Source of the DNA: Candidatus Wolfebacteria bacterium
Lineage (GTDB): Bacteria; Patescibacteriota; Minisyncoccia; UBA6257; UBA9933
Length of the DNA: 64,000 bases
Assembly (NCBI GenBank): GCA_016214005.1
Contig: JACRPK010000001.1
Location: 23,823-87,822, forward strand
Reading direction: 5' to 3'
The notes below the pieces were generated by a model. It was given only the letters and a program-made list of their open reading frames with translations, searched no databases and had not been told where the DNA came from. Of the stretch, positions 1 to 64,000 are shown in pieces. Each line of letters begins with the position of its first letter. Within the stretch, counting starts at the first letter, position 1. The position numbers were made by a program, and so were the translations under genes.

Positions 1-1
1 A

Positions 2-208
2 GAAGGCGATAAATTACGAAAAGAATTTAATATACCTTTGGCTAAAAAAAAGGACTGGGATAAGAGTCAGGCTGGGATTGCTATAAATATCGCAAAAGAA
101 TTTGAAAATAAGCTTAATGGTTTTCCGGAGGATGCAAGAGGGGAAATAAAAAAACAATATCAGTTTTTTGATGATTCAATTAAGGCTGCGCAAAGAAGAG
201 CCTCTTAA
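2..208 (+). CDS. 3' end of an upstream gene (partial, unknown function)
   Basis: Open frame from window edge to TAA at 206-208 (…KEFENKLNGFPEDARGEIKKQYQFFDDSIKAAQRRAS*); not in ORF track because 5' partial; no family recognised. Confidence 0.3.
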   Translation, partial: EGDKLRKEFNIPLAKKKDWDKSQAGIAINIAKEFENKLNGFPEDARGEIKKQYQFFDDSIKAAQRRAS

Positions 209-212
209 TTTT

Positions 213-1286
213 ATGACAGCATTTTTAAAATCCTTAAATTGGAAATTAAATTTTGCTGTTTTGTTTTTGGGATTTGTCGGGATGATAAGCATTTTAAGCG
301 TTAAGCCAAACCTATTTCCAAGGCAGCTTCTTTTTTTTGGCATTGGATTTTTTTTGGCTTTTTCAATAGCCAAATTTGATTGGCGGCCGTTTGCCAATTA
401 TAAGGGAGTCATTTGGGGAATTTATTTTTTAATGATTTTGATTTTATTGTTTACTTATTTTTTCGCGCCTGTTGTTCGCGGAGCAAGAGCTTGGCTTCCT
501 ATTGGTCCATTCCAATTTCAAATGTCGGAATTTGCAAAAATAGTTTTGATTTTTGTCTTGGCGAATTTTTTTCAAAAAAAACACATTAAGATAGCGAGCC
601 TTTCAAATTTATTCGCGTCTTTTATTTATTTTTTAATTCCGGCTGTTCTTATTGCCATTGAGCCGGATCTTGGTTCGGTTTTGATTTTGTTTTCAATTTG
701 GTTCGGTTTTCTTTTGGTTTCAGAAATCCGCTGGAAACATTTGGCCGCGGCATTTTTTATTTTTTTGACGATTGGAGGATTGATGTGGATGGGAGTTTTG
801 AAAGATTATCAAAAAGAAAGAATCTTGGGGGTTTTTATGCCGGAGCGCGATAATTTGGGAATAAATTATAATGTGGTTCAATCAAAAATTGCCATTGGCT
901 CGGGTGGATTTTTCGGCAAGGGATTCAGGCAGGGAACGCAAGTTCAGCTTGGTTTTTTGCCGGAAGCCCATACGGATTTTATTTTAGCTTCAATTATTGA
1001 AGAATTCGGGCTTATCGCCGGATTTTTAACCATAACGGCTTTTTTTATTTTAGTCTTTGAAATTATTAAAATCGGTTTAAGCTGCGGAAATAATTTTAAC
1101 AGATTTATTTGTTTGGGAATCGTTATTTTTTTCAGCGTTCAATTTGTCGTTAATGCTGGTTCGGTTTTGGGCCTTTTGCCGGTTATCGGAGTCACTTTTC
1201 CGTTTGTAAGCTATGGCGGGTCAAGTTTGCTGGCAAATTTTATCGCCCTTGGTTTTGTCCAGTCAATCTCATCTAAAAATGGCTAA
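213..1286 (+). CDS. SEDS-family cell-cycle protein (FtsW/RodA)
   Basis: Polytopic membrane protein with hallmark SEDS C-terminal block GSGGFFGKGF…LPEAHTDFI…FPFVSYGGSSL. ATG at 213 preferred over track start 168 because 168 overlaps the upstream stop (206-208) by 40 nt. Confidence 0.8.
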   Translation: MTAFLKSLNWKLNFAVLFLGFVGMISILSVKPNLFPRQLLFFGIGFFLAFSIAKFDWRPFANYKGVIWGIYFLMILILLFTYFFAPVVRGARAWLPIGPFQFQMSEFAKIVLIFVLANFFQKKHIKIASLSNLFASFIYFLIPAVLIAIEPDLGSVLILFSIWFGFLLVSEIRWKHLAAAFFIFLTIGGLMWMGVLKDYQKERILGVFMPERDNLGINYNVVQSKIAIGSGGFFGKGFRQGTQVQLGFLPEAHTDFILASIIEEFGLIAGFLTITAFFILVFEIIKIGLSCGNNFNRFICLGIVIFFSVQFVVNAGSVLGLLPVIGVTFPFVSYGGSSLLANFIALGFVQSISSKNG

Positions 1287-2304
1287 TAATAAATATTTTA
1301 AATTAATTTTAATAATTTTTGTAATTATTGCTTTGGTAGCAGGAGTCAGTTTTTCTATTTTTTTAAAAAATTTATATTCTGATGCCAAAATTTCCAATTA
1401 TCCGATATTTTTTGAAATATCTTATGGCATGGGGTTAAATGAAATAACGGATATTTTGTATTCTTCTAAATTAATCCGTTCTAAAATAGTTTTTAAAATT
1501 TATGTTATGGTAATCGGAGCGGCCAACAAACTTCAGGCGGGAAGTTATGAAACAGAGACCCCTATTTCTATTCCAAATCTTGTTGATATTTTAAAAAGCG
1601 GACCGCAGGAAATTGAAGCAGTGATTTTTCCGGGAATGACATTAAAAGAAATTGACGACAGATTTTCCGAATTAAAAATTATTAAACAGGGGAGCTTGAT
1701 TTATTATCAGGGTTTTGATAAATTAAAAAATAAGTATCAATTTTTGGAAAGCGCGAAAAATCTTGAAGGCTATCTTTTTCCGGACACTTATCGGTTTTAT
1801 AAAAATTCCAACGCCGATTTCGTAATTGATAAAATTTTAAGTAATTTTAAAAGTAAAATAGATTCGCTGATTTTTCAAAATAGCGGCATTGATTTGAAGA
1901 AAATATTGATAATTGCCAGCATGTTGGAAAAAGAAGCGCCTGGTTATGAAGACAGAAGGCTTATTGCCGGCATTATGGAAAAAAGACTTAAAGTCGGCAT
2001 GCCGCTTCAAATTGATGCTAGTGTTATTTACGCAAAATGTTCAGGAAGGTTTATTGGCTGTCCAGCGCTTGAAGGTATTGACTTTAAATTTGACTCAGAA
2101 TACAATACTTACTATTATAAAAGATTAACGCCGACGCCAATCGGAAATCCTGATTTGGAAGCGATTAAGGCTTCAATAGAAAAAAAAGATTCCCGTTATT
2201 GGTATTATCTTTCCGATCCAAAAACAAAGAAAACAATTTTTTCAGTGGATTTAGATGAGCATAATAAAAATCGCGCCAAATATTTATTATTAAATAAAAA
2301 ATAA
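1279..2304 (+). CDS. mltG: endolytic murein transglycosylase MltG (YceG-like)
   Basis: N-terminal TM then YceG domain with signature GYLFPDTYRF; internal ATG 1279 (MANNKYF) chosen, 8-nt overlap with SEDS stop. Confidence 0.75.
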   Translation: MANNKYFKLILIIFVIIALVAGVSFSIFLKNLYSDAKISNYPIFFEISYGMGLNEITDILYSSKLIRSKIVFKIYVMVIGAANKLQAGSYETETPISIPNLVDILKSGPQEIEAVIFPGMTLKEIDDRFSELKIIKQGSLIYYQGFDKLKNKYQFLESAKNLEGYLFPDTYRFYKNSNADFVIDKILSNFKSKIDSLIFQNSGIDLKKILIIASMLEKEAPGYEDRRLIAGIMEKRLKVGMPLQIDASVIYAKCSGRFIGCPALEGIDFKFDSEYNTYYYKRLTPTPIGNPDLEAIKASIEKKDSRYWYYLSDPKTKKTIFSVDLDEHNKNRAKYLLLNKK

Positions 2305-2348
2305 AATACTTCTTTAAACTCTTTCGTTAAAAGGGATAAGGAAGTTTT

Positions 2349-5300
2349 TTGCGTTTTAAAATGAAAATCAATTCTAAAATTTTTTCTTCTCATCCGCAGC
2401 CATTTATTGAACAGCCGTTTTTAGCGGAAATCCAGCATAATTCATGGGAATGGTTTTTGGGAAAAGGTTTAAAAGAACTTTTTGCGGAAATTTCTCCGAT
2501 TAAAGATCCGTCTGGTAGAGAGTTGGAATTGCACTTTGTTGATTTTTATTTTGATGAGCCGAAATACGATGAAGAAACAGCATGGTCAAAAGACCTGACT
2601 TTTGAAGCGCCTCTTCGAGCAAAAGTAAAATTAGTAAATATCCGCACCAAACAAAAAACCGAACAAGAAATTTATATCGGAGATTTTCCGATGATGACTT
2701 CGCGCGGCACATTCATAATTAACGGCGTTGAGCGTGTTGTTGTCTCTCAATTAATCCGTTCTTCGGGCGTTTATTTTACGGCAGCTGGATATAGGGGCAG
2801 AAGCCTTTTCGGAGCCAAAGTGATTCCTGATCGCGGCAGCTGGCTGGAATTTGAAACCGATCCGGATGGATTTATTGGCGTAAAAATTGATCGCCATAGA
2901 AAAGCGGCGGCAACAGATTTATTAAAGGTTTTTGCCAATATGGCCGATAAAAAAGATTTTGAAAATAATGACAAAATTTTGAGTTTGTTTAAAGATATTG
3001 ATAGCGGCCAGATTAAATATATAGAAACAACTTTAAAGAAGAGCGGCACTAAAACTTTTAATGATTCTTATGCGGAAATTTATAAGAGATTAAGGCCGGG
3101 CGATTTGGCAACTTATGAAAATGCCAAAAATTTGATTGACGCCATGTTTGAAAGGGGAGATCGCTATAGCCTTTCAGAGCCGGGCAGGTTTAAATTTAAT
3201 TCTCGTCTTGATATAAAAGGCAATAAGTCAACCTTGCTTGGCTTGGAAGACATTATTTTAATAATCAAGGAAATTATCAGGCTCAATAATGATTCAATGG
3301 CTCAGCCGGATGATATAGATCATTTGGGAAATCGTCGTTTGCGCGCTATTGGCGAGCTTTTGCAAAGCCGTCTTCATGTCGGTTTTCAGAGAATGAGAAG
3401 GATTGCCTTGGATAGAATGTCAACATCAGAAGCCGAGATGATTACTCCGGCTCAAGTTATTAATTCTCGTCCGCTTATGGCGATTGTCAAAGAATTTTTC
3501 ATGACTTCGCAATTGTCGCAATTTATGAATCAAATTAATACCTTGGCTGAACTTGAACACAAACGCTTGCTTTCTTCAATGGGACCAGGAGGTCTTACAA
3601 GAGAACGCGCCGGTTTTGAAGTCCGCGATGTGCATATTTCTCACTATGGCAGAATTTGTCCGATTCAAACTCCGGAAGGAGCTAACATCGGTTTAATAAA
3701 TTATTTGGCGAATTACGCGAGAATTAACGAATTCGGATTTTTAGAAACTCCTTATGTTAAAGTTAAAAACGGAAAACTTACCGATGAAATCGTATGGTTT
3801 AATGCCACTGAAGAAGAAAAATATAAAATTGCTCAAGGTAGCAGTAAATTAGACGGCAAGAAAATTATTGATGATGCCATTGAAATTCGTTTTAAGGGAA
3901 AACCGGGCACTTGTTTAAAAGATGAAGTTGAATACATTGACGCGGCGCCAAATCAAATCGTGAGCGTTGCTTCGTCTCTAATTCCATTTTTAGAACATGA
4001 TGATGCAAACCGCGCGTTGATGGGTTCAAACATGCAACGCCAAGCTGTGCCGTCTATTGTTCCTTCGGCGCCATTGGTTTCAACCGGGGCTGAAGATAAA
4101 GCGGCTTATGATTCCGGCCGCGTGGTAATTTCTGAAACAGACGGTGAAGTCGTTGAACTTGATGCCGGAAAAATAGTTGTTGAAGACAAGGCTGGCAAAA
4201 AGAAAAATTATAATCTTTATAAATTCCGTCGCTCCAATTATTTCACATCTATTTCTCAAAAGCCTATTGTTGAAAAAGGCCAGAAGGTGAAGCGCGGAGA
4301 TGTTTTGGCCGACGGCGCTTCAACGGAAAACGGCGTTTTGGCTTTGGGACAAAATTTGCTAGTTGCCTTTACTTCTTGGGAAGGCGCAAACTTTGAAGAT
4401 GCCATTGTTCTTTCGGAACGCGTTGTAAAAAATGATTTATTCACTTCTATTCATATTGAAAATTTTTATTGCGATGTTAGGGATACAAAGCTTGGGCCCG
4501 AATTAACAAGTCCAGATATTCCGAATGTTTCCGAAGATAAATTAAAAAATCTTGATGAAGAGGGAATTATTAGAATCGGCGCCGAAGTTTCAGCTGGAGA
4601 TATTTTAGTCGGGAAAATTTCTCCAAAAGGAGAAGTTGAAATATCTTCTGAGGAAAAATTATTGCGCGCGATTTTCGGTGAAAAAGCAAGAGATATTAAA
4701 GATACTTCATTGGTAATGCCGCACGGAAAATCAGGTAGGATCGTCGGCATTAAAATTTTCTCGCGCGATCATGGAGATAAACTTGAACCTGGCGTGATTA
4801 AAAGAATTCAAGTTGAAGTGGCGCAGCTTAGAAAAGTGCGAGCAGGCGATAAATTGGCCGGTCGCCACGGCAACAAAGGCGTAATTTCTCAAATTAGACC
4901 AATGGAAGATATGCCCTATCTTGAAGACGGCACGCCAGTTGATATTGTTTTAAATCCGCTTGGTGTTGCCTCCAGAATGAATCTTGGTCAAATTTTAGAA
5001 ACTCATTTGGGTTTGGCCGCTAAAAAGCTTGGTTATCGCGCCATTACTCCGGTTTTCGTCGGCGCCAGTGAAGAAGATATTAAGTCCGAACTTAAAAAAG
5101 CCGGCTATTCTCAAGACGGAAAATTGCAAGTTTATGACGGAAGAACCGGCAATCCTTTGCCGTCGCCGATAACAGTTGGATATATTTATATGTTAAAACT
5201 TAACCATTTGGTTGAAGATAAAATTCACATGAGATCTATCGGCCCGTATTCATTAATTACCCAGCAGCCTCTTGGCGGAAAAGCTCAATTTGGAGGGCAG

Positions 5301-5561
5301 CGTTTCGGAGAAATGGAAGTCTGGGCTTTGGAGGGTTATGGCGCAGCGCATATTTTGCAGGAAGTTTTGACAATCAAATCAGATGATGTTTTGGGAAGGA
5401 CAGCGGCTTTTGAATCGATAATCAGGAACGAAAAAATAAAAAGTCCGAGCATTCCGTCAGCTTTCAATGTATTGCTTAATGAAATGAAAGCTTTGGGACT
5501 TGATGTTGAAACAAAAGGCGGCGAAGAGAAAAAAGAAATCAGAAGAAAATCAATAAAATAA
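2349..5561 (+). CDS. rpoB: DNA-directed RNA polymerase subunit beta
   Basis: 1070 aa; conserved RpoB blocks (…GDKLAGRHGNKGV…, …NMQRQAVP…, C-terminal GGQRFGEMEVWALEGYGAA). Confidence 0.95.
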   Translation: MRFKMKINSKIFSSHPQPFIEQPFLAEIQHNSWEWFLGKGLKELFAEISPIKDPSGRELELHFVDFYFDEPKYDEETAWSKDLTFEAPLRAKVKLVNIRTKQKTEQEIYIGDFPMMTSRGTFIINGVERVVVSQLIRSSGVYFTAAGYRGRSLFGAKVIPDRGSWLEFETDPDGFIGVKIDRHRKAAATDLLKVFANMADKKDFENNDKILSLFKDIDSGQIKYIETTLKKSGTKTFNDSYAEIYKRLRPGDLATYENAKNLIDAMFERGDRYSLSEPGRFKFNSRLDIKGNKSTLLGLEDIILIIKEIIRLNNDSMAQPDDIDHLGNRRLRAIGELLQSRLHVGFQRMRRIALDRMSTSEAEMITPAQVINSRPLMAIVKEFFMTSQLSQFMNQINTLAELEHKRLLSSMGPGGLTRERAGFEVRDVHISHYGRICPIQTPEGANIGLINYLANYARINEFGFLETPYVKVKNGKLTDEIVWFNATEEEKYKIAQGSSKLDGKKIIDDAIEIRFKGKPGTCLKDEVEYIDAAPNQIVSVASSLIPFLEHDDANRALMGSNMQRQAVPSIVPSAPLVSTGAEDKAAYDSGRVVISETDGEVVELDAGKIVVEDKAGKKKNYNLYKFRRSNYFTSISQKPIVEKGQKVKRGDVLADGASTENGVLALGQNLLVAFTSWEGANFEDAIVLSERVVKNDLFTSIHIENFYCDVRDTKLGPELTSPDIPNVSEDKLKNLDEEGIIRIGAEVSAGDILVGKISPKGEVEISSEEKLLRAIFGEKARDIKDTSLVMPHGKSGRIVGIKIFSRDHGDKLEPGVIKRIQVEVAQLRKVRAGDKLAGRHGNKGVISQIRPMEDMPYLEDGTPVDIVLNPLGVASRMNLGQILETHLGLAAKKLGYRAITPVFVGASEEDIKSELKKAGYSQDGKLQVYDGRTGNPLPSPITVGYIYMLKLNHLVEDKIHMRSIGPYSLITQQPLGGKAQFGGQRFGEMEVWALEGYGAAHILQEVLTIKSDDVLGRTAAFESIIRNEKIKSPSIPSAFNVLLNEMKALGLDVETKGGEEKKEIRRKSIK

Positions 5562-5566
5562 TCAAT

Positions 5567-8500
5567 ATGAATTTCAAATCTTTAAAAATCCAATTGGCTT
5601 CTCCTGAAAAAATTCTTTCCTGGTCTTACGGGGAAGTATTGAAGCCGGAAACCATAAATTATAGGACTCAGCGTCCAGAAAAAGACGGATTATTTTCCGA
5701 GCGGATTTTCGGTCCGACCAAAGATTTTGAATGTTATTGCGGAAAATATAAAAGGATTCGTTATAAAGGTTTAAAGTGTGATAAGTGCGGAGTGGAAGTG
5801 ACGAAGTCTTCAGTTCGTCGCGAGAGAATGGGGCACATTAATTTGGCGTCTCCGGTTGTTCATATTTGGTTTTTAAGGAGCATTCCTTCAAGAATTGGGC
5901 TTTTTATTAATGCGCCTATTCAAAAACTCACTAAGGTTATTTATTATGCCGCGTATATTGTTACTTTTGTCAATGAAGAAAAGAAAAAAGAATATTTTGA
6001 AGAGATCGACAAAGAATTCAAGTCAAAAAAGAAAGCCATTGAAAAAGGAAAATTAAAAGATTTGGAAGAAGCGACCATTATTGCTAAGGAAAATTTGAAA
6101 GCTTTGGAAGTTGGGAAAATTTTGACTGAAACTGAATATAATTTATTGGTAAGGAAATTTGCCGGAGTTTTTAAAGCCTCAAACGGGGCGGAGGCTATAA
6201 GGAATATTTTGGCGGCAATTGATCTTGAAAAAGAAGCCGAAAGAGTTGAGAAAGAAGCTAAAAATGTCAAAGATGCGGGAAAATCGCGCAAGCTTCTTTA
6301 TAAATTAAAAGTCATTAAATCTTTTATTAAAAATAAAATGAGACCGGAGTGGATGATTATGACCGTTTTACCGGTTTTACCTCCTGATTTGCGTCCAATG
6401 GTGCCTTTAGATGGAGGCCGTTATGCTACTTCTGATTTGAACGATTTATATAGAAGGGTTATTAATAGAAATGATCGTTTGAAAAAACTTTTAGAAATAA
6501 AAGCTCCGGAAATAATTGTTACCAATGAAAAAAGAATGCTCCAGGAGGCAGTTGACGCTTTAATTGACAATTCATCGCGCCTGGGAAGCCAACAGCAGCT
6601 TTCGGCTTCGCGTCGTCCGCTTAAATCTTTGGCAGATATTTTAAAGGGGAAAGAAGGAAGATTCCGTCAGAATTTACTTGGAAAACGCGTTGATTATTCC
6701 GGCCGTTCGGTTATTGTTGTCGGTCCTGATTTGAAACTTAACGAATGCGGTTTGCCGAAAAAAATGGCTTTGGAATTATTTAAACCGTTTGTTTCCAGCA
6801 AAATTATTGAAAGGGGAATGGCTCATAATATTAGAAACGCCAATCGCTTGATAGAAGCGGCAACTCCGGAAATCTGGGAAATTTTAGAAGAAGTTATTAA
6901 AGATAAAAAAGTTTTACTTAACCGCGCTCCGACTCTTCATCGTTTGGGTATACAGGCTTTTAAGCCAGTTTTGATTGAAGATTTGGCGATTAGAATACCG
7001 CCGATGGTCTGTAGCGCTTTTAACGCCGATTTCGATGGTGATCAAATGGCGGTTCATTTGCCGCTTTCCGAAGAGGCTCAAAAAGAAGCAACTGAAAAAA
7101 TGCTTGCTTCGGGAAATATTTTAAAGCCTTCAACCGGTGATCCGATTGCCCAGCCGACTCAAGACGTCGTTTTGGGATGTTATTATCTGACAAAAATCAA
7201 GCCAATAGGCGCTCAAAATATTAAAATTTTTTCGTCTCAAGAAGAGGCGTTGATGGCGTTTCATTTTGAAATAATAGAAATCAATGAATTGATTAAAGTT
7301 TGTTTGCCGGAAATGGGAATTGTTGAAACTAGCGCCGGCAGATTAATTTTTAACGGCGTTTTACCGAAAGATTTCGGTTTTATTAATAAACAGATGAATA
7401 AAAAAGAGCTTGGCAAACTTTTGTCAGCTCTTATTGATAAATATGGCGTTAAAAATATTTGGATGATTTTGGACGAAATCAAGCTTTTGGGCAATAAATA
7501 CGCGACTATCAGCGGAGTAAGCTGGGGCATGGATGATTTAACTGTTCCGCAGGAAAAGAAAAAAATTGTTGAAGCCGCGGAAAAAGAAGAAAAAATCATC
7601 AAAGAACAATACGAAGAAGGCCTTTTGACTGATTCCGAACGCCATTCGCGGGCAACGGCGATTTGGGATAAAACAAAAGAAGAAGTGGCAAAAGTTGTTC
7701 CTAAAACTCTTGATCCGCTTAGCTCGGTTTTTACAATTATTGATTCCGGCAGCCGCGGAAGCTGGTCTCAGCCTATTCAAATGATGGGCATGAAAGGTTT
7801 GGTTCAGAATCCGCAAGGTGAAACCATAGAACTCCCAATTAAATCTTCATATAAAGAAGGGCTTAGCGTTTTGGAATTTTTCATCAACACCCACGGCGCC
7901 AGAAAAGGCTTAACTGATACGGCTCTTAAAACCGCCCAAGCCGGATATCTTACGAGGCGCTTAGTTGATGTTTCTCAAGATTTAGTAATAAGAGAAAACG
8001 ATTGTAAAACTACCAAAGGCATAACGATGTTTAGAAGCGATAGCGACGAATATGGAGTTCCTTTTAGTCAAAGGATTTTCGGCAGAACGGCTTTAAGCGA
8101 TATTAAATCAGGAAATAAAATTTTTGTTGAAGCCGGAGAAATTATCGGCCGCAATAAAGCTGAAGAAATAGAAAAAGCAAAAATTGAGAGCATCGAAGCA
8201 AGATCGCCGATGACTTGTAAATCAACAAACGGCATTTGTTCAAAATGTTATGGTTTTGATTTGTCAAAAATTCAGCCTATTGAATTGGGAGAGGCGGTTG
8301 GCGTTATAGCGGCTCAATCAATCGGCGAGCCTGGCACTCAGCTTACTTTGAGGACATTCCATACCGGCGGCGTGGCGGGCGTTGATATTACCCATGGTCT
8401 TCAAAGAATTCAAGAGCTTTTTGAAGTCCGCGTGCCGAAAGGCAAGGCGGCTTTGGCTGAAAACGATGGATCCATAGAAGAAATTGAAGATAATAAATCA

Positions 8501-9139
8501 ATTAAAATTATAAAACTTAAGACATTAAAATCTTCGGCAAAAGGCGCGAAGAGTAAAATTATTGAATATCCGGTTCCCAAGGGCGCTATGATTTTTGTTA
8601 AATCAGATGATAAAATTTTAAAAGGCGATCAGCTTTGCGAGGGAAGCATTGATCTCCATGAATTATTTGATTTGAAAGGGAAAGAGGCCGTTGAGCGATA
8701 TTTAATAAATGAGATTCAGAAAATTTACGCCTCAGAAGGAAGCGCTATTAATGATAAGCATATTGAGATGATCGTTAGACAAATGTTTTCAAGATTGATG
8801 GTAACGGAAGCAGGGGCTACAAATTTTGTTCCAGGTGAAGTTGTTGAAAAATCAGACTTTTTGGAAAACAATCGTTTAATGAAGGGAAATGGGAAACAAC
8901 CGGCTGTTGCTAAACAACTTTTGATGGGTATTACAAGAATTTCACTGAGCACAAAGAGTTTCTTATCAGCTGTGTCTTTTCAGGAAACAGCCAGAGTGTT
9001 AGTTGGCGCCGCGGTTGAAGGCAAAGAAGACGCCTTAAAAGGTTTGAAAGAAAACGTTATTATTGGAAGACTTATTCCAGCGGGTACGGGACTTAATGCC
9101 AAAGATGAAGCGCTTAAAGAGCCGACGTCTGAAATTTAA
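5567..9139 (+). CDS. rpoC: DNA-directed RNA polymerase subunit beta'
   Basis: 1190 aa; Zn-finger CYCGKYKRIRYKGLKCDKCGVEV, catalytic NADFDGDQMAVH motif, immediately downstream of rpoB. Confidence 0.95.
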   Translation: MNFKSLKIQLASPEKILSWSYGEVLKPETINYRTQRPEKDGLFSERIFGPTKDFECYCGKYKRIRYKGLKCDKCGVEVTKSSVRRERMGHINLASPVVHIWFLRSIPSRIGLFINAPIQKLTKVIYYAAYIVTFVNEEKKKEYFEEIDKEFKSKKKAIEKGKLKDLEEATIIAKENLKALEVGKILTETEYNLLVRKFAGVFKASNGAEAIRNILAAIDLEKEAERVEKEAKNVKDAGKSRKLLYKLKVIKSFIKNKMRPEWMIMTVLPVLPPDLRPMVPLDGGRYATSDLNDLYRRVINRNDRLKKLLEIKAPEIIVTNEKRMLQEAVDALIDNSSRLGSQQQLSASRRPLKSLADILKGKEGRFRQNLLGKRVDYSGRSVIVVGPDLKLNECGLPKKMALELFKPFVSSKIIERGMAHNIRNANRLIEAATPEIWEILEEVIKDKKVLLNRAPTLHRLGIQAFKPVLIEDLAIRIPPMVCSAFNADFDGDQMAVHLPLSEEAQKEATEKMLASGNILKPSTGDPIAQPTQDVVLGCYYLTKIKPIGAQNIKIFSSQEEALMAFHFEIIEINELIKVCLPEMGIVETSAGRLIFNGVLPKDFGFINKQMNKKELGKLLSALIDKYGVKNIWMILDEIKLLGNKYATISGVSWGMDDLTVPQEKKKIVEAAEKEEKIIKEQYEEGLLTDSERHSRATAIWDKTKEEVAKVVPKTLDPLSSVFTIIDSGSRGSWSQPIQMMGMKGLVQNPQGETIELPIKSSYKEGLSVLEFFINTHGARKGLTDTALKTAQAGYLTRRLVDVSQDLVIRENDCKTTKGITMFRSDSDEYGVPFSQRIFGRTALSDIKSGNKIFVEAGEIIGRNKAEEIEKAKIESIEARSPMTCKSTNGICSKCYGFDLSKIQPIELGEAVGVIAAQSIGEPGTQLTLRTFHTGGVAGVDITHGLQRIQELFEVRVPKGKAALAENDGSIEEIEDNKSIKIIKLKTLKSSAKGAKSKIIEYPVPKGAMIFVKSDDKILKGDQLCEGSIDLHELFDLKGKEAVERYLINEIQKIYASEGSAINDKHIEMIVRQMFSRLMVTEAGATNFVPGEVVEKSDFLENNRLMKGNGKQPAVAKQLLMGITRISLSTKSFLSAVSFQETARVLVGAAVEGKEDALKGLKENVIIGRLIPAGTGLNAKDEALKEPTSEI

Positions 9140-9145
9140 TTTGTA

Positions 9146-10714
9146 TTAATTATTTTTTTTGAAATTCCATTTTGGCGTCACCCAAAATCCCAATCTAAAT
9201 TTTCCTCCAAGCGCTAGGCGCGTTTGAGCGTCTATTGCCGGAAAAGCTCCAAAAATAATCATCGTTGCCAAAAGCAATGGCCATTGGAGAATCATCATCA
9301 AATATCTGTGTTTACCGTATTCAATTGGTTTGGGCGGCAAGATGATCATTGTTAAATAAGCCGAAGTAACGATGCCTATTGTTGATAGCGTCATCAGCCA
9401 TCTTGTCACTTGCGGCAAATTGTATGCCAAAAGAGTTTGTCTGAAAATTTCTCCTCCGATAATAATCGGCAGCCAGCCAAGCATAAAAATTATTAAAGCG
9501 TTTGTTGCCCAAGACCAAAATCCTTCAATATAAATAAAAGCAAGATTTAATTTTTTTAAAAAATTGATCTTTTTATTTTTATAAAATCCGAATAAAACAT
9601 AGGGGATATTTTCGCATCCCCATGCCCAACGCCTTTGCTGCTTATAAATGTTTTTCATTGTTTGCCAAAAAGTCGGCGCCACATTAGCGTCCATTTTTAC
9701 CGGAAAATGAAGCGGGATAACTCCATAATTGCCGTTATGTCTTAAAAGCAGTTGCCAAAAAATTCTGGAATCTTCGCTCACCATATTGGTCTGCCAAAAA
9801 TCTGTTTTGTTTAAAGCTTCAAATGGGATTGAATGAGATGAAAAAGTTGTAAGTCTTTCCTGGCGTTCTTGCTGTAAGGTGTGCCAAAAAGTGGCTGAAA
9901 AAGCCACGATACGCGCTAAAGCCGGCGCTTCCCAGATATTGTTAATGTAAAACGGCACCGGTTGATAGCTAAAATTTTGAGGGTTTTCGGTTGTTAAATA
10001 AACATAAGTTAATCTTGCGAAATAATCGCGGTAGACAACCGTGTCAATGTCAAAAGCGGAAACGATAATTTTATCGTAAGGAATTTGAAAAACATCGATG
10101 ATTTCTTCTTTTGCTTTTTTTGCAGCCCATGTAATATTTGATCCTTTTCCGGAAATTTCTCCGGGAATATTTTGCGGATGGAAAGTTATTAAAAATTTAA
10201 AAAATTCGTTTTCGTATTCTTTTTTTATTTTTTCGGCGATTATTTTCGCTTTTTCTCCGGCTTTTTCTTCGGCTGCCAAAACAATAATCATTCTGTTCTT
10301 TCTGTAGTTTGAATTTTTAAGACTTTCTATGGAGGATTTTATTGTTTCTTCTGATTCATTATAAAAAGGAAGTAATATTAAATGGTAAATATTTTTCCAA
10401 TCAGCCTGTGGTCCGCAGTCCGTAGCTTGCAGCTTGTTGAACCAATCAATTTTTAAATTTTTTTGTAATTTTTTAAATGCTGAACGCAAATGCAGGGCAA
10501 GATAAATTGTTTTTAAGAGCCAATAAACGTCAAAAATAATTATAAAAATTGCGGCAAAAGTCGGCGCAAACCAAGAAATAAAAACTACGCCCCCAAGCGT
10601 TAACAATGATAAAAATCCCGGGAATATTTCAAAAATTCTGTAAAGCAATCGCTCTTTTTTGTTATCTAAATCATCAGCTTCGGCTGTTTTTAAATAGTAA
10701 TATTCTGATTCCAT
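9146..10714 (-). CDS. family 2 glycosyltransferase, processive cellulose-synthase-like (membrane)
   Basis: ORF track labels this + but the ATG is the reverse complement of 10712-10714 and QQRRWAWG is encoded by revcomp of ~9631-9656. N- and C-terminal TM bundles, D,D,D(xD) region (AFDIDTV) and Q(Q/R)xRW motif. Confidence 0.7.
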   Translation of the reverse strand: MESEYYYLKTAEADDLDNKKERLLYRIFEIFPGFLSLLTLGGVVFISWFAPTFAAIFIIIFDVYWLLKTIYLALHLRSAFKKLQKNLKIDWFNKLQATDCGPQADWKNIYHLILLPFYNESEETIKSSIESLKNSNYRKNRMIIVLAAEEKAGEKAKIIAEKIKKEYENEFFKFLITFHPQNIPGEISGKGSNITWAAKKAKEEIIDVFQIPYDKIIVSAFDIDTVVYRDYFARLTYVYLTTENPQNFSYQPVPFYINNIWEAPALARIVAFSATFWHTLQQERQERLTTFSSHSIPFEALNKTDFWQTNMVSEDSRIFWQLLLRHNGNYGVIPLHFPVKMDANVAPTFWQTMKNIYKQQRRWAWGCENIPYVLFGFYKNKKINFLKKLNLAFIYIEGFWSWATNALIIFMLGWLPIIIGGEIFRQTLLAYNLPQVTRWLMTLSTIGIVTSAYLTMIILPPKPIEYGKHRYLMMILQWPLLLATMIIFGAFPAIDAQTRLALGGKFRLGFWVTPKWNFKKNN

Positions 10715-10796
10715 AAATAATTGTATGTTTTGATTTATAGATTGAATTTTAATCTGTCCAATCCAAAAAAGCTATTCCTTCATTTTGTTTTTTTGA

Positions 10797-10832
10797 TCTT
10801 GACATAATTTAAAAGACAATTTAGTATTATTT
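10797..10832 (+). promoter_or_regulatory. candidate sigma70-type promoter (TTGACA-17-TAGTAT) upstream of 10837 gene
   Basis: TTGACA at 10797-10802, 17-nt spacer, TAGTAT -10-like hexamer, ~5 nt before ATG region. Confidence 0.3.
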
Positions 10833-10836
10833 ATAT

Positions 10837-11862
10837 ATGAATAATATCAATAAGGCAATTGAAAAATTTGTTGCTGTTCTTTCGGATAGGCAGCGCAATG
10901 TCATTGAAAAGCGTTTTGGGCTTAATGGAAAAGCTTTTACTTTGGCGGCTATCGGGAATCAATACGGCTTAACTAGAGAAAGGGTAAGACAAATTGAATC
11001 ATCGGCGCTGGATTTGATCAGAAAACAATTTGGCGATGATAAAGATTTTAAGCAAATTTTTAAGGTATGTTTTGATTTGTTGGAAAAAAATGGAGAAGTG
11101 ATGAGAGAAAAAGATTTTTTGGAAAAAGCGAAAGATGTTTTAAAAAATAACAGCCTCAGGGCGGAGCAAATTAAATTTATTTTTGAAATTGCCAAAAAGC
11201 CGTATTATCATATTGATGATAAAAATTTTTATAGTTTTTGGTATTTTGGAGAAAAGCAAATTGAATCCGCCTATGGATTTATTAAAAAAGTTGAGAAATT
11301 TTTCGCTGAAGAAAAAAAATCAGTCAGCCATAAAGAATTAGACAAGCACCTTGCGAAATTTGTAAAAACGTGCGGTCTTGGCGGGAATATCGCCTTAAAT
11401 TATATTGCCATTTCCAAGAAATTCTCAACAAACACTTACGGAGATTTTGGTTTGAGCAAATGGGATGAAATTAATCCGAAAACTGCCCGCGCCAAAGCTT
11501 TTTTAATTTTGAAAAAGCACGGCAAACCGCTTCATTTTAAAGAAATAAATAAAAAAATTAATGATTTGAAAATTGGCAAACGTTTGGCGCTTTTTCAGAC
11601 AATTCATAACGAACTTATTAAAGATCCGCGTTTTGTTTTGGTTGGCCGTGGCACTTACGGATTGGCTGATTTTGGTTTAAAGCCGGGATTTGCCAAAGAA
11701 GTAATTGCCAGAATTTTAAAAGAAAAAGGCCCGCTTAAAAAAGAACAAGTTATTGATCTGGTAAAACAGGAAAGATTTTTAAAAGAAAATACAATTTTAA
11801 TAAATCTTCAAAGTAAAAAACATTTTAAAAGATTGTCTGACGGAAGATATCATTTGGCATAA
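10837..11862 (+). CDS. sigma-70 region 4 (HTH) domain protein
   Basis: N-terminus RQRNVIEKRFGL…TLAAIGNQYGLTRERVRQIESSAL is a classic sigma70 r4.2 HTH; remainder lysine-rich, no other domain recognised. Confidence 0.5.
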   Translation: MNNINKAIEKFVAVLSDRQRNVIEKRFGLNGKAFTLAAIGNQYGLTRERVRQIESSALDLIRKQFGDDKDFKQIFKVCFDLLEKNGEVMREKDFLEKAKDVLKNNSLRAEQIKFIFEIAKKPYYHIDDKNFYSFWYFGEKQIESAYGFIKKVEKFFAEEKKSVSHKELDKHLAKFVKTCGLGGNIALNYIAISKKFSTNTYGDFGLSKWDEINPKTARAKAFLILKKHGKPLHFKEINKKINDLKIGKRLALFQTIHNELIKDPRFVLVGRGTYGLADFGLKPGFAKEVIARILKEKGPLKKEQVIDLVKQERFLKENTILINLQSKKHFKRLSDGRYHLA

Positions 11863-11871
11863 TCAGGCCTT

Positions 11872-13278
11872 ATGGCAACAACCACGGCAACAACCACTTT
11901 ATCGTCTTATTTTAACGGAGATTTAATTTTCTCAATTCTTTTTTGGGTGGTGATGATTGTTTTGGCGGCGGTTCTTTTTGAATTATTCCGCCAGACATTT
12001 CTTTTTTACAAACAATCGCTTTTCAAAAAATCAATTGAATGGACAATTTTAGAAATTAAAATTCCGCGCGATATCCAAAAGACTCCTTTGGCAATGGAGC
12101 AGTTTTTAATAAATCTTCACGGGATGAGAAATTCGCCAAACGATGTTTTTGAAGAATATTTAGAGGGACAGATAACTTTGTGGTGGAGTTTGGAAGTCGT
12201 GAGTTTTAGCGGCAAAGTTCATTTTTATTTAAGAACCCCCAAGAGACATAAAAAACTTGTTGAGGCGGCAATGTACGCTCAATATCCGAGCGTGGAATTG
12301 GTAGAAATTGAAGACTATCTTAATAAATTTCCAGTTGAAACTAAAGATATTTATGAAAGTAATGAAAGTATTTTTGGCGGCGAGCTTATTTTGGACAAAG
12401 ACGATTTTTATCCGATTAAAACTTACAAGGCTTTTGAATTGTCAAAAGAAGAGCTCGCTATTGATCCGGTTTCTGCCTTGATTGAAGTTTTAGGAAGTCT
12501 TGACAAAGATGAAAATTTTTTCTTGCAATTTTTAATCGAGCCCGCCAGCAATGATTGGAAAAAAGAAGCTGAAAGTTTTTTGAAAAAATTGATTAAGGGC
12601 GGCGGAAAAATTGGCGGAAGCGGCGGTGGTGGAGAAAGCAAAGGCGGCAGGGGATTTCATGACTATTTAATGGAATGGAGCAGAAATATTGCCATGGCGC
12701 CGGCTCATTATCCAAAATGGAAAGATGCGCCCGATAAAGCCGGCAAAGAGGGGAAAAAAGAAGAAAAGAAGACCGAGGAATTGCCAAAAGAAAAAACAGA
12801 ACCCATTAAAGATAAGATACTGAGTCCGGGTTTTAATGTATTGGTGCGTTTTATTTATCTTGCCCCAAATTCAGCATTTAATATCGGCGTAGGATTACGA
12901 GGAATAAGAAGCGCCCTAAACCAATACACTACCCACGAAACAAACGCTTTCAAACAAAATATTAATGTTTGGCCGCTTTTAAAATGGCATAAGTTTCCTT
13001 ATTTTTTTCTTGATAATAGAATTGAAGCGAGAAAGCAGCGCCTTTGGCATAATTTCAGAGAAAGAGTTTTGCCGGAAAAAATTCCGTTCGGTAAATTTTT
13101 TACTTCCAGTATTTTTAATTTTAACAATAAATCAAAAACTTTTATTTTAAACACCGTTGAATTGGCAACGATTTTCCATATTCCAAGCGAAAAAGTTTTA
13201 ACTTCGCCGCATATTGAAACCCTATCAAGCAAGCGAATGGGTCCTCCGGCAGGTCTGCCTATTTTTGAAGAAGAATAG
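11872..13278 (+). CDS. hypothetical membrane-anchored protein with Gly-rich segment
   Basis: 468 aa, N-terminal TM (LIFSILFWVVMIVLAAVLF), internal GGGKIGGSGGGGESKGGRG tract; good coding periodicity, no family assignable. Confidence 0.5.
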   Translation: MATTTATTTLSSYFNGDLIFSILFWVVMIVLAAVLFELFRQTFLFYKQSLFKKSIEWTILEIKIPRDIQKTPLAMEQFLINLHGMRNSPNDVFEEYLEGQITLWWSLEVVSFSGKVHFYLRTPKRHKKLVEAAMYAQYPSVELVEIEDYLNKFPVETKDIYESNESIFGGELILDKDDFYPIKTYKAFELSKEELAIDPVSALIEVLGSLDKDENFFLQFLIEPASNDWKKEAESFLKKLIKGGGKIGGSGGGGESKGGRGFHDYLMEWSRNIAMAPAHYPKWKDAPDKAGKEGKKEEKKTEELPKEKTEPIKDKILSPGFNVLVRFIYLAPNSAFNIGVGLRGIRSALNQYTTHETNAFKQNINVWPLLKWHKFPYFFLDNRIEARKQRLWHNFRERVLPEKIPFGKFFTSSIFNFNNKSKTFILNTVELATIFHIPSEKVLTSPHIETLSSKRMGPPAGLPIFEEE

Positions 13279-13298
13279 AAATTTGCTATAATTTATTA

Positions 13299-14678
13299 AT
13301 GGCAATAATTTCTAATCTTAAAGATTTAGCGAAAAATTCTCTTCGCGAAAAAGCGCTTGAAATAGCCGAAGCCGGTTATGAAGCGATTGATATAGAACAA
13401 TCAATCAAAAGCAGGATTAGAATTGAAAATAATTTTTTAAAAATCACGACTCATCCTGCTATCACCAGTGATAGCAGCGGAAAATTGCAACAAAAAGAAT
13501 TTATAGAAATAAATTTTAATAATTTCAAAAGAATTTTTCTTGTCGGTATCGGCAAGGGGTCGGCGTTTGCGAGCGCGATGCTTGCAAAAATTTTAGGGGA
13601 TAAATTGACCGGTGGAATTGTTTTGGATAAAGAAAATAATAATGATGAATACAGGCAAATATTGAGATCGTTTGAATCTTTGCCATTACAAATTTTTGAA
13701 GGCACACATCCGTATCCTTCTTTAAAAAATCTTGAAGCAACTAGAAAAATTGTTGAATTGGCGGAAAGCCTTGATGAAAATGATTTATTGATCAATTTTA
13801 TTTGCGGCGGCGGTTCGGCTTTGGCTTGCGCCACCGAAGAAGAGCTTACAGGCTCGCAAGTGGCGATAAAATCTTTGACAAAAGCCGGAGCTAATATTGT
13901 TGAGCTTAACACCTTAAGAAAGCATCTTTCTAAAATTAAAGGCGGCGGACTCGCGAAAATGGCTTGTCCGGCAAGAGTTGTTTCTTTGATTGTGTCAGAT
14001 GTTTGCGGCAATGATTTGTCGGTTGTGTCTTCTGGCCCGACGGTTTTTGACAAAACAACCAAAGAAGACGCGGAAGATATTTTAAAAAAATACGGGCTAG
14101 ACATAAAAGATTTTCATCTGTATGAAACGCCGAAAGAAAAAGAGTGTTTTGAAAAAGTTAAAAATATTCTTTTTGTTTGTAATCAAGATGCGATAATGGC
14201 AATGGCGCAAAAAGCCGAAGAATTTGGTTTTAGCGGTCGGATTTATTCTTTGGCGCTCGAAGGAGAAGCAATGAATGTGATTTATCCGATGATAAAAGAA
14301 ATAAAAAATAACGAAGCGCTTTTGACCGCTGGTGAAACAACGGTTAATTTGAAAAATCGGCCACCCGGCAAAGGAGGCAGAAATATGGAAGCAGTTTTGG
14401 GCGCATTGGTAAAGCTGCAAACTATGGATGATGATGGAGCTAATTTAGTTTTTATGTCTTTTGCAAGCGATGCCAGCGACAATACGGAAGCCGCGGGAGC
14501 TATTGGAGATTCTTTGACTTTAAAAAAAGCAAAAGAATTTAGCATGGATCCGGAAAAATTTTTATATGACAATCAAGCTTTCGCTTTTTTTGAAAAAACC
14601 GGAGATTTAATTTTTGCTGAAAAAAAATGTTTTAATGTAGCAGATTTGATGCTTGCCTTGAAGGCATCGAAGGAATAG
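13299..14678 (+). CDS. glycerate kinase (MOFRL/TtuD family, glycerate 2-kinase-like)
   Basis: Motifs LINFICGGGSALA…, IKGGGLAKMA, C-terminal MOFRL-like region. Confidence 0.7.
   Translation: MAIISNLKDLAKNSLREKALEIAEAGYEAIDIEQSIKSRIRIENNFLKITTHPAITSDSSGKLQQKEFIEINFNNFKRIFLVGIGKGSAFASAMLAKILGDKLTGGIVLDKENNNDEYRQILRSFESLPLQIFEGTHPYPSLKNLEATRKIVELAESLDENDLLINFICGGGSALACATEEELTGSQVAIKSLTKAGANIVELNTLRKHLSKIKGGGLAKMACPARVVSLIVSDVCGNDLSVVSSGPTVFDKTTKEDAEDILKKYGLDIKDFHLYETPKEKECFEKVKNILFVCNQDAIMAMAQKAEEFGFSGRIYSLALEGEAMNVIYPMIKEIKNNEALLTAGETTVNLKNRPPGKGGRNMEAVLGALVKLQTMDDDGANLVFMSFASDASDNTEAAGAIGDSLTLKKAKEFSMDPEKFLYDNQAFAFFEKTGDLIFAEKKCFNVADLMLALKASKE
13457..13476. repeat. 20-bp palindrome TGCTATCACCAGTGATAGCA (copy inside glycerate kinase CDS)
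   Basis: Exact reverse complement of the element at 17916-17935; encodes AITSDS in frame. Confidence 0.5.
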
Positions 14679-14687
14679 TATTAAAAA

Positions 14688-17090
14688 ATGAATAAAATTT
14701 TTATTAAAAAACTTAGCGAAGTTGGTATTGAAGATGTAGGCGAGGTCGGCGGGAAAAATGCCAGCCTTGGCGAAATGATCCAAAACTTAATTCCTCGGGG
14801 GGTAAAAATTCCTGGCGGATTTGTGATTACTGCTGAAGCTTATCGTTATTTTTTGGAAGAAACCGGATTAAAAATTTTTATTAAAGAAACTTTAAAAGGT
14901 TTAGATACAAAAAATTTAAAAGATTTGGCAAGGCGGGGGAAGCTAGTAAGAGAAACAATTAAAAAAGCGGAATTTCCAGATGATCTAAAAAATGCGATTG
15001 TAAAAGCTTATCAGGAAATGGAAAAAGAATATGGTAAAAATGTTGATATTGCCGTGCGTTCCAGCGCCACTGCCGAAGATTTGCCGGGGGCAAGTTTTGC
15101 CGGAGAGCATGAAACTTATTTGAATATTCGCGGCGCTGAAGGCGTTTTAGCGGCCAGTCGGGCGGCAATGGCGAGCCTTTTTACCAATCGGGCGATCTCT
15201 TACCGCGTTGACAAGGGATTTGATCATTTCAAAATTGCTCTTTCTGTTGGCGCGCAAAAAATGGTGCGCTCTGATTTAAGCTGTTCGGGCGTGATGTTCA
15301 CGCTTGATACGGAATCAGGTTTTCGCGATGCGGTTTTAATAAACGGCTCTTGTGGTTTAGGAGAAATGATTGTGCAGGGCGAAATAACGCCGGACGAATT
15401 TTTAGTTTTCAAAAAAACTTTAGGGAAATTTCCAAACGCAATAATCAGCAAAAAATTAGGAAATAAAAACAGAAAAATGATTTATGGCGCGGCTATTGGC
15501 GCGAATATAAAAACCACAAAAATAATCAATTCTTCAAAAAAAGAAAACGAATCTTTTGTTTTATCGGACAAAGAAATTTTGCAATTGGCAAAATGGGGAG
15601 TTTTGATTGAAGAGCATTATTCAAAAAAATATAAAAAATGGACGCCGATGGATATGGAATGGGCAAAAGACGGCAAAACAGGAGAGCTTTTTATTGTTCA
15701 GGCGCGGCCGGAGACAGTTCACGCTTTGCGGGATTTTTCAAAAATTAAAGAATATCAGCTTTCTGGCAAGGCAGATGAAATTGTAAAAGGCGCGTCAGTT
15801 GGCAATAAAATCGCGACAGGAAAAGCGCGGGTGATTTTGGACGCGAAAAATGTCGGTCAATTCAAGGCCGGAGAAATTTTAATAACCGATATGACTGATC
15901 CGGATTGGGAGCCGATTATGAAAATCGCTTCAGCGATTATCACTGATAAAGGCGGAAGAACAAGTCATGCCGCAATTGTAAGCCGGGAGCTTGGGATTCC
16001 CTGCATTGTTGGTAGCGAGAACGCCACTAAAAAAATAAAAACTGGGCAGATGATTACGGTTGATACCACCGGCGCCGAGGGTTTTGTTTATGATGGAGCT
16101 TTGAAATTTAAAGTTATTGATCATGATGTTAAAAAAATGCCGAAGCCGAAGACTAAAATAATGATGAATCTTGCCACTCCGGATACGGCTTTTGAAAAAT
16201 CATTTTTGCCAAATGACGGCGTTGGTTTGGCGAGGGAAGAATTCATTATTGCCGGCGATATTGGCATTCACCCGAACGCTCTTATAAATTACGCTAAAAT
16301 ACCGCCAAAAATAAAATCTCAAATTGATAAAAAAACTATCGGCTATCAAAATAAAAATCAATTTTATGTTGATAAATTATCTTATGGCATCGCAAAAATC
16401 GCGGCTGCGTTTTATCCAAAGCCGGTGATTGTGCGGTTTTCAGATTTTAAAACCAATGAATATAAAACTCTTTTGGGAGGCGAATTTTATGAACCGGCTG
16501 AAGAAAATCCGATGATCGGTTGGCGCGGCGCGTCCCGTTATTATCATCCGAATTTTAAAGACGCGTTTATTTTGGAGTTGAAAGCCATTAAAAAAGTTCG
16601 CGAACAAATGGGTTTGGATAATGTCGTTGTAATGGTGCCGTTTTGCCGCACGGCCGAAGAAGGCAGAAAAGTCATAAAAATTATGGAAGAAAATGGGTTA
16701 AGCCGCAAAAGTGGATTAAAAGTTTATGTAATGTGTGAGATTCCTTCCAACGTAATTTTGGCTGACAAATTTTTGGATATTTTTGACGGGATGAGCATCG
16801 GTTCAAATGATTTAACCCAGCTCACTATCGGCATCGATAGGGATGCCAGCGAGTTGGTGCGCGGCGTTGCCAATGAAAAAGATGAATCAGTTAAAAAGTT
16901 AATTTCTGAAGTCATTAAAAAATGCAAAGCCCGCAAAAAATATATCGGAATTTGCGGCCAGGCGCCTTCTGATTATCCTGATTTCGCTGAATTTTTAGTT
17001 GAAGAGGGGATTGAAAGCATGTCTTTAAATCCGGATACAATTATTAAAACCACTTTGGCAGTTGCGAAAAAAGAGAAAAATAAAAAATAA
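14688..17090 (+). CDS. ppsA: phosphoenolpyruvate synthase (pyruvate, water dikinase)
   Basis: 800 aa; N-terminal ATP-grasp VGGKNASLGEM, phospho-His mobile domain GGRTSHAAIVSRELGIPCIVG, C-terminal PEP-utilising domain. Confidence 0.85.
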   Translation: MNKIFIKKLSEVGIEDVGEVGGKNASLGEMIQNLIPRGVKIPGGFVITAEAYRYFLEETGLKIFIKETLKGLDTKNLKDLARRGKLVRETIKKAEFPDDLKNAIVKAYQEMEKEYGKNVDIAVRSSATAEDLPGASFAGEHETYLNIRGAEGVLAASRAAMASLFTNRAISYRVDKGFDHFKIALSVGAQKMVRSDLSCSGVMFTLDTESGFRDAVLINGSCGLGEMIVQGEITPDEFLVFKKTLGKFPNAIISKKLGNKNRKMIYGAAIGANIKTTKIINSSKKENESFVLSDKEILQLAKWGVLIEEHYSKKYKKWTPMDMEWAKDGKTGELFIVQARPETVHALRDFSKIKEYQLSGKADEIVKGASVGNKIATGKARVILDAKNVGQFKAGEILITDMTDPDWEPIMKIASAIITDKGGRTSHAAIVSRELGIPCIVGSENATKKIKTGQMITVDTTGAEGFVYDGALKFKVIDHDVKKMPKPKTKIMMNLATPDTAFEKSFLPNDGVGLAREEFIIAGDIGIHPNALINYAKIPPKIKSQIDKKTIGYQNKNQFYVDKLSYGIAKIAAAFYPKPVIVRFSDFKTNEYKTLLGGEFYEPAEENPMIGWRGASRYYHPNFKDAFILELKAIKKVREQMGLDNVVVMVPFCRTAEEGRKVIKIMEENGLSRKSGLKVYVMCEIPSNVILADKFLDIFDGMSIGSNDLTQLTIGIDRDASELVRGVANEKDESVKKLISEVIKKCKARKKYIGICGQAPSDYPDFAEFLVEEGIESMSLNPDTIIKTTLAVAKKEKNKK

Positions 17091-17118
17091 ACAAAAATGA
17101 CACAATCTATTTTTGGGT

Positions 17119-17883
17119 TTATTTTACAAATTTTCTCATTATCATTGAGACAATAAAAATTCCGGCGCTGATTAAAATGAAAACCGGACCGGGCGAAAGA
17201 TTATAAATTTGAGAAAAATAAATTCCCAAAATTGCGGCCAAAACTCCGAAAATCACGCTTAAGCTCATAAACGAATTAAGGTTTTTGGCGATATTTTTTG
17301 CCGAAGCCGCCGGAATAATCACAAGCGATCCCATTAAAAGCGCGCCAACAAATCTTATGCCAAGCGCCACTGCCAGCGCGAAAATCAAAAGATAAACAAG
17401 TTCTAATTGCTTATTCTCTATGCCGATTGATTGCGATAATTCCTGAGAAACCATATTAAGCGCTAGTTTCTTTCGGATTTTTAAAATTACGGCGATAAGA
17501 AAAATTGAAAGAATTATTGAAACAATTGATTCTTGTCGGCTTATGGTTGTAATATTTCCAAGCATGGCTTCTAAAAGTTCGTGGTCAGGGGTGATTATGG
17601 CTCCCAAAGCAAGGCTGGCGGCGAAAAACACTCCGACAATTGTTTCAATGGAAAGTTTGCTTTGATATTCCACGAGCCAAATTCCGAAAACCGCGACAGC
17701 TAAAAATGCGATTGCTCCCAAAAACGGATTAAAGTGAAAAATCAAAGCCAAAGCGATGCCTGGCAAAGCAACATGGGAAAGCGCGTCGCCAACCAAAGCC
17801 ATTCTTTTTAAAATTGCAAAAGAACCTAGAAGGCTGGCGGCCGCGGAAACGAATATTGCCGTAATGATTTGTTGAAATTCCAT
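17119..17883 (-). CDS. metal (Zn/Mn) ABC transporter permease, ABC-3 family
   Basis: 8-9 TM protein with ZnuB/MntB-like sequence (ALVGDALSHVALPGIALA). Confidence 0.8.
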   Translation of the reverse strand: MEFQQIITAIFVSAAASLLGSFAILKRMALVGDALSHVALPGIALALIFHFNPFLGAIAFLAVAVFGIWLVEYQSKLSIETIVGVFFAASLALGAIITPDHELLEAMLGNITTISRQESIVSIILSIFLIAVILKIRKKLALNMVSQELSQSIGIENKQLELVYLLIFALAVALGIRFVGALLMGSLVIIPAASAKNIAKNLNSFMSLSVIFGVLAAILGIYFSQIYNLSPGPVFILISAGIFIVSMIMRKFVK

Positions 17884-17913
17884 AATAAATTTTATTTAAT
17901 ATTTTATATTTTT

Positions 17914-17937
17914 CTTGCTATCACTGGTGATAGCAAG
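17914..17937. promoter_or_regulatory. perfect palindrome CTTGCTATCAC-TG-GTGATAGCAAG in znuC-znuB intergenic gap (candidate operator)
   Basis: 11-bp arms, 2-nt centre; second copy at 13457-13476. Confidence 0.35.
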
Positions 17938-17964
17938 ATTATTTATTGATTTTAGTTTTAAATT

Positions 17965-18666
17965 TTAATGATGGTGATCGTGATGATAAAATGCTTTTTC
18001 GCCGCCGTAAAGTTCCAATAAATTTTCAGTATTTAAAATTTCTTTCGGCGAACCTTCACAGATTTTTTTGCGGTTTAAGCATATTGCTTTATGAGCATAG
18101 CGGAAAACGACATTCAAATCATGGGAAATTAAAATTATAGAGAGATTCAAATCGCGGTGAAGTTTGTGGAGCATTTTATAAATTGATTCCTGTCCGGCGA
18201 TGTCTATGTCAGCGGTCGGTTCGTCAAAAAGAAGAACTTGCGGATTTCCCAAAATCGCCCAAGCTACCAGAATTCTTTGGCGTTGGCCGATGGAAATTTC
18301 GCCAAATCCGGATTTTAAAATTTTTTCATCAAGCTGCACGGCTTTTATCGCTTCTTTGATTTTTTGTTTTGATGAATCACCTGATAAATTTAAAAATTCT
18401 TCAACCGAAAGGGGAATATCAGTTTCAATATCCATGCGCTGGGGGACATAACCGATTTTGATTTTTTCGCCGTAGATTTTATTCCATTTGATTTCGCCTT
18501 GATAATCAATCAGCCCGAGCAGGGATTTTAATAAAATCGTTTTGCCGGCGCCGTTTGGTCCGATAATCGCCAAAATTTCTCCTCTTTCAACTTCGAAATT
18601 AATGTCGTTTAAAATATGAATTCCATTGATTTCAACATTAAGGTTTTTTACTTCCAAAATTTTCAT
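17965..18666 (-). CDS. metal ABC transporter ATP-binding protein (ZnuC-like)
   Basis: Walker A GPNGAGKT, signature/Walker B LLFDEPTADID, His-rich tail YHHDHHH typical of Zn-uptake ATPases. Confidence 0.85.
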   Translation of the reverse strand: MKILEVKNLNVEINGIHILNDINFEVERGEILAIIGPNGAGKTILLKSLLGLIDYQGEIKWNKIYGEKIKIGYVPQRMDIETDIPLSVEEFLNLSGDSSKQKIKEAIKAVQLDEKILKSGFGEISIGQRQRILVAWAILGNPQVLLFDEPTADIDIAGQESIYKMLHKLHRDLNLSIILISHDLNVVFRYAHKAICLNRKKICEGSPKEILNTENLLELYGGEKAFYHHDHHH

Positions 18667-18744
18667 TATTGAATTATAAGCGAAAGTGTTGAAAAAATAA
18701 ATCTTGTTTGGTAAAATATCATTGTCTTTGATAATTTAATATAT

Positions 18745-18820
18745 TCCGCGATAGCTCAGTTGGTAGAGCGCCTCGCTGTTAACGAGGATGTCCCAGGTTC
18801 GAGCCCTGGTCGCGGAGCCA
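18745..18820 (+). tRNA. tRNA-Asn (anticodon GTT), CCA encoded
   Basis: Cloverleaf: acceptor TCCGCGA/TCGCGGA, D-arm TAGCTCAGTTGGTAGAGC, anticodon stem CCTCG/CGAGG with loop CTGTTAA, T-arm GGTTCGAGCC, 3' GCCA. Confidence 0.9.
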
Positions 18821-19036
18821 ATAAATTAGATACGAACTCCGTTTTTGAAGATGAGAGTTCGTTGCGTTCAATTCTGCTACGTATTTAGAACACTCTCAAA
18901 CTTTTGACATCATTTTACCGAATTTAATCCACAAATCTAAGAAACGAAATTTGAAATGATGCGCCCCGCCACTATTTTTCTGGGGCAAAGGAGGCGGGAC
19001 GATGGACTCGCCCGCGCGGAGGAGGGATCTGGGGAG

Positions 19037-19059
19037 CCTGCCTGCCGGCAGGCAGGGAA
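19037..19059. repeat. GC-rich palindromic element CCTGCCTGCCGGCAGGCAGGgaa (copy 1)
   Basis: 20-bp perfect palindrome embedded in a ~120-bp GC-rich structured patch (also 9-bp IR GCCCGCGCG/CGCGCGGGC) ending in a U-tract; 22-nt core identical to 43215-43236. Confidence 0.5.
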
Positions 19060-19140
19060 TTCGCGCGGGCCTCGGCTTTCTTTTTTGAAAAAATTGGCAG
19101 CTACAAAATCAGAAACCATTCTCTCGGCCAACACTTATAG

Positions 19141-19258
19141 CCCATACAACGGCGAGGAAGAGGTTAATCATCGTGATCCGAAAGAAATTTTGGGGGAGAT
19201 TGAAAGCGGCGAGAAGAAACTTAAAATAGCACTGGATAAAGTAAATAAGTTGCTGTAA
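19141..19258 (+). repeat. ~115-bp diverged direct repeat, copy A (peptide-coding-like …NGEEEVNHRDPKEILGEIESGEKKLKIALDKVNKLL*)
   Basis: Aligns (~65% nt) with 20430-20547, which lies immediately after the TA module. Confidence 0.45.
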
Positions 19259-19277
19259 AGTATTCCTACTTATCCGC

Positions 19278-19312
19278 TTGACAAGATTTCTTTACTGGAA
19301 TAGTATAGTAAT
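19278..19312 (+). promoter_or_regulatory. candidate promoter TTGACA-17-TAGTAT/TATAGT upstream of XRE-family gene
   Basis: cTTGACAagatttctttactggaaTAGTATAGTaatatATG. Confidence 0.4.
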
Positions 19313-19314
19313 AT

Positions 19315-20106
19315 ATGGTTAATAATTTACATAAAAAACTAAAGTTACTTCGCGAGCAAAAGGGATTTTCGCAGGAACAAATCGCGACAGAACTTAATAT
19401 TTCTCGCCCCACCTATATGCAGATTGAAAAAGGTGAGCGAGAACTCACTATTTCCGAGGCGAAAAAATTGGCCGGTGTTTTTGACATGTCTTTAGAAGAC
19501 TTTCTCGCCGGCAAAGAAAGCGTGAATCCTGTTATAACCATTCAAGGAAGAAAAGAGAAAGAACGAAAAAGCACGAACGAAATTCGCATCAATATCCCTC
19601 AAGAAAAAGCCAATAAGTTTGAGCAAGTTCTTTTATACATTCTTGCGAAGATCGGCGGCAAGCCCAATATCGGTCAAACAGTACTCTATAAACTTTTATA
19701 CTTTATAGATTTTGATTACTACGAAAAATTTGAGGAACAATTGATTGGCGCAAAGTATATGAAAAATACGAATGGGCCCACCCCCATCATGTTTGCCAAG
19801 ATTATTGATCATTTAGAAAAAGATCAAAAAGTAGAAAAGGTAAGAAGCAAATTCTACAAATACGAACAAACCAAGTATCTCGTAAATCCGGACATACCAC
19901 TTGAACTGTCGGCTCTTTCGGCGCAAGAGCTGGCGCATATTGACTGGGAGATTGCTCGGCTTGGAGATATGACTGCAACGCAAATTTCAGCGCTATCTCA
20001 CATTGATACGCCGTGGGTCGCGGCCACCGATAGAGAACCGCTGGAGTATGAGCATGTTTTCTATCGTCCGGAAGAAACCTCCGTCAGACAGTATGAGGAA
20101 ATTTGA
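19315..20106 (+). CDS. XRE-family HTH fused to Panacea/SocA-like (DUF4065) antitoxin domain
   Basis: N-terminus LKLLREQKGFSQEQIATELNISRPTYMQIEKGER (Cro/C1 HTH); C-terminal half KLLYFIDFDYYEKFEEQLIGAKYMK… resembles SocA/Panacea antitoxin domain. Confidence 0.6.
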   Translation: MVNNLHKKLKLLREQKGFSQEQIATELNISRPTYMQIEKGERELTISEAKKLAGVFDMSLEDFLAGKESVNPVITIQGRKEKERKSTNEIRINIPQEKANKFEQVLLYILAKIGGKPNIGQTVLYKLLYFIDFDYYEKFEEQLIGAKYMKNTNGPTPIMFAKIIDHLEKDQKVEKVRSKFYKYEQTKYLVNPDIPLELSALSAQELAHIDWEIARLGDMTATQISALSHIDTPWVAATDREPLEYEHVFYRPEETSVRQYEEI

Positions 20107-20434
20107 TCTTTCACCGGAATTTGGAAAGAATTTCAAACAACTTTTCAAAAAATATAGGACATTGGACGATGACCTTGAGAAGTTTAAGGCAATACTTTTA
20201 ACTCACCCAACCGGAGTCGGAACGAACTTCACCATTATCCACTCGGAACAAGCATGCAAGATTGTAAAAGCTCGCATGGCCTGCCGCGCTCTTCGCGACA
20301 GATCTCTGCGCGTCATTTACGCGTATACGGAAAAAAATGACGGATTTTATTTCATTGAGCTATATTTCAAGGGCGAACAGGTAAACGAAACAAGGTCGCT
20401 TATCAAAGGGTTTTTAGGTCAATTTTCAAAGTAA
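20093..20434 (+). CDS. putative RelE/ParE-superfamily toxin
   Basis: 113 aa, ATGA overlap with upstream antitoxin, C-terminal RSLRVIYAYTEKNDGFYFIELYFKGEQ resembles RelE/ParE core; track ORF 20003 start is an upstream extension. Confidence 0.5.
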   Translation: MRKFDLSPEFGKNFKQLFKKYRTLDDDLEKFKAILLTHPTGVGTNFTIIHSEQACKIVKARMACRALRDRSLRVIYAYTEKNDGFYFIELYFKGEQVNETRSLIKGFLGQFSK

Positions 20435-20547
20435 TATCAACGGTGAGGAAGAAGTGAGCACAGAGAACCGAAGGAGATTTTGAAAGAAATTGGGAATGGA
20501 GAGAAAAAATTGAAGTCGACCCTGGGAGAGGTTAAGAAATTTTTATG
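20430..20547 (+). repeat. ~115-bp diverged direct repeat, copy B (degenerate, frame-broken)
   Basis: …INGEEEV…HREPKEILKEIGNGEKKLKSTLGEVKKFL* with internal stop; pairs with 19141-19258. Confidence 0.45.
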
Positions 20548-21339
20548 AGAAAATTGCGAGCTATAATTCTTGGCGTAAAACTCTTGGCTTCTTTGTTTTT
20601 GTTTAAGTTGCGCAAAGAAACTTTTAAGGTGTCTTTAGCGTCTTCAATTTTGCTTCATTTTGCCAAAGCAATAAAATCCGATGTCAGCTTTTCTACTACG
20701 CCAGAACAGCAAAAAAGGATTATTTCTAAATTTGCCAAAATGAGTCGACTAATCAATGACGCGTTGGAATCAGAAAATATATCACAAGAGAAATTGTTTA
20801 AAATTGTTCAAAACAATAGTCAGGAAATGCATGGCGGCGTTGGAGAAATTACTCGTTCATTTTCCGACATTAAATCTATCGTAGCCAAATCACCTCACCT
20901 TAATGAATTCCTAGAAAACGTAGAGAAATCTTGGAAGGCAAATGATTTGCGGAATATCAAATCAAACAGGAGCTCAGAGATATCACATGATAACATTTTA
21001 AAAGCTACCAAAGAGAGCGGTGGATATTTTTTCCTTGCACTTACTTATTTGTTAAATCCGAAAGGGTTGGACGAAGGGATGAAAGAAGCCATATATAATA
21101 GTGGCGTCTGGTTTCAGTTTTTAGATGACTATAGAGATAGAAAAGAAGATATTTCCAAGAAAAATACCCTATTTACTGAGACAAGCGACCCGCATGAAGA
21201 ATTGCTAAAAAAGTATGTGGCGGAATCTATAACAGAAATTAAAAAAGCTATTGGCGAACAGCACGCTCTGATTAGATTTATGGAAAATCTTACCATGCTG
21301 GTACTTTTGCTTGATTTTGCAAAACTTGACTGGAAATAA
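20545..21339 (+). CDS. hypothetical protein (N-terminal TM; FLDDYRDRKED motif)
   Basis: 264 aa ORF with coding periodicity; no confident family. Confidence 0.45.
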   Translation: MRKLRAIILGVKLLASLFLFKLRKETFKVSLASSILLHFAKAIKSDVSFSTTPEQQKRIISKFAKMSRLINDALESENISQEKLFKIVQNNSQEMHGGVGEITRSFSDIKSIVAKSPHLNEFLENVEKSWKANDLRNIKSNRSSEISHDNILKATKESGGYFFLALTYLLNPKGLDEGMKEAIYNSGVWFQFLDDYRDRKEDISKKNTLFTETSDPHEELLKKYVAESITEIKKAIGEQHALIRFMENLTMLVLLLDFAKLDWK

Positions 21340-21340
21340 T

Positions 21341-21850
21341 ATGCCTTACCAAACAAAAAAATCGGTTGAGAAAATAGAAGATAAATCAAAAGATTATCGA
21401 ATTCTTTTCTCGATTTTAAGTGGGTATAATTCGCACATAATAACGATTGTCATGATTGGGCATTTGTTGACAGAACATCTCCTAGACAAAATTATCACTA
21501 CTAAATACAAAAATACGAAAGCGGCTTTGCGGAAAAGTTTTTCGGAAAAATTAAAGATTCTTTATCTAGAATGGCTGCCATTATTTATTTACAAAAACAT
21601 AAAACTTTTGAATAAGGCCAGAAATGATATAGCGCATAACTTGGGTACCAGTGATCACAAACCAATTATCTATATTCCAAAGGGCGAACAGGAAATTCTT
21701 AACATTCCCAGAAGAAAGAATAAAGAAAAGTTTTACTTTAAGCATTTAATAAATACGGTTTTATTTGATTTAGTAAACCATTCTTATCATTCCTTAAAGA
21801 TTTCAGCGGATACAGATTTAAATCATATCTTTCGTTTGAATAGAAAATAA
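21341..21850 (+). CDS. hypothetical protein with hsdS-type 5' leader and HEPN-like Rx4H motif
   Basis: Starts MPYQTKKSVEKIE (diverged copy of shared leader); contains KARNDIAHNL (R-x4-H); ATG 21341 preferred over track 21311. Confidence 0.45.
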   Translation: MPYQTKKSVEKIEDKSKDYRILFSILSGYNSHIITIVMIGHLLTEHLLDKIITTKYKNTKAALRKSFSEKLKILYLEWLPLFIYKNIKLLNKARNDIAHNLGTSDHKPIIYIPKGEQEILNIPRRKNKEKFYFKHLINTVLFDLVNHSYHSLKISADTDLNHIFRLNRK

Positions 21851-21851
21851 T

Positions 21852-22325
21852 ATGTCTTACCCAACAAAAAAATTAGAAGAAATTTCACAATTAGTGCACG
21901 AGGCACTTAAGTGGATTTCTGATAACGATAGCGGGATATGGTCTACATCAGAGTGGAACATTTGCAGTCATTTAAGTGGCCTACTCCGCGAGCGGTTCAA
22001 AGATTTTGATGTGGATGTCGAATTAATAAAGCGCGATGGTCGCCGTCCTGATATTGTCATTCATGGCCGCGGTCACAACGAAAATAATCTGGTTGTTTTT
22101 CAAGTAAAGAAAAAGCCCAGCTATCAAGACATTGTTGAAGATTTAAAAAAGATAACAGAAACATTTTTCGATGAACCATATAAGTATGCTTACGGAATAT
22201 TTATTTCTATTGGAGAACTTCCTGATAAACTTCCAGAATTTGACAAAAGTAAAATACGTATCCATTCCGTAAGCGGGTGGAAATTAATAACGGATGAGGA
22301 GTGGAAAGAAAAGTATCAATTATGA
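21852..22325 (+). CDS. hypothetical protein with hsdS-type 5' leader (MSYPTKKLEEI)
   Basis: 157 aa; shares first ~11 codons with hsdS; remainder unrelated (possible PD-(D/E)xK-like RPDIVIH…VFQVKK, weak). Confidence 0.5.
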   Translation: MSYPTKKLEEISQLVHEALKWISDNDSGIWSTSEWNICSHLSGLLRERFKDFDVDVELIKRDGRRPDIVIHGRGHNENNLVVFQVKKKPSYQDIVEDLKKITETFFDEPYKYAYGIFISIGELPDKLPEFDKSKIRIHSVSGWKLITDEEWKEKYQL

Positions 22326-23206
22326 TTTGGCCAACAAAAAAATTAGGAGAAATTATACGGTATGCTTTCAAGGGCTTGATGCGAGTTATTGCCTCACGAA
22401 AATCTACTATTAGCAACGAAGTGTCAACACCCAAAGTCACTATTCCTATAAGTCAGTCAACTGGGCAAAAAGCGCAAAGGCCAGAAAACGAATTGCCCGC
22501 TCAAGAAACTATCAAAACAGAAGAAGTGGCCGCCAGTTTTTTAATTTGTCCTATTCAGGGTAACGATTCAAGTGGAGCACCTCTTACTCCATACACTGTA
22601 AAAATTAGTGCGGTTTTGGATCATTCTAGCACGGCTATTGATCCCGACAGTAATAGACATTGGGGTAAAAATGCGAAAGACCAAAAAGTTAAAGCTTTCA
22701 ATGGAGAAATAGGAGAAGGTGCGCAATGTCCTCAAGAACCCTGCGGTTATCCCAAAAAAGATGGCGGTGAGTTTTTTCAAAACAAAGAAATTAACTATGT
22801 GGGAGTTTCGTATGATGGCGGGAAAAATACTTTACAATACGACGGTCATGCCGGCTATGATTTTTCGTATCCAAAGTTTACGCCCGTAGTAGCACCGGCA
22901 GATGGCAAATTATATAAAGCTGCGCAGGGCAAAGATCTTATATATGGGGCGAATTGGAATACTGACGGCTCTTTTTATATTGTCCATGAGAATGGTTTTG
23001 TAACATGGTTTCGCCATTGTGAAAAATTAGCCGATTCTTTAGAAACGCAAATCTTAAATGATTTTACACAATTTTGCGCCGTAACGCGGGGCGATGTCAT
23101 TGCTTATGTAGGGAATAAAGGAACGCGTCCAGTCCATCTGCATTTTGAGGTAAGGGATAAAGACGGGGAAATTGTTGATCCGTATAAAGACAAACTATGG
23201 AAGTAG
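22322..23206 (+). CDS. M23 family metallopeptidase with hsdS-type 5' leader (MIWPTKKLGEI)
   Basis: C-terminal LytM/M23 signatures GHAGYDF … HLHFEV; N-terminus shares leader; ATG 22322. Confidence 0.6.
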   Translation: MIWPTKKLGEIIRYAFKGLMRVIASRKSTISNEVSTPKVTIPISQSTGQKAQRPENELPAQETIKTEEVAASFLICPIQGNDSSGAPLTPYTVKISAVLDHSSTAIDPDSNRHWGKNAKDQKVKAFNGEIGEGAQCPQEPCGYPKKDGGEFFQNKEINYVGVSYDGGKNTLQYDGHAGYDFSYPKFTPVVAPADGKLYKAAQGKDLIYGANWNTDGSFYIVHENGFVTWFRHCEKLADSLETQILNDFTQFCAVTRGDVIAYVGNKGTRPVHLHFEVRDKDGEIVDPYKDKLWK

Positions 23207-23210
23207 AATT

Positions 23211-24359
23211 ATGACCTATCCAACAAAAAAATTAGGAGAGGTTGCAGAGGTGATAATGGGGCAATCGCCGCCTTCATCCAGTTACAACGAACAAGGCAAA
23301 GGATTGCCGTTTTTTCAGGGCAAGGCTGAATTTGGGGAGATTTATCCTGCCCCAGTTAAATATTGCTCATCTCCAAGTCGTATTGCTGAGGCGAATGATG
23401 TTTTAATATCTGTCCGCGCACCAGTAGGAAATATCAATATCGCAAGAGAAAAATCTTGTGTCGGTCGTGGTCTCGGAGCTCTCCGTGCAAAAAAGAACAT
23501 TTTAAATCAGATGTTCCTGTTTTATTTCATGAAAAAGAATGAAAATAATTGGTCTCGACTTTTAACTGGGAGCACATTTTCCGCAATCAAGGGAAGTAGT
23601 TTGAAAAACTTTGGAATCCCTCTCCCGCCCCTCGAAATCCAAAAACAAATCGTTGAGCGGTTGGATAAGATTGTTGAGGCGCAGAAATTGAATGACGACC
23701 TCATCCAAAAAGCCGACGAGCTTTTCCAGTCACTTTTACATAAAGAACTCAACCCGGTCGGTAAGGATTGGGATATTAAAAAATTGAGTGAAATTGGAGA
23801 AATTGTTACAGGAAATACTCCATCTACAAAGAACGGCGATTACTGGAATGGAGAATTTTTATGGGCAACGCCAACAGATATTAAAGAGAATACATTTATA
23901 CTTACAGATACGCCAAAGAAATTAAGCCACGAAGGATACGAAAAGACCCGCCCTGTGCCTCAGAACGCGATTCTGGTAACTTGTATTGCTTCTATCGGTA
24001 AAATGGCAATCGCTGGTAAAGAAATGGCGACCAACCAACAGATCAACTCGATAGTATGTAATAAAGACAACGATCCGCTTTTTATATTTTTCTCGCTTCA
24101 AAAAGATAAAAAGAAACTTATATCACTTGGGAAAACTACCGCAGTACCAATAATAAATAAAAGTGAATTTGGACGAATTAAAATTTTCCTTCCCCCTCTC
24201 GAAACCCAAAAACAAATCGTCGCTAAACTTTCCGCGGTTCAGGACTATAAAAAACAGCTTCTTGAGCAAAAAATGAAATTTAAAGAGTTGTTTGATTCTG
24301 CTTTGGCGGAGTCAATGACGAGCGAGAAAAGTCGAAAGTCGTCAGAGTTTTTGATCTGA
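23211..24359 (+). CDS. hsdS: type I restriction-modification specificity subunit HsdS (orphan: no hsdM/hsdR in window)
   Basis: MTYPTKKLGEV start, two TRDs each followed by conserved LPPLE(I/T)QKQIV…L coiled-coil repeat (internal ~24-bp direct repeats at ~23634 and ~24196). Confidence 0.8.
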   Translation: MTYPTKKLGEVAEVIMGQSPPSSSYNEQGKGLPFFQGKAEFGEIYPAPVKYCSSPSRIAEANDVLISVRAPVGNINIAREKSCVGRGLGALRAKKNILNQMFLFYFMKKNENNWSRLLTGSTFSAIKGSSLKNFGIPLPPLEIQKQIVERLDKIVEAQKLNDDLIQKADELFQSLLHKELNPVGKDWDIKKLSEIGEIVTGNTPSTKNGDYWNGEFLWATPTDIKENTFILTDTPKKLSHEGYEKTRPVPQNAILVTCIASIGKMAIAGKEMATNQQINSIVCNKDNDPLFIFFSLQKDKKKLISLGKTTAVPIINKSEFGRIKIFLPPLETQKQIVAKLSAVQDYKKQLLEQKMKFKELFDSALAESMTSEKSRKSSEFLI

Positions 24360-24464
24360 AATAATTTATGGAAATTGAATCAAAACAATAAATTTTAGAA
24401 CGGCAGAAAGAGATTGAGCAGAAATTATATAATTTTAGAAAATATATGATATAATATTATAAAT

Positions 24465-25127
24465 ATGTCGCTCCTTTTTATTCCAAAAAAATACAGCGTG
24501 GAAAGCAAGCGGGAAGCCGTTGCTTCGCTTTTGGAAAACACTGTCCCCGACAGAGATTTTTATCTTTTGGTAATCGGCGCCATTATTCTTGCCTCCTGCG
24601 GAATATTGACTGACAGCATCCCTGTTCTTATCGCGAGTATGATCGTTGCGCCGCTCGCGTATCCGATTCTTTCCATGGCTCTTGCCATACCGGCGCGCGA
24701 CGGAAAACTCTTTCTCCGCTCGCTTTTCATGCTTTTAATTTCAATCGCGCTCGCTATTATCGTTGCTGGATTCTTTTCGTTGTTTGCGAAAAGCTATTTT
24801 GATGTTGCCGAGCGCGTGTTCATCTCCTTTTTCCCGAATGTCTTTTTTGACTTGATGATTGCGATTGTCGCGGGCGTCATTGCCGCTTATGGTCTTATCC
24901 GCGTAAAAGTTGGAGAGGCCATGACCGGTATTGGTATCGCGGTATCGCTTATGCCGCCTTTGGTCGCCACTGGCATCGGCTTGTTTGATCCGGTAAATAG
25001 TCTGGCGTTTCGCGCGGGGAGCATATTTCTTCTAAATGTTGCCGGAATTCTCGCTGGAAGCATGATCACGTTTTTGATTTTCGGTTTGTATAAAGAACGC
25101 GGCGCTATAAAAAATAATTTGAATTAA
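24465..25127 (+). CDS. DUF389-like integral membrane protein
   Basis: 220 aa, 6 TM, Gly/Ala-rich helices; GC noticeably higher than backbone. Confidence 0.45.
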   Translation: MSLLFIPKKYSVESKREAVASLLENTVPDRDFYLLVIGAIILASCGILTDSIPVLIASMIVAPLAYPILSMALAIPARDGKLFLRSLFMLLISIALAIIVAGFFSLFAKSYFDVAERVFISFFPNVFFDLMIAIVAGVIAAYGLIRVKVGEAMTGIGIAVSLMPPLVATGIGLFDPVNSLAFRAGSIFLLNVAGILAGSMITFLIFGLYKERGAIKNNLN

Positions 25128-25128
25128 T

Positions 25129-25428
25129 ATGTTCCAAGAATTCGCAAAATTTTTAAAAGAGTTTAATGTTGTCGCTTTGGCGGTCGCGTTTATCATGGGC
25201 GGGGCTTCAACCGCGCTGGTGAACTCTCTGGTCAAGGACGTGCTCATGCCCATCGCCACGCCATTTATGGGAGCGGAGTCGTGGAAGGAAGCATTGTGGC
25301 ATATCGGTCCGGTTACAATCGCCATCGGTTCATTTATCGCCGAGCTTTTTAATTTCCTTATTCTCGCCCTCATAATTTTTATCATCGTCAAAAAGCTTCT
25401 CAAGATGGAAGAAATGGCGAAGAAATAA
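25129..25428 (+). CDS. mscL: large-conductance mechanosensitive channel MscL
   Basis: 99 aa; FKEFAKFLKEFNVVALAVAFIMGGA…LVKDVLMP… two-TM MscL pattern with charged C-tail. Confidence 0.8.
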   Translation: MFQEFAKFLKEFNVVALAVAFIMGGASTALVNSLVKDVLMPIATPFMGAESWKEALWHIGPVTIAIGSFIAELFNFLILALIIFIIVKKLLKMEEMAKK

Positions 25429-25441
25429 TAAATTAAAAAAT

Positions 25442-25711
25442 ATGACGATAATAAATAAAAAAATATGGCCAGAGTACTTTGATGCTGTGGTATCCGGCAA
25501 AAAGAAATACGAATTGCGTTTAAACGACTTTGATGTACAGGAAGGCGACATTTTGGTATTGGAGGAATGGGAACAGAAAACAAAAAAGTACACCGGAAGA
25601 AAGATTGAAAGAAGAGTTACTTATGTCGGTAAATTTAAAATTGATCAATTATTTTGGACGGAAGATGAAATTAAGGGAAAAGGAATTCAGATTATTTCTT
25701 TAGAAGAATAA
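25442..25711 (+). CDS. DUF3850 (ASCH-like) domain protein
   Basis: KIWPEYFDAVVSGKKKYELRLNDFDVQEGDILVLEEW… matches DUF3850. Confidence 0.6.
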   Translation: MTIINKKIWPEYFDAVVSGKKKYELRLNDFDVQEGDILVLEEWEQKTKKYTGRKIERRVTYVGKFKIDQLFWTEDEIKGKGIQIISLEE

Positions 25712-25724
25712 AATTTAATAAACT

Positions 25725-28157
25725 ATGAAACAAAAAATCACCGGCTTCTTAGTTATAATTTCACTGCTCTTTTCTCCAACATCTTTTATTTTTGCCCAAA
25801 CATTGGATGCAACTGCGCCGACAACTGACACCACGACTGCCACTGAACCAGCTCCTGAACCTGCCACCACGGAGCCGGCGCCGACAACTGATACCGCTCC
25901 GGTTGAAGAAACGGTGGCGCCTCCCGCCGACACCACAGGGCCGGCTTTTATTTCTGTTGCCACTGCTTCATCTTTAGAGACTGAGGCGACAGTGGTGTGG
26001 ACTACCGATGAGCTCGCTTATGGATTTGTGGAATATGGAGAGACGGCAAGCTATGGTCTTTCTACACCAAAGAGCGCTTCGGCGGCAATGGATCACACCG
26101 TGTCGATTACCGGCTTAACCCCCGGCACCACCTATCACTACCGAATTGTCGCGGAAGACGAGAGCGGCAATATAAGTTATTCGCAAGATCGAACCTTGGA
26201 AACAGCTGTGGAGTTGGTCGCTATAGACAATGTTCCGCCGGAAATCACTAATATCTCCGTGGCGAATATAACGACTTCCGAAGCGACGGTAAGCTGGATG
26301 ACCGATGAATTGGCGCAAGGAAAAATAGAATATGGGAAAACCGCCGAGTATGGCGCATCCTCGCTTTTAACTATAGACTACGCCACCGAACACTCCGCTC
26401 CGCTTTTCAATCTTGATCCAGATACGGAGTATCATTATCGCGTAGTCGCGCAAGATGAATCCGGCAATGAGGCAGTTTCTCCTGATGAGATATTTATTAC
26501 TGACGCGGTTCAGACAATAACTCCGACAGAAGAGCCGGTTGTTGCCGAGCCTGAACCGACAGCTACGACAACGCCAGAGACGGACACATCAACTTCTACA
26601 ACAACGGAGAACACAACTACCACAATAACTTTTGCGATTTCTCACGCTGAAACGGCTTCGATTGGAACGTCCACGGCTATTATAATTTGGAAGACGAACG
26701 AACCAGCGACATCTCAAGTATTTTACGGCGCATCGGAAAATTATGCCTCTTCATCAGCTATTGCGATTGATTTGGCTTTATCCCATGAAATAAAACTCGC
26801 CAGCCTCAAATCAGGAACTAATTATTTTTATAAAGTCGTTTCCAAAAATGCTTTCGGCAAGACGATTGAAAAAATAGGGTTTGAATTTAATACGTTGTAC
26901 AAGCAGAAAATAGTTGCCGTCCCGCCGACGATTTCAGGCATTATAGTAGAGTCAATTGGAACATCTACCGCTACTATTGTGTTCAATACGGATATTCCGG
27001 CAGGCGGAAAAATAAATTATGGAATGACTACGGCGTATGAAGAAACAGATGGCGGACATAATTCATTTTTGGTTAATCATAGTCATCCGCTTTCCGGTTT
27101 AAAACCTAATACTACTTATAATTTTGAAACGATAGTTTGGGACAGTTCGGGCAACGAAAGTATTTATGAAAATGTAACATTCGCCACGCTTTCGAAGGCG
27201 GTATCTCTCAAGCCCGAACTCGAATCTGAACCAGTTGCTGTCGCTCCTGCGCCGGCTCCGAGTCAATCGTTCGGCGGCGGAGGCGGACACTATTACGCGC
27301 CGCCAAAAGTCGTCGGTAAGCCGGTCATCACCAAAGTTGACCCGCGAGACAAAGAAGTTCTTTTCGTCTGGCAAAAAGCAAAGCCCGAGAGCGGGCTTAA
27401 AACGGTTATCGTGAAAAGTGAAAACAGTTATGTTGTTTCGCCAACCCAAGGAACGGAAGTCTATCGCGGCAATAGCGGCAGGTTTACGGATATTAATCTT
27501 AATAATAGCCAGAAATATTATTATTCGGTTTTTCGTATGAGTGAGAGCGGAGCATATTCCATTCCGCTTTATTTTACGGTTATACCAAAACAAGACAAAA
27601 CTCAAACTAAAATTATTGCTACGCCGCCGGTGACGCAAAAGACGCCAATTTATACATTTTTCAAAATCCTTTCTCGGGGGAATCAAAATAAGCAGGTAGA
27701 ACATTTGCAGGTTTTGCTCGCGTCCGAATCATCCATATATCAAAAAGGTTTGATTACGGGATATTTTGGCCCCCTCACGGAGCGGGCGGTCAAAATATTT
27801 CAAAAACGCCATAATCTTTCGGCAACTGGAATTGCGGATGCGACAACGCTCAAGAAATTGGAACAACTCGGGAGCATTGAAGCTGTCAAAGACAAGGCGG
27901 ATGTGTATGGCAAGGCTTTGGCAAGGAATTTGACAGTTGGCCGTGCCGGTGGAGACGTGTCGGTATTGCAACAATTTTTAGTTAATGCTGAAGTCTATCC
28001 TGAGGCTTTGGTGACTGGTTATTTTGGGTCTCTTACCAAAGCGGCCGTGGCAAAATTTCAAAAAGATCAGAATATAAGTCCGGCATCAGGATATTTCGGT
28101 CCTATTACAAAAAAACGCATGCTGAATTTGATCCGCCTCAGGAGCGTTTCATTTTGA
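25725..28157 (+). CDS. secreted cell-wall-binding protein: signal peptide, Thr/Pro-rich linkers, 4 Fn3-like repeats, 2 C-terminal peptidoglycan-binding (PG_binding_1) domains
   Basis: N-terminal signal peptide; repeated blocks GTTYHYRIVAEDESGN / DTEYHYRVVAQDESGN / GTNYFYKVV / NTTYNFETIVWDSSGN; two ~55-aa repeats LQxxL…TGYFG(P/S)LT…A…KFQK. Confidence 0.7.
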   Translation: MKQKITGFLVIISLLFSPTSFIFAQTLDATAPTTDTTTATEPAPEPATTEPAPTTDTAPVEETVAPPADTTGPAFISVATASSLETEATVVWTTDELAYGFVEYGETASYGLSTPKSASAAMDHTVSITGLTPGTTYHYRIVAEDESGNISYSQDRTLETAVELVAIDNVPPEITNISVANITTSEATVSWMTDELAQGKIEYGKTAEYGASSLLTIDYATEHSAPLFNLDPDTEYHYRVVAQDESGNEAVSPDEIFITDAVQTITPTEEPVVAEPEPTATTTPETDTSTSTTTENTTTTITFAISHAETASIGTSTAIIIWKTNEPATSQVFYGASENYASSSAIAIDLALSHEIKLASLKSGTNYFYKVVSKNAFGKTIEKIGFEFNTLYKQKIVAVPPTISGIIVESIGTSTATIVFNTDIPAGGKINYGMTTAYEETDGGHNSFLVNHSHPLSGLKPNTTYNFETIVWDSSGNESIYENVTFATLSKAVSLKPELESEPVAVAPAPAPSQSFGGGGGHYYAPPKVVGKPVITKVDPRDKEVLFVWQKAKPESGLKTVIVKSENSYVVSPTQGTEVYRGNSGRFTDINLNNSQKYYYSVFRMSESGAYSIPLYFTVIPKQDKTQTKIIATPPVTQKTPIYTFFKILSRGNQNKQVEHLQVLLASESSIYQKGLITGYFGPLTERAVKIFQKRHNLSATGIADATTLKKLEQLGSIEAVKDKADVYGKALARNLTVGRAGGDVSVLQQFLVNAEVYPEALVTGYFGSLTKAAVAKFQKDQNISPASGYFGPITKKRMLNLIRLRSVSF

Positions 28158-28302
28158 TTGATTAGGATGTTCAGTCAAACGCTCGGAAGTCAGAGAGAGG
28201 GGCGAGCCGAATTGTATTAATAAAATAGCCCCATCAAGGTTATTTTATTTTGCGGTAAAAATTGGTAAAATATAGAAATCATTTTAAATTTTTTTATGGA
28301 TA

Positions 28303-29112
28303 TTGATTGGACTGTATATTGTTAAATTAATAAAAGCTGTTCAAATGGATTTTAGAGAAAAAGTTTTTAAAATCGTTTCTCATATCTCAAAAGGAAATTT
28401 TTTAACTTATAAAAAAGTTGCTGAATTGGTAGGCGAGCCGAAGGCTTATCGGGCGATTGGAAATATTTTAGCGAAAAATAGAAACATAAAAATTCCTTGT
28501 TATCGCGTTATAAGAAACGATAATTTAGTAGGGGGATTTTATGGCGACAAAAATCTTGATTGGCAAAAAACGGCAAGACTTTTAAAAGACGGCGTTATGG
28601 GCGTAATTCCCACAGACACAATTTACGGAATTTGCGCTTCAGCTTTAAATAAAAAATCGGTTGAAAAAGTTTATAAATTAAGGAAAAGAAATCCTAAAAA
28701 GCCGATGATTATTTTAATAAGTTCTTTTGATGATTTAAAATTGTTCGGCGTTGGAATTGATAAAAAAAGAAAAGCGATACTGAAAAAATTTTGGCTTCAA
28801 GGAAAACGATTGAGAAAAATAAGCGTTATTTTAAAATGTCCGCTTAAAAAATTCGCTTATCTTCATCGCGAAACAAAAACTTTGGCTTTCAGATTGTCGA
28901 AAAATAAAGAACTTATCAAAATTTTAAAAATATCCGGACCATTGGTTGCTCCAAGCGCCAATTGGGAGGGTTATAAGCCGGCGCAAAATATCAGTCAGGC
29001 GAAAAAATATTTCGGCGGTAAAGTTTTTTATTTTGACAAAGGAAAGATTATTTCTAAGCCATCGATGCTGGTTGATTTGACAAGCTTGCCGCCTAAAATT
29101 TTACGCAGCTAG
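28303..29112 (+). CDS. fusion protein: MGMT-family DNA-binding domain + L-threonylcarbamoyladenylate synthase (YrdC/Sua5/TsaC) domain
   Basis: N-domain FREKVFKIVSHISKGNFLTYKKVAELVGEPKAYRAIGNILAKN…IPCYRVI (PCHR-like PCYR); C-domain GVIPTDTIYGICASALNK…KLRKRNPKKPMIILI (YrdC signature). Confidence 0.65.
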   Translation: MIGLYIVKLIKAVQMDFREKVFKIVSHISKGNFLTYKKVAELVGEPKAYRAIGNILAKNRNIKIPCYRVIRNDNLVGGFYGDKNLDWQKTARLLKDGVMGVIPTDTIYGICASALNKKSVEKVYKLRKRNPKKPMIILISSFDDLKLFGVGIDKKRKAILKKFWLQGKRLRKISVILKCPLKKFAYLHRETKTLAFRLSKNKELIKILKISGPLVAPSANWEGYKPAQNISQAKKYFGGKVFYFDKGKIISKPSMLVDLTSLPPKILRS

Positions 29113-29116
29113 AATA

Positions 29117-29145
29117 TTGACAAAGCTTATTTTTTTGATATATTT
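29117..29145 (+). promoter_or_regulatory. candidate promoter (TTGACA-16-TATATT) with long 5'UTR for cold-shock gene
   Basis: TTGACAaagcttatttttttgaTATATT; ~70-nt leader typical of csp genes. Confidence 0.4.
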
Positions 29146-29213
29146 AAAAAATAAATGGACCAGGAGGCGTAGTCGAGTTTCTAGGTAAATAAAAAATAAT
29201 AAAAAATAATCAC

Positions 29214-29411
29214 ATGAACGGAACTATCAAAACTCTTACAGATAAAGGATTCGGATTCATTACTCGCGAAGGCGAAACAAAGGATTTATTCTTTCATTCT
29301 AATGAGTTAAAGGGTGTGGCGTTTGATGAATTAAAAGTTGGCGATGCAGTCACCTTTGAAGTCATCACTACTGAAAAAGGCCCAGCTGCCACAAACGTAT
29401 CGCGAGCGTAA
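29214..29411 (+). CDS. cold-shock protein (CspA family)
   Basis: 65 aa; NGTIKTLTDKGFGFITREGETKDLFFH (RNP1 KGFGFI, RNP2 FFH). Confidence 0.85.
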   Translation: MNGTIKTLTDKGFGFITREGETKDLFFHSNELKGVAFDELKVGDAVTFEVITTEKGPAATNVSRA

Positions 29412-29423
29412 GCGTCGCTAATA

Positions 29424-29455
29424 AAAACCGCTCCTATCGGAGCGGTTTTTATTTA
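29424..29455 (+). terminator. rho-independent terminator (AAAACCGCTCC-TATC-GGAGCGGTTTTTATTT)
   Basis: 11-bp stem, tetraloop, U-tract immediately after csp stop. Confidence 0.7.
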
Positions 29456-29484
29456 TGCAAAAATTGGTATAATTAAATAAAATT

Positions 29485-30291
29485 ATGAATTATCAGAAAA
29501 AATTTTCGGAAAATTCTTTGCCAAAAACTTCATGGGGAAAAGTCGCAGATTGGTATGATGATTTGTTAAAACAAGAAGGAACCTATCAAAAAGATCTTAT
29601 TTTGCCGAATTTATTGCGGCTTTTAGATATTAAAAAAAACGAAATTATTTTTGATATTGCCTGCGGTCAGGGATTTTTTGCCAGGGAATTTTATAGAGAA
29701 TTTCTTAAAAAAGGCGTTCGCGTTATCGGCTCGGATATTTCCAAAGAATTGATAGCGATAGCCAGGAAAAATTCGCCAAAAGAAATAAAATTTGAAGCTG
29801 CTTCGGCTGACAAGCTTGATTTTTTGGCGGCTGGCAGCGTTGATAAAATTACGATTATTATGGCTATTCAAAATATTGAAAATGTCAGCGAAGTTTTAAA
29901 AGAATGCGAGCGCGTTTTAAAACCAGCTGGAAAATTGTTGATGGTAATGAGCCATCCGGCTTTTCGCGTTCCAAAACAAAGCTCTTGGGGATATGACGAA
30001 AAAAATAAAATTCAATATAGACGCATAGACAGCTATCTTAGCGAGTCAAAAGTAAAAATTCAGATGCATCCGGGCGATAAACCATCGGAATATACGATTT
30101 CATTTCATCGGCCATTGCAGTTTTATTTCAAACTTTTCGGGAAAAATAATTTTTGCGTGAGCCGCTTAGAAGAATGGAATTCAAACAGAAAAAGCCAGCT
30201 CGGCCCGCGCGCCGCGGCAGAAGATAAATCTAGAAAAGAAATTCCATTGTTTATTTTTATGGAAGCGGTTAAGGCGCGCAATAAGATGTAG
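29485..30291 (+). CDS. class I SAM-dependent methyltransferase
   Basis: Motif I IFDIACGQGFFAREF, motif post-I VIGSDIS, Rossmann fold spacing. Confidence 0.65.
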   Translation: MNYQKKFSENSLPKTSWGKVADWYDDLLKQEGTYQKDLILPNLLRLLDIKKNEIIFDIACGQGFFAREFYREFLKKGVRVIGSDISKELIAIARKNSPKEIKFEAASADKLDFLAAGSVDKITIIMAIQNIENVSEVLKECERVLKPAGKLLMVMSHPAFRVPKQSSWGYDEKNKIQYRRIDSYLSESKVKIQMHPGDKPSEYTISFHRPLQFYFKLFGKNNFCVSRLEEWNSNRKSQLGPRAAAEDKSRKEIPLFIFMEAVKARNKM

Positions 30292-30343
30292 ACACGGATA
30301 GATTCTTCATATAAAATTATTTAAAATAACAAATTATAAAAAT

Positions 30344-30625
30344 ATGATTTCACAATTGCCGATTGATTTTAATAAAGTAAAAAAAGAAGATATTGATAAA
30401 GAAATTTTGAGGATTGGCATTATTGCCGAGCTTGATGCTGTCAATCTTTATGAGCAATTAGCCGTCAAAACTGAAAACGAACAAATTAAAAAAGTAATGA
30501 TGAATATTGCCAGGGAAGAAAAAACACATATTGGAGAATTCCAGGCGCTTTTATTAAAATTAGACGCAGAACAAGTTGAAGAACTTAAGCGCGGCCAAAA
30601 AGAAGTAGATGAATTTTCACAATAA
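30344..30625 (+). CDS. small ferritin-like/rubrerythrin-like helical protein (tentative)
   Basis: 93 aa, paired E…ExxH-like segments (AELDAVNLYEQLA … REEKTHIGEF). Confidence 0.35.
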   Translation: MISQLPIDFNKVKKEDIDKEILRIGIIAELDAVNLYEQLAVKTENEQIKKVMMNIAREEKTHIGEFQALLLKLDAEQVEELKRGQKEVDEFSQ

Positions 30626-33281
30626 TTGGCAAACGAAAACTTTATCCGAAATTTTTGAAGAATTGAAAACAAGCGAGCGCGGCCTTGATAAATCGGAGGC
30701 GGCTTTTCGGCTTAAACAATACGGAGCCAATAAGCTTTCGGAGCCAAAAATTGACAGTCTTTTTGTTATTTTTTTTCGGCAATTTGCGAATCCTCTTATT
30801 TATATTCTTCTTGCCTCCAGTCTTATTGTTTTTTTAATGGGAGAGATTATAGATGGCTCAATTATTCTTGCCGTGCTTTTATTCAATGCTATTGTCGGCA
30901 CTATTCAAGAGGGAAAAGCGCAAAATACGTTGCTTGCCCTTAAAAAACTTGTAGAGACAAAAGCCGTTGTTTTGCGGGAAGGAGAAGAATTTATTATTTC
31001 TGATACGGAAATCGTTTTGGGCGATATAATTTTCCTTTCGGAGGGCGAAAAAGTTCCGGCTGATGCGCGGATTATTTTTTCTAATAATTTGAATGTTGAC
31101 GAAGCGGCGATAACCGGCGAATCTGAGCCGGTGTATAAAATTGCGGATATTAAAGCAAAACAAAGCGTGTCGGAAATCTCTCCGGCAAATATGATTTTTA
31201 AGGGGACTCATATCGCTTCAGGAAATGGACAGGCGGTAGTTGTCGCAACCGGAGTTGGCACTATTATTGGAAAAATTGCTAAACAAATTGCCTCTATTGA
31301 TACGGAAATTCCGTTAAGAGCGAATATTCGAAATTTATCGCGGATTATTATTTGGGCGGTTTTAGGAATCAGCGCGGCGCTTTTTGCCGTTGGGATTACT
31401 TATGGAAAATCAATAAAAGAAATGTTTGCCACGGTTGTTTCTCTTTCTGTTTCGATAATTCCCGAAGGCTTGCCGATCGTGGTGACTCTTATTCTTGCGA
31501 CCGGAGTTTGGCGAATGAGCAGACAAAATGTTTTGGTTAAAAAATTACAGGCGGTCGAGTCTCTTGGTCAAGCAAAAATTATTGCTGTTGATAAAACAGG
31601 CACGATTACAAAAAATGAGCTCGTTGTTCAAAAAATATATGTTGACGGAAAAATTTTTGATATTGGAGGCGTTGGTTATGAACCCAATGGTGAAGTTTAT
31701 TTTAACGGGCAGATTGTCGATCCGATAAATCATCCAGAGCTTCTTTTAGCCGGAAAAATTGCCGCATTTTGCGCTGATGCTAGATTGATGTTTTCCGAAG
31801 AATTAAAGGAATGGAAAATTAGCGGCGATCCGACAGAAGCGGCTATGCTTGTTTTTGCGGAAAAACTTGGGATTAAAAAATATTCAATAGAACAAGAAGC
31901 GCCGATTGTCGCGCAAATGCCGTTTGATTATAGGCTCAAATATCATGCTGTTGTTCATGGCGGTGAAAACCCCATGCTTACGGTTGTCGGCGCGCCGGAA
32001 GTAATCTTGGAACTTTCAGAAAAAATTTGGCGTAGTGGTAAAAATCATCCTTTTTCAAAAAAAGAAAAAGAAGAATTAGAATCAGTGTATCTTTCTTTTT
32101 CTGAAACAGGATTGCGGGTTGTCGCTTTGGCTCAAATTAGCAGCGCGCCGAAAATTCTTAAACCCGAAGCTATCCATAATCTTAACTTTATCGGTTTTTT
32201 TGGGATGAAAGATGCGCTTCGTCCGGAAATTTCGGTAGCTATGCGAAAAGCGAAAGAAGCCGGAGTGAAAGTTGTTATGATTACAGGAGATCATAAGACG
32301 ACCGCGCAGGCAATTGCTAAAGAGGCAGGAATTTATCAGGAAGGCGATTTAATAATTACAGGCGATGAAGTTGATAAATTTTCAGAAAGAGAATTATCGG
32401 AAAAAATAATTTATGCGAGCGTTTATGCCAGAGTTAACCCCGATCATAAATTGAAAATTATTAATGCCTACAGAAAACGAGGAGAAATTATAGCCATGAC
32501 AGGCGATGGCGTGAATGACGCGGCATCGCTTGTTGCCGCTGATTTAGGGGTGGCAATGGGAAAAATCGGAACAGAAGTTGCTAAAGAGGCCTCGGATATT
32601 GTTCTGCTTAATGATAATTTTGGGAATATTATTTCGGCGATAGAAGAAGGTCGAAGTATTTATAAAACCATCAAGAAGGTAATTTTGTATCTTTTTTCAA
32701 CGAGTCTTGGAGAGGTGCTTACGATTTCCGGGGCTTTATTTTTGGGTTTACCGCTTCCTGTTTTGCCGGCGCAAATTATCTGGCTTAATTTTATAACAGA
32801 TGGGTTTCTTGATGTGTCTTTGGCAATGGAGCCTAAAGAAAAAGGGCTTTTAAAGGGCAATTTTGAACACTCTCAAAAATATCTTGTTGATAAATTAATG
32901 TTAAAGCGAATGTTTTTTATGGCTTTGCCGATGGCAATAGGCACTTTATTTATTTTTAATAAATATGTTGGCGGCGATATGTTAAAAGCATGGACAATGT
33001 CATTAACCGTTCTTGCTGTTTTTCAATGGTTTAACGCTTGGAATTGTCGTTCGGAAGACAAATCAATTTTTAAGCTTAATCCATTTTCCAATAAATTTTT
33101 AATTGCCGCCACGCTTTTAATTATTTTTTTTCATTCATTGGCGATTTACACGCCAGTTATGCAAAAAGTGCTTCGCACTGTTGCGCTTAATTTTTCAGAT
33201 TGGGTTTTGATTGTTTCAGTTGCCGTATCTATTATTATAGTTGAAGAAATTCGTAAATTTTTGAAAAATTTTAAAAAATGA
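30609..33281 (+). CDS. cation-transporting P-type ATPase (P2-type, Ca2+/cation)
   Basis: 890 aa; DKTGTIT phosphorylation motif, MITGDH, GDGVNDA hinge, 10 TM; 17-nt overlap with upstream gene. Confidence 0.85.
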   Translation: MNFHNNWQTKTLSEIFEELKTSERGLDKSEAAFRLKQYGANKLSEPKIDSLFVIFFRQFANPLIYILLASSLIVFLMGEIIDGSIILAVLLFNAIVGTIQEGKAQNTLLALKKLVETKAVVLREGEEFIISDTEIVLGDIIFLSEGEKVPADARIIFSNNLNVDEAAITGESEPVYKIADIKAKQSVSEISPANMIFKGTHIASGNGQAVVVATGVGTIIGKIAKQIASIDTEIPLRANIRNLSRIIIWAVLGISAALFAVGITYGKSIKEMFATVVSLSVSIIPEGLPIVVTLILATGVWRMSRQNVLVKKLQAVESLGQAKIIAVDKTGTITKNELVVQKIYVDGKIFDIGGVGYEPNGEVYFNGQIVDPINHPELLLAGKIAAFCADARLMFSEELKEWKISGDPTEAAMLVFAEKLGIKKYSIEQEAPIVAQMPFDYRLKYHAVVHGGENPMLTVVGAPEVILELSEKIWRSGKNHPFSKKEKEELESVYLSFSETGLRVVALAQISSAPKILKPEAIHNLNFIGFFGMKDALRPEISVAMRKAKEAGVKVVMITGDHKTTAQAIAKEAGIYQEGDLIITGDEVDKFSERELSEKIIYASVYARVNPDHKLKIINAYRKRGEIIAMTGDGVNDAASLVAADLGVAMGKIGTEVAKEASDIVLLNDNFGNIISAIEEGRSIYKTIKKVILYLFSTSLGEVLTISGALFLGLPLPVLPAQIIWLNFITDGFLDVSLAMEPKEKGLLKGNFEHSQKYLVDKLMLKRMFFMALPMAIGTLFIFNKYVGGDMLKAWTMSLTVLAVFQWFNAWNCRSEDKSIFKLNPFSNKFLIAATLLIIFFHSLAIYTPVMQKVLRTVALNFSDWVLIVSVAVSIIIVEEIRKFLKNFKK

Positions 33282-33520
33282 AAATATCAATAAAAGTAAA
33301 ACCAAGCGCAAAAATTGAAAAAATTGAAAAAATACCCGAACTTTTAATAGGAAAAAATGAAATAGATTTTAAGGTTTGGGTAAAAGAGCCGGCAAAAGAA
33401 GGTAAGGCGAATGAAGCTGTGATTAGAGCTCTGGCGAAATATTTCGGCGTTCCAAAATCAGCCGTAAATATCATTTCCGGCGCCGCGTCAAAACAAAAAA
33501 TTATTGAAATTATAAAATAA
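33278..33520 (+). CDS. DUF167 (YggU/UPF0235) family protein
   Basis: 80 aa; …VKPSAK…GKANEAVIRALAKYFGVPKSAVNIISGAASKQK pattern. Confidence 0.6.
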   Translation: MKISIKVKPSAKIEKIEKIPELLIGKNEIDFKVWVKEPAKEGKANEAVIRALAKYFGVPKSAVNIISGAASKQKIIEIIK

Positions 33521-34230
33521 TGGATAGGGCAAGCGATATTAAAAAATCTTTACGCGGTTTCGCTAACAAAGAAAAAGCGAAAATTCTTGCGCGGTTTTTT
33601 AAAACTGGCAAAGGCGAATACGGCAATAGCGATATTTTTTTAGGCGTTATGGTGCCGCAACAGCGAAAAATCGCGGCTGAATTTAAAAATTTATCTTTCC
33701 AAGAAATTAAAAAACTTTTAAAAAGCAAAATTCATGAGGAGCGACTTACGGGCTTGATTATCCTGGTAAATCAATATAAAAGCGGCAATGAAATTTTGCG
33801 TGAAAAAAATTTTAAATTTTATCTTAAAAATATTTCCTGCGTAAATAATTGGGATTTGGTTGATTTGTCTTGTCGCGATATTGCGGGAAATTATTTAATT
33901 TCGTGTTCAGAAAAAAATAGAAAAATTCTTTATAAATTGGCGAAATCAAAAAATCTTTGGCACAGAAGAATTGCCATTGTTTCCACGTGGGCGTTTATTC
34001 GCATTGGCGATTTTAAAGACGCATTAAAAATTTCCGAAATGCTTTTAAGCGATAAGCATGATTTAGCGCACAAGGCTATCGGCTGGATGTTGCGGGAAGT
34101 CGGAAAAAAAGATGAGCCGACTTTGCGAAAATTTCTTAATAAAAATGTTTCTAAAATGCCGCGGACAACGCTTCGCTATGCTATTGAAAGATTTTCAGAA
34201 AAAGACAGGAAAAAATATTTAATAATGTAA
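33520..34230 (+). CDS. DNA alkylation repair protein (AlkD/AlkC-like HEAT-repeat glycosylase family)
   Basis: 236 aa; NWDLVDLSCRDIAGNYL … WHRRIAIVSTWAF … AIGWMLREVGKKD. Confidence 0.65.
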   Translation: MDRASDIKKSLRGFANKEKAKILARFFKTGKGEYGNSDIFLGVMVPQQRKIAAEFKNLSFQEIKKLLKSKIHEERLTGLIILVNQYKSGNEILREKNFKFYLKNISCVNNWDLVDLSCRDIAGNYLISCSEKNRKILYKLAKSKNLWHRRIAIVSTWAFIRIGDFKDALKISEMLLSDKHDLAHKAIGWMLREVGKKDEPTLRKFLNKNVSKMPRTTLRYAIERFSEKDRKKYLIM

Positions 34231-34241
34231 ATTTTATTTTT

Positions 34242-34580
34242 TTGCATTATAATTATTTAATGATAAGTTTTGATGATTTTAAAAAAGTTGAATTAAAGGT
34301 TGCGAAGGTAATTGAAGCGGAAAGAGTTGGGGGTTCAGAAAAACTTTTAAAACTTCAAGTTGATTTGGGCGCGGAGAAAAGGCAGATTGTAGCGGGCATT
34401 GGCAAATTTTATGAGCCGGAAAATTTAATTGGCAAAGAAATCGTGATTGTAGCCAATTTAGAACCAAGAAATTTAATGGGATTAGAAAGCCGGGGAATGG
34501 TTTTGGCGGCGAGCGATGAAGGCGGGCCGGTTTTACTTTTTCCGGAAAAAGATGTTTTACCCGGAGCGAATATCGGATAA
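34242..34580 (+). CDS. stand-alone tRNA-binding domain protein (CsaA/Trbp111/MetRS C-terminal domain-like)
   Basis: FKKVELKVAKVIEAERVGGSEKLLKLQVDLG…QIVAGI…EPRNLMGLESRGMVLAAS (OB-fold tRNA-binding domain); true start may be ATG 34260. Confidence 0.65.
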   Translation: MHYNYLMISFDDFKKVELKVAKVIEAERVGGSEKLLKLQVDLGAEKRQIVAGIGKFYEPENLIGKEIVIVANLEPRNLMGLESRGMVLAASDEGGPVLLFPEKDVLPGANIG

Positions 34581-34775
34581 AAATTTATTAATGGCTTTCG
34601 GATTGCCAAGCGTTATTTTTGCGATTTTGGGGGCTTTATTTGTATCTTATATTTTGCAGGATATTTTAAAATTTATTTTATAAAATTTTTATAAATATTT
34701 TAGAAAAATTTTATCTCTTATAATTCATAATATATTTAGATTTTTGGAAAAGGTCGAATAAAATAAAACAATATT

Positions 34776-34985
34776 ATGACCAATAAATTAAGCGTATTAG
34801 ATTGGATAGCCTTTATTCTTACAATTGTGGGCGGTGTCAATTGGGGATTAATTGGGGTTTTGAATTTTGATTTGGTGGCGATGATTTTTGGCGCGATGTC
34901 AATTGTCTCGCGAGTTATTTATGTGCTCGTCGGGTTGAGTTCTCTTTATTTAATAGTTATTTGTCCAAAATTGGCTAAACAATAA
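34776..34985 (+). CDS. DUF378 family small membrane protein
   Basis: LDWIAFILTIVGGVNWGLIGVLNFDLVAMIFG matches DUF378. Confidence 0.7.
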   Translation: MTNKLSVLDWIAFILTIVGGVNWGLIGVLNFDLVAMIFGAMSIVSRVIYVLVGLSSLYLIVICPKLAKQ

Positions 34986-34990
34986 ATTTC

Positions 34991-35022
34991 AAAAAGCGCC
35001 ATTATTTTATTGGCGCTTTTTG
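34991..35022 (+). terminator. rho-independent terminator (AAAAAGCGCCA…TGGCGCTTTTT)
   Basis: 11-bp stem + U-tract right after DUF378 stop. Confidence 0.7.
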
Positions 35023-35083
35023 ATTTAATTATTAACAGAATGAAATTTATTGAAAAAATAAAATGTCAAAATAAATTAAAAAT

Positions 35084-35302
35084 ATGGAAAAAAATTTAAA
35101 AACTATAAAGTGTAGCGATTTCGGATTAAATTGCGATTTTGCGATAAAAGATGAAAATATGGAAGAGGTGGTTAAAAGAATTAAAGAGCACGGAATGTCT
35201 GTTCATCCAGAATCCGTTAAACAAATGATGGCCGGAAAATCGGAAGAGGAAATTGATAAAATAATAAAATCAAAAATTAAAGAAGAAAAGTGCGAGTGTT
35301 AA
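35084..35302 (+). CDS. DUF1059 family protein
   Basis: KTIKCSDFGLNCDFAIKDENMEEVVKRIKEHGMSVH matches DUF1059. Confidence 0.7.
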   Translation: MEKNLKTIKCSDFGLNCDFAIKDENMEEVVKRIKEHGMSVHPESVKQMMAGKSEEEIDKIIKSKIKEEKCEC

Positions 35303-35321
35303 ATAAAAAGAAGGTTTTTTA

Positions 35322-35356
35322 ACAAAGCGTCTCTATCGGGGCGCTTTGTTTTTGAT
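35322..35356 (+). terminator. rho-independent terminator (CAAAGCGTCTC-TATC-GGGGCGCTTTG + TTTTTG)
   Basis: 11-bp stem incl. two G-U pairs, TATC tetraloop, U-tract. Confidence 0.55.
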
Positions 35357-35379
35357 AAAAATCATTATATTATTGTTTT

Positions 35380-36837
35380 ATGAAAGAAAAATTTTATATT
35401 ACAACTCCTATTTATTATGCAAGTGGCGCTCCGCATATTGGGCACGCTTTTACTACGATTTTCGCAGATGTTATTTCAAGATATAAGCGTTTGAAAAATT
35501 TTGATGTGTTTTTTTTAACGGGAATGGATGAACACGGCGCTAAAATAGCTGAATTGGCAAAAAAAACTCCGCAGGAATTTGTTGACGAATTGGCTGAAAA
35601 ATATATTGGTTTGTGGAAAGCGCTTGAAATTGAAAATAATGATTTTATCAGAACCACTTCGCAAAGGCATAAAAACGGCGTTTTGAATTTTTTTGAAAAA
35701 TTAAAAGAATCGGGAGATATTTATGAAGGATTTTACGAAGGCCTATATTGTGTTGGGTGCGAGGATTTTATTTTAGAAAGAAATTTGGTAAATGGCTTAT
35801 GTCCTGATCATTTAAAAAAACCAGAGCTTATTAAAGAAAAAAATTATTTTTTTAATCTTAAAAAATATTTGCCGGTTATAAAAGAAAAAATTGAAAAAAA
35901 TAAAATAAAAATTATTCCTGAAAGCCGGAAGAATGAAGCTCTAAACATTTTAAGCGGGGATTTGCCCGATTTTTCAATTACTCGGGAAAAAGTGAAATGG
36001 GGGATACCATATCCTTTTGATAAAAATCAAATTATTTATGTTTGGGTTGAAGCTTTGCTGAATTATATTACCGCTTTAGATTTTTCAATTGATTTTTCTA
36101 GTGGAGAAAAATTAAAAAAATATTGGCCGGCGGATGTTCATATTATCGGAGCGGAAATTAATAAATTTCACACAATTTTCTGGCCGGCTCTTTTGATGTC
36201 TGTTAATTTGCCTCTGCCTAAAAAGATTTTTATTCACGGACTTTTTACGATTAACGGCCAAAAAATGAGCAAGACATTGGGTAATATAATTGATCCGGAG
36301 AAATTGGCTGAAAAATTCGGAGCTGATGCCGTCCGCTATTTTTTGATTTCTCAATTTCCGGCTTCCGAGCATGGAGACATTAAAGAAGGTGGATTTGTTG
36401 AAAAATATAATTCTGATTTGGCAAACGGGATTGGCAATTTGTTCGAACGGACATTCACCATGGCTTTAAAATACGGAGCTGATTTTAAGAGTATTGACGA
36501 GGAAGTCAAAAAAAACAGTGATGAAATTATTAAAAAATATGAATTTCATATGGAAAATTTTGAGCTTTATGAATCTTTGCGCGAAGTTTTTATTTTGGCA
36601 AAATTTTTAGACAGATATTTAAACGATAAAAATCCGTGGACGCTTTATAAAAATAATCCGTCAAATCAGGAGATTTCTAAAATTTTAAATTCTGTTGTTT
36701 TTGGAATAGAGACAATTATTAAAATGCTCAATCCTTTTATGCCGGAAAAAATGAAAAATGCGGAAATTTTTTTGAATAAATTAAAAAATAAAGAAATCAA
36801 AGATGGGGATAAATTGAATTTATTTCCGAGGGTTTGA
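35380..36837 (+). CDS. metG: methionine--tRNA ligase (catalytic core, no C-terminal tRNA-binding domain)
   Basis: HIGH motif (APHIGHAFT), KMSKS motif (KMSKTLGN), class I aaRS; 485 aa. Confidence 0.9.
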   Translation: MKEKFYITTPIYYASGAPHIGHAFTTIFADVISRYKRLKNFDVFFLTGMDEHGAKIAELAKKTPQEFVDELAEKYIGLWKALEIENNDFIRTTSQRHKNGVLNFFEKLKESGDIYEGFYEGLYCVGCEDFILERNLVNGLCPDHLKKPELIKEKNYFFNLKKYLPVIKEKIEKNKIKIIPESRKNEALNILSGDLPDFSITREKVKWGIPYPFDKNQIIYVWVEALLNYITALDFSIDFSSGEKLKKYWPADVHIIGAEINKFHTIFWPALLMSVNLPLPKKIFIHGLFTINGQKMSKTLGNIIDPEKLAEKFGADAVRYFLISQFPASEHGDIKEGGFVEKYNSDLANGIGNLFERTFTMALKYGADFKSIDEEVKKNSDEIIKKYEFHMENFELYESLREVFILAKFLDRYLNDKNPWTLYKNNPSNQEISKILNSVVFGIETIIKMLNPFMPEKMKNAEIFLNKLKNKEIKDGDKLNLFPRV

Positions 36838-36923
36838 TTAGATTTAATCTTTATTATTCGCATTTTGTAATTTTTGTGTTATATTTTTTTAGCTCTTAAT
36901 ATTTTAAAAAAGGGAGGCGCAAT

Positions 36924-37829
36924 ATGGAAAATGCCGCAGATGGAATAAAAATTTATATCCCTGGCGAAAATTTCTACAAAAAGTTAACGCCGTCAAGAAT
37001 GGCATATAATTTCTTCTGGTTTTTATTCATCTGGATTTTTTCAAATAAGGCCGGAGAATTTATTTTTGAAAAATCAAGCGAACATACGCGTTATATTAAA
37101 AAATACGCCAAGAGCCACAAAGCTCTTGAGGCAATGTATTGTTATGGCGGACTGAATTTAAAAAATAAAAATTTGAGGGAAGCTCTTTTTTCTTTTTTTT
37201 GGGAAGAAAGTTTCATCAATGCTCATGCCGCCAGAAATCGTTTAAAACTTGCGAAAAAAGAACTCAAAGACGCTTTTTTAGCTGTTGTCAAAAAGAAAAA
37301 AACCATAAAAGTTTTATCTTTGGCATCGGGTTCGGCAAGGGCAGTCATTGAAACAATGGCAGAATTAAAAAAAGATATGGGAGCGGATGTTAAAATAGAT
37401 GCGCGATTTGTTGATGTCAGCAAGCGGGCGTTGGAATATAGCAGACAATTGGCTGAACAATTCGAAGTTGATAAAAATTGCGTTTGGATTCAATCTCGCG
37501 CAAATGACTTTGGGAATTTTGTATATGGCGGTTGGAAGCCAGATATTGTTGAAATAGTCGGTTTGTTTGATTATTTTTCTGATAAAGATGCAGTTCACAT
37601 CGGAAGAATCATCTATGGGGAATTAGTGTCATGCGGATTTTTTATTTTCAGCAATGTCAATCATAATGCGGAAATGGAATTTATAAAGCATGTTATTGGT
37701 TGGGATATGATTTATAAAACTCCTTATCGGATAGTTCATATCGCCGAACAATCTGGATTTGATAAAAATAAAATTCGTCTTATTTACGAGCCCTTGGAAG
37801 TTCACGGACTTGTAGTGGCGAGAAAATAG
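36924..37829 (+). CDS. hypothetical protein, possible class I SAM-MTase fold
   Basis: 301 aa; VLSLASGSARAV glycine-loop-like segment; strong RBS AGGGAGG upstream. Confidence 0.4.
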   Translation: MENAADGIKIYIPGENFYKKLTPSRMAYNFFWFLFIWIFSNKAGEFIFEKSSEHTRYIKKYAKSHKALEAMYCYGGLNLKNKNLREALFSFFWEESFINAHAARNRLKLAKKELKDAFLAVVKKKKTIKVLSLASGSARAVIETMAELKKDMGADVKIDARFVDVSKRALEYSRQLAEQFEVDKNCVWIQSRANDFGNFVYGGWKPDIVEIVGLFDYFSDKDAVHIGRIIYGELVSCGFFIFSNVNHNAEMEFIKHVIGWDMIYKTPYRIVHIAEQSGFDKNKIRLIYEPLEVHGLVVARK

Positions 37830-37883
37830 TTTGTCGGGCTTTAATGATATGTTATAATATTATTAAAGCTTTTTTATTTTTAA

Positions 37884-39446
37884 ATGAATATCTTAAATAA
37901 TTTTTTTTCTATTTCCGGGGCTATAAATTGCTTTGTTGCTGTTTTATTCGGTATTTTAGTTTTATTCAAAAATCGAAATATTGCCAGCAATAAAATTTTT
38001 TTCTTTTTCGCTTTTTCGGTGGCTTTTTGGTCTTTTGGTTATTGGCGCTGGCTTTTGGCCCAATCCGAACAAAGCGCTATTTTATGGATAAAATTTTTAA
38101 CGCTCGGATCTTTATTTATCCCAACTTTTTATTTTCATTGGTTAATTTCTTTATTAGAAGGAGAGAAAATAGAAAAATATATTAAAAATATTCTTTATAT
38201 TTTGTCGGCGGTATTGACCGGATTTTTATTTTTTTCTGATTTAGTCATCAAAAATGTTGAAGTAAAATTGATTTTTCTTTATTGGCCGAATCCCGGAATT
38301 TTATACGATATTTTTATTGCGGTTTTTACCGGAGTGATAATTTATTCTTTAATTTTTCTTATAAAAAAATATTTTTCAGTTTCTGATTCTTTGAAAAAAC
38401 GTCGAATATTTTTTTTATTGCTTGGATCATTGATAGGTTTTGGCGGAGGGATAACAAATTTTTTTCTTTGGTATAATATCGGGGTTTTGCCGTACGCCAA
38501 TATTTTAGTAAGTTTCGGATTGTTTTTTTGGGCATATTCGGCGTTAAGACATCATCTTTTTGATATCAATATTATTGCTACGGAGCTATTCGTATTTTTT
38601 ATATGGATAGCGATTTTATTTGAAATGCTTATCGTCAATAATTTGAAAGAAAAAATATTTGACGGCGGATTGTTTTTGATAAGCATTATTTTCGGGATTT
38701 TTTTAGTTAAAAGCGTTTTGAAAGAAGTAAATCAGCGCAAAGAAATTGAAAAACTTAATGATTATAAAACAGAACTTTTATCAATAGTGGCGCATCAAAT
38801 TAAAAATCCATTGGTAATTATGAAGGATTATTCTTCTTTGATAGGCGATAAAACAATTTCTGATCCGATAAAAATTCAGGAAGCTGTTTTAAAAATAAAA
38901 AATTCAGCTAATAAGCTTTTGGATTTATTGAATAATCTTTTGGATTTTGGGCGGTTTGAAGATGGCAAAATGCATTATGATTTTGAGCGGATAGAATTGA
39001 ATAAATTATTAAAAAATATTGAAGAAGATTTTATTTTTGCGGCTCAAAGAAAAAATTTAGATTTGAAATTTGAATCATTGCCTGGAGAAATTTTTATCAA
39101 AGGGGATGTTCATAAATTTAATCAGGTATTTAGAAATTTGATTGATAATGCCATTAAATATACAAAAAGCGGATTTGTAAAAATTGAGATGATCGGCGCT
39201 AAAAATGATTCTAAAAAAGAAATTTTGATAAAAATAAGCGATTCTGGCATGGGTATTCAAAAAGAATTATTTGAAAATATTTTTAAAAAATTTGTTAGAG
39301 GGGGAGATGAAAAAGAAATTTTAGGCTCTGGCTTGGGACTTTATATCTGCAAAGAAATTGTTAGCGCTCATAACGGGGAGATTTGGGTAGAAAGTGAAGG
39401 GTCCGGGAAGGGAAGCATTTTTTACGTTAAATTGCCGCTATATTAA
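37884..39446 (+). CDS. sensor histidine kinase with 7-TM N-terminal domain
   Basis: 7 predicted TM helices then HisKA (LSIVAHQIKNPL) and HATPase_c (N-box NLIDNAIKYT, G1 DSGMGI, G2 GSGLGLYI); no adjacent response regulator. Confidence 0.8.
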   Translation: MNILNNFFSISGAINCFVAVLFGILVLFKNRNIASNKIFFFFAFSVAFWSFGYWRWLLAQSEQSAILWIKFLTLGSLFIPTFYFHWLISLLEGEKIEKYIKNILYILSAVLTGFLFFSDLVIKNVEVKLIFLYWPNPGILYDIFIAVFTGVIIYSLIFLIKKYFSVSDSLKKRRIFFLLLGSLIGFGGGITNFFLWYNIGVLPYANILVSFGLFFWAYSALRHHLFDINIIATELFVFFIWIAILFEMLIVNNLKEKIFDGGLFLISIIFGIFLVKSVLKEVNQRKEIEKLNDYKTELLSIVAHQIKNPLVIMKDYSSLIGDKTISDPIKIQEAVLKIKNSANKLLDLLNNLLDFGRFEDGKMHYDFERIELNKLLKNIEEDFIFAAQRKNLDLKFESLPGEIFIKGDVHKFNQVFRNLIDNAIKYTKSGFVKIEMIGAKNDSKKEILIKISDSGMGIQKELFENIFKKFVRGGDEKEILGSGLGLYICKEIVSAHNGEIWVESEGSGKGSIFYVKLPLY

Positions 39447-39473
39447 TATAGGCATTAATGTTTATATAATTTT

Positions 39474-40016
39474 ATGAAAAAAAAATTTCAAAAATGCAAT
39501 GTTTATTCAGTGTTTACAGGAAGGCGCTGGCAGACAGGAGTTTCTTTGCTTGAACTTATTATTTATGTAGCGATTTTTTCAGTTGTGTCCTTGGTGATAG
39601 TCCAAATTTTTTTGGTGGTATTAAGGGGAAAAGATTTGGCCAATGCTCGTTTTGAAGTTTCTCAAAATGCCAGATTCGCTACGGAAAAAATCAGGCAGGC
39701 GGTTTTCGACGCATCTTCTGTTTCGATTTCCGGGAGCTGCCCTTTTAATATCTTGAATATTACAACCGGCGCAGCGACTTCATCTATATTTATAAATTCC
39801 GGAATTTTACAAATTTCTGATGCCTCGGGCACGAGCGAGATTACAGCGAATAAAGTGATTGCCACCAGTACGGACAATTGTTTATTTACAATAATTTCAA
39901 ATCCGGCCCCTGCCAAAGATACTATTCAAACAAAACTTAAAATAATGTATAATAGCCAGGGAAGAAGCGACTTAAATATAAGCCAATCCCAAGAAATAAC
40001 AGCATCGCTAAGGTAG
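39474..40016 (+). CDS. type IV pilin / pseudopilin-like protein
   Basis: Class III signal: …QTG|VSLLELIIYVAIFSVV (G-1, E+5) followed by hydrophobic helix. Confidence 0.6.
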   Translation: MKKKFQKCNVYSVFTGRRWQTGVSLLELIIYVAIFSVVSLVIVQIFLVVLRGKDLANARFEVSQNARFATEKIRQAVFDASSVSISGSCPFNILNITTGAATSSIFINSGILQISDASGTSEITANKVIATSTDNCLFTIISNPAPAKDTIQTKLKIMYNSQGRSDLNISQSQEITASLR

Positions 40017-40017
40017 T

Positions 40018-40452
40018 ATGAAGTTCCAAAATCCTAAAGTTTCAAAGTTTAAAGAAAGCGGAGTTGCGGCGCTTCCGACGATTGTAATAATTTCAATGAT
40101 TATTTTAGTTGTTGGCATTGGCGTGGCTTCAAGCGGATTTGTTGAGGGGCTTAGTAGCTTTGGCGAACTTGAAAATAAAAAAGCGTTATTTGCGGCAGAA
40201 GCTGGCGCAATGGATGCATTTAAAAGAATCGGCAAAAATATAAATTGCAATAGCGGCGGTACGCCGAATTGTTCAAATTATTCTTTAATTATCGGTGATG
40301 CGACAGCAATGGTTTCTGTTTCTGGATCAGGCGTAAAAACGATAATTTCAAACGGCCAAGTCGGATTTAAAAAAGCTAAAATTCAAGTGATAGTTTCAAT
40401 AGACGCCAACGGAAAAATTACCCAAACATCATGGCAGCAGCTCACAAACTAA
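40018..40452 (+). CDS. pilus-associated hypothetical (minor pilin/PilX-like N-terminal TM)
   Basis: N-terminal TM, small secreted-domain protein in pilus cluster. Confidence 0.35.
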   Translation: MKFQNPKVSKFKESGVAALPTIVIISMIILVVGIGVASSGFVEGLSSFGELENKKALFAAEAGAMDAFKRIGKNINCNSGGTPNCSNYSLIIGDATAMVSVSGSGVKTIISNGQVGFKKAKIQVIVSIDANGKITQTSWQQLTN

Positions 40453-41921
40453 AAAATTTTTTTTCTGAAAAAATTGATAAATTGAGAAAAAAAATAGTTT
40501 CTTTTTTGCGTTATCAAAAGCCGATTGCCGGTTTGGCGATAACCCTAAATAGCATTGACGTTGTTATCTTTGACGAAAAAAAAGGGGGAATGTTTAGCGA
40601 AAAAATAGCTATTAAGTCCTTGAGCGTTGAATCTGTTGAGGAAGGTCTTAAAAAATTGAAAGATAAATTCGGTAAAAGTTTATCTTCGGTTGTTATTTCC
40701 GTTCCGCCTTTTTGGTCTTATATTTCTGTTTTTGAATTTCCATTATTAGCTGAAAATGATCAAATCGAAGAAGCGATGGAATTAGCTTCTTCGGCATTGC
40801 CTATTCCGGAAGAAAAAATTTATTCGGATTGGATGTTCTTAGAAAATAAAAATATTAAAAAAAGGGAAACTATTTTAGAAATGACGCCAAGCGAATTAAT
40901 CGGTCCTTATTTGGCTGTTTTTGAAAAAAATAAAATAAGCGTTATTGCGGCGGAAAATTATGCATGGAGCTTTGGGCAGTTTTTGGCGGAAGGCGATGAT
41001 ACGACAATGGTTGTAATGGAACAGCCTGGCATGATAACTTTTTCAATTTATGACGGCAGAATCCCTTATTTTTATTTTAATTTACCGAGAGACAAATTTG
41101 ACAATAATAAAGAATTTTTATCCGCCGCCTTGCATTATTTAAAAAGCCTTACGCATTTTGTTTTGGCCGATGACAGCAAAGCAAGACAGGTAAATTCAAT
41201 TATTGTAATAGGCGCAGACGAATTGGTTAATAATTTTAAAAGCGTTGTTGAAATAAAAATTCAAAAAGGATTTTCTTTAACCAGTGATTTGCAAAATATC
41301 AATGATTTAGGTTTCTTATCGGCTTTGGGCGCCGTTAAGAGAGGATTTATTCCGCGTAAAAAAGATGACATTGTGAGTTTGCTTCCGATTGGCACAGAAT
41401 TAGCTTATGAGCGCCATAGAATGCTTTCTTTTATTGATTTTGTCCAAAAATTTTCTATTGGTTTTGCCGGATTTTTAATTGTTATTTTTTTGTCGGCTTT
41501 ATTGATGATAAAAGCGCTTTCTTCGGGGATTGAACAATCCTTGGCAAAAGAAACGGCTTTGCCGACGGATGTCGCCGAGATTAAGGGGAAAGCGGTTATT
41601 TTTAATGAAAATGTTTTAAAACTTTCTTTGATAAACAATAGCGCTATTTTTTGGGAAAAAATTTTTATTGAAATTGACAAGATTGTTTCTGCGACCGGTG
41701 TTGTGTTAAACCAATTAAGCGCCGATGAAAGCGGAAATTTGATTTTTTCCGGAAATGCGCCAACTCGGGATTCTCTTATTGAATTAAAAGATCGGCTTGC
41801 TGGTTCATCTGTTTTTTCTGCTGAATCTTTGCCGCTTTCTTTATTTTTAAGCAAGGAAAATATTAATTTTTCAGTGAAAGCTAAATTAAAAGATGCTAAT
41901 TTTTTATATCAAATAAAATAA
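40431..41921 (+). CDS. PilM-like (actin-fold) protein fused to PilN-like membrane segment
   Basis: N-terminal ~300 aa with PilM/FtsA-like layout, TM at ~aa 330 (FAGFLIVIFLSALLMI), periplasmic C-terminal region. Confidence 0.45.
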   Translation: MAAAHKLKNFFSEKIDKLRKKIVSFLRYQKPIAGLAITLNSIDVVIFDEKKGGMFSEKIAIKSLSVESVEEGLKKLKDKFGKSLSSVVISVPPFWSYISVFEFPLLAENDQIEEAMELASSALPIPEEKIYSDWMFLENKNIKKRETILEMTPSELIGPYLAVFEKNKISVIAAENYAWSFGQFLAEGDDTTMVVMEQPGMITFSIYDGRIPYFYFNLPRDKFDNNKEFLSAALHYLKSLTHFVLADDSKARQVNSIIVIGADELVNNFKSVVEIKIQKGFSLTSDLQNINDLGFLSALGAVKRGFIPRKKDDIVSLLPIGTELAYERHRMLSFIDFVQKFSIGFAGFLIVIFLSALLMIKALSSGIEQSLAKETALPTDVAEIKGKAVIFNENVLKLSLINNSAIFWEKIFIEIDKIVSATGVVLNQLSADESGNLIFSGNAPTRDSLIELKDRLAGSSVFSAESLPLSLFLSKENINFSVKAKLKDANFLYQIK

Positions 41922-41922
41922 T

Positions 41923-42465
41923 ATGAATAGCGGAAAAAATTTTAAAAATGAGATTTTGGCGATTATTGGAGCGACTTTTTTAATTTTATTGGTTGAAGGA
42001 ACAATAATTTTTTATATTGTAGGCTATCTTCAAAAACAAATTGACGCCACTAAAGAAAAGCAGCGCCTTTTGTCGGTTGCCAAAATTGAGCGTTTCAATG
42101 CCGTTTATTTAAAAAATGACTTGGGAAAAGTAGAAAATTATTTTTCGGTCGTTAATGATATTTTGCCCGATGAAAAAAATATTCTTTCAGCGATTAGTCA
42201 AATTGAAGCTATCGGGCAAAATACCGGCAATAAGGTTTCCGTTCAGGTTGACAGCTCTCAGATATTCGCTGATTCCACAACAGGCAGCCGTTATGTTATT
42301 TTTACGGCTCCGATTAGCGGCAATTACCAATCAATCAGGCAATATTTGGAAAATTTAAATTCTAATTTATTTTTTGCAAAGATTAATTCTTTTAATTTTA
42401 GCGGTAGCCCGACAATCAATAATGTTTCATCTGGAAGTTTGAGCGGGGAAATTTATCTTAAATAA
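41923..42465 (+). CDS. PilO-like pilus assembly protein
   Basis: N-terminal TM then coiled-coil and periplasmic domain; position after PilM/N-like gene. Confidence 0.4.
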   Translation: MNSGKNFKNEILAIIGATFLILLVEGTIIFYIVGYLQKQIDATKEKQRLLSVAKIERFNAVYLKNDLGKVENYFSVVNDILPDEKNILSAISQIEAIGQNTGNKVSVQVDSSQIFADSTTGSRYVIFTAPISGNYQSIRQYLENLNSNLFFAKINSFNFSGSPTINNVSSGSLSGEIYLK

Positions 42466-42474
42466 ATTATTTAT

Positions 42475-43191
42475 ATGAATATTGATTTTGAAAAAATAAA
42501 AGTCTGGATAAAAGAAAATAAAATTGATATTTTTTATATTGCCGCAATGTTGCTTGTTATTATATTGACGATTTCAGTATTTTTTTGGTCAATGAATATT
42601 ATTTTGAAAGCAGTAAATGCTGTTTTTGCAATTATTCCGCAAGATGTTTCGGCCGATGTTTTAAAATTTGATTTGGAGAATTTTGAGAAAATTTCAAAAA
42701 GGATGAATATTAATTTTCAAATTTCTAGAACCGAAAATCAGCCAGATGTTAAAACGGGGAAAAATGAAGAAGAGAAAATTTGCGCTCAGATTGTTGTGTC
42801 GGCTGTTTCTTTGGACGGGCAGTGTCAGGAATTTTCAACACCTTGCGATGTCCCTTCTGATTGGCAAAAAGTTGATAAATGTCCGCAAATGGCTATAGAA
42901 AGCGCGGTTAATATTTCAAAAATAAACATTAGGATTTTAAATGGCACTGCGACAACTGGCTTGGCCGGACAATGGAAAGATAAATTTAAAGCCGCTGGAT
43001 TTTTGGATAACAATATTAAAACCGCCAATGCCGATAAAAAAGATTATGTCGGGATGAGCGTTTCTTACAACGCTTCAGGCGAAGTTTTGACAAAAATTTC
43101 CGAAGTTTTACAATCCGGAAATTCGCAAATTAAAGTTTCAAAAGATAGCAAATTAAGCGAAAATTATTTTGAAATAATAATAGGAAAATAA
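42475..43191 (+). CDS. membrane protein with LytR_C (cell-envelope LytR C-terminal) domain
   Basis: N-terminal TM; C-terminal NIRILNGTATTGLAGQWKDKFKAAGF… typical LytR_C. Confidence 0.55.
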   Translation: MNIDFEKIKVWIKENKIDIFYIAAMLLVIILTISVFFWSMNIILKAVNAVFAIIPQDVSADVLKFDLENFEKISKRMNINFQISRTENQPDVKTGKNEEEKICAQIVVSAVSLDGQCQEFSTPCDVPSDWQKVDKCPQMAIESAVNISKINIRILNGTATTGLAGQWKDKFKAAGFLDNNIKTANADKKDYVGMSVSYNASGEVLTKISEVLQSGNSQIKVSKDSKLSENYFEIIIGK

Positions 43192-43214
43192 CTTTGTCGG
43201 GCTGCCGAGAATCA

Positions 43215-43236
43215 CTGCCTGCCGGCAGGCAGGGAA
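43215..43236. repeat. GC-rich palindromic element CTGCCTGCCGGCAGGCAGGGAA (copy 2)
   Basis: 22/22 identical to 19038-19059; sits just upstream of tRNA-Pro/tRNA-Arg pair. Confidence 0.5.
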
Positions 43237-43278
43237 CCCTGGCCTCACACTCCCAAAATCCCTCACCCTTTATTTATT

Positions 43279-43348
43279 CGGGACATTGGGAATTGAACCC
43301 AAGCCTCACGCTCCCAAAGCGTGTATACTACCACTATACTATGTCCCG
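43279..43348 (-). tRNA. tRNA-Pro (anticodon TGG), minus strand
   Basis: Revcomp CGGGACA-TA-GTAT-AGTGGTA-GTAT-A-CACGC-TTTGGGA-GCGTG-AGGC-TTGGG-TTCAATT-CCCAA-TGTCCCG; anticodon loop TTTGGGA; D-stem has two G-U pairs. Confidence 0.6.
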
Positions 43349-43365
43349 ATAAAAAGGGTGAGGGA

Positions 43366-43391
43366 TATACTACCACTATACTACAGCCCGT
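43366..43391 (-). repeat. duplicated 5' fragment of the tRNA-Pro gene (pseudo-tRNA remnant)
   Basis: Revcomp CGGGCTGTAGTATAGTGGTAGTATAT matches first 26 nt of tRNA-Pro (23/26). Confidence 0.4.
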
Positions 43392-43464
43392 TAATTTGCC
43401 ATTTTATATTTTTTTCTATTTACTTACAAGCTGTTTTTTGTTTAAAATTAATAATCGTAAATTT

Positions 43465-43536
43465 GTCCCCGTAGTTCAATGGACAGAACGACTCCCTTCT
43501 AAGGAGTAGATTGAGGTTCGATTCCTCATGGGGACA
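43465..43536 (+). tRNA. tRNA-Arg (anticodon TCT)
   Basis: GTCCCCG-TA-GTTC-AATGGACA-GAAC-G-ACTCC-CTTCTAA-GGAGT-AGAT-TGAGG-TTCGATT-CCTCA-TGGGGAC-A. Confidence 0.85.
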
Positions 43537-43659
43537 CAAAAATATTTTTAAAATTATTGACTTTATTGTCAATGTTTATTATCTTGTATTTAGTAATTTG
43601 AGAATTTTAATAAGAGACAAAAGCTCAAAAAAATTCAAGGGAAGAAAGGAAGGGAAGTT

Positions 43660-44910
43660 ATGCCGATGTCTAAAGATTTTGAAGAGAGGCTCTGTAAAAT
43701 TTTGCCGGATATCATTAAAGAATTCGGCACGCCTTTTCACATTTATGATGCCGCTGGCATTATTAAAACCGGGGAAAGGATTAAAAAACTAATGCCGGAC
43801 GTTAAGGAATATTTTGCCGTAAAGGCGAATCCGAATTTGGCGGTTATGCAATTTATGCAGGGAATGGAGTTCGGTTTTGATTGCAGTTCTATCCCGGAAT
43901 TAAATTTGGCTCGTTTTTTAGAGTCAAAACCAGATGACATTATGTTTTCTTCGAATAATACAAGTCTTGAAGAATTCAATGAAGCCTTGGCTGATGGCGG
44001 ATGCATTTTGAACCTTGATGATATTTCAATGGTTAAAAAAGTCCCGCAAATGCCGGAGCTGATATGTTTCCGTTATAATCCCGGAAAAAGGCGCAGTGAA
44101 GGAAGTAATTTTATCATTGGCGAGCCGACCGAACAAAAATACGGCGTGCCGCATGAAAAAATTGTTGAAGCTTATAAGCTGGCCATTGAAAGAGGCGCTA
44201 AGCGGTTTGGCATTCATACGATGATTTGCAGCAATCAAATGGATTGGCGCTATCTCGCGGAAACAGTCAAAATGCTTTTGGAAGCTATTGAAATGATTTC
44301 GAGTGAATTGAATATTGAGTTTGAATTTTTAAACATGGGCGGCGGAATCGGAACGCCCTACAGGCCAGGACAGGAAGATTTTAATCTTTCGGCAATGGCT
44401 ATAGGCATTAATTATTCAATGGCTGATTTTGCCAAAAGAAATGGTTATAGGCCGAAACTTTTTATGGAATCCGGCCGCTATATGACCGGTCCTCACGGAG
44501 TTTTGGTAACGCGATGCATTAACAGAATGAGCAAATATTTTGAAATTGTCGGCGTTGACGCTTCCGGGCCGTCGTGTTTGATGAGATCTTGCATTTATGA
44601 TTCAGCTTATCATCACATTACTGTTTTGGGGAAAGACGAAACGAATTCGCCGATGGAAATTGTTAATGTTGTTGGCTCGCTTTGCGAGAATAACGATCAA
44701 TTTGCCAAAGAGCGCTATCTTCCAGTTGTTGAAGGGGGAGATATTCTATTGATTCACAATACTGGCGCGCATGGTTTGACCATGGGGTCGAATTATAACG
44801 GCCGGTTAAAGTGTCAGGAGCTGATGCTTTGTTCGGATGGTTTTGTAAAAAGAATTAGAAGAGCGGAAACTTTTAAAGATTATTTTGCAACGCAACGGAA
44901 TTGTGATTAA
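43660..44910 (+). CDS. PLP-dependent decarboxylase, Orn/DAP/Arg decarboxylase family 2 (diaminopimelate decarboxylase LysA-like)
   Basis: FAVKANPNLAV…GFDCSS (PLP-Lys region), C-terminal ESGRYMTGPHGVLVTRCI and GSLCENNDQF (CESGD-like) motifs. Confidence 0.7.
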   Translation: MPMSKDFEERLCKILPDIIKEFGTPFHIYDAAGIIKTGERIKKLMPDVKEYFAVKANPNLAVMQFMQGMEFGFDCSSIPELNLARFLESKPDDIMFSSNNTSLEEFNEALADGGCILNLDDISMVKKVPQMPELICFRYNPGKRRSEGSNFIIGEPTEQKYGVPHEKIVEAYKLAIERGAKRFGIHTMICSNQMDWRYLAETVKMLLEAIEMISSELNIEFEFLNMGGGIGTPYRPGQEDFNLSAMAIGINYSMADFAKRNGYRPKLFMESGRYMTGPHGVLVTRCINRMSKYFEIVGVDASGPSCLMRSCIYDSAYHHITVLGKDETNSPMEIVNVVGSLCENNDQFAKERYLPVVEGGDILLIHNTGAHGLTMGSNYNGRLKCQELMLCSDGFVKRIRRAETFKDYFATQRNCD

Positions 44911-44921
44911 AGGAGGATATT

Positions 44922-46136
44922 ATGGAAAATAAACTTTTAAGCAGGCTTCCTGGATGTGAAGAAAATGTTTTTCAACGTATCAAAAGAATTTGCGCCGAGG
45001 CGGAAAGCAGGGGCGTAAAACTTTGGCGGCTTTCAATAGGCCAGCCAAGCGGTCCGGCGTTTTTAAGCGCAAGGCTCGAAGCTTCAAGGGCTGTTATGAG
45101 CGCCGAAGAGGCAAGACATGAATATCAAGATAACGGCAGTCCTGGAGTCCCTGATTTTGCGAGGAGATTTGTTCAGGCCCATTTAAAATCAGGCGGTGTC
45201 AATGTTGATAATATTTCTTTTCTTCCGATTCCCGGAGTAAAACCAATGCTTGGAATAATTATTCAAGCTTGTGGCGGGATAAACGGAGAAAAGATAACTG
45301 TTGGGACAATGACTAATCCCGGCTATCCAACGCCAGCTGTCCAGGTTGGATATCTTGGCATGAATCATTACGAATTAACAACGAATTCTGAAAATGGATT
45401 TATTGTTGAGCTGTCAAATATTAACATTTTCAATCATTGGCTTGACGGCACTGATTTGCTAATGCTTAATTATCCGCATAATCCTAGCGGGCAAATTGCA
45501 CATGAAGGTTTTTGGAATATCATTTGTATGTTTTGCGCTGATAATGGCATCCGTTTGTTTAATGACGCGGCTTACGCTGCGTTAGATCATTCGGGCAAGC
45601 ATGTATCGCTTGCAGATGTTGCTGTTGGTTTCTCGGATTTAAGCTGGTGTGAAGCATTTTCTGCCTCTAAGGTCATCGGCAACGGCACTGGCTGGAGAAT
45701 TGGCGCTATGGTTGGATCTTCGGATTTTATATCAGATATTGCGACTATTAAGGGTAATACTGACAGCGGATTTTTCGCTCCGGCTGCAACAGGAGTCCTT
45801 CATGCTCTGGGAAATGATTTTCAATCAGTTGTTAAAAACAGAAGAATGTTTGGCAAGAGATTAGAAATTCTGATTGAAATTTTGGAAAAATACGGAATGA
45901 AAATTGCCGTTAAACCAAGGGCGGGATTTTTTACTCTTTGGCTGACGCCTAAACGCGCTTTTGGCGAAGAGATAAAAAACGCCGAGGAATTTAATAATCT
46001 GATGATCCAAAATACCGGGATTGTCGGAGTGCCTTTTGGCAAATATATTCGCTATGCCGTGACCAATCCCATTGATTCGCCGGAATGGATTCAGGCGATA
46101 GAGAATGCGTTTAATACGGCGAGAGTTTCTTATTAA
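44922..46136 (+). CDS. class I/II aminotransferase, LL-diaminopimelate aminotransferase (DapL)-like
   Basis: 404 aa; architecture RLSIGQPSGP … NPGYP … LNYPHNPSG (fold-type I aminotransferase); adjacency to lysA-like gene. Confidence 0.55.
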   Translation: MENKLLSRLPGCEENVFQRIKRICAEAESRGVKLWRLSIGQPSGPAFLSARLEASRAVMSAEEARHEYQDNGSPGVPDFARRFVQAHLKSGGVNVDNISFLPIPGVKPMLGIIIQACGGINGEKITVGTMTNPGYPTPAVQVGYLGMNHYELTTNSENGFIVELSNINIFNHWLDGTDLLMLNYPHNPSGQIAHEGFWNIICMFCADNGIRLFNDAAYAALDHSGKHVSLADVAVGFSDLSWCEAFSASKVIGNGTGWRIGAMVGSSDFISDIATIKGNTDSGFFAPAATGVLHALGNDFQSVVKNRRMFGKRLEILIEILEKYGMKIAVKPRAGFFTLWLTPKRAFGEEIKNAEEFNNLMIQNTGIVGVPFGKYIRYAVTNPIDSPEWIQAIENAFNTARVSY

Positions 46137-46150
46137 AAAATAGTTTATAC

Positions 46151-46188
46151 GCCGCGCTTGGGTAACTCCCTTGCGCGGCTTTTTCGTT
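46151..46188 (+). terminator. rho-independent terminator (GCCGCGC…GCGCGGC TTTTTCGTT)
   Basis: 7-bp GC stem, loop, U-tract after aminotransferase stop; precedes ribosomal operon. Confidence 0.6.
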
Positions 46189-46328
46189 AATCCCCATTGA
46201 CATAATTTTTCTATTTGCTATCTTTATAATAATGTTTTTTTTCAAAACATTGTTTTAAATTTTAGTTTAAAATTATTTACCGGATTAGCTAAAACAGCCA
46301 TAATCCCGGCTGTTTTATTTTTTTTAAT

Positions 46329-46931
46329 ATGTCGTTTATTTTAGGAAAAAAATTTAAAATGGATCAGATTTGGAAAAATGACAAAGTTATTCCGATAACT
46401 TTAATTAAGGCTGAGCCGAATGTAATTACTCAAATTAAAGATAAAGAAAAAAATGGCTATTTAGCTTTGCAGCTTGGTTTTGACAAGGGCGTGAAAAAAA
46501 TCAATAAGCCGCTTAGGGGTCATTTAAAAGAATTGGGGAATTTTAGGCATTTGAAAGAATTTAAAACTCAATCAGTTGAAAATTTTAAAGTCGGAGATAT
46601 TTTGGGAGTTGAACAATTTAATGAGGGCGATTTGGTAAAAGTAAGCGGATTAAATAAGGGGAGAGGATTTCAGGGAACTGTTAAAAGGCATGGATTTGGC
46701 GGCGGGCCGAAAACTCATGGCCAAAAAAATCGCCATCGCGCGCCGGGATCAATCGGAAGCACTGCGCCGCAAAGAGTTATGCCAGGAAGAAGAATGGCCG
46801 GTCATATGGGAACAGAAAGGGTAACAATTAAAAATTTGGAAATTGTCGGGATTGACAAGGAAAATAATATTTTAATGATAAAAGGCGCTGTTCCTGGGAT
46901 GAAAGGAACGCTTTTGGAAATAAGAAATTAA
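46329..46931 (+). CDS. rplC: 50S ribosomal protein L3
   Basis: MSFILGKKFKMDQIW… uL3 N-terminus; operon context. Confidence 0.9.
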   Translation: MSFILGKKFKMDQIWKNDKVIPITLIKAEPNVITQIKDKEKNGYLALQLGFDKGVKKINKPLRGHLKELGNFRHLKEFKTQSVENFKVGDILGVEQFNEGDLVKVSGLNKGRGFQGTVKRHGFGGGPKTHGQKNRHRAPGSIGSTAPQRVMPGRRMAGHMGTERVTIKNLEIVGIDKENNILMIKGAVPGMKGTLLEIRN

Positions 46932-46932
46932 T

Positions 46933-47562
46933 ATGAAAACAGAAGTTTTTGACCAAAAAAATCAAAAAATCGGAGATATTGATTTGTCGGAAAGAATATT
47001 CGGGACAAAGTGGAACCCTGATTTGGTGCATCAAGCATTAATCGCTCAATTGGCCAATCGCCGGGAAAATTTGGCGCATACAAAAGGAAGGGGTGAAGTG
47101 TCGGGTGGCGGTAAAAAACCATGGAAACAAAAAGGCACTGGCCGAGCTCGCCACGGATCAATTAGATCTCCAATTTGGAAAGGCGGCGGTGTTGCTTTCG
47201 GTCCGACAAAAGAAAAAATATTCGCTAAAAAAATAAATAAGAAAATGAATCGTTTGGCGATTTTTAACGTTTTGTCAAAAAAATTTAAAGATAATGAAAT
47301 AAAAATAGTTGAAAATTTTGCCTTAAGGGATGACATCAAAACAAAAGATGTGTCTAAAACATTAAAGAATTTTTTTACCGACAAGTCTAATATTTTACTG
47401 GTGCCGTTTTCGGGGAAAAAATTTATCAATAAAGCTTCTTCAAATATAAAAAAGGTTTCAGCTATCAGCCCGCTTTCATTGAACGTTTATGATTTATTAA
47501 AAGCTAAAAATATTATTTTTGAAAAAGAAGCAATTAGCGAAATAGAAAAACATTATAAATAA
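46933..47562 (+). CDS. rplD: 50S ribosomal protein L4
   Basis: uL4 pattern, follows rplC. Confidence 0.9.
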   Translation: MKTEVFDQKNQKIGDIDLSERIFGTKWNPDLVHQALIAQLANRRENLAHTKGRGEVSGGGKKPWKQKGTGRARHGSIRSPIWKGGGVAFGPTKEKIFAKKINKKMNRLAIFNVLSKKFKDNEIKIVENFALRDDIKTKDVSKTLKNFFTDKSNILLVPFSGKKFINKASSNIKKVSAISPLSLNVYDLLKAKNIIFEKEAISEIEKHYK

Positions 47563-47583
47563 AAAAAGAAGATAAAAAATAAA

Positions 47584-47952
47584 ATGGGAATTTTCAATAA
47601 AACAAAACCGAATAAAAAACAAGCAGTTGTTCCAAGGGAAATAAAAAAACAAGCCGCTTCAAAAATTGTTCCGAAAGAATTGTCTTTTTTATTGAAACAG
47701 GCTTGGATTACGGAAAAAAGCGGAATTTTAGCCAATAGCGGGAAATATGTTTTTATTGTTGACAAAAATGCCAATAAGCCGCAAATTAAAAAGGCTGTCG
47801 AAGCTTATTATGGGGTTAAGATTTCCAGTATTAATATTGTTAATCAAAAACCAAAATCAAAAAGATTTGGCAGATCAAGCGGCGTTGTTTCCGGCAATAA
47901 AAAAGCGATAGTTAGTTTAAAAGAGGGGAAAATCGATTTAATGCCGGCTTAA
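47584..47952 (+). CDS. rplW: 50S ribosomal protein L23 (with N-terminal basic extension)
   Basis: uL23 core …AWITEKSGILANSGKYVFIVDKNANKPQIKKAVEAYYGVKI…. Confidence 0.85.
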   Translation: MGIFNKTKPNKKQAVVPREIKKQAASKIVPKELSFLLKQAWITEKSGILANSGKYVFIVDKNANKPQIKKAVEAYYGVKISSINIVNQKPKSKRFGRSSGVVSGNKKAIVSLKEGKIDLMPA

Positions 47953-47962
47953 TAGAAAAATT

Positions 47963-48787
47963 ATGAAACAATATAATCCAACAACTTCATCAAGAAGATT
48001 TATCACAACCGTTGATTACGGAGTTTTGAGCGCGGTTGAACCGTTCAAAAAATTGTTGAAAAGATTGCCGGCCAATGACGGAAGAAACAATCAGGGAAGA
48101 ATTACAATGCGCCATCAGGGCGGCGGCAATAAAAAACTTTATAGAATTATTGATTTTAAGCAGAATAAATTAAACGTTCCGGCAAGAGTTGAAACATTGG
48201 AATATGACCCCTATCGAACCGCTTTTATCGCTTTGGTTTCTTATCGTGATGGAGAAAAAAATTATATTTTAGCTCATAAAGATATTAAGGTTGGCGATGA
48301 GATTATTTGCGCGGAAAACGCCCAGCTTAAAAACGGCAATCGTTTGGTCTTGAAAAATATTCCGGTTGGCTATTTTGTTTATAATATTGAATTATCAAAA
48401 GGAAGCGGAGGCGTTATGGCGCGATCAGCCGGATCGTACGCGCAAATTTTAGCGCAAGAGAATGGTTGGACTAATTTGAAATTATCTTCCGGGGAAGTAA
48501 GAAAAGTAAAATGGGATAATTTTGCTTCATTGGGACAGGTTTCAAACCCTGATTGGAATTTAGTTGTTTTTGGAAAAGCCGGTAAAAGCCGCGGTTACGG
48601 TATCAGACCGACAGTTAGAGGCAAGGCCATGAATCCGTGCGATCATCCTTACGGCGGCGGCGAAGGCAGCCAGCCGAGGGGTACCAGAAAACCGAAAACA
48701 AAATGGGGTAAAGTTACCGGAGGAAGGAAAACGAGAAATAAGAAAAAATGGTCAAACAAAATGATTGTTCAGAGGAGAAAAAAATAA
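47963..48787 (+). CDS. rplB: 50S ribosomal protein L2
   Basis: uL2 motifs ([16 protein letters not shown], …HPYGGGEG). Confidence 0.95.
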
Positions 48788-48791
48788 AATT

Positions 48792-49097
48792 ATGTCAAGA
48801 AGCAGCAAAAAGGGTCCATATGTTGATCCGAAATTATTAAAGAAAATATCAAAATTAAAAGCCGGCGATGCGACGGTTATTAAAACTTGGTCGCGCGACA
48901 GCGAAATCGCTCCGGAAATGGTGGGATTTATTTTCGGCGTCCATAATGGAAAAGATTTTATTCAGGTAAGAATTACCGAAGAAATGATCGGCCATCGTTT
49001 GGGAGAGTTTTCTTTAACCAGAAAATTTGTCAGGCATGGCGGAAAAATGCAGAAAGAATTGGAACAAAAAGCTCAGGAAACCTCAAAAGCAAAATAA
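48792..49097 (+). CDS. rpsS: 30S ribosomal protein S19
   Basis: [18 protein letters not shown]…; ATG 48792 preferred over track 48765. Confidence 0.9.
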
Positions 49098-49115
49098 ATT
49101 TTATTGAATTAAAGT

Positions 49116-49640
49116 ATGAAAATAGCAACAGCAAAATTAAATTATTTAAAAATGGCGCCAAGAAAGGTTAGATTGATGGCGGATGTCTTAAAAAAATTAT
49201 CAGCCAATGATGCGCAGGCTCAATTATTGATTAATTCAAAAAGATCATCCGAACCGCTGTTAAAGCTTTTGAATTCCGCAATCGCCAATGCCAAAAATCA
49301 GAATTTGAAATTAGAAAATTTATTTGTCAAAGACATCAGGGTCAATCAGGGGCCGATGCTTAAAAGATTTATGCCTCGGGCGCAAGGAAGAGCGGCAATG
49401 ATCCAGAAAAAAATGAGCCATGTTATTTTAATTTTGGCGGAATCGGAAAAAACCAAAAAACCGAGATTTAAAATGGCAAAAATTGAAAGAATTAAAAAGA
49501 GCGAAGCTCAGAAAATAAAACAGGCCGCTGAGGCGATGAAAGAAAAAGAAAAATCGAAGCCGGAAGGAGAAGAAAAAAAAGTAAAACAGGCGGAAAAACC
49601 GGGAATTGCGAAGAGAATGTTCCAGCGTAAATCTATTTAA
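49116..49640 (+). CDS. rplV: 50S ribosomal protein L22 (with long K/E-rich C-terminal extension)
   Basis: MKIATAKLNYLKMAPRKVRLMADVLKK uL22 start; 174 aa vs ~110 typical. Confidence 0.9.
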   Translation: MKIATAKLNYLKMAPRKVRLMADVLKKLSANDAQAQLLINSKRSSEPLLKLLNSAIANAKNQNLKLENLFVKDIRVNQGPMLKRFMPRAQGRAAMIQKKMSHVILILAESEKTKKPRFKMAKIERIKKSEAQKIKQAAEAMKEKEKSKPEGEEKKVKQAEKPGIAKRMFQRKSI

Positions 49641-49646
49641 ATTATT

Positions 49647-50318
49647 ATGGCACAAAAAATAAAACCAAATTCATTAAGAATGGGAATAACTAAAAATTGG
49701 AGCTCAAGATGGTTTCCTTTTAGAGGCAATTTTAAGTCATTTTTAGAAGAAGATGTTTTAATCAGAAAAATTGTCAATGAGAAAATTGCCAATGCCGGAA
49801 TTGATAAGGTTGATATTGAGAGAACTGGCAATAAATGCCGAGTTGTTATTCGCGCTAGCCGTCCGGGTCTTATTATCGGCCGCGGCGGAAAAGGCATAGA
49901 AGATCTGACAAAATTTTTGGAAACAGCTTTGAAAAAATTAAGGAAAGAAAAGAAAATTAACAATAATATTTCTTTAAGTTTAAATATAGAAGAATTGAAA
50001 CGCTTTGAATTATCTGCTAATGTTATCGCTCAGAATATTGCTTGGGATTTGGAAAAAAGAATGCCATTTAGAAGAACAATGAAAAAATATCTTGAGCAAA
50101 TTCTTCAAAATAGAGATGCGAAAGGCGCTAAAATAAAAATGTCCGGAAGACTTGATGGAGCGGAAATTGCCAGAACCGAGCAACTGGCCAAGGGCAGACT
50201 TCCTCTTCAGACTCTTCGCGCGGATATTGATTATGGCGAGGGAACAGCTTTTACGACATACGGAACAATCGGAATAAAAGTTTGGATATTTAAAGGAGAA
50301 ATATTTAATAAAAAATAA
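49647..50318 (+). CDS. rpsC: 30S ribosomal protein S3
   Basis: [18 protein letters not shown]… KH domain. Confidence 0.95.
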
Positions 50319-50320
50319 TT

Positions 50321-50731
50321 ATGTTATTGCCGAAAAAAGTAAAACATCGAAAATGGCAGAAGGGCAGATCTATTGATAGGAAGGTGGAGACGCGGGGAAT
50401 TTTTGTAAATTTTGGATCGCATGGATTGCAGGCTCTTTCGGGCGCATGGATTAATTCAAGACAAATTGAAGCGGCCAGAAAAGCGATTACTTTTTTTACA
50501 AAAAAAGGCGGTAAAATTTGGATAAGAATTTTTCCCGATAAACCGATTACCAAAAGACCGCCGGAAGTGACTATGGGAGGCGGAAAAGGAAGCGTTGATC
50601 ATTATGTTTTTCCCGTAAAGCCCGGAAGAATTTTATTTGAAATTGACGGCATAGATAAGGCGTCGGCCAAAGAAGCTTTGCGCCGCGCTGGCCACAAATT
50701 GCCGGTTAAAACGAGAATTGTGGAAAAATAA
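50321..50731 (+). CDS. rplP: 50S ribosomal protein L16
   Basis: [16 protein letters not shown] uL16. Confidence 0.95.
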
Positions 50732-50744
50732 TAAAATAATATAT

Positions 50745-50933
50745 ATGAAAAAACAGGAATTTCAAAAATTAAAAAATAGCTCAGCTGCGGAACTTCAACA
50801 AAGGCTGGCTGATTTTTATAATAAATTGCAAAAATTAAAATTTGACCTAAGGCAGGGCAAGGTAAAAAATATTAAAGAAATCCAGGAAATTAAAAAAACA
50901 ATTGCAAAAATATTAACGATAATAAATTCATAA
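50745..50933 (+). CDS. rpmC: 50S ribosomal protein L29
   Basis: MKKQEFQKLKNSSAAELQQRLADFYNKLQKLKFD; ATG 50745. Confidence 0.85.
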   Translation: MKKQEFQKLKNSSAAELQQRLADFYNKLQKLKFDLRQGKVKNIKEIQEIKKTIAKILTIINS

Positions 50934-50939
50934 AATATT

Positions 50940-51167
50940 ATGAGAAAATTACAAGGCACAATAGTTTCGGATAAAATGAACAAAACTCGCGTTATTGAAA
51001 TTACGCGTCTTAAACAGCATCCGAAATATAAAAAATATTATAAAGTGACAAGAAGATTTAAAGCCCATGACGAAACCAATGAATATAAAACAGGCGATAA
51101 AGTTGTGATTGAGGAAACAAGGCCGATATCAAAAGAAAAAAGATGGAAAATAATTTCTAAAATTTAA
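50940..51167 (+). CDS. rpsQ: 30S ribosomal protein S17
   Basis: uS17 pattern [19 protein letters not shown]. Confidence 0.9.
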
Positions 51168-51171
51168 ATTT

Positions 51172-51540
51172 ATGATTCAGGAACGTTCAATTTTAAAAGT
51201 GGCTGATAATTCGGGGGCGAAAATCGTTCGTTGTTTTAGGATTTTGGGCGGCACTCGTCGTCGTTATGCGCAGATTGGAGATATTATCGTTACTTCCGTA
51301 CAGGAGGCTGAGCCAAGAAAAAATGTTAAGAAAAAAGATATTGTTAAAGCGGTGGTTGTCAGACAAAGAAATGTTATAAGAAGAAAAGACGGATCTTATG
51401 TAAGATTCGGCGATAATGCGGTTGTTTTAGTTGATGAGAAAAAGGAACCAAAAGCTACCAGAATTTTCGGGCCAATGCCAAGAGAATTGAAAGAAAAAGG
51501 TTTTGAAAAAATAATGACCATGGCAGAGGAAATAGTATAG
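51172..51540 (+). CDS. rplN: 50S ribosomal protein L14
   Basis: [17 protein letters not shown] uL14. Confidence 0.95.
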
Positions 51541-51588
51541 AGTAATCACGAATAATGCGAATTGAAAGCAAATAATGCGAACACTATT

Positions 51589-51894
51589 ATGAAAATTATT
51601 AAAAACGATACAGTAAAAATATTATCAGGAAAAGACAAGGGAAAGAGCGGGAAAGTTTTGAAAGTTTTTCCGAAAGACGGAAAAATTTTGGTTGAAAATA
51701 TTAATATTTTCAAAAAGCATATCAGGCCGAAAAAACAGGGCGAACAAGGCCAGATTATTGATTTATCGAGGCCAATTTATGCAAATAAAGCGGCAATTAT
51801 TTGTCAATCATGCGGAAAGGCTGTAAAAACCGGTTATCGCATTGAAGGGAAAATAAAATCAAGAATTTGCAAAAAATGCCAGGCAAAAATCTAG
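51589..51894 (+). CDS. rplX: 50S ribosomal protein L24
   Basis: MKIIKNDTVKILSGKDKGKSGKVLKV; internal ATG 51589 preferred. Confidence 0.85.
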   Translation: MKIIKNDTVKILSGKDKGKSGKVLKVFPKDGKILVENINIFKKHIRPKKQGEQGQIIDLSRPIYANKAAIICQSCGKAVKTGYRIEGKIKSRICKKCQAKI

Positions 51895-51922
51895 AAAAAA
51901 TTTAGCAAAATAATTAATAAAA

Positions 51923-52477
51923 ATGAATACAAGTTTAACCGAAAAATATAATAAGGAAATTATTCCGAAAATGAAAGAAAAATTCGGATATAAAAATAAT
52001 TTAGCTGTTCCTTTTTTAAAAAAGGCGGTTATTAATGTCGGCCTTGGAAGAATGAGCCAGCAACCGAATTTTGTTGATAAAATTTTACCGGAAATTATTA
52101 AGGATTTATCTGCGATAACCGGACAAAAACCAAAAACAACAGCGGCTAAAAAATCAATTGCCGGATTTAAATTGAGAGAAGGCCAAATTGTCGGACTTAA
52201 AGTTACTTTACGCCGTAAAAAATTGAATGATTTTTTGGAAAGATTAATCAATATTGTTTTGCCTCGCGTTAAAGACTTTAAAGGAATTGATTTAAAAAAT
52301 ATTGATAAAAATGGGAATTTATCAGTTGGTTTGAAAGAACATGTTGTGTTTCCGGAAATTAATTCTGATCTTTTAAGATTTGACTTTGGTTTGGAAATTA
52401 GTATCGTAAGTAATGCGAAAAACAAGGAAGAGGCGATAGAATTGTATAAATTGCTGGGGATTCCATTTAAAAAATAA
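51923..52477 (+). CDS. rplE: 50S ribosomal protein L5
   Basis: uL5 pattern. Confidence 0.95.
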
Positions 52478-52481
52478 ATTT

Positions 52482-52667
52482 ATGGCAAAAACATCAGTTA
52501 TTGCAAGATCAAAAAAGAAACCGAAATATTCAACGAGAACAGTTCTGCGCTGTTTTAAATGCGGTCGAAAAAGAAGCTATATAAGAGATTTCGGCTTGTG
52601 TAGAATTTGTTTTAGGGAAATGGCTAGCCGCGGAGAAATTCCGGGAGTTAAAAAAGCCAGCTGGTAA
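52482..52667 (+). CDS. rpsN: 30S ribosomal protein S14 type Z (Zn-ribbon, 61 aa)
   Basis: [20 protein letters not shown]. Confidence 0.9.
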
Positions 52668-52671
52668 AAAT

Positions 52672-53052
52672 ATGTACATAAATTTATTAACACAACTTAA
52701 AAATGCCCAGGCGGTTAAAAAAGAAAATATTAAAACTGTTTATTCAAAAATGGATGAAAGTATTTTAAAAGTTTTGGCTGGCAATAAATATATTGAAAAT
52801 TTTGAAAAAAAAGGTCAAAAAGTCAAGAAATTTTTAGATATTAAATTAAAATATTCAGATGGAGACGGTGTTATTGGCGGCATAAAATTTATCAGCAAAC
52901 CGTCAAGAAAAATCTATCTCGGCCATGAAGAAATAAAACCGGTTAAGCACGGCTATGGCTTGCTTGTGCTTTCAACTTCTAAGGGAATTATGTCTGGCAA
53001 TGAAGCAAAAAAAAATAAAGTCGGCGGAGAAGCGTTATTTACTATTTGGTAA
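52672..53052 (+). CDS. rpsH: 30S ribosomal protein S8
   Basis: uS8 pattern. Confidence 0.9.
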   Translation: MYINLLTQLKNAQAVKKENIKTVYSKMDESILKVLAGNKYIENFEKKGQKVKKFLDIKLKYSDGDGVIGGIKFISKPSRKIYLGHEEIKPVKHGYGLLVLSTSKGIMSGNEAKKNKVGGEALFTIW

Positions 53053-53060
53053 TTAAAAAT

Positions 53061-53606
53061 ATGTCAAGGATAGGAAAAAAACCAATAAATATTCCGAGCG
53101 GTGTTGAAATTTCGCTTATTGACGGAATTGTTAAGGTTAAAGGGAAAAATGGAGAAATTGACGTTAAACTTTTGCCGTTTGTTAATTTTGAAAAAAGCGA
53201 TAATGTTATTTCTTTTAACATTGGAAAAAATATCAAACAAGCCCGTTCTAATTGGGGAACAATGAGAGCGCTTGTTAATAATGCGATTTCGGGCGTTGTT
53301 TCGGAATTTTTAAAAACCTTGGAAATAGAAGGCGTTGGTTTTAAAGCAGCAATGGATGGGGCGAATTTAGTTTTAAATATCGGTTTTTCTCATCCGGTTA
53401 AATTTATTTCTCCGAAAGGAATTAAAATTAGCGTTGAAAAAAATACAATTAAAATTTCAGGAATCGATAAAATGTTAGTTGGAAAAATTGCGGCTGAAAT
53501 AAGAGCTTTGAAAAAACCTGAGCCTTATAAAGGCAAAGGAATCAGATATCAAGGAGAAACAATTAAGAGAAAAGAGGGCAAGAAAGCCGCCAGCGCGACT
53601 AAATAA
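53061..53606 (+). CDS. rplF: 50S ribosomal protein L6
   Basis: MSRIGKKPINIPSGVEI; ATG 53061. Confidence 0.9.
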   Translation: MSRIGKKPINIPSGVEISLIDGIVKVKGKNGEIDVKLLPFVNFEKSDNVISFNIGKNIKQARSNWGTMRALVNNAISGVVSEFLKTLEIEGVGFKAAMDGANLVLNIGFSHPVKFISPKGIKISVEKNTIKISGIDKMLVGKIAAEIRALKKPEPYKGKGIRYQGETIKRKEGKKAASATK

Positions 53607-53625
53607 AATTGTGAAATATTAAAAC

Positions 53626-53976
53626 ATGAATTATAAAAAATCTTTAAATAAAATAATAAAGCGCAGGAAGGCAAGAGTAAGGGCCAAACTTTTTGGAACC
53701 GTCGAAAAACCAAGGCTTTCAATTTTTAAAAGTAATCGCTATATTTATGTTCAGTTAATTGACGATGCGGTTGGTAAAACGGTTGTGAGCGCTTCTACAA
53801 GATCTTTGCCTGTTAAAGATAAGAAGAATTTTGCAGTTTCTCTTGGTGAAATTATCGCAAAAAAGGCCGGAGAAAAAAATATAAACAGCGTTATTTTTGA
53901 CAGGGGCCATTATAAATATCATGGCGAAATTAAAGCCATCGCTGAATCAGCGAGGAAAAGTGGTCTTAAATTTTAG
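53626..53976 (+). CDS. rplR: 50S ribosomal protein L18
   Basis: uL18 pattern. Confidence 0.9.
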   Translation: MNYKKSLNKIIKRRKARVRAKLFGTVEKPRLSIFKSNRYIYVQLIDDAVGKTVVSASTRSLPVKDKKNFAVSLGEIIAKKAGEKNINSVIFDRGHYKYHGEIKAIAESARKSGLKF

Positions 53977-54002
53977 AATAAAATTATAAAATACATAAAA
54001 TT

Positions 54003-54476
54003 ATGGAAAAAGTTATAGAAAAAGGACACAAAAAAGTTTCTGAATTTAAAGAAAAAGTTCTTGATTTAAGACGCGTGGCGCGCGTTATGGCAGGGGGAAA
54101 AAGATTTAGATTCAGGGCGACTATTATTGTTGGTAATGAAAAAGGCACGGTTGGATTAGGGATGGGGAAAGGTTTTGATGTTGCCCAGTCGGTTGAAAAG
54201 GCCAAATCTAGCGCTAAAAAGAATTTAATTGTTGTTAATTTAAAAAATAGCACAGTTGCCCATGATGTTGATGCAAAATTCAGCGCTGCGAGAGTTTTAA
54301 TCAAGCCAGCCAAAAAGGGTCATGGATTAAAAGCTGGCGGGGCAGTTCGTTCGGTTTTACTTTTGGCGGGCGTTAAAGATGCGACGGCAAAATGTTTGGG
54401 AGGAACAAAAAATAAATTGACTAATGCCATGGCAACTATTGAAGCTTTGAAAAAATTAAAAAGCCAAAAAAGTTAA
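54003..54476 (+). CDS. rpsE: 30S ribosomal protein S5
   Basis: uS5 pattern (dsRBD-like N-domain). Confidence 0.9.
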   Translation: MEKVIEKGHKKVSEFKEKVLDLRRVARVMAGGKRFRFRATIIVGNEKGTVGLGMGKGFDVAQSVEKAKSSAKKNLIVVNLKNSTVAHDVDAKFSAARVLIKPAKKGHGLKAGGAVRSVLLLAGVKDATAKCLGGTKNKLTNAMATIEALKKLKSQKS

Positions 54477-54484
54477 TAGATATT

Positions 54485-54907
54485 ATGCAATTACACGAAT
54501 TAAAAACAAAATTTAAGAAAAGAGATAAAAAGCGCGTTGGTCGCGGAGGAAAGCGAGGCACGACTTCCGGTCGAGGCACAAAAGGACAGAAATCGCGTTC
54601 TGGTCATCGTATTAGACCGGCTCAGCGCGATTTGATCCAGCGTTTGCCGAAACTCCGCGGTTTTCAAAATAAATCTTTGGTTGATAAATCTTTAACAATT
54701 AATCTTGGCGATTTGGATAAAAAAATTAAGGGGAATTTGGTTGATATTAACGCCTTGATTGAAGCCGGTCTTATAAAAAAATCAGTTAAAAAAGTTAAAA
54801 TTTTAAATAACGGCGATTTGAAGCGCGCCTTAGAAATTAAAGGCTTAAAAATTTCAGCCGGCGCCAAGAAAAAAATTGAATCTGCCGGAGGAAAAATTAA
54901 TGATTAA
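54485..54907 (+). CDS. rplO: 50S ribosomal protein L15 (no rpmD/L30 between rpsE and rplO)
   Basis: GRGGKRGTTSGRGTKGQKSRSG uL15. Confidence 0.9.
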   Translation: MQLHELKTKFKKRDKKRVGRGGKRGTTSGRGTKGQKSRSGHRIRPAQRDLIQRLPKLRGFQNKSLVDKSLTINLGDLDKKIKGNLVDINALIEAGLIKKSVKKVKILNNGDLKRALEIKGLKISAGAKKKIESAGGKIND

Positions 54908-56168
54908 TTTTTTTCAAATTTTAAAAATAAAAGATCTTCGCAATAAAATTTTTATTGTTGCTTTTTTGCTGGTTTGTTTCAGATTATTATCGGTTATTCC
55001 GATTCCTGATGTTGATATTGTCAGACTTAAAGAATTTTTGTCTTCAAATCAATTATTCGGATTTTTAAGCATTTTTTCGGGCGGCGCTTTGCAAAATTTG
55101 TCAATTGCGATGTTGGGTGTTGCGCCTTATATTACATCGACTATCATAATGCAGCTTTTGACAATGATTTTCCCGTCATTTAAAGAAATGTATTATGAAG
55201 AAGGCGCTGTTGGAAGGGCAAAATTTAATCGTTATTCAAGATATTTGACAGTTCCTTTGGCCGGTCTTCAGGGATACGGATTTTTAAATCTGCTTGTTTC
55301 AAAAGGAGTTTTGCCTCAGGCGAATTTGTTTAGTTCTTTGAAAGACGTGATTTTGATTACTGCCGGCACCATGATTTTGGTTTGGATTGGCGAGCTTATC
55401 AGCGAACAAAAAATCGGCAATGGCATTTCTCTTATAATTTTTTCCGGAATTGTTGCCGGATTGCCGGGTATGATAAAAAATATGGTTGCTTCTTATAGCG
55501 CTGATATGCTGCTTACTTATGTTGTTTTTGCGGCAGTGGCAATAATAGTTATTGCCGGTGTGGTATTCATCCAGGAGGGAGAAAGAAAAATTCCGATTGC
55601 CTATGCCAAGCAGGTGAGGGGAATGAAAATGTACGGCGGCGCTTCAAGCTATCTTCCTCTTAAAGTCAATCAGGCCGGAGTTATCCCGATAATTTTTGCG
55701 ATTTCAATTTTGCTTTTTCCGCAATTTCTTGCTCAAATTTCTTCAATAATCTCTTCGGATTTCGCTTTAAAATTTAACGAATTGGTGGCTAAATTTTTCA
55801 ATAATCAATATATTTACGCGGTTCTTTATTTTTCATTGGTTGTGATTTTCACGTATTTTTATACAGCTGTTACTTTTGATCCAAAAGAAATTTCCAAAAA
55901 TCTTCAGCGGTCCGGCGGATTTATTACCGGTATTAGGCCGGGCGAATCAACCGCTCTTATGCTTTCAAAAATTATTAATCGTCTTACCTTGAGCGGAGCG
56001 CTATTTTTGGGATTGATAGCGATTTTGCCGAATTTAACTCAAATTATTACCGGAATTTCAATTTTAACGATCGGTGGCACCGCGCTTTTGATCGTTGTTT
56101 CCGTTGCTTTGGAAACAATGAAGCAAATTAATTCGCAATTGGTGATGCGCGATTATGAAACTTTCTAA
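54900..56168 (+). CDS. secY: preprotein translocase subunit SecY
   Basis: 10-TM SecY pattern; ATG 54900 (MINFFQILKIKDLRNKI). Confidence 0.9.
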   Translation: MINFFQILKIKDLRNKIFIVAFLLVCFRLLSVIPIPDVDIVRLKEFLSSNQLFGFLSIFSGGALQNLSIAMLGVAPYITSTIIMQLLTMIFPSFKEMYYEEGAVGRAKFNRYSRYLTVPLAGLQGYGFLNLLVSKGVLPQANLFSSLKDVILITAGTMILVWIGELISEQKIGNGISLIIFSGIVAGLPGMIKNMVASYSADMLLTYVVFAAVAIIVIAGVVFIQEGERKIPIAYAKQVRGMKMYGGASSYLPLKVNQAGVIPIIFAISILLFPQFLAQISSIISSDFALKFNELVAKFFNNQYIYAVLYFSLVVIFTYFYTAVTFDPKEISKNLQRSGGFITGIRPGESTALMLSKIINRLTLSGALFLGLIAILPNLTQIITGISILTIGGTALLIVVSVALETMKQINSQLVMRDYETF

Positions 56169-56874
56169 AAAAAATCTTCCGAAGAAAATTGCAGTGATAT
56201 TTTACGGACCGCCTGGAGCCGGCAAAGGAACTCAAGCCCAGCTTTTGGCGGATAAATTAAATTTGTTTCATTTTGATACCGGCAGGTATATAAGAGATAT
56301 TATTTATGACCCAACTCTTCAAAAAAATAAAATTATCCAAAAAGAGAGAAAAATAAATGAAGCCGGCGGACTTAATACGGCTTCCTGGATTTTTGAAATT
56401 GTCAGTAAAAAAATTGATGAATTAAACAAATTAAATAAAAGCGTTGTTTTAAGCGGTTCGCCCAGGACAATGGCTGAAACTTTTGGCGATAAAAAAACAA
56501 AAGGACTGATCGAACTTTTGGAAAAAGATTACGGCAAAAAAAACATTTTTATTATTGCCCTTAATTTGACAGAAAGCGAATCTTTAAAACGAAATACTCA
56601 TCGTTTAATTTGCTCTCAATGCCGCTTGGCGATATTGTCTTCAATTCCTCAATTTAAAAATTTAAAAATGTCAAAATGCCCATTTTGCGGAGGAGATTTG
56701 AAACATCGTTTTGACGATAAAAAAGAAGTTATTTTGCGCCGTTTGGAATCTTATAAAGAAATGACATATCCGATTATCGGGGAATTGGCAAAAAGAAAAT
56801 ATCGGATTATAAAAATCAATGCCGCGCCGCTGCCTTATCAGGTTCATCAAAAAATAATTGGTTATTTAAAATAA
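56155..56874 (+). CDS. adk: adenylate kinase (long form with Zn-binding lid)
   Basis: P-loop GPPGAGKGTQA; lid CSQC…CPFCGG. Confidence 0.9.
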   Translation: MKLSKKNLPKKIAVIFYGPPGAGKGTQAQLLADKLNLFHFDTGRYIRDIIYDPTLQKNKIIQKERKINEAGGLNTASWIFEIVSKKIDELNKLNKSVVLSGSPRTMAETFGDKKTKGLIELLEKDYGKKNIFIIALNLTESESLKRNTHRLICSQCRLAILSSIPQFKNLKMSKCPFCGGDLKHRFDDKKEVILRRLESYKEMTYPIIGELAKRKYRIIKINAAPLPYQVHQKIIGYLK

Positions 56875-56876
56875 TT

Positions 56877-57641
56877 ATGGTTCGTATTTATTCTCAAGAA
56901 GAAATTGAGAAAATTGCGGCTTCCGGAGGAATTTTAGCAAATGTTTTAAAGAGTGTTGCAAAAGAAGCCAAAATCGGAGTAAGTTTGAAAGATTTGGACA
57001 ATTTAGCTTTTAAACTTACGAAAGAAGCTGGCGCAGATCCGGCTTTTTTGGGGTATCGACCCAGAGGAGCCGAAAAATCATACAGCGCTTCAATTTGCTC
57101 TTCTTTAAATGATGTGGTGGTTCACGGACTTCCAACGAGCTATAAATTAAAAAATGGGGATATCTTTAAAATTGATTTTGGCGTAAAATATCAAGGATTT
57201 TATTCTGATTCGGCAATAACGATTGCTATTGGAAAAATTTCAAAAGAAGCGGATAATTTGATAAACGCGACTAAAATTGCCCTTGATGAAGCAATTTGTA
57301 TGGCGCAGCCGGGAAATCATTTGGGAGATATCGGCTGGATAATTGAAAAAATCGCTAAAAAATTTAAAGTTAAAGTTATAAAAAATCTTACTGGCCATGG
57401 CATTGGAAAAAATCTTCACGAAGAGCCGACGATTTATAATTTTGGGGAAAAGGGAACTGGATTAGAATTAAAACCAGGAATGGTTTTGGCGATTGAGCCG
57501 ATGTTTTCAACTGGCACGGATCAAATTATCCAGAAAAAAGATGAAAGCTGGGCAACAAGAGACAGGAGTTTATCGGCTCATTTTGAGCATACGATAGCCA
57601 TAAGAGAAAGCGGCTCTAGCGTGTTGACGAATTATATTTAA
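56877..57641 (+). CDS. map: type I methionine aminopeptidase
   Basis: Pita-bread fold metal ligands (D…D…H…E…E). Confidence 0.9.
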   Translation: MVRIYSQEEIEKIAASGGILANVLKSVAKEAKIGVSLKDLDNLAFKLTKEAGADPAFLGYRPRGAEKSYSASICSSLNDVVVHGLPTSYKLKNGDIFKIDFGVKYQGFYSDSAITIAIGKISKEADNLINATKIALDEAICMAQPGNHLGDIGWIIEKIAKKFKVKVIKNLTGHGIGKNLHEEPTIYNFGEKGTGLELKPGMVLAIEPMFSTGTDQIIQKKDESWATRDRSLSAHFEHTIAIRESGSSVLTNYI

Positions 57642-57663
57642 AATGTAAAAATCAATCAATTTT

Positions 57664-58386
57664 ATGAATCCTTATCTTTCAATAATTATTCCGGCTTATA
57701 ATGAAGCTAAGCGCTTGCCCTTAACTTTGATTGATATCAATAAACACCTTCAAAATGTTGATTTTTCTTATGAAATTATTGTGGTTGACAATAATTCAAC
57801 TGACGCAACTCCGGAAATTGTTGAAAGGTTTTCTCATTTAATTGAAAATTTAAAAATTATTAAATGCAACGCGCCGGGAAAAGGCGCTGCGGTAAAACGC
57901 GGAATGCTTGAGGCCAAAGGAGAAATTCGTCTTTTTACGGATGCAGACAATTCAACCTCAATAGATCAATTTTTTAAGATGGAACATTATTTTAAAAGCG
58001 GTTATGATGTTGTGATCGGCTCACGCGATGTTGAGGGCGCCAAACTTGTGCCTCCTCAACCGTTTTATAGAAGAGTTCCCGGGAACATCGGCAATTTGAT
58101 AATTCAGACTTTGCTTTTGTCGGGCATTTGGGATACGCAGTGCGGGTTCAAAGCTTTTACAGCCGAAGCGACGGAAAAAATTTTTCCGCTTTTGAAAATC
58201 AGCCGCTGGGGGTTTGATGTTGAAGTTTTGTCGCTTGCTAAAAAATTCGGATATAAAATAAAAGAAATTCCGGTTGTCTGGGTGAATAATCCGTTTTCTA
58301 AAGTAAGGGCGTCGGATTATTTGCAAGTTTTGCTAGAAGTGATTAAAATACGATATTGGTTAACAATGAAAAAATATAAAATATGA
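57664..58386 (+). CDS. GT2 glycosyltransferase, dolichyl-phosphate beta-glucosyltransferase/DPM-synthase-like
   Basis: SIIIPAYNEAKRL…IIVVDNNSTD…LFTDADNS (GT-A DXD). Confidence 0.7.
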   Translation: MNPYLSIIIPAYNEAKRLPLTLIDINKHLQNVDFSYEIIVVDNNSTDATPEIVERFSHLIENLKIIKCNAPGKGAAVKRGMLEAKGEIRLFTDADNSTSIDQFFKMEHYFKSGYDVVIGSRDVEGAKLVPPQPFYRRVPGNIGNLIIQTLLLSGIWDTQCGFKAFTAEATEKIFPLLKISRWGFDVEVLSLAKKFGYKIKEIPVVWVNNPFSKVRASDYLQVLLEVIKIRYWLTMKKYKI

Positions 58387-58841
58387 CAAATTTTTATTTA
58401 ACAAAAGAACGCGTTGAGGAATTGAAAGTTGAATTAAATAGGCTTAAAAAAGAAGGCCGAAGCGAAATCGCGGCTAAACTTAAGCGCGCTAAAGAATACG
58501 GCGATTTGTCGGAAAATGCCGAGTATTCCGAGGCAAAAGACGAGCAAGCCCGCGTTGAAACTAGAATTTTTGAGCTTGAAAATATTTTGCGCAATGTTTC
58601 AATAATTAAAAAAACCAGCGGACGGGATAATGTTTCAATAGGAGCGACGATTGAAGTTAAAAAAGGATCCAGGGTTATAAAATACACGATTGTCGGTTCA
58701 AATGAAGCCAAGCCTGAAGCGAATCTCATTTCCAATGAATCTCCATTGGGCAAAGCTTTTTTGGGCAAGAAAAAAGGCGATAGCGTTGAAGTCCAAACTC
58801 CCAGCGGAAAGGTAGAATATAAAATAATGAAGATTGAGTAG
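58383..58841 (+). CDS. greA: transcription elongation factor GreA
   Basis: YGDLSENAEYSEAKDEQARVETRIFELE coiled-coil. Confidence 0.85.
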   Translation: MTNFYLTKERVEELKVELNRLKKEGRSEIAAKLKRAKEYGDLSENAEYSEAKDEQARVETRIFELENILRNVSIIKKTSGRDNVSIGATIEVKKGSRVIKYTIVGSNEAKPEANLISNESPLGKAFLGKKKGDSVEVQTPSGKVEYKIMKIE

Positions 58842-60309
58842 CCCTAATCATATTTTCATGATAGAAGATTTAATAAGCGAACGTAAAAAAAAACTTAATA
58901 ATTTTATAAAAACGGGGATTGAAGCATATCCAGAAAAATCAAAACGGACTTATAAAATTTCCGACATACTTTTTGGTTTTTCATCTTTGCAAAAATCAAA
59001 AAAGAAAATTTTTGTTTGCGCCAGGATTTTTGGAATGCGAGTGATGGGCAGCATCGCTTTTTATGATTTGAGAGATGATAGCGGAAAAATTCAGGGAGTT
59101 TTAAAAAAGGATAATCTGCCGAAAGATTTCGCGCTTTTTAAAGATAATTTGGACATCGGCGATTTTATTGAAGTCGGCGGCATTTTATTTAAAACAAAAA
59201 CCGGCGAAAAAAGCGTTGAAATTAAAAATCTGAAACTTTTGGTGAAAAGTTTAAGGCCGCTTCCCAGCCAGTGGCATGGATTGGAGAATATTGAATCGCG
59301 CTTGAGAAAAAGATATTTGGATATTTTGATGAATCCGGAGGTAAAAGAAATTTTCATCAAAAAAAGCGTTTTTTGGGGAACGATTCGCGATTATCTTAAA
59401 AAATCCGGATTTTTAGAAGTGGAAACTCCGGTTTTAGAAGCGACTCCGGGAGGCGCTGACGCTGAGCCGTTTATAACTCATCACAATGCTTTGAACCACG
59501 ATTTTTATTTAAGAATTTCTTTGGAAATCGCTTTGAAAAAAATGTTGGTGGCGGGATATGAAAAAGTTTTTGAAATTGGCAGGATTTTCAGAAATGAAGG
59601 AATCAGCGCCGAACATTTGCAGGATTATACCCAGTTGGAATTTTATTGGGCTTATTCGGATATGGACGAGCTTATGAAATTTACTGAAAAAATGTACAAA
59701 GAGACAATTAAAAAAACTATCGGCAAATTAGAATCTGTTTGTGGGGATAAAAAAATAAATTGGGCTGCCAAATGGCAAAAAGTGGAATATTTGAAAATTT
59801 TTAAAGAAAAAATTGGATTGGATTTGGCAATTGTCTCGCGCGATGAATTGTTTGCCAAGGCGCAATCTGGCGGACTTAAGCCGGAAAAAAATCTCGGCCG
59901 AGGAAGATTGATAGATTTATTATTTAAAAAATTTTGCCGACCGACATTGGTTAAGCCGTGTTTTTTAATAAATCCGCCGGCTGATATTGAGCCGCTTGCC
60001 AAAAGAAAGTCGGAAAATAAAAATTTAGTTTGTCGATTTCAGATTGTCGCTTGCGGCACAGAACTTGGCAAAGGATTTTCCGAAGCCAATGATCCGATTG
60101 ATCAACGTAAACGCTTTGAAGAACAATTATCCTTGCGAAGCGCTGGCGATAAAGAAGCGCAGCGTTTGGATGAAGAATTTTTAGAAGCCATAGAATATGG
60201 CATGCCGCCGGCAGCCGGGTTTGGACTTTCTGAACGGCTTTTCGCAATTTTAATGAATAAGCCGATCCGCGAAACAACAATTTTCCCATTGATGAGAAGC
60301 GAAAAATAA
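58834..60309 (+). CDS. lysS: lysine--tRNA ligase, class II
   Basis: OB anticodon-binding N-domain, class II motifs (FRNEGIS…; GFGLSERL motif 3). Confidence 0.9.
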   Translation: MSSPNHIFMIEDLISERKKKLNNFIKTGIEAYPEKSKRTYKISDILFGFSSLQKSKKKIFVCARIFGMRVMGSIAFYDLRDDSGKIQGVLKKDNLPKDFALFKDNLDIGDFIEVGGILFKTKTGEKSVEIKNLKLLVKSLRPLPSQWHGLENIESRLRKRYLDILMNPEVKEIFIKKSVFWGTIRDYLKKSGFLEVETPVLEATPGGADAEPFITHHNALNHDFYLRISLEIALKKMLVAGYEKVFEIGRIFRNEGISAEHLQDYTQLEFYWAYSDMDELMKFTEKMYKETIKKTIGKLESVCGDKKINWAAKWQKVEYLKIFKEKIGLDLAIVSRDELFAKAQSGGLKPEKNLGRGRLIDLLFKKFCRPTLVKPCFLINPPADIEPLAKRKSENKNLVCRFQIVACGTELGKGFSEANDPIDQRKRFEEQLSLRSAGDKEAQRLDEEFLEAIEYGMPPAAGFGLSERLFAILMNKPIRETTIFPLMRSEK

Positions 60310-60319
60310 ACGATAATTA

Positions 60320-61888
60320 TTGATTATGATTCCTAAAAATAAAATTATTAAGGTTGTGGATGTTGTTTCTCGTCCAGATGTTTTGAAGCAAAAAGAAGAA
60401 GATGAAAAATCAGAAGAAATTAGAGAAATAAAAGATATTAAAAAACCTTTCAAAATATCTTTGAATTTGTTTGGTAAAAAGAAACAAGAAAAAAAAGAAA
60501 TTATTATTGAAGAATCTAAAAAATCAAAACAAGAAATCATATCTGATTTTTTCAAGCCAAGAAAGTCGAAAGGGGATGAATTTATTGAAAAAAAATTAGA
60601 GGAAGAGCCGAAAATAGAATTTAAAAAAGAAAAAGTTAAAATAATTCATCCAGTTGAGGAAATTGAAGAGGAAACTGAATTGGGGGCTTCAAAAGAAGAC
60701 GGCGATTTTCTTAAAGAAGAAATCGGCGTTGAATCTGAGTCTATATGGCTAAGATTTAAAAAATATTTTGCGATATTTTTATTTTTAGCGCTTGCTGGCG
60801 CAGGAGTTTACGCGGCAGCGATTATTTTACCAATGGCCGATATAAAAATTATTACTAAAAAATCCGCATGGAATTTTGATGGCGCGATAGTTGCTTTTAA
60901 AAATGCTGCTGATATTAATTGGCAGGAAAAACAAATCCCCGGATCGTTTTTTTCTGAAACAAAAAATACAAGTTTGGCATTTGAGGCAACCGGTAAAAAA
61001 AATGTTGAAAGAAAAGCGGGCGGTGAAATTATCGTTTATAATGCTTTTAGTTCGGAATCCCAATCTTTGGTAAAAGGAACCAGATTTGAAGCGCCGGACG
61101 GAAAAATTTACAGACTTGACAGCGGATTGATAATCCCCGGAGCGAAAATCAGCGATGGGAAAATTATTCCTTCAAGCGTTAAAGCAAAAGTTTCGGCTGA
61201 TAAGGCTGGGCAAGATTATAATATTGCTCCGGTTGAAAAATTCACCATTCCCGGATTTAAAAATTCACCAAAATATAACGGTTTTTACGCCAAATCAGAA
61301 TCTCCAATGGTGGGCGGATTTGTCGGTGAACTGCCTTATCCGACCGATGCGGATATAAAATCAGCCAGGGAAAAAACGGAAATTACCCTGAAAGAAACTC
61401 TAAACGCTTTAATGGCGTCGCAGATTCCTAATGATTTTAAAGTTATTGACAGCGCCAAACAATTTTTAATAACCAAAGAAAATATAAATAAAGATGTTGA
61501 TGAAAACGGAAAATTTTCAGTCTTTCTTGAGGGGGAAATGGCAATAGCCGCTTTTAGGGAAGAAGATGTTTTGAAATTAATGGCTGTTTTGGCGAAACAA
61601 TCGCTTGGTGAAAATTTTGAAGCTAAAAGTTTTGATTTCAATTATGGCATTGGGCAAGTTGATTTAGGAGTTGGAAAATTTTCGTTTGGCGTAAATTATA
61701 ATGGAACTTTTTGGCAACCGATAAATATTGATAATTTTAAAAATACTATTTTAGGGAAAAAAGAAATTGAATTAAAAACATCGGTATTTTTAATTCCCGG
61801 AGTTGAAAAAGCGACTGTTTCATTCTGGCCGTTTTGGGTAAAATCTGTTCCTAATAGCGTTAAAAGAATTAATGTTGCTGTTGAATAA
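60320..61888 (+). CDS. hypothetical single-pass membrane protein with K/E-rich cytoplasmic N-terminus and large extracytoplasmic domain
   Basis: 522 aa; TM FAIFLFLALAGAGVYAAAIILP at ~aa 150. Confidence 0.5.
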   Translation: MIMIPKNKIIKVVDVVSRPDVLKQKEEDEKSEEIREIKDIKKPFKISLNLFGKKKQEKKEIIIEESKKSKQEIISDFFKPRKSKGDEFIEKKLEEEPKIEFKKEKVKIIHPVEEIEEETELGASKEDGDFLKEEIGVESESIWLRFKKYFAIFLFLALAGAGVYAAAIILPMADIKIITKKSAWNFDGAIVAFKNAADINWQEKQIPGSFFSETKNTSLAFEATGKKNVERKAGGEIIVYNAFSSESQSLVKGTRFEAPDGKIYRLDSGLIIPGAKISDGKIIPSSVKAKVSADKAGQDYNIAPVEKFTIPGFKNSPKYNGFYAKSESPMVGGFVGELPYPTDADIKSAREKTEITLKETLNALMASQIPNDFKVIDSAKQFLITKENINKDVDENGKFSVFLEGEMAIAAFREEDVLKLMAVLAKQSLGENFEAKSFDFNYGIGQVDLGVGKFSFGVNYNGTFWQPINIDNFKNTILGKKEIELKTSVFLIPGVEKATVSFWPFWVKSVPNSVKRINVAVE

Positions 61889-61936
61889 ATCGGTGGAATA
61901 TTTTATTATTCTTAATGTTTCGATTGATGTTTTAAC

Positions 61937-62008
61937 GGTGGCCATAGCTTAGTGGTAAAGCTCCGCTCTGTGGAAGCGGCTATACGGGTTCGATTCCCGT
62001 TGGTCACC
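61937..62008 (+). tRNA. tRNA-His (anticodon GTG) with encoded G-1
   Basis: G(-1)-GTGGCCA-TA-GCTT-AGTGGTA-AAGC-T-CCGCT-CTGTGGA-AGCGG-CTAT-ACGGG-TTCGATT-CCCGT-TGGTCAC-C. Confidence 0.9.
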
Positions 62009-62044
62009 CCCTGAATTGGACATCTCATCTGTTATTGACAAATA

Positions 62045-62073
62045 TAGCGTTTAGGTGTATACTAAATATAGTT
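62045..62073 (+). promoter_or_regulatory. near-consensus sigma70 promoter TTGACA-17-TATACT driving DGR target gene
   Basis: TTGACA 62045-50, 17-nt spacer, TATACT 62068-73; ~130-nt 5'UTR; RBS AAGGAG 8 nt before ATG 62213. Confidence 0.5.
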
Positions 62074-62102
62074 CTTTGATAAAACTTGCGATTGGTCATA
62101 GC

Positions 62103-62152
62103 GAAAAGTGGCTTAAAACTAGGCTATTCCTCGCTATGACCATACAGGCCAT
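62103..62152 (+). promoter_or_regulatory. 12-bp inverted repeat TGGTCATAGCGA…TCGCTATGACCA (26-nt spacer) in 5'UTR of DGR target
   Basis: Perfect 12-bp arms; could form RNA hairpin or operator. Confidence 0.4.
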
Positions 62153-62212
62153 GGTTCCTCCTCGGATTAGAGGAAAACGAAAACGGGCAAATTAACCCAA
62201 GGAGATACAATC

Positions 62213-62854
62213 ATGAGTGCAGGAACAGAATTCGCATCCGCCGGACTTACCGCCGGCCAACTCAACGCCATCGTCAAGAAGCTCGGTGGCCACGACATGG
62301 CGCTCCGTTTTCTCCGCGACGAACTCTCGGTTTCCGAACCGATCCGTTCGTGGCGCGAGAAAGACGGCGTCATCTACTTCAGCGTCACCTCCGACGGCAC
62401 GACTGGCGAAGACTGGATCAAGCGTCTGGAAGGCAACGGTTTCCGCGTCAGAGACTACGCCAAGCAGGTGCTCCGTTCCCCGGACTTCAAGCCGACCAAC
62501 GGCGAGACGACCGAAGTTGCCGTTCTCAAGGGCATGCTCTTCGAGGACAACGACCGGATCACGAAGAAGATTCGGGCCGAGGCCGACAAGCGCAAGCTCT
62601 CGAAGCCGAACGCCGAACTGGCCTGCCTCATCCGTCTGAAGTTCACGGACAAGGAGATCGAAGCCATGGGTCTGTGGTGGATCGTCGCAATGCACGAACC
62701 CATCAACGATTCCGACGGCGATCCGCGCTTGCTGGGCGCGAGCCGTTACGGCGATGGTCGCTGGCTCGGCGCGTGCAGCGGCAGGCCTGGCCTCGGGTGG
62801 CGTCGTGGCGTCGGGTTCGCGTTCGCCGTGTCGCAAGTCAGTTCTCAACACTAA
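62213..62854 (+). CDS. DGR target (variable) protein; C-terminal ~44 aa encoded by VR
   Basis: 213 aa, high-GC codon usage; VR at its 3' end; C-terminus …GVGFAFAVSQ; overlapping antisense/offset ORFs in track are GC-shadow ORFs. Confidence 0.7.
   Translation: MSAGTEFASAGLTAGQLNAIVKKLGGHDMALRFLRDELSVSEPIRSWREKDGVIYFSVTSDGTTGEDWIKRLEGNGFRVRDYAKQVLRSPDFKPTNGETTEVAVLKGMLFEDNDRITKKIRAEADKRKLSKPNAELACLIRLKFTDKEIEAMGLWWIVAMHEPINDSDGDPRLLGASRYGDGRWLGACSGRPGLGWRRGVGFAFAVSQVSSQH
62709..62839 (+). repeat. DGR variable repeat (VR), 131 bp
   Basis: Aligns gap-free with TR 63182-63312; ~23 mismatches, every one at a position where TR has A (VR has G/C/T). Confidence 0.75.
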
Positions 62855-62890
62855 GATCCTCGGGACTTCAGTCCCTTTGAACTTAGCCCT

Positions 62891-62931
62891 TAGCCCTGTT
62901 CCGATCCGTCGGAGCAGGGCTAATTTTTTTT
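62891..62931 (+). terminator. GC-rich stem-loop + U-tract downstream of VR (terminator and/or DGR target-recognition hairpin)
   Basis: TAGCCCTGttccga-tccg-tcggagCAGGGCTA followed by ATTTTTTTT; additional small hairpin GGGACTtcaGTCCC at 62868-62881. Confidence 0.6.
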
Positions 62932-63181
62932 CATAAAATATAAAATCGGCTATAATATTTACGGCAGTAGGTGAATATGTGGGCGGTCAAGGCTTCCCGC
63001 TACCGAACCCAGTATCCATGCATCGGGAGTATCCGCGGCCACGGTTTCGGATAGAGTGGTGCATGCAGAAACTTCAATAAAAAAGAAGATACTTGGCGCG
63101 AGACATTATGGCATTGCGATGCCGGATTCGATTCAGCCCTGAGAGTATTCGAGGGGTGGTGATATGGAAGATGTTTCGCGC

Positions 63182-63312
63182 AATCCGACGGCGATCCGAA
63201 CTTGCTGAACGCGAACCGTAACGACGATGGTCGCTGGCTCAACGCGTACAACGACAGGCCTGACAACAGGTGGAATCGTGACAACGGGTTCGCGTTCGCC
63301 GTGTCGCAAATC
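63182..63312 (+). repeat. DGR template repeat (TR), 131 bp, Asn(AAC)-rich in target frame
   Basis: In VR register encodes SDGDPNLLNANRNDDGRWLNAYNDRPDNRWNRDNGFAFAVSQI; all differences from VR are at TR adenines. Confidence 0.75.
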
Positions 63313-63315
63313 TCT

Positions 63316-63729
63316 TCATTTCTCTCCGGCTTTCGCTGGAGAGTTTTGTTTTGCGAGTTGTCCGTTCCAACCGCCGAGCATCTTGCCGGCTTCATCCAAC
63401 TTTACTGAAAGAGCAATGTATTTTTTATCGTCGAGTGATTTCGTTTCCCAGAGCACCAAAAGAAGTACGCGGAGAGTATCCGCTTTCTTAATCGCGAGGC
63501 GAACATACGGATGCTTCTCGGTAGGTGAGAGAAAACTGGCGGCCGATATCGCTTCTATCACTTCAACAAATAAAGTGTCGATGCGCTGACCGAGAGAATG
63601 ACGATGCACCTTGGGCAAGTCCTGATAAAATTTGTACCACAAAAGGTACGACTCCTTGACTTTATTTAAAACCGGTAAAATTCTTAATGGTTGGTTGCCA
63701 CCGTTATGTCCAAAATTAGATTTCAACAT
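63316..63729 (-). CDS. avd: Avd-like accessory variability determinant (four-helix-bundle protein)
   Basis: C-terminal ~110 aa …LLWYKFYQDLPKVHRHSLGQRIDTLFVEVIEAIS…KLDEAGKMLGGW… matches Avd/TIGR02436 pattern (VW..Y.L…FPK.E…LG.QI … IAEVGRMLGGW). Upstream part of the 223-aa track ORF overlaps RT and is shadow; start may be ATG 63729 or TTG 63642. Confidence 0.55.
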   Translation of the reverse strand: MLKSNFGHNGGNQPLRILPVLNKVKESYLLWYKFYQDLPKVHRHSLGQRIDTLFVEVIEAISAASFLSPTEKHPYVRLAIKKADTLRVLLLVLWETKSLDDKKYIALSVKLDEAGKMLGGWNGQLAKQNSPAKAGEK

Positions 63730-64000
63730 ACATATAATAATATCATTTCTCTCGAAAATCTCCTCGAGGCGTGGAAAGAATTTGTCCGCGGCAAGCGATC
63801 GCGTAAAGACGTGCAGGAATTCGAGCGAGATTTGATGACGAATCTTATCGCGCTTCACCGCGAGCTTGCCGCCAAAAAATATTCGCACTCGGCATATCAG
63901 CATTTCAAAATCGCCGATCCGAAACCGCGCGATATTCATAAAGCCAGCGTTCGGGACCGGCTTTTGCATCACGCATTGCACAGACAACTGTCGCCGTTTT
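63706..64000 (+). CDS. reverse transcriptase (DGR-type), 5' partial to window edge
   Basis: MSKIRFQHTYNNIISLENLLEAWKEFVRGKRSRKDVQEFERDLMTNLIALHRELAAKKYSHSAYQHFKIADPKPRDIHKASVRDRLLHHALHRQLSPF = RT domain 0/1/2 (…P.PR.I.K..G..R…DR..QHA). Confidence 0.8.
   Translation, partial: MSKIRFQHTYNNIISLENLLEAWKEFVRGKRSRKDVQEFERDLMTNLIALHRELAAKKYSHSAYQHFKIADPKPRDIHKASVRDRLLHHALHRQLSPF

Follow-up and report, generated by a model that had tools for sequence, protein, structure and literature searches.

Genes without a role in restriction-modification, often encoding nucleases or abortive-infection effectors, are embedded in hsd operons and co-expressed with them (PMC3874165; PMC12707154). The locus described here lies in a 64-kb stretch of DNA (the window) from a Candidate Phyla Radiation (CPR) bacterium and is similar to prrC in EcoprrI and to the Campylobacter rlo genes in that a nuclease-fold protein, a peptidase, a toxin-antitoxin pair, and other products are encoded between hsdM and hsdS. 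However, embedded genes that begin with the hsdS 5' end are not described in PMC3874165 or PMC12707154, and a repeated junction for cargo exchange is likewise not reported there. The window also stacks up to six cargo genes, with hsdR and most of hsdM lost within it. Unequal crossing-over and hybrid specificities have been described for hsdS (PMC3874165). As in hsdS domain shuffling and shufflons, short conserved hsdS segments anchor the swaps of variable segments. In contrast to both, whole unrelated genes are swapped rather than target-recognition domains (TRDs), and the window has direct instead of inverted repeats, a single hsdS, and no invertase.

The locus is also similar to integron arrays, with co-directional small genes of uncharacterized or defense type, a recurring site, and genes that recur from one array to another. 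However, the window lacks intI and has no evident attC-type structured site, and the recurring site is located at the gene 5' end, overlaps coding sequence, and is derived from hsdS. In integrons, ORF-11 of attI1 is a short insertion-site ORF that promotes translation of the cassette after it, a parallel to the stub form of the leader described below. In T4-type phages, hyperplastic regions contain nonessential ORFs flanked by short conserved expression signals (PeSLs), and insertion, deletion, replacement, and mini-circles result when PeSLs undergo homologous recombination with each other (PMC2839356). These "mobile regulatory cassettes" are the nearest known parallel to the proposed mechanism, but PeSLs consist of a promoter and terminator stem-loops in phage genomes, whereas the leader is a coding-derived start/stop-restart module in bacterial chromosomes, and mini-circles are known for PeSLs alone. 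No account of a gene seam at the hsdS start was found in the literature searched.

A decayed Type I operon and its cargo

All features reported here are on the + strand. The left border of the island is a tRNA-Asn(GTT) gene (18745..18820, ARAGORN); no copy of its 3' end was found downstream, and there is therefore no sign of integrase-type insertion. Adjoining it is a 3' remnant of hsdM comprising the last ~62 codons (19070..19258). Residues 39 to 100 of the ORF at 18956-19258 correspond to the HsdM C terminus, with 60% identity over 62 amino acids to HsdM of locus L010 (BLASTP E value, 7e-21), and the remnant scored 1.4e-8 with the hsdM HMM. A GC-rich palindrome at 19037 coincides with the truncation point of hsdM. 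In related loci hsdR sits upstream of hsdM. The HMM search of the 64-kb window detected no intact hsdM and no hsdR, only the hsdM 3' remnant, although divergent genes may be missed by the hsdM, hsdS, and hsdR HMMs, which were built from 2 to 5 sequences. At the other end of the array is an intact hsdS (23211..24359) encoding a 382-amino-acid specificity subunit with two TRDs and two conserved regions (Pfam Methylase_S, E value of 4.1e-56 in two stretches; PADLOC Specificity_I, 3.4e-66) and the LPPLExQKQIV repeat. It is the only hsdS detected by HMM in the window. Of the four repeat-bearing genes only the last encodes a real HsdS, as an earlier note on this DNA had stated. That note's description of an orphan hsdS without hsdM or hsdR is only partly right: intact copies of both are indeed missing, but the truncated hsdM marks a degraded Type I operon. 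The window array is the cargo bay of this decayed operon, with the hsdM remnant, six cargo genes, and the intact hsdS. The array is flanked by genes for an ABC transporter, tRNA-Asn, DUF389, MscL, and DUF3850, and no recombinase or integrase gene, including intI, was found in the window flanks. TRD1 of the window hsdS is 86% identical to that of L064 HsdS, while L051, which has a different TRD1, matches CR1-TRD2-CR2 with 85% DNA identity, indicating that this hsdS itself shows domain shuffling.

Of the first three cargo genes, the first and the third have no leader. The first encodes a fusion of an XRE-type HTH and a SocA/Panacea antitoxin domain (19315..20106; Pfam HTH_3, 2.7e-15; SocA_Panacea, 7.8e-16) and is preceded by a promoter-like TTGACA-17-TAGTAT at 19278-19306. 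The end of this gene is overlapped by a small ORF from the ORF list (20003..20434; start uncertain, probably the ATG at 20093), whose product gave no match in the family search and is a putative toxin partner by virtue of its position. The third gene (20545..21339) encodes a 264-amino-acid protein with a DDYRD motif, and its sole Pfam match, polyprenyl_synt, is sub-threshold (E value, 0.043). A clear polyprenyl_synt-like gene is carried as cargo in the related array L154.

The other three cargo genes each begin with a copy of the leader. P1 (21341..21850, leader copy 1) is a 169-amino-acid all-helical protein that had been described as a HEPN-like Rx4H protein. R94 and H99 are invariant in an alignment of 31 sequences and conform to Rx4-6H, but P1 is only a putative member of the HEPN superfamily. 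P2 (21852..22325, leader copy 2), a 157-amino-acid protein, had been considered unrelated to HsdS and unknown; the former holds, and the latter is superseded by its PD-(D/E)xK, restriction-endonuclease-like alpha/beta core. Across the P2 family E57, P66-D67, and K86 do not vary, and the middle position is usually Q84 and occasionally E (FQVKK/FEVKK). These residues would make up a candidate D...(D/E)xK catalytic site. The third product (22322..23206, leader copy 3; 294 amino acids) is an M23 metallopeptidase, as previously proposed (Peptidase_M23, E value of 1.3e-13, 51.3 bits, above the curated cutoff of 28.7), with the zinc-ligand motifs HxxxD (GHAGYD) and HxH (HLH, VHLHFE) readable in the translation. 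No signal peptide was evident in it by eye, and it matches a protein of Candidatus Wolfebacteria in NCBI with 100% identity. Judging from context, P1, P2, the M23 peptidase, and the toxin-antitoxin pair are most plausibly PrrC-like defense or abortive-infection accessories.

The repeated leader and the mosaic structure of related loci

Each of the genes at 21341, 21852, 22322, and 23211 opens with an in-frame module of ~30 nt that matches the hsdS start. The near-identical module reported in the earlier note was recovered by both repeat and pattern searches, the former grouping all four copies into one direct-repeat family of 47 nt, of which ~15 nt lie 5' of each ATG. Copy 2 (21852..21884, MSYPTKKLEEI), copy 3 (22322..22354, MIWPTKKLGEI), and copy 4, the native hsdS start (23211..23243, MTYPTKKLGEV), are identical to one another at 27 to 28 of 33 nt from the ATG and share the exact core CCAACAAAAAAATTAG. 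Copy 1 (21341..21373) is diverged (MPYQTKKSVEKI), with 21 to 24 of 33 positions identical to the others. The 23-nt pattern TAYCCAACAAAAAAATTAGRAGA had three matches within the mismatch limit, compared to 0.01 expected, and none of 100 shuffles reached three. The module is in frame in every copy, beginning at codon 4, with an A7 run at codons 5 to 7; no fifth copy was found in the whole 64-kb window. The four genes are co-directional and tightly packed, with 1- to 4-nt gaps or an ATGA overlap according to our reading and the ORF list. Most window genes have no Shine-Dalgarno sequence, and the GGAGA of the leader therefore need not be a ribosome-binding site in this genome.

We compared the window with about 150 related loci, all from metagenome assemblies; these were gathered by exact DNA patterns, and the sample is therefore biased. 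The P1, P2, and M23 families recur in other CPR hsdM-cargo-hsdS loci in other combinations and orders: hsdR-hsdM-DUF6119-P2-hsdS (L001), hsdM-KAP NTPase-M23-hsdS with M23 directly upstream of hsdS (L010), hsdM-RT-P1-hsdS (L013/L014), hsdM-...-P1-X294-hsdS (L016), hsdM-...-P1-X219-hsdS (L083/L051), and hsdM-...-P1-hsdS (L084). In 16 further leader-scan loci in which both hsdM and hsdS were detected, 1.4 to 3.6 kb separates them. Every blastn homology block between the window and related loci starts or ends at a leader edge. Window positions 21352-21885 are 92% identical to L083 through P1 as far as the 3' edge of leader 2 (L051 likewise), where unrelated bodies take over (P2 versus X219). The match of 21862-22354 to L001, where P2 is followed by hsdS, ends at the edge of leader 3, and that of 22536-23243 to L010, where M23 is followed by hsdS, ends at the edge of leader 4. 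The match of 23211-23773 to L064 begins at the hsdS ATG, and L064 has the same TRD1 with another upstream gene. L108 represents a clean single insertion, in which the hsdM stop overlaps the ATG of a stub, followed by a 155-amino-acid cargo gene and a second leader that opens hsdS. Chimeric assembly at repeats is a residual possibility for these metagenome comparators, but some contig names point to final assembly k-mers (k141, k127) longer than the 34-nt repeat, and several arrangements were seen in more than one independent sample.

Exact matches to the leader in species-representative genomes (~71) comprised 27 genuine hsdS starts, 11 fusions in frame with unrelated, non-HsdS bodies, and 16 to 21 stubs, with ~12 attributable to chance. 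Within the P1 family the fusion appears as a graft (MEDKSKD.. versus M.YPTKKLGEN[I/V/M]EDKSKD..); other P1 orthologs have an intact MPYPTKKLGEN leader or no leader, and a frameshifted leader (A6 in place of A7) persists upstream of the "short" P1 of L016. The stub form reads M..WPTKKLGE-stop (10 to 12 codons) and lies within the conserved junction TGGCCAACAAAAAAATTAGGAGAATAAATTTATG ahead of about 40 different genes, its stop codon 5 nt before the cargo ATG. The 25-mer AAAAAATTAGGAGAATAAATTTATG was found at 63 metagenome loci ahead of some 40 distinct proteins; the majority of copies, roughly 45, have TGGCCAAC or a one-base variant directly 5', and a few are without any leader. Arrays carry 3 to 8 junctions. 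A second junction type, AAAGTCGAARAATTAATTGAGAAATAAAATTATG, occurs in 25 copies in the same arrays, although it was not selected for, and in none of the shuffles. L109 and L130 have in common only a 415-nt block of 96% identity (junction, 117-amino-acid ORF, and next junction) between otherwise unrelated flanks, and in L098, L115, and L117 a junction plus a 137-amino-acid ORF is the sole common part. A LexA-S24-DNA methyltransferase fusion is a recurrent neighbor of hsd-free arrays. The statement that many stub loci have no hsd gene nearby is a soft one, because HMMs built from so few sequences may miss divergent genes. At the level of sequence comparison, these results demonstrate mosaic boundaries, three leader states, and an apparently cassette-like mobility of leader-flanked genes. 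The cargo is reshuffled across genomes, and the comparison supports the suggestion in the earlier note that cassettes are captured or recombine at a conserved site.

Proposed origin and exchange of the leader-flanked genes

We consider it fairly probable that the leader is an hsdS-derived seam at which unrelated cargo modules join and are exchanged in a degraded Type I operon. Accessory genes would build up between hsdM and hsdS in this CPR Type I family, and the repeated module would represent the first ~11 codons of hsdS. Insertion or replacement beside hsdS would leave one leader before the newcomer gene and one before hsdS, and with multiple copies present, recombination within the genome or with DNA of relatives could add, remove, and exchange modules. 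When joined in frame, as is presumed for P1, P2, and M23, the cargo would gain the hsdS start codon and an N-terminal extension of ~10 residues; when joined out of frame, the leader would persist as a stub of 10 to 12 codons with a stop a few bases ahead of the cargo ATG, a spacing that may permit translational coupling. We favor RecA-type or short-homology exchange as the route, possibly following DNA uptake, although RecA-dependent exchange would be marginal because the leaders are only ~25 to 34 nt.

The hsdS start could alternatively be the attachment site of an integron-like, site-specific recombination system, with the modules as true cassettes. The ~34-nt junction is very highly conserved over >60 loci with unrelated cargo and holds two small palindromes, TGGCCA and ATAAATTTAT; cassette-sized blocks shift between unrelated flanks; and 3 to 8 junctions occur per array together with the second type, AAAGTCGAARAATTAATTGAGAAATAAAATTATG. 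We nevertheless regard this as unlikely. No integrase or recombinase gene was found in the window flanks or in annotated related Type I loci, and the gene beside hsd-free arrays encodes the LexA-S24-DNA methyltransferase fusion rather than a recombinase. No attC-like imperfect hairpin is evident in the junction, the intergenic gaps of 1 to 4 nt leave no room for attC, and an inverted-repeat search of 20400-24500 returned only weak, distant pairs.

It is very unlikely that the similarity of the leaders is maintained simply because they provide a good translation start or restart (A-rich, with an optional GGAG), with no part in recombination. Such selection on expression does not predict near-identity over 25 to 34 nt that includes synonymous positions, homology that breaks exactly at leader edges, or junction-flanked ORFs moving as units, and the remaining window genes work without the module. 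The tight packing of the genes (1- to 4-nt gaps or overlaps) and the placement of the stub stop codon 5 nt ahead of the cargo ATG are in keeping with a translational role, and in its 3' part (AATAAATTTATG) the junction looks like the usual A/T-rich sequence 5' of ordinary window genes.

The leader could instead be a functional N-terminal peptide common to HsdS and the accessory proteins, acting in targeting, regulation, or, as the earlier note suggested, docking to the HsdM complex. The module is in frame in all four genes, and PrrC is reportedly held in a Type I enzyme complex (PMC3874165). [WY]PTKKL is recognizable in subsets of the P1, P2, and M23 orthologs, two of which (in L002 and L008) are not adjacent to hsdS. 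In many orthologs with intact bodies the leader is lost or frameshifted, and decayed leaders occur even in intact operons (P2 of L001, MPGSIKTIEEV; M23 of L010, MSRQTQRLIEI). The leader columns of the P1 alignment have a majority only at "KK," whereas the following EDKSKD is (nearly) invariant. In dozens of loci the same DNA is untranslated or forms a stop-terminated stub, sometimes without an ATG. Structure predictions gave no secondary structure for the first ~7 residues of P2 and pLDDT values of <50 for residues 1 to 15 of P1. Within HsdS the motif opens each TRD, with TRD2 beginning DWDIKKLSEIGEI, indicating that it belongs to the fold and is not a free tag. Since the leader is so often decayed, frameshifted, or absent in orthologs and is disordered in the models, a docking role is very unlikely.

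Programmed phase variation, the recombinational switching of the earlier note, in which deletion between direct repeats or A7 slippage would switch the product of the locus within a population, is highly improbable: although phase-variable hsdS loci are well known, direct repeats can delete the DNA between them, and an A7 run is present in every copy (with the frame-breaking A6 variant in L016), such deletion could be reversed only with a donor, efficient slippage would call for a longer run than A7, inverted repeats or invertible segments, spare hsdS genes, and a recombinase are all absent from the locus or its flanks, and a search for population variants of the locus found none, the exact window proteins being present on one contig only.

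The leader is best read as a joint for short-homology recombination that doubles as a start and restart signal. More tentatively, and as somewhat less than an even chance, the leader may belong to an undescribed cassette system of the CPR (Patescibacteria), in which junction type A (TGGCCAACAAAAAAATTAGGAGAATAAATTTATG), taken from the first codons of hsdS, and its related variant, type B (AAAGTCGAARAATTAATTGAGAAATAAAATTATG), would each combine a recombination site with a stop-restart signal. If this is true, defense-type genes would be stacked and traded among methyltransferase-anchored islands, namely, hsdM...hsdS operons and LexA-S24-methyltransferase arrays, and the window array would be one small case of this CPR cassette system.

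A repeated hsdS-like leader in a degraded Type I operon

Four co-directional genes make up the array, encoding the helical protein P1 (169 aa; 21341-21850), the PD-(D/E)xK-fold protein P2 (157 aa; 21852-22325), an M23 peptidase (294 aa; 22322-23206), and HsdS (382 aa; 23211-24359). By sequence reading and the ORF list, they are spaced 1 to 4 nt apart or share an ATGA overlap. All four begin with ATG-NNN-T(A/G)(C/T/G)-CC(A)ACAAAAAAAT..., translated as M-x-[YW]-P/Q-T-K-K-[LS]-[GEV]-E. A repeat search placed these leaders in one direct-repeat family of four copies of 47 nt. The repeated hsdS-like 5' leader described in the earlier note was confirmed far beyond chance, as a pattern search of the window with the 23-nt leader consensus gave 3 matches versus 0.01 expected. 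Over 33 nt, leaders 2 to 4 share 27 to 28 positions with each other, and leader 1 shares 21 to 24 with the others. No further copy was found elsewhere in the 64-kb window by pattern search or identity comparison.

An A7 run is present in every leader, in frame as A_AAA_AAA (21863-21869, 22333-22339, and 23222-23228 in the window). The related locus L016 has a frame-shifted A6 leader variant at about 8975-8995, and in the type A and B junctions of loci L002 and L005 (see below) the run is either A6 or A7. The leader A run is a possible slippage hotspot.

The terminal hsdS had been taken for an orphan, with hsdM and hsdR absent. Intact hsdM or hsdR was indeed not detected in the window with our own HMMs, built from few seeds, but a truncated hsdM remains: ORF 18956-19258, directly after tRNA-Asn, ends in an HsdM C-terminus (60% identity over 62 aa to HsdM of locus L010, E value of 7e-21; hsdM HMM, 1.4e-8). 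The locus is therefore read as an hsdM remnant followed by cargo and hsdS, in the order hsdM remnant, XRE-SocA/Panacea antitoxin, small overlapping ORF, 264-aa protein, P1, P2, M23, and hsdS. The "orphan" hsdS belongs to a degraded Type I operon, of which it is the surviving end; the operon's cargo genes are all intact.

Several other features of the window were observed. This otherwise AT-rich sequence has two copies of the GC-rich palindrome CTGCCTGCCGGCAGGCAGG, one exactly at the hsdM truncation point (19037-19056) and one adjoining tRNA-Pro (43214-43233); the palindrome is possibly a small repeat element with a part in the hsdM deletion. The XRE-HTH and SocA/Panacea antitoxin gene and the small ORF overlapping it downstream (19315-20434) probably form a toxin-antitoxin pair that was inserted directly behind the hsdM remnant; the antitoxin gene has its own promoter-like site (TTGACA-17-TAGTAT, 19278-19306), and in locus L084 a SocA_Panacea gene lies immediately downstream of hsdS. 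The 264-aa cargo protein (20545-21339) contains DDYRD, a DDxxD-like motif, and matches polyprenyl_synt below threshold (E value of 0.043); a related array, L154, includes a clear polyprenyl_synt-like gene among its cargo (4289-5269), so that an isoprenoid-synthase-fold family may recur in such islands. At 62000-64000, GC content is 0.48 to 0.55, versus about 0.35 elsewhere, with only short overlapping ORFs on both strands, consistent with a putative rRNA operon start after tRNA-His.

Leaders as mosaic boundaries and grafts

Homologues of P1, P2, and M23 are restricted to CPR metagenomes, and the contigs bearing them have Type I operons, complete or partial, in which cargo separates hsdM from hsdS. 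The gene orders are hsdR-hsdM-DUF6119-P2-hsdS (L001), hsdM-KAP NTPase-M23-hsdS (L010), hsdR-x-hsdM-RT-P1-hsdS (L013/L014), hsdM-...-P1-X294-hsdS (L016), hsdM-...-P1-X219-hsdS (L083/L051), and hsdR-NYN-hsdM-...-P1-hsdS (L084), X294 and X219 being other cargo. In these example loci the leader is on the cargo gene nearest hsdS, whereas the cargo nearest hsdM (RT, KAP NTPase, or DUF6119) is without it. Among the other loci of the leader scan (below), 16 had both genes detected, with a gap of 1.4 to 3.6 kb between hsdM and hsdS.

The RT cargo (RVT_1, about 500 to 526 aa; L013 7497-9001, L014 783-2285, and L115 717-2297 in reverse-complement coordinates) is found in two settings, a Sungbacteria Type I operon, where hsdM and P1 flank it, and a LexA-methyltransferase array; the L013 gene is absent from the gene calls of the NCBI record. 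The M23 peptidase family (window 22322-23206) and the chitinase/lysozyme-like GH19 cargo (L096 136-969 and L141 8102-8935, in junction orientation, L096 being reverse-complemented) resemble each other at the N-terminus, where a helix is followed by a linker rich in Pro and Thr (M..NL.KIL..L...F.K... versus MNVFKEIIKLIVEFFSQKSP...) and a signal peptide is not obvious. Both being cargo, cell-wall hydrolases are thus recurrent in these defense-type arrays.

The main evidence for leaders as crossover points is that blastn homology blocks each start or stop at a leader. The block at 21352-21885, 92% identical to L083/L051, runs up to the 3' edge of leader 2, beyond which the alignment has P2 in the window versus X219 in L083. 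The blocks at 21862-22354 (L001) and 22536-23243 (L010) end at the edges of leaders 3 and 4, and the match to L064 (23211-23773) begins at the hsdS ATG, with a different gene upstream in L064. A further match to L051 (23615-24298), in which TRD1 differs, is ordinary TRD swapping of hsdS. The earlier note's recombination reading of the shared leaders was therefore largely right. Its suggestion of recombinational switching found no support: identical proteins are confined to a single contig, with no population variants of the exact locus, and the flanking genes are housekeeping genes without a recombinase. The comparators are all metagenome assemblies.

P1 orthologues occur in two forms, MEDKSKD... 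versus M-x-[YW]-P-T-K-K-L-G-E-N-[I/V/M]-EDKSKD..., and in one member the internal Met survives (..KKLGENMEDKSKD). Sequences with ..KKLGEDKSKN form a second junction class, suggesting that it arose separately, through an independent fusion or a later deletion. In the "short" P1 of L016, a frameshifted (A6) leader, tggccaacaaaaaattagtagaaaatATG, is still present upstream. P2 orthologues mostly start with MNIEEI..., and only some have the [W]PTKK extension; M23 orthologues mostly have the leader at identities of at least about 69%, and distant members start with M...NL.KIL.... In the P1 alignment, only KK reaches a majority among the leader columns, and the residues that follow show little or no variation. 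Judged from these sequences, the leader in cargo genes is grafted rather than native. The structure models leave the first ~7 residues of P2 without secondary structure and give residues 1 to 15 of P1 a pLDDT below 50. This lack of structure and the patchy occurrence of the leader, which is not conserved across the P1, P2, and M23 orthologues, argue against a conserved peptide function, and the shared N-terminal docking peptide proposed earlier is unsupported.

Leader states and junctions across genomes

We scanned one genome per species for CCAACAAAAAAATTAGRAGA and obtained 65 loci, mostly in Patescibacteria, with some in MAGs labeled Gammaproteobacteria and a few in archaea and Bacteroidota. 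Apart from about 12 chance or internal matches, the leader lies 3 to 7 codons after an ATG. The matches include 27 true hsdS starts, 11 leaders fused in frame to bodies other than HsdS (in 8 cases also other than P1, P2, and M23), and 16 to 21 stubs of 10 to 12 codons (M..WPTKKLGE-stop), many of which run on as ...TTAGGAGAATAAATTTATG into an unrelated gene; these counts come from a biased sample, as loci were fetched by exact patterns. A clean single insertion is seen in L108: a stub whose ATG overlaps the hsdM stop, then the gene for a 155-aa membrane protein, then hsdS, which starts with a second leader.

The 25-mer AAAAAATTAGGAGAATAAATTTATG was found at 63 metagenome loci, mainly from groundwater; in about 13 of these loci, hsdM and/or hsdS was detected in the surroundings. 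In most copies (roughly 45), TGGCCAAC or a variant differing by one base lies directly before the 25-mer; a few show nothing leader-like there, and some lack an ATG on that side. About 40 different proteins are encoded downstream, those sampled including GmrSD-HNH, PIF1 helicase, GIY-YIG, NUDIX, AIG2/GGACT, GH19, and Hypoth_Ymh. The type A (hsdS-leader) junction ends in an ATG opening an ORF of at least 50 codons in 83 of 102 copies. A second junction, type B, AAAGTCGAARAATTAATTGAGAAATAAAATTATG, was not selected for and is present in 25 copies in the same arrays, with none in shuffled sequences.

Junction-flanked ORFs behave like cassettes. In L109 and L130, the shared sequence is limited to a 415-nt block of 96% identity (junction, 117-aa ORF, and next junction), and the flanks are unrelated; a junction and a 137-aa ORF are all that L098, L115, and L117 have in common; and L099 and L101, 99.7% identical, diverge just past the cargo stop.

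Type B junctions (e.g., L005 7656-7722, 8456-8495, and 10549-10599; L109 6455-6530; L130 1735-1810; also in L139 and L115) often overlap the stop of the upstream ORF. Hybrids with the hsdS-leader junction occur, such as TGGTCAACAAAAAATTAGGAGAATAAAATTATG (L005 10853-10893), and the window's P1 leader (AAAAAAATCGGTTGAGAAAATAGAA) resembles type B.

Five arrays (L005, L111, L115, L127, and L154) had no hsd genes detected with our own HMMs, and each begins beside a divergently transcribed gene. By Pfam, this is a LexA_DNA_bind-Peptidase_S24-DNA methyltransferase fusion in L005 (1-1447), L111 (1242-3077), L127 (8095-9552), and L154 (1-1451), on the minus strand with respect to the array; the L115 contig holds only a LexA-like N-terminus (1-598, reverse-complement coordinates). 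The methyltransferase domain is N6_N4_Mtase or, in L111, N6_Mtase/Eco57I-like. RT, M23, polyprenyl-synthase-like, and KAP NTPase cargo is common to these arrays and the Type I loci. The fusion is a recurrent, possibly SOS-linked, anchor for cargo arrays.

Mechanism and significance

The observations comprise modular mosaicism bounded by leader or junction, three leader states, and mobility of junction-flanked ORFs. Modules would be exchanged by short-homology or RecA-type recombination, possibly aided after DNA uptake by long homology in the neighboring hsdM, P1, and hsdS. In-frame fusions would be by-products that pass the hsdS start to cargo, and a stub stop 5 nt before the cargo ATG would couple translation. 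A dedicated recombinase may instead drive the exchange, but none is visible in the window flanks or in the Type I loci of L001, L010, L013/L014, L016, L083/L051, and L084. Gene capture through homology between the leader GGAGA and the Shine-Dalgarno sequence of an incoming gene is weakened, as most window genes lack the latter; microhomology with a generic A/T-rich start context is a possible route. The junction was also considered as a sigma-70 promoter, with TTGGCC/TTGACC and TAAATT hexamers seen by eye about 19 nt apart; this was rejected, as transcription would start after the ATG, and a promoter scan of the array region was not above chance. An integron was rejected, since intI is absent from the flanks and the intergenic gaps appear to leave no space for attC, as was integrase-mediated island insertion at tRNA-Asn, for which neither an integrase in the flanks nor a downstream duplicate of the tRNA 3' end was found. 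With just 3 matches in a viral collection, a phage origin of the element appears unlikely.

Accessory genes embedded in Type I operons, such as prrC, are a functional precedent for the cargo (PMC3874165; PMC12707154). The literature describes such genes and hsdS shuffling, but within our incomplete coverage of work on hsdS/hsdM insertions, Patescibacteria integrons and cassettes, rlo genes, and LexA-methyltransferase fusions, we found no shared hsdS leaders or such junctions. As far as checked, this is a variation, so far undescribed, on familiar themes, namely, cargo in restriction-modification operons and shuffling through short conserved stretches. It occurs widely among CPR bacteria.

It is not settled how genes enter and leave defense islands, and most routes known so far depend on mobile elements or integrases. 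For bacteria that have reduced genomes and are probably naturally transformable, the data suggest a minimal route in which a short 5' piece of a resident gene, duplicated with each insertion, becomes a portable seam providing both recombination and translation signals. If this is true, a simple sequence tag could harvest candidate defense genes from CPR metagenomes, the ~40 cargo families including reverse transcriptase, KAP NTPase, and M23 and GH19 hydrolases besides GmrSD-HNH, PIF1 helicase, GIY-YIG, and NUDIX proteins, and the arrays would offer a testable model of integrase-free cassette exchange.

Follow-up and report, generated by a model that had tools for sequence, protein, structure and literature searches.

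To our knowledge, the mechanistic understanding of diversity-generating retroelements (DGRs) comes entirely from one phage element, with a gene order different from that of the locus analyzed here. The order of the elements in BPP-1 is taken from a cryo-EM preprint (10.1101/2023.10.23.563531), in which Handa et al. also describe stem-loops and upstream and downstream duplexes for DGRs of CPR bacteria, using the 40 nt before and the 100 nt after the template repeat (TR). DGRs are significantly enriched in CPR bacteria (surveys: PMC5758913, PMC8144416). The architecture B3, TR-(avd)-RT, was reported for 90% of CPR DGRs, which were described as "not closely related ... to one another" (Wu et al. 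2018, PMC5758913). Roux et al. 2021 (PMC8144416) asked what role is played by variable proteins that are apparently not secreted.

The locus described here, in a Candidatus Wolfebacteria genome, is very probably a chromosomal, Patescibacteria-type DGR of architecture B3. In the window, i.e. the whole 64-kb stretch of DNA that was analyzed, the target gene with its variable repeat (VR), TR, avd on the opposite strand and the reverse transcriptase gene (RT) follow each other in the B3 order, in a CPR genome:

62213-62854, + strand: DGR target gene, 213 aa (ORF; C-type-lectin-fold model)
62709-62836, + strand: VR, target codons 166-208 (mismatch and codon counts)
62812-62836, + strand: invariant block of VR, without variable adenines, putative IMH equivalent (TR/VR comparison)
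63182-63309, + strand: TR, with 32 adenines and ten AAC/AAT codons, non-coding here
63316-63729, - strand: avd, accessory variability determinant (NF033474 and PF22296 matches); stop codon 63316-63318, abutting TR
63706-64000, + strand: reverse transcriptase, N-terminal 98 residues (ATG at 63706; the window end cuts the gene)

An earlier note on this DNA had spoken of a complete-looking DGR. Every component that it named could be located; completeness extends as far as RT residue 98, at which the window ends. Its reading as a DGR is supported, as the standard "B3" kind of CPR bacteria and not as a new one (PMC5758913, PMC8144416). This kind of DGR is already known and common in CPR/Patescibacteria, and the headline was thus right without being new: the locus is one more member of a very large, surveyed class. 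With B3 (Wu et al. 2018, PMC5758913) and DGR clade 2 (Roux et al. 2021, PMC8144416) it shares gene order, orientations and host group, and no difference in architecture was found. Its target is likewise small and without recognizable domain, transmembrane segment or signal peptide, and the element is likewise cellular, not viral. The covarying leader, the structured 5'UTR of the target and the near-identity across lineages, all presented below, have no description in the main texts of PMC5758913 and PMC8144416. The value of the locus lies in mechanism, as the covarying RNA 5' of TR gives a concrete, testable model.

In comparison with BPP-1 (mtd-VR, avd, TR, spacer, brt), the locus shows the same adenine-specific transfer from TR to VR, and VR is likewise followed by a hairpin. 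Both VR and TR have a GC-rich invariant stretch at the 3' end, the target has a predicted CLec fold, and the locus encodes an Avd and an RT that is nearest to bRT. Unlike in BPP-1, TR and RT are separated by avd, which runs on the opposite strand, and no spacer separates TR from the next gene; a 9-bp hairpin and a U-tract alone stand between TR and the antisense avd, in place of a BPP-1-type spacer. No RT motif of Rfam matched at E <= 1, that of the BPP-1 spacer (RT-10) included. Also unlike BPP-1, the conserved structured RNA lies 5' of TR and the element is chromosomal, not phage-borne.

As the earlier note had claimed, two repeats of 131 bp align without gaps, VR at 62709-62839 and TR at 63182-63312, at an offset of 473. 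On recount its approximately 23 differences were exactly 23, and all 23 have A in the downstream copy, TR (16 A>G, 4 A>T, 3 A>C). TR contains 33 adenines in the 131 positions, and its 98 non-A positions are without exception identical in VR. The chance of 23 out of 23 mismatches falling on 33 A among 131 positions is P = 3.7e-18. An independent repeat finder returned the same pair, at 62711-62844 and 63184-63317 with 82% identity. The final mismatch at A (63310 in TR, 62837 in VR) lies just outside the homology in most relatives. Since the TRs of these relatives have a C there, the safe repeat is 62709-62836 / 63182-63309, within which 22 of 22 mismatches are at A. In the target frame, 30 of the 32 TR adenines of the safe repeat are at codon position 1 or 2. 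Ten codons are AAC or AAT, in keeping with the Asn(AAC)-rich template noted before, and the 21 variable codons correspond to a theoretical ~1e18 protein variants. VR forms the 3' end of the protein-coding target (codons 166-208 of 213), which is where it had been placed within a 213-aa gene (ORF 62213-62854). No second VR is present within the 64-kb window. The only other contig with the exact target protein, a 1.1-kb Logan contig, is identical in sequence, and the identical target occurs in the read set SRR12113397.

The target protein had been said to lack an obvious signal peptide and to end in a C-lectin/FGE-like tail, and both statements agree with the analysis. Neither a hydrophobic signal nor a transmembrane segment was found in the protein. 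In the predicted structure (pLDDT 85), residues 48-213 form a C-type-lectin fold, which matches C-type-lectin/FGE folds in structure comparison, among them the DGR targets TvpA and Mtd. This predicted fold is like that of the CLec variable proteins of other DGRs (Mtd 1yu0, TvpA 2y3c, FGE-type), and as in these proteins the variable residues of the model map to the C-terminal strands and a loop. A profile search of PDB sequences with the target family gave nothing meaningful, and a homologue search with the non-variable paralogue that adjoins the target in a related locus (L022) returned itself alone. The target gene is flanked by the following predicted signals:

62035-62063, + strand: sigma-70-like promoter of the target, TTGACA-17-TATACT (promoter scan 11/12, consensus match only)
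62070-62212, + strand: structured 5'UTR of the target (RNAalifold on 24 loci)
62093-62104/62131-62142, + strand: 5'UTR helix P1, with an inner hairpin at 62107-62115/62120-62128
62160-62163/62170-62173, + strand: 5'UTR helix P2
62185-62188/62195-62198, + strand: 5'UTR helix P3, directly before the AAGGAG Shine-Dalgarno sequence
62862-62875, + strand: small GC hairpin GGGAC-TTCA-GTCCC, 25 nt past the end of VR homology (sequence)
62890-62931, + strand: intrinsic terminator of the target, 15-bp stem (62890-62923) and T8 (repeat and terminator scans, consensus match only)

For the 5'UTR, RNAalifold on the 24 loci predicted 28 pairs, 18 of them with compensatory changes, and the fold of the single sequence has z = -5.3; Rfam contains no match to it. 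Judged from these sequence data, the target 5'UTR is a covarying structured RNA. Downstream of VR, where the earlier note had reported one GC hairpin, hairpins are indeed present (62862-62875 and 62890-62923), the latter being foremost a predicted transcription terminator. The small hairpin is partially conserved in an alignment of 35 loci. In orphan target modules, homology stops at the terminator (62890-62931), which by this comparison is the end of the "target module".

The minus-strand ORF abutting TR had been called Avd-like, and profile searches agree: it matches the DGR Avd model NF033474 with E = 4e-16 (positions 1-102 of 104, 59 bits) and the Pfam family bAvd, PF22296, with E = 8e-10 (39.6 bits). 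Both scores are just below the curated cut-offs (80 bits for NF033474, 40 bits for PF22296), and hence the call is one of homology and not of automatic naming. Among the solved Avd structures in the PDB, none matches this Avd in sequence. The start of avd is probably, with some uncertainty, the ATG at 63729-63727, and the gene overlaps the start of RT head-to-head by 24 nt. This position of avd is conserved in approximately 35 genome loci and 66 metagenome loci.

An ATG is present at 63706, where the N-terminus of an RT had been predicted. The only match of the 98-aa fragment among solved structures is chain 8ub7_A (E = 1.6e-12), taken as Bordetella phage bRT on account of residues K29, F66, R74 and I76 of the cryo-EM preprint; these four residues are conserved in the fragment, which comprises residues 1-98. 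A related locus (L047, 7440-8453) encodes an orthologue of full length, 337 aa, in which the motifs LGNLTSQ and YADD are present; over the stretch common to both, it shares 96% identity with the fragment. Among solved structures it matches bRT best (6.6e-43, vs 4.6e-18 for group II intron RTs). The DGR-type RT expected in the earlier note is in line with these matches, the one PDB match of the fragment being bRT and the orthologue being nearer to bRT than to group II. The signature motifs of the DGR clade, [I/L/V]GxxxSQ in motif 4 and YxDD, fall past the window end at this locus. In NCBIfam, which holds no matching DGR RT model, the top named family for the RT is group II intron RT, at E = 5e-39 and far below the cut-off.

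A further conserved region separates TR from the target terminator. The TR-avd-RT module begins at approximately 62940, and predicted elements of its RNA are as follows:

62928-62956, + strand: promoter-like site for the TR RNA, TTTTCA-17-TATAAT (scan 10/12, consensus match only)
62963-63181, + strand: structured leader of the DGR RNA (alignment A3 of 23 loci, RNAalifold)
62963-63065, + strand: upstream domain of the leader, helices H1-H5 (RNAalifold)
63079-63096, + strand: near-invariant leader box of 18 nt, AAAAAAGAAGATACTTGG (alignment)
63096-63107/63170-63181, + strand: helix H8 (RNAalifold)
63110-63115/63118-63123, + strand: helix H9 (RNAalifold)
63136-63144/63149-63157, + strand: helix H10 (RNAalifold)
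63307-63317, + strand: 3' box of TR, CAA-ATC-TCTTC (RNAalifold helices 6 and 7), overlapping the avd stop codon
63322-63353, + strand: 9-bp tetraloop hairpin followed by TTTTGTTTTG, of terminator shape (terminator scan, consensus match only)

The -10 box of the promoter-like site is conserved in the 35-locus alignment. In the 23 aligned loci, the leader structure has 69 pairs, with 95.8% paired cells compared to 39-54% in slid controls. Compensatory cells number 180, compared to 53.8+-7.1 in shuffles, and none of 500 shuffles was as high; double changes occur in 40 of the 69 pairs. The minimum free energy fold of the single sequence recovers H1-H5 and H8-H10, with a z of only -1.7. No Rfam family corresponds to the leader. 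A metagenome search by the 18-nt box gave 120 matches, of which 38 are chance matches lacking the leader and 82 are loci containing it, with avd on the opposite strand. Leader box and profile together can serve as a sequence handle with which to search metagenomes for DGRs of this sort and their TRs.

Both borders of TR/VR homology coincide exactly with ends of leader helices. In H8, by which the leader pairs with the last 12 nt before TR, 9 of the 12 pairs covary, and the helix ends at 63181, the exact start border of TR homology. The partners of H6 and H7 straddle the end of TR/VR homology: the 3' box of TR is predicted to pair with leader positions 63093-63095 (TTG) and 63085-63089 (GAAGA). 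Compensatory pairs of H6 are GAAGC/GCTTC (twice), AAAGT/GCTTT and AAAGA/TCTTT; approximately 10 exceptions to this long-range helix occur among 67 distinct sequences. In the initial 23 loci H7 (UUG/CAA) seemed sound; it was dropped as a conserved helix, CTA and CCA variants being present in the metagenome set; the sequences lend it weak support. A tabulation of the N:X pair gave a C:G association at only P = 0.03. Helices within TR, used as a control, showed little covariation. The hairpin at 63322-63353 is encoded antisense inside the C-terminal tail of avd; its helix (helix 11) has compensatory changes, and the U-tract behind it is conserved. In BPP-1, the Avd-binding stem-loop occupies the place of this hairpin (Sp 3-33 comparison, preprint 10.1101/2023.10.23.563531). 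One related locus (L031) carries the same leader with an unrelated TR; there, too, homology stops where the leader pairs, and all changes in H8 are compensated.

The leader helices stand in place of the primer strand and stop duplex of the phage RNA, yet 5' of TR, and these positions suggest a circularly permuted DGR RNA. In the model that we propose, the steps on the non-coding RNA and on VR replacement come from sequence comparison, and binding and priming, the permutation and the homing end are drawn from BPP-1. The separate promoter at 62928-62956 would give a non-coding RNA of ~390 nt, comprising the leader (62963-63181), TR (63182-63309) and the hairpin with its U-tract (63322-63353), and an RT-Avd complex would bind this RNA. 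Pairing of the leader box (63085-63095) with the TR 3' box (63307-63317) may place a leader nucleotide as cis-primer, and H8, in which the leader holds the 12 nt that precede TR, may act as the stop duplex. The RNA would then contain the parts known from BPP-1 in circularly permuted order, with primer, stop and RT-binding elements 5' and not 3' of TR; both the primer nucleotide and the permutation we infer by arguments of topology. Such an order would leave avd free to sit antisense directly against TR. Reverse transcription would be faithful except opposite adenines, and the cDNA would replace VR (62709-62836), recoding up to 21 codons (<=21) on the presumed ligand-binding face of a small C-type-lectin protein without signal peptide, with the invariant A-free block 62812-62836 as a candidate homing (IMH-like) end. 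If true, the model explains the priming and stopping of cDNA synthesis as well as the antisense position of avd against TR. Extended to Patescibacteria B3 DGRs in general, it would state that the circularly permuted RNA holds primer strand, H8 and protein-binding hairpins in the ~220-nt leader and only the Avd-binding-like hairpin/terminator downstream, that the leader is an undescribed RNA family common to unrelated TRs and targets, that the cassette of ~2.7 kb spreads horizontally, and that the target 5'UTR is riboswitch-like. We advance this general statement tentatively, its chance of being right being a little short of even.

An alternative for the RNA is the order known from the phage: transcription of TR would continue past the hairpin (63322-63343) and into antisense avd, and avd would supply spacer and primer as in BPP-1, while the leader has another role, in RNA stability, regulation, RT loading or as the ~300 nt needed upstream for efficient BPP-1 retrohoming. 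The priming elements of BPP-1 are all 3' of TR, and its long upstream sequence boosts retrohoming and is dispensable for cDNA synthesis. Putative downstream stem-loops and stop duplexes were also proposed in CPR DGRs (preprint 10.1101/2023.10.23.563531), and the weakness of H7 and the exceptions to H6 speak in the same direction. However, the 12 nt upstream of TR pair with the leader (H8, 9 of 12 covarying) and with nothing downstream, a conserved U-tract stands behind the hairpin after TR, the antisense avd is coding-constrained and without an RT-10-like Rfam match, and the leader travels with unrelated TRs. We therefore consider the phage-like order unlikely, though worth keeping in view beside the permuted one.

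It is also conceivable that the element is a fossil, all its parts being real and homing having been lost, e.g. by an RT defect beyond the window, so that VR is frozen past mutagenesis. RT is visible to residue 98 only, and degenerate relatives do exist (a frameshifted second RT in L031, a target truncated beside an IS in L047, orphan target modules). Against this, TR and VR differ at 0 of 98 non-A positions, whereas the scaffold of the same gene shows a dS of 0.12-0.46 vs relatives. Unlinked repeats should drift at non-A sites, and as none has done so here, the last homing event was probably recent; for ongoing homing, the lack of non-A drift is indirect evidence. The ORFs and RNA helices in the window are, moreover, all intact, and we judge a fossil improbable. 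An ordinary partial gene duplication or recombination repeat, next to an RT from a group II intron or retron, is effectively refuted. The NCBIfam result (group II intron RT as top named family, E = 5e-39, far below cut-off; no DGR RT model matched) could be cited for it, but the mismatch pattern has P ~4e-18, an Avd homologue is adjacent, and the orthologous RT of L047, which carries LGNLTSQ, resembles bRT (6.6e-43) far more than group II RTs (4.6e-18). Furthermore, intron RNA domains are absent in the Rfam scan, and the same pattern recurs in ~90 loci.

The DGR, for which the permuted RNA is our preferred reading, forms a cassette of ~2.7 kb with ~60% GC in a genome of 37% GC. In more than 20 loci, nucleotide homology reaches leftward to ~62033, at the target promoter, and one gene lies close to this border:

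61937-62011, + strand: tRNA-His(GTG) (ARAGORN; Rfam tRNA, 66 bits), 22 bp to the left of the cassette border

A tRNA-His is found upstream on the same strand in seven related loci, and may possibly be an insertion hotspot. The islands by tRNA-His contain either IS transposases (Mutator, rve), Fic/DOC and a TOTE primase domain or else housekeeping genes, and no tyrosine integrase was found in them. Searches for a phage or viral origin gave no relatives of the cassette in IMG/VR and no match among INPHARED phages. The same architecture and A-bias recur in ~35 related genome loci and 56 metagenome loci; among metagenome loci, 66 of 66 have avd on the opposite strand and 43 of 43 have RT on the same strand. 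Across distant Patescibacteria the cassette is 85-92% identical, which indicates horizontal spread among Patescibacteria. Two features bear on the question of Roux et al. 2021 (PMC8144416) about such variable proteins: the conserved 5'UTR, which would occlude the Shine-Dalgarno sequence, and the host-independent composition. They suggest that a variable binder of intracellular appearance is expressed under regulation and has spread horizontally. Degenerate copies occur among the relatives, with the frameshift in the second RT of L031 and the truncation of the L047 target beside an IS, and many of the target modules in these relatives are orphans.

Base-by-base comparison of the variable repeat (VR, 62709-62839) with the template repeat (TR, 63182-63312) aligned 131 bases without gaps at an offset of 473, with 23 mismatches. 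The earlier note had described such a pair, with about 23 differences that all place A in the downstream copy, and tabulating the mismatches bore this out: the TR base was A at 23 of 23 positions (16 A>G, 4 A>T, 3 A>C). Hence, substitutions hit 23 of the 33 TR adenines, and the other 98 positions were identical (P = 3.7e-18 for all 23 mismatches falling on 33 adenines by chance). The same pair was recovered independently by a repeat finder, and no additional VR-like copy was present in the 64-kb window. The repeat ends required adjustment. The alignment is indeed gapless to 62839/63312, but in most relatives homology has already ended just before the last mismatch, 63310, and we therefore also give a conservative repeat of 62709-62836/63182-63309 (22 of 22 mismatches at A). 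Read in the target frame, 30 of 32 TR adenines occupy codon position 1 or 2, ten TR codons are AAC or AAT, and the 21 variable codons correspond to approximately 1e18 theoretical protein variants. Both the observation and its interpretation as a diversity-generating retroelement (DGR) are correct. Since TR and VR are free of drift at bases other than A, the DGR is likely to be currently active.

The protein-coding parts of the cassette are as follows:

62213-62854, plus strand: target ORF bearing the VR, 213 aa
stop codon 63316-63318, minus strand: accessory variability determinant gene (avd), matching NF033474 and Pfam bAvd
63706-64000, plus strand: reverse transcriptase (RT) N-terminus, 98 residues, then end of the window

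Every part named in the earlier note was found, but its description of the element as complete-looking holds only in part, as the RT is cut by the window end. In line with the reported lack of an obvious signal peptide, the target contains no hydrophobic segment fit for a signal peptide or membrane anchor; it has no family match in Pfam or NCBIfam. The ORF thought to be Avd-like and to abut the TR, whose stop codon follows four bases beyond 63312, was matched in HMM searches by the DGR Avd model NF033474 (E = 4e-16, near-full model coverage) and by Pfam bAvd (E = 8e-10), both scores being slightly under the curated cut-offs. For the RT fragment, the sole match among all PDB sequences was chain 8ub7_A (E = 1.6e-12). 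We take this chain to be bRT, the RT of the Bordetella phage BPP-1 DGR, because K29, F66, R74 and I76, which fall in the alignment, are residues that a cryo-EM preprint (10.1101/2023.10.23.563531) names for bRT. An orthologue in another genome (locus L047; 96% identity over the shared part) is full length at 337 aa, contains LPLGNLTSQ and YADD, matches Pfam RVT_1 and is closer to bRT (6.6e-43) than to the best group II intron RT (4.6e-18). The avd and RT genes start head-to-head at 63706-63729, with an overlap of about 24 nt if the avd ATG is at 63729, an arrangement also kept in relatives such as L007, L012 and L050. The overlap implies either that each promoter lies inside the other gene or that RT transcription continues from the TR RNA.

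The gene order target/VR, TR, reverse-strand avd, RT corresponds to architecture B3 (Wu et al. 2018, PMC5758913). One DGR clade is restricted to Patescibacteria; its members are cellular and come mostly from aquatic settings, and in their targets no transmembrane or other domain is typically recognisable (Roux et al. 2021, PMC8144416). The window DGR is a regular member of a known, abundant kind, and as a find is itself ordinary. More than 2,100 close homologues of the target were found, forming 1,884 clusters at 50% identity. Taking one genome per species yielded 80 loci; about 35 had the full B3-like arrangement, and in all of these VR/TR mismatches fell overwhelmingly at TR adenines.

Two transcription units are predicted, one comprising promoter, 5'UTR, target and terminator, the other promoter, leader, TR and a terminator-like hairpin. 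Their signals are consensus matches only:

62035-62063, plus strand: promoter of the target unit
62890-62931, plus strand: target terminator
62928-62956, plus strand: promoter of the leader/TR unit

The target 5'UTR (62070-62212) is conserved and structured, with four hairpins, 28 predicted pairs (compensatory changes in 18) and a single-sequence fold at z = -5.3. In that fold the Shine-Dalgarno region is paired with the conserved 5' end of the UTR, AGUUCUUUG. The 5'UTR is without an Rfam match; it resembles an element for translational control and may be riboswitch-like or protein-binding.

The structured leader RNA upstream of the TR (62963-63181), together with the permuted-scaffold model that it suggests, is the most interesting result of this analysis. 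The 220 nt from the target terminator to the TR are conserved above the level of the surrounding coding sequence. An alignment of 23 loci, spanning leader, TR and 3' hairpin, yielded eleven helices outside the TR (H1-H11). In these, 95.8% of cells were paired, compared with 39-54% when partners were slid; both sides had changed in 40 of 69 pairs, and compensatory cells numbered 180 against 53.8 ± 7.1 in shuffled alignments (0 of 500 shuffles as high). Helices predicted within the TR, which served as internal control, displayed little covariation. The single-sequence fold of the window leader gave the same helices, its z-score being only -1.7. No Rfam match was obtained at E ≤ 1, motifs RT-1 to RT-19 included, among which RT-10 is the BPP-1 spacer motif. 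Covariation shows the predicted helices H1-H5 and H8-H11 to be real. The region adjoining the TR is laid out as follows:

63085-63095, plus strand: leader box GAAGA-UAC-UUG (alignment fold)
63096-63107, plus strand: H8 5' strand, directly after the leader box
between the H8 strands, plus strand: hairpin H9, A-containing linker and hairpin H10, in that order
63170-63181, plus strand: H8 3' strand, directly before the TR
63182-63309, plus strand: TR
63307-63317, plus strand: 3' box CAA-AUC-UCUUC, predicted partner of the leader box
63322-63353, plus strand: 9-bp tetraloop hairpin and U-tract, terminator-like

RNAalifold paired GAAGA with UCUUC (H6) and UUG with CAA (H7). The H6 pairing is supported by compensatory changes (GAAGC/GCTTC twice, AAAGT/GCTTT, AAAGA/TCTTT), with about ten exceptions among 67 sequences, whereas H7 is weak. 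The end of H8 coincides exactly with the start of TR/VR homology, and the two boxes straddle its end; for an unrelated TR at locus L031, homology ends at the same leader-pairing site.

In BPP-1, the RNA runs from a stop strand (avd end) through the TR and the Avd-binding stem-loop to the primer strand (spacer positions Sp53-56), which pairs just 3' of the first templated base, and continues with stop strand Sp59-70, a small stem-loop, adenosines, the thumb ring and the bRT-binding stem-loop (10.1101/2023.10.23.563531). If this RNA is cut between Avd-binding stem-loop and primer strand and its ends are joined, the order found in the window results. This order leads us to the hypothesis that the DGR RNA is circularly permuted; it is well supported structurally, and functions are assigned to the RNA elements by topology only. 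Priming would occur from a leader nucleotide near 63095, cDNA synthesis would start opposite approximately G63306, and it would halt at H8. Such a permutation would also explain why avd can lie antisense directly against the TR. We found no mention of a permutation of this kind in the papers searched; the CPR DGR survey in the cryo-EM preprint (10.1101/2023.10.23.563531) was limited to 40 nt on the 5' side and 100 nt on the 3' side of the TR.

A metagenome scan with an 18-nt box of the leader returned 120 stretches, of which 82 carried the leader by profile search; the remaining 38 were chance matches to the box. At the leader loci, avd was on the opposite strand (66/66) and the RT on the leader strand (43/43), and in 56 an A-biased VR lay 310-450 nt upstream of the TR. 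The window's target family was present in only 19 of the 82. Locus L031 (3607-5598) carries, directly upstream of the family's target, a second DGR with the same leader and avd; its 213-aa target and its TR are unrelated, its RT is frameshifted or truncated, and its H8 is fully compensated. As the leader accompanies unrelated TRs and targets, it is a core part of this retroelement class rather than of one target.

About half of the 80 loci consisted of the target module alone (promoter to terminator, window 62033-62939), with TR, avd and RT absent within 6 kb. These orphan modules (L004, L005, L006, L014, L016, L020, L021 and about 30 more) comprise promoter, 5'UTR, target and terminator. Their VRs differ from the window TR mainly at adenines (e.g. 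19/19, 21/21, 16/16), which argues that they are genuine DGR targets that are served in trans or were split off by assembly breaks; the pattern points to diversification in trans or to a core lost recently. At L022 (947-1597), a paralogue with 38% identity and without a VR-type C-terminus adjoins the target. It had no other relative in a 5.8-billion-protein collection (word-indexed search) and is possibly a relative of the scaffold that is not diversified.

Nucleotide homology with relatives begins sharply at 62033 (-35 box) and, in complete loci, stops at the RT stop codon, giving a cassette of about 2.7 kb. Its DNA is 85-92% identical across genomes labelled Uhr-, Lipton-, Brenner-, Azam-, Harrison- and other '-bacteria', and target gene GC is about 60% regardless of host GC (37 to 56%). 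In the window the cassette is compositionally foreign (target 61.7% GC, rest 36.6%). Because dS of the non-variable target scaffold against relatives is only 0.12-0.46 and dN/dS 0.14-0.5, our reading is that the cassette spread horizontally and that the scaffold is under purifying selection. Neither a viral copy of the cassette nor an integrase near cassettes was found. The cassette is preceded by a tRNA gene, found upstream on the same strand in seven other loci as well:

61937-62011, plus strand: tRNA-His, 22 bp upstream of the cassette

Further upstream, 60320-61888 encodes a 522-aa protein with a Lys/Glu-rich N-terminus, one hydrophobic segment and a weak GlxA beta-barrel match (27.6 bits, cut-off 27), which is unrelated to the DGR. 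At L012 (5362-5436, 8892-8965, 9086-9104, 12170-12189) the cassette is flanked by direct repeats derived from the 3' end of tRNA-His: this 19-nt end and its flanking hairpin occur again behind the cassette and once more beyond, resembling att sites of tandem islands. There is no integrase inside; the next island at this locus holds a Fic/DOC gene and a TOTE primase-domain gene. IS transposase genes lie directly upstream of the cassette at L013 (4535-5764, Mutator), L023 (4914-5795, rve) and L047 (4793-5749, rve), and the L047 target is truncated at its 5' end beside the IS.
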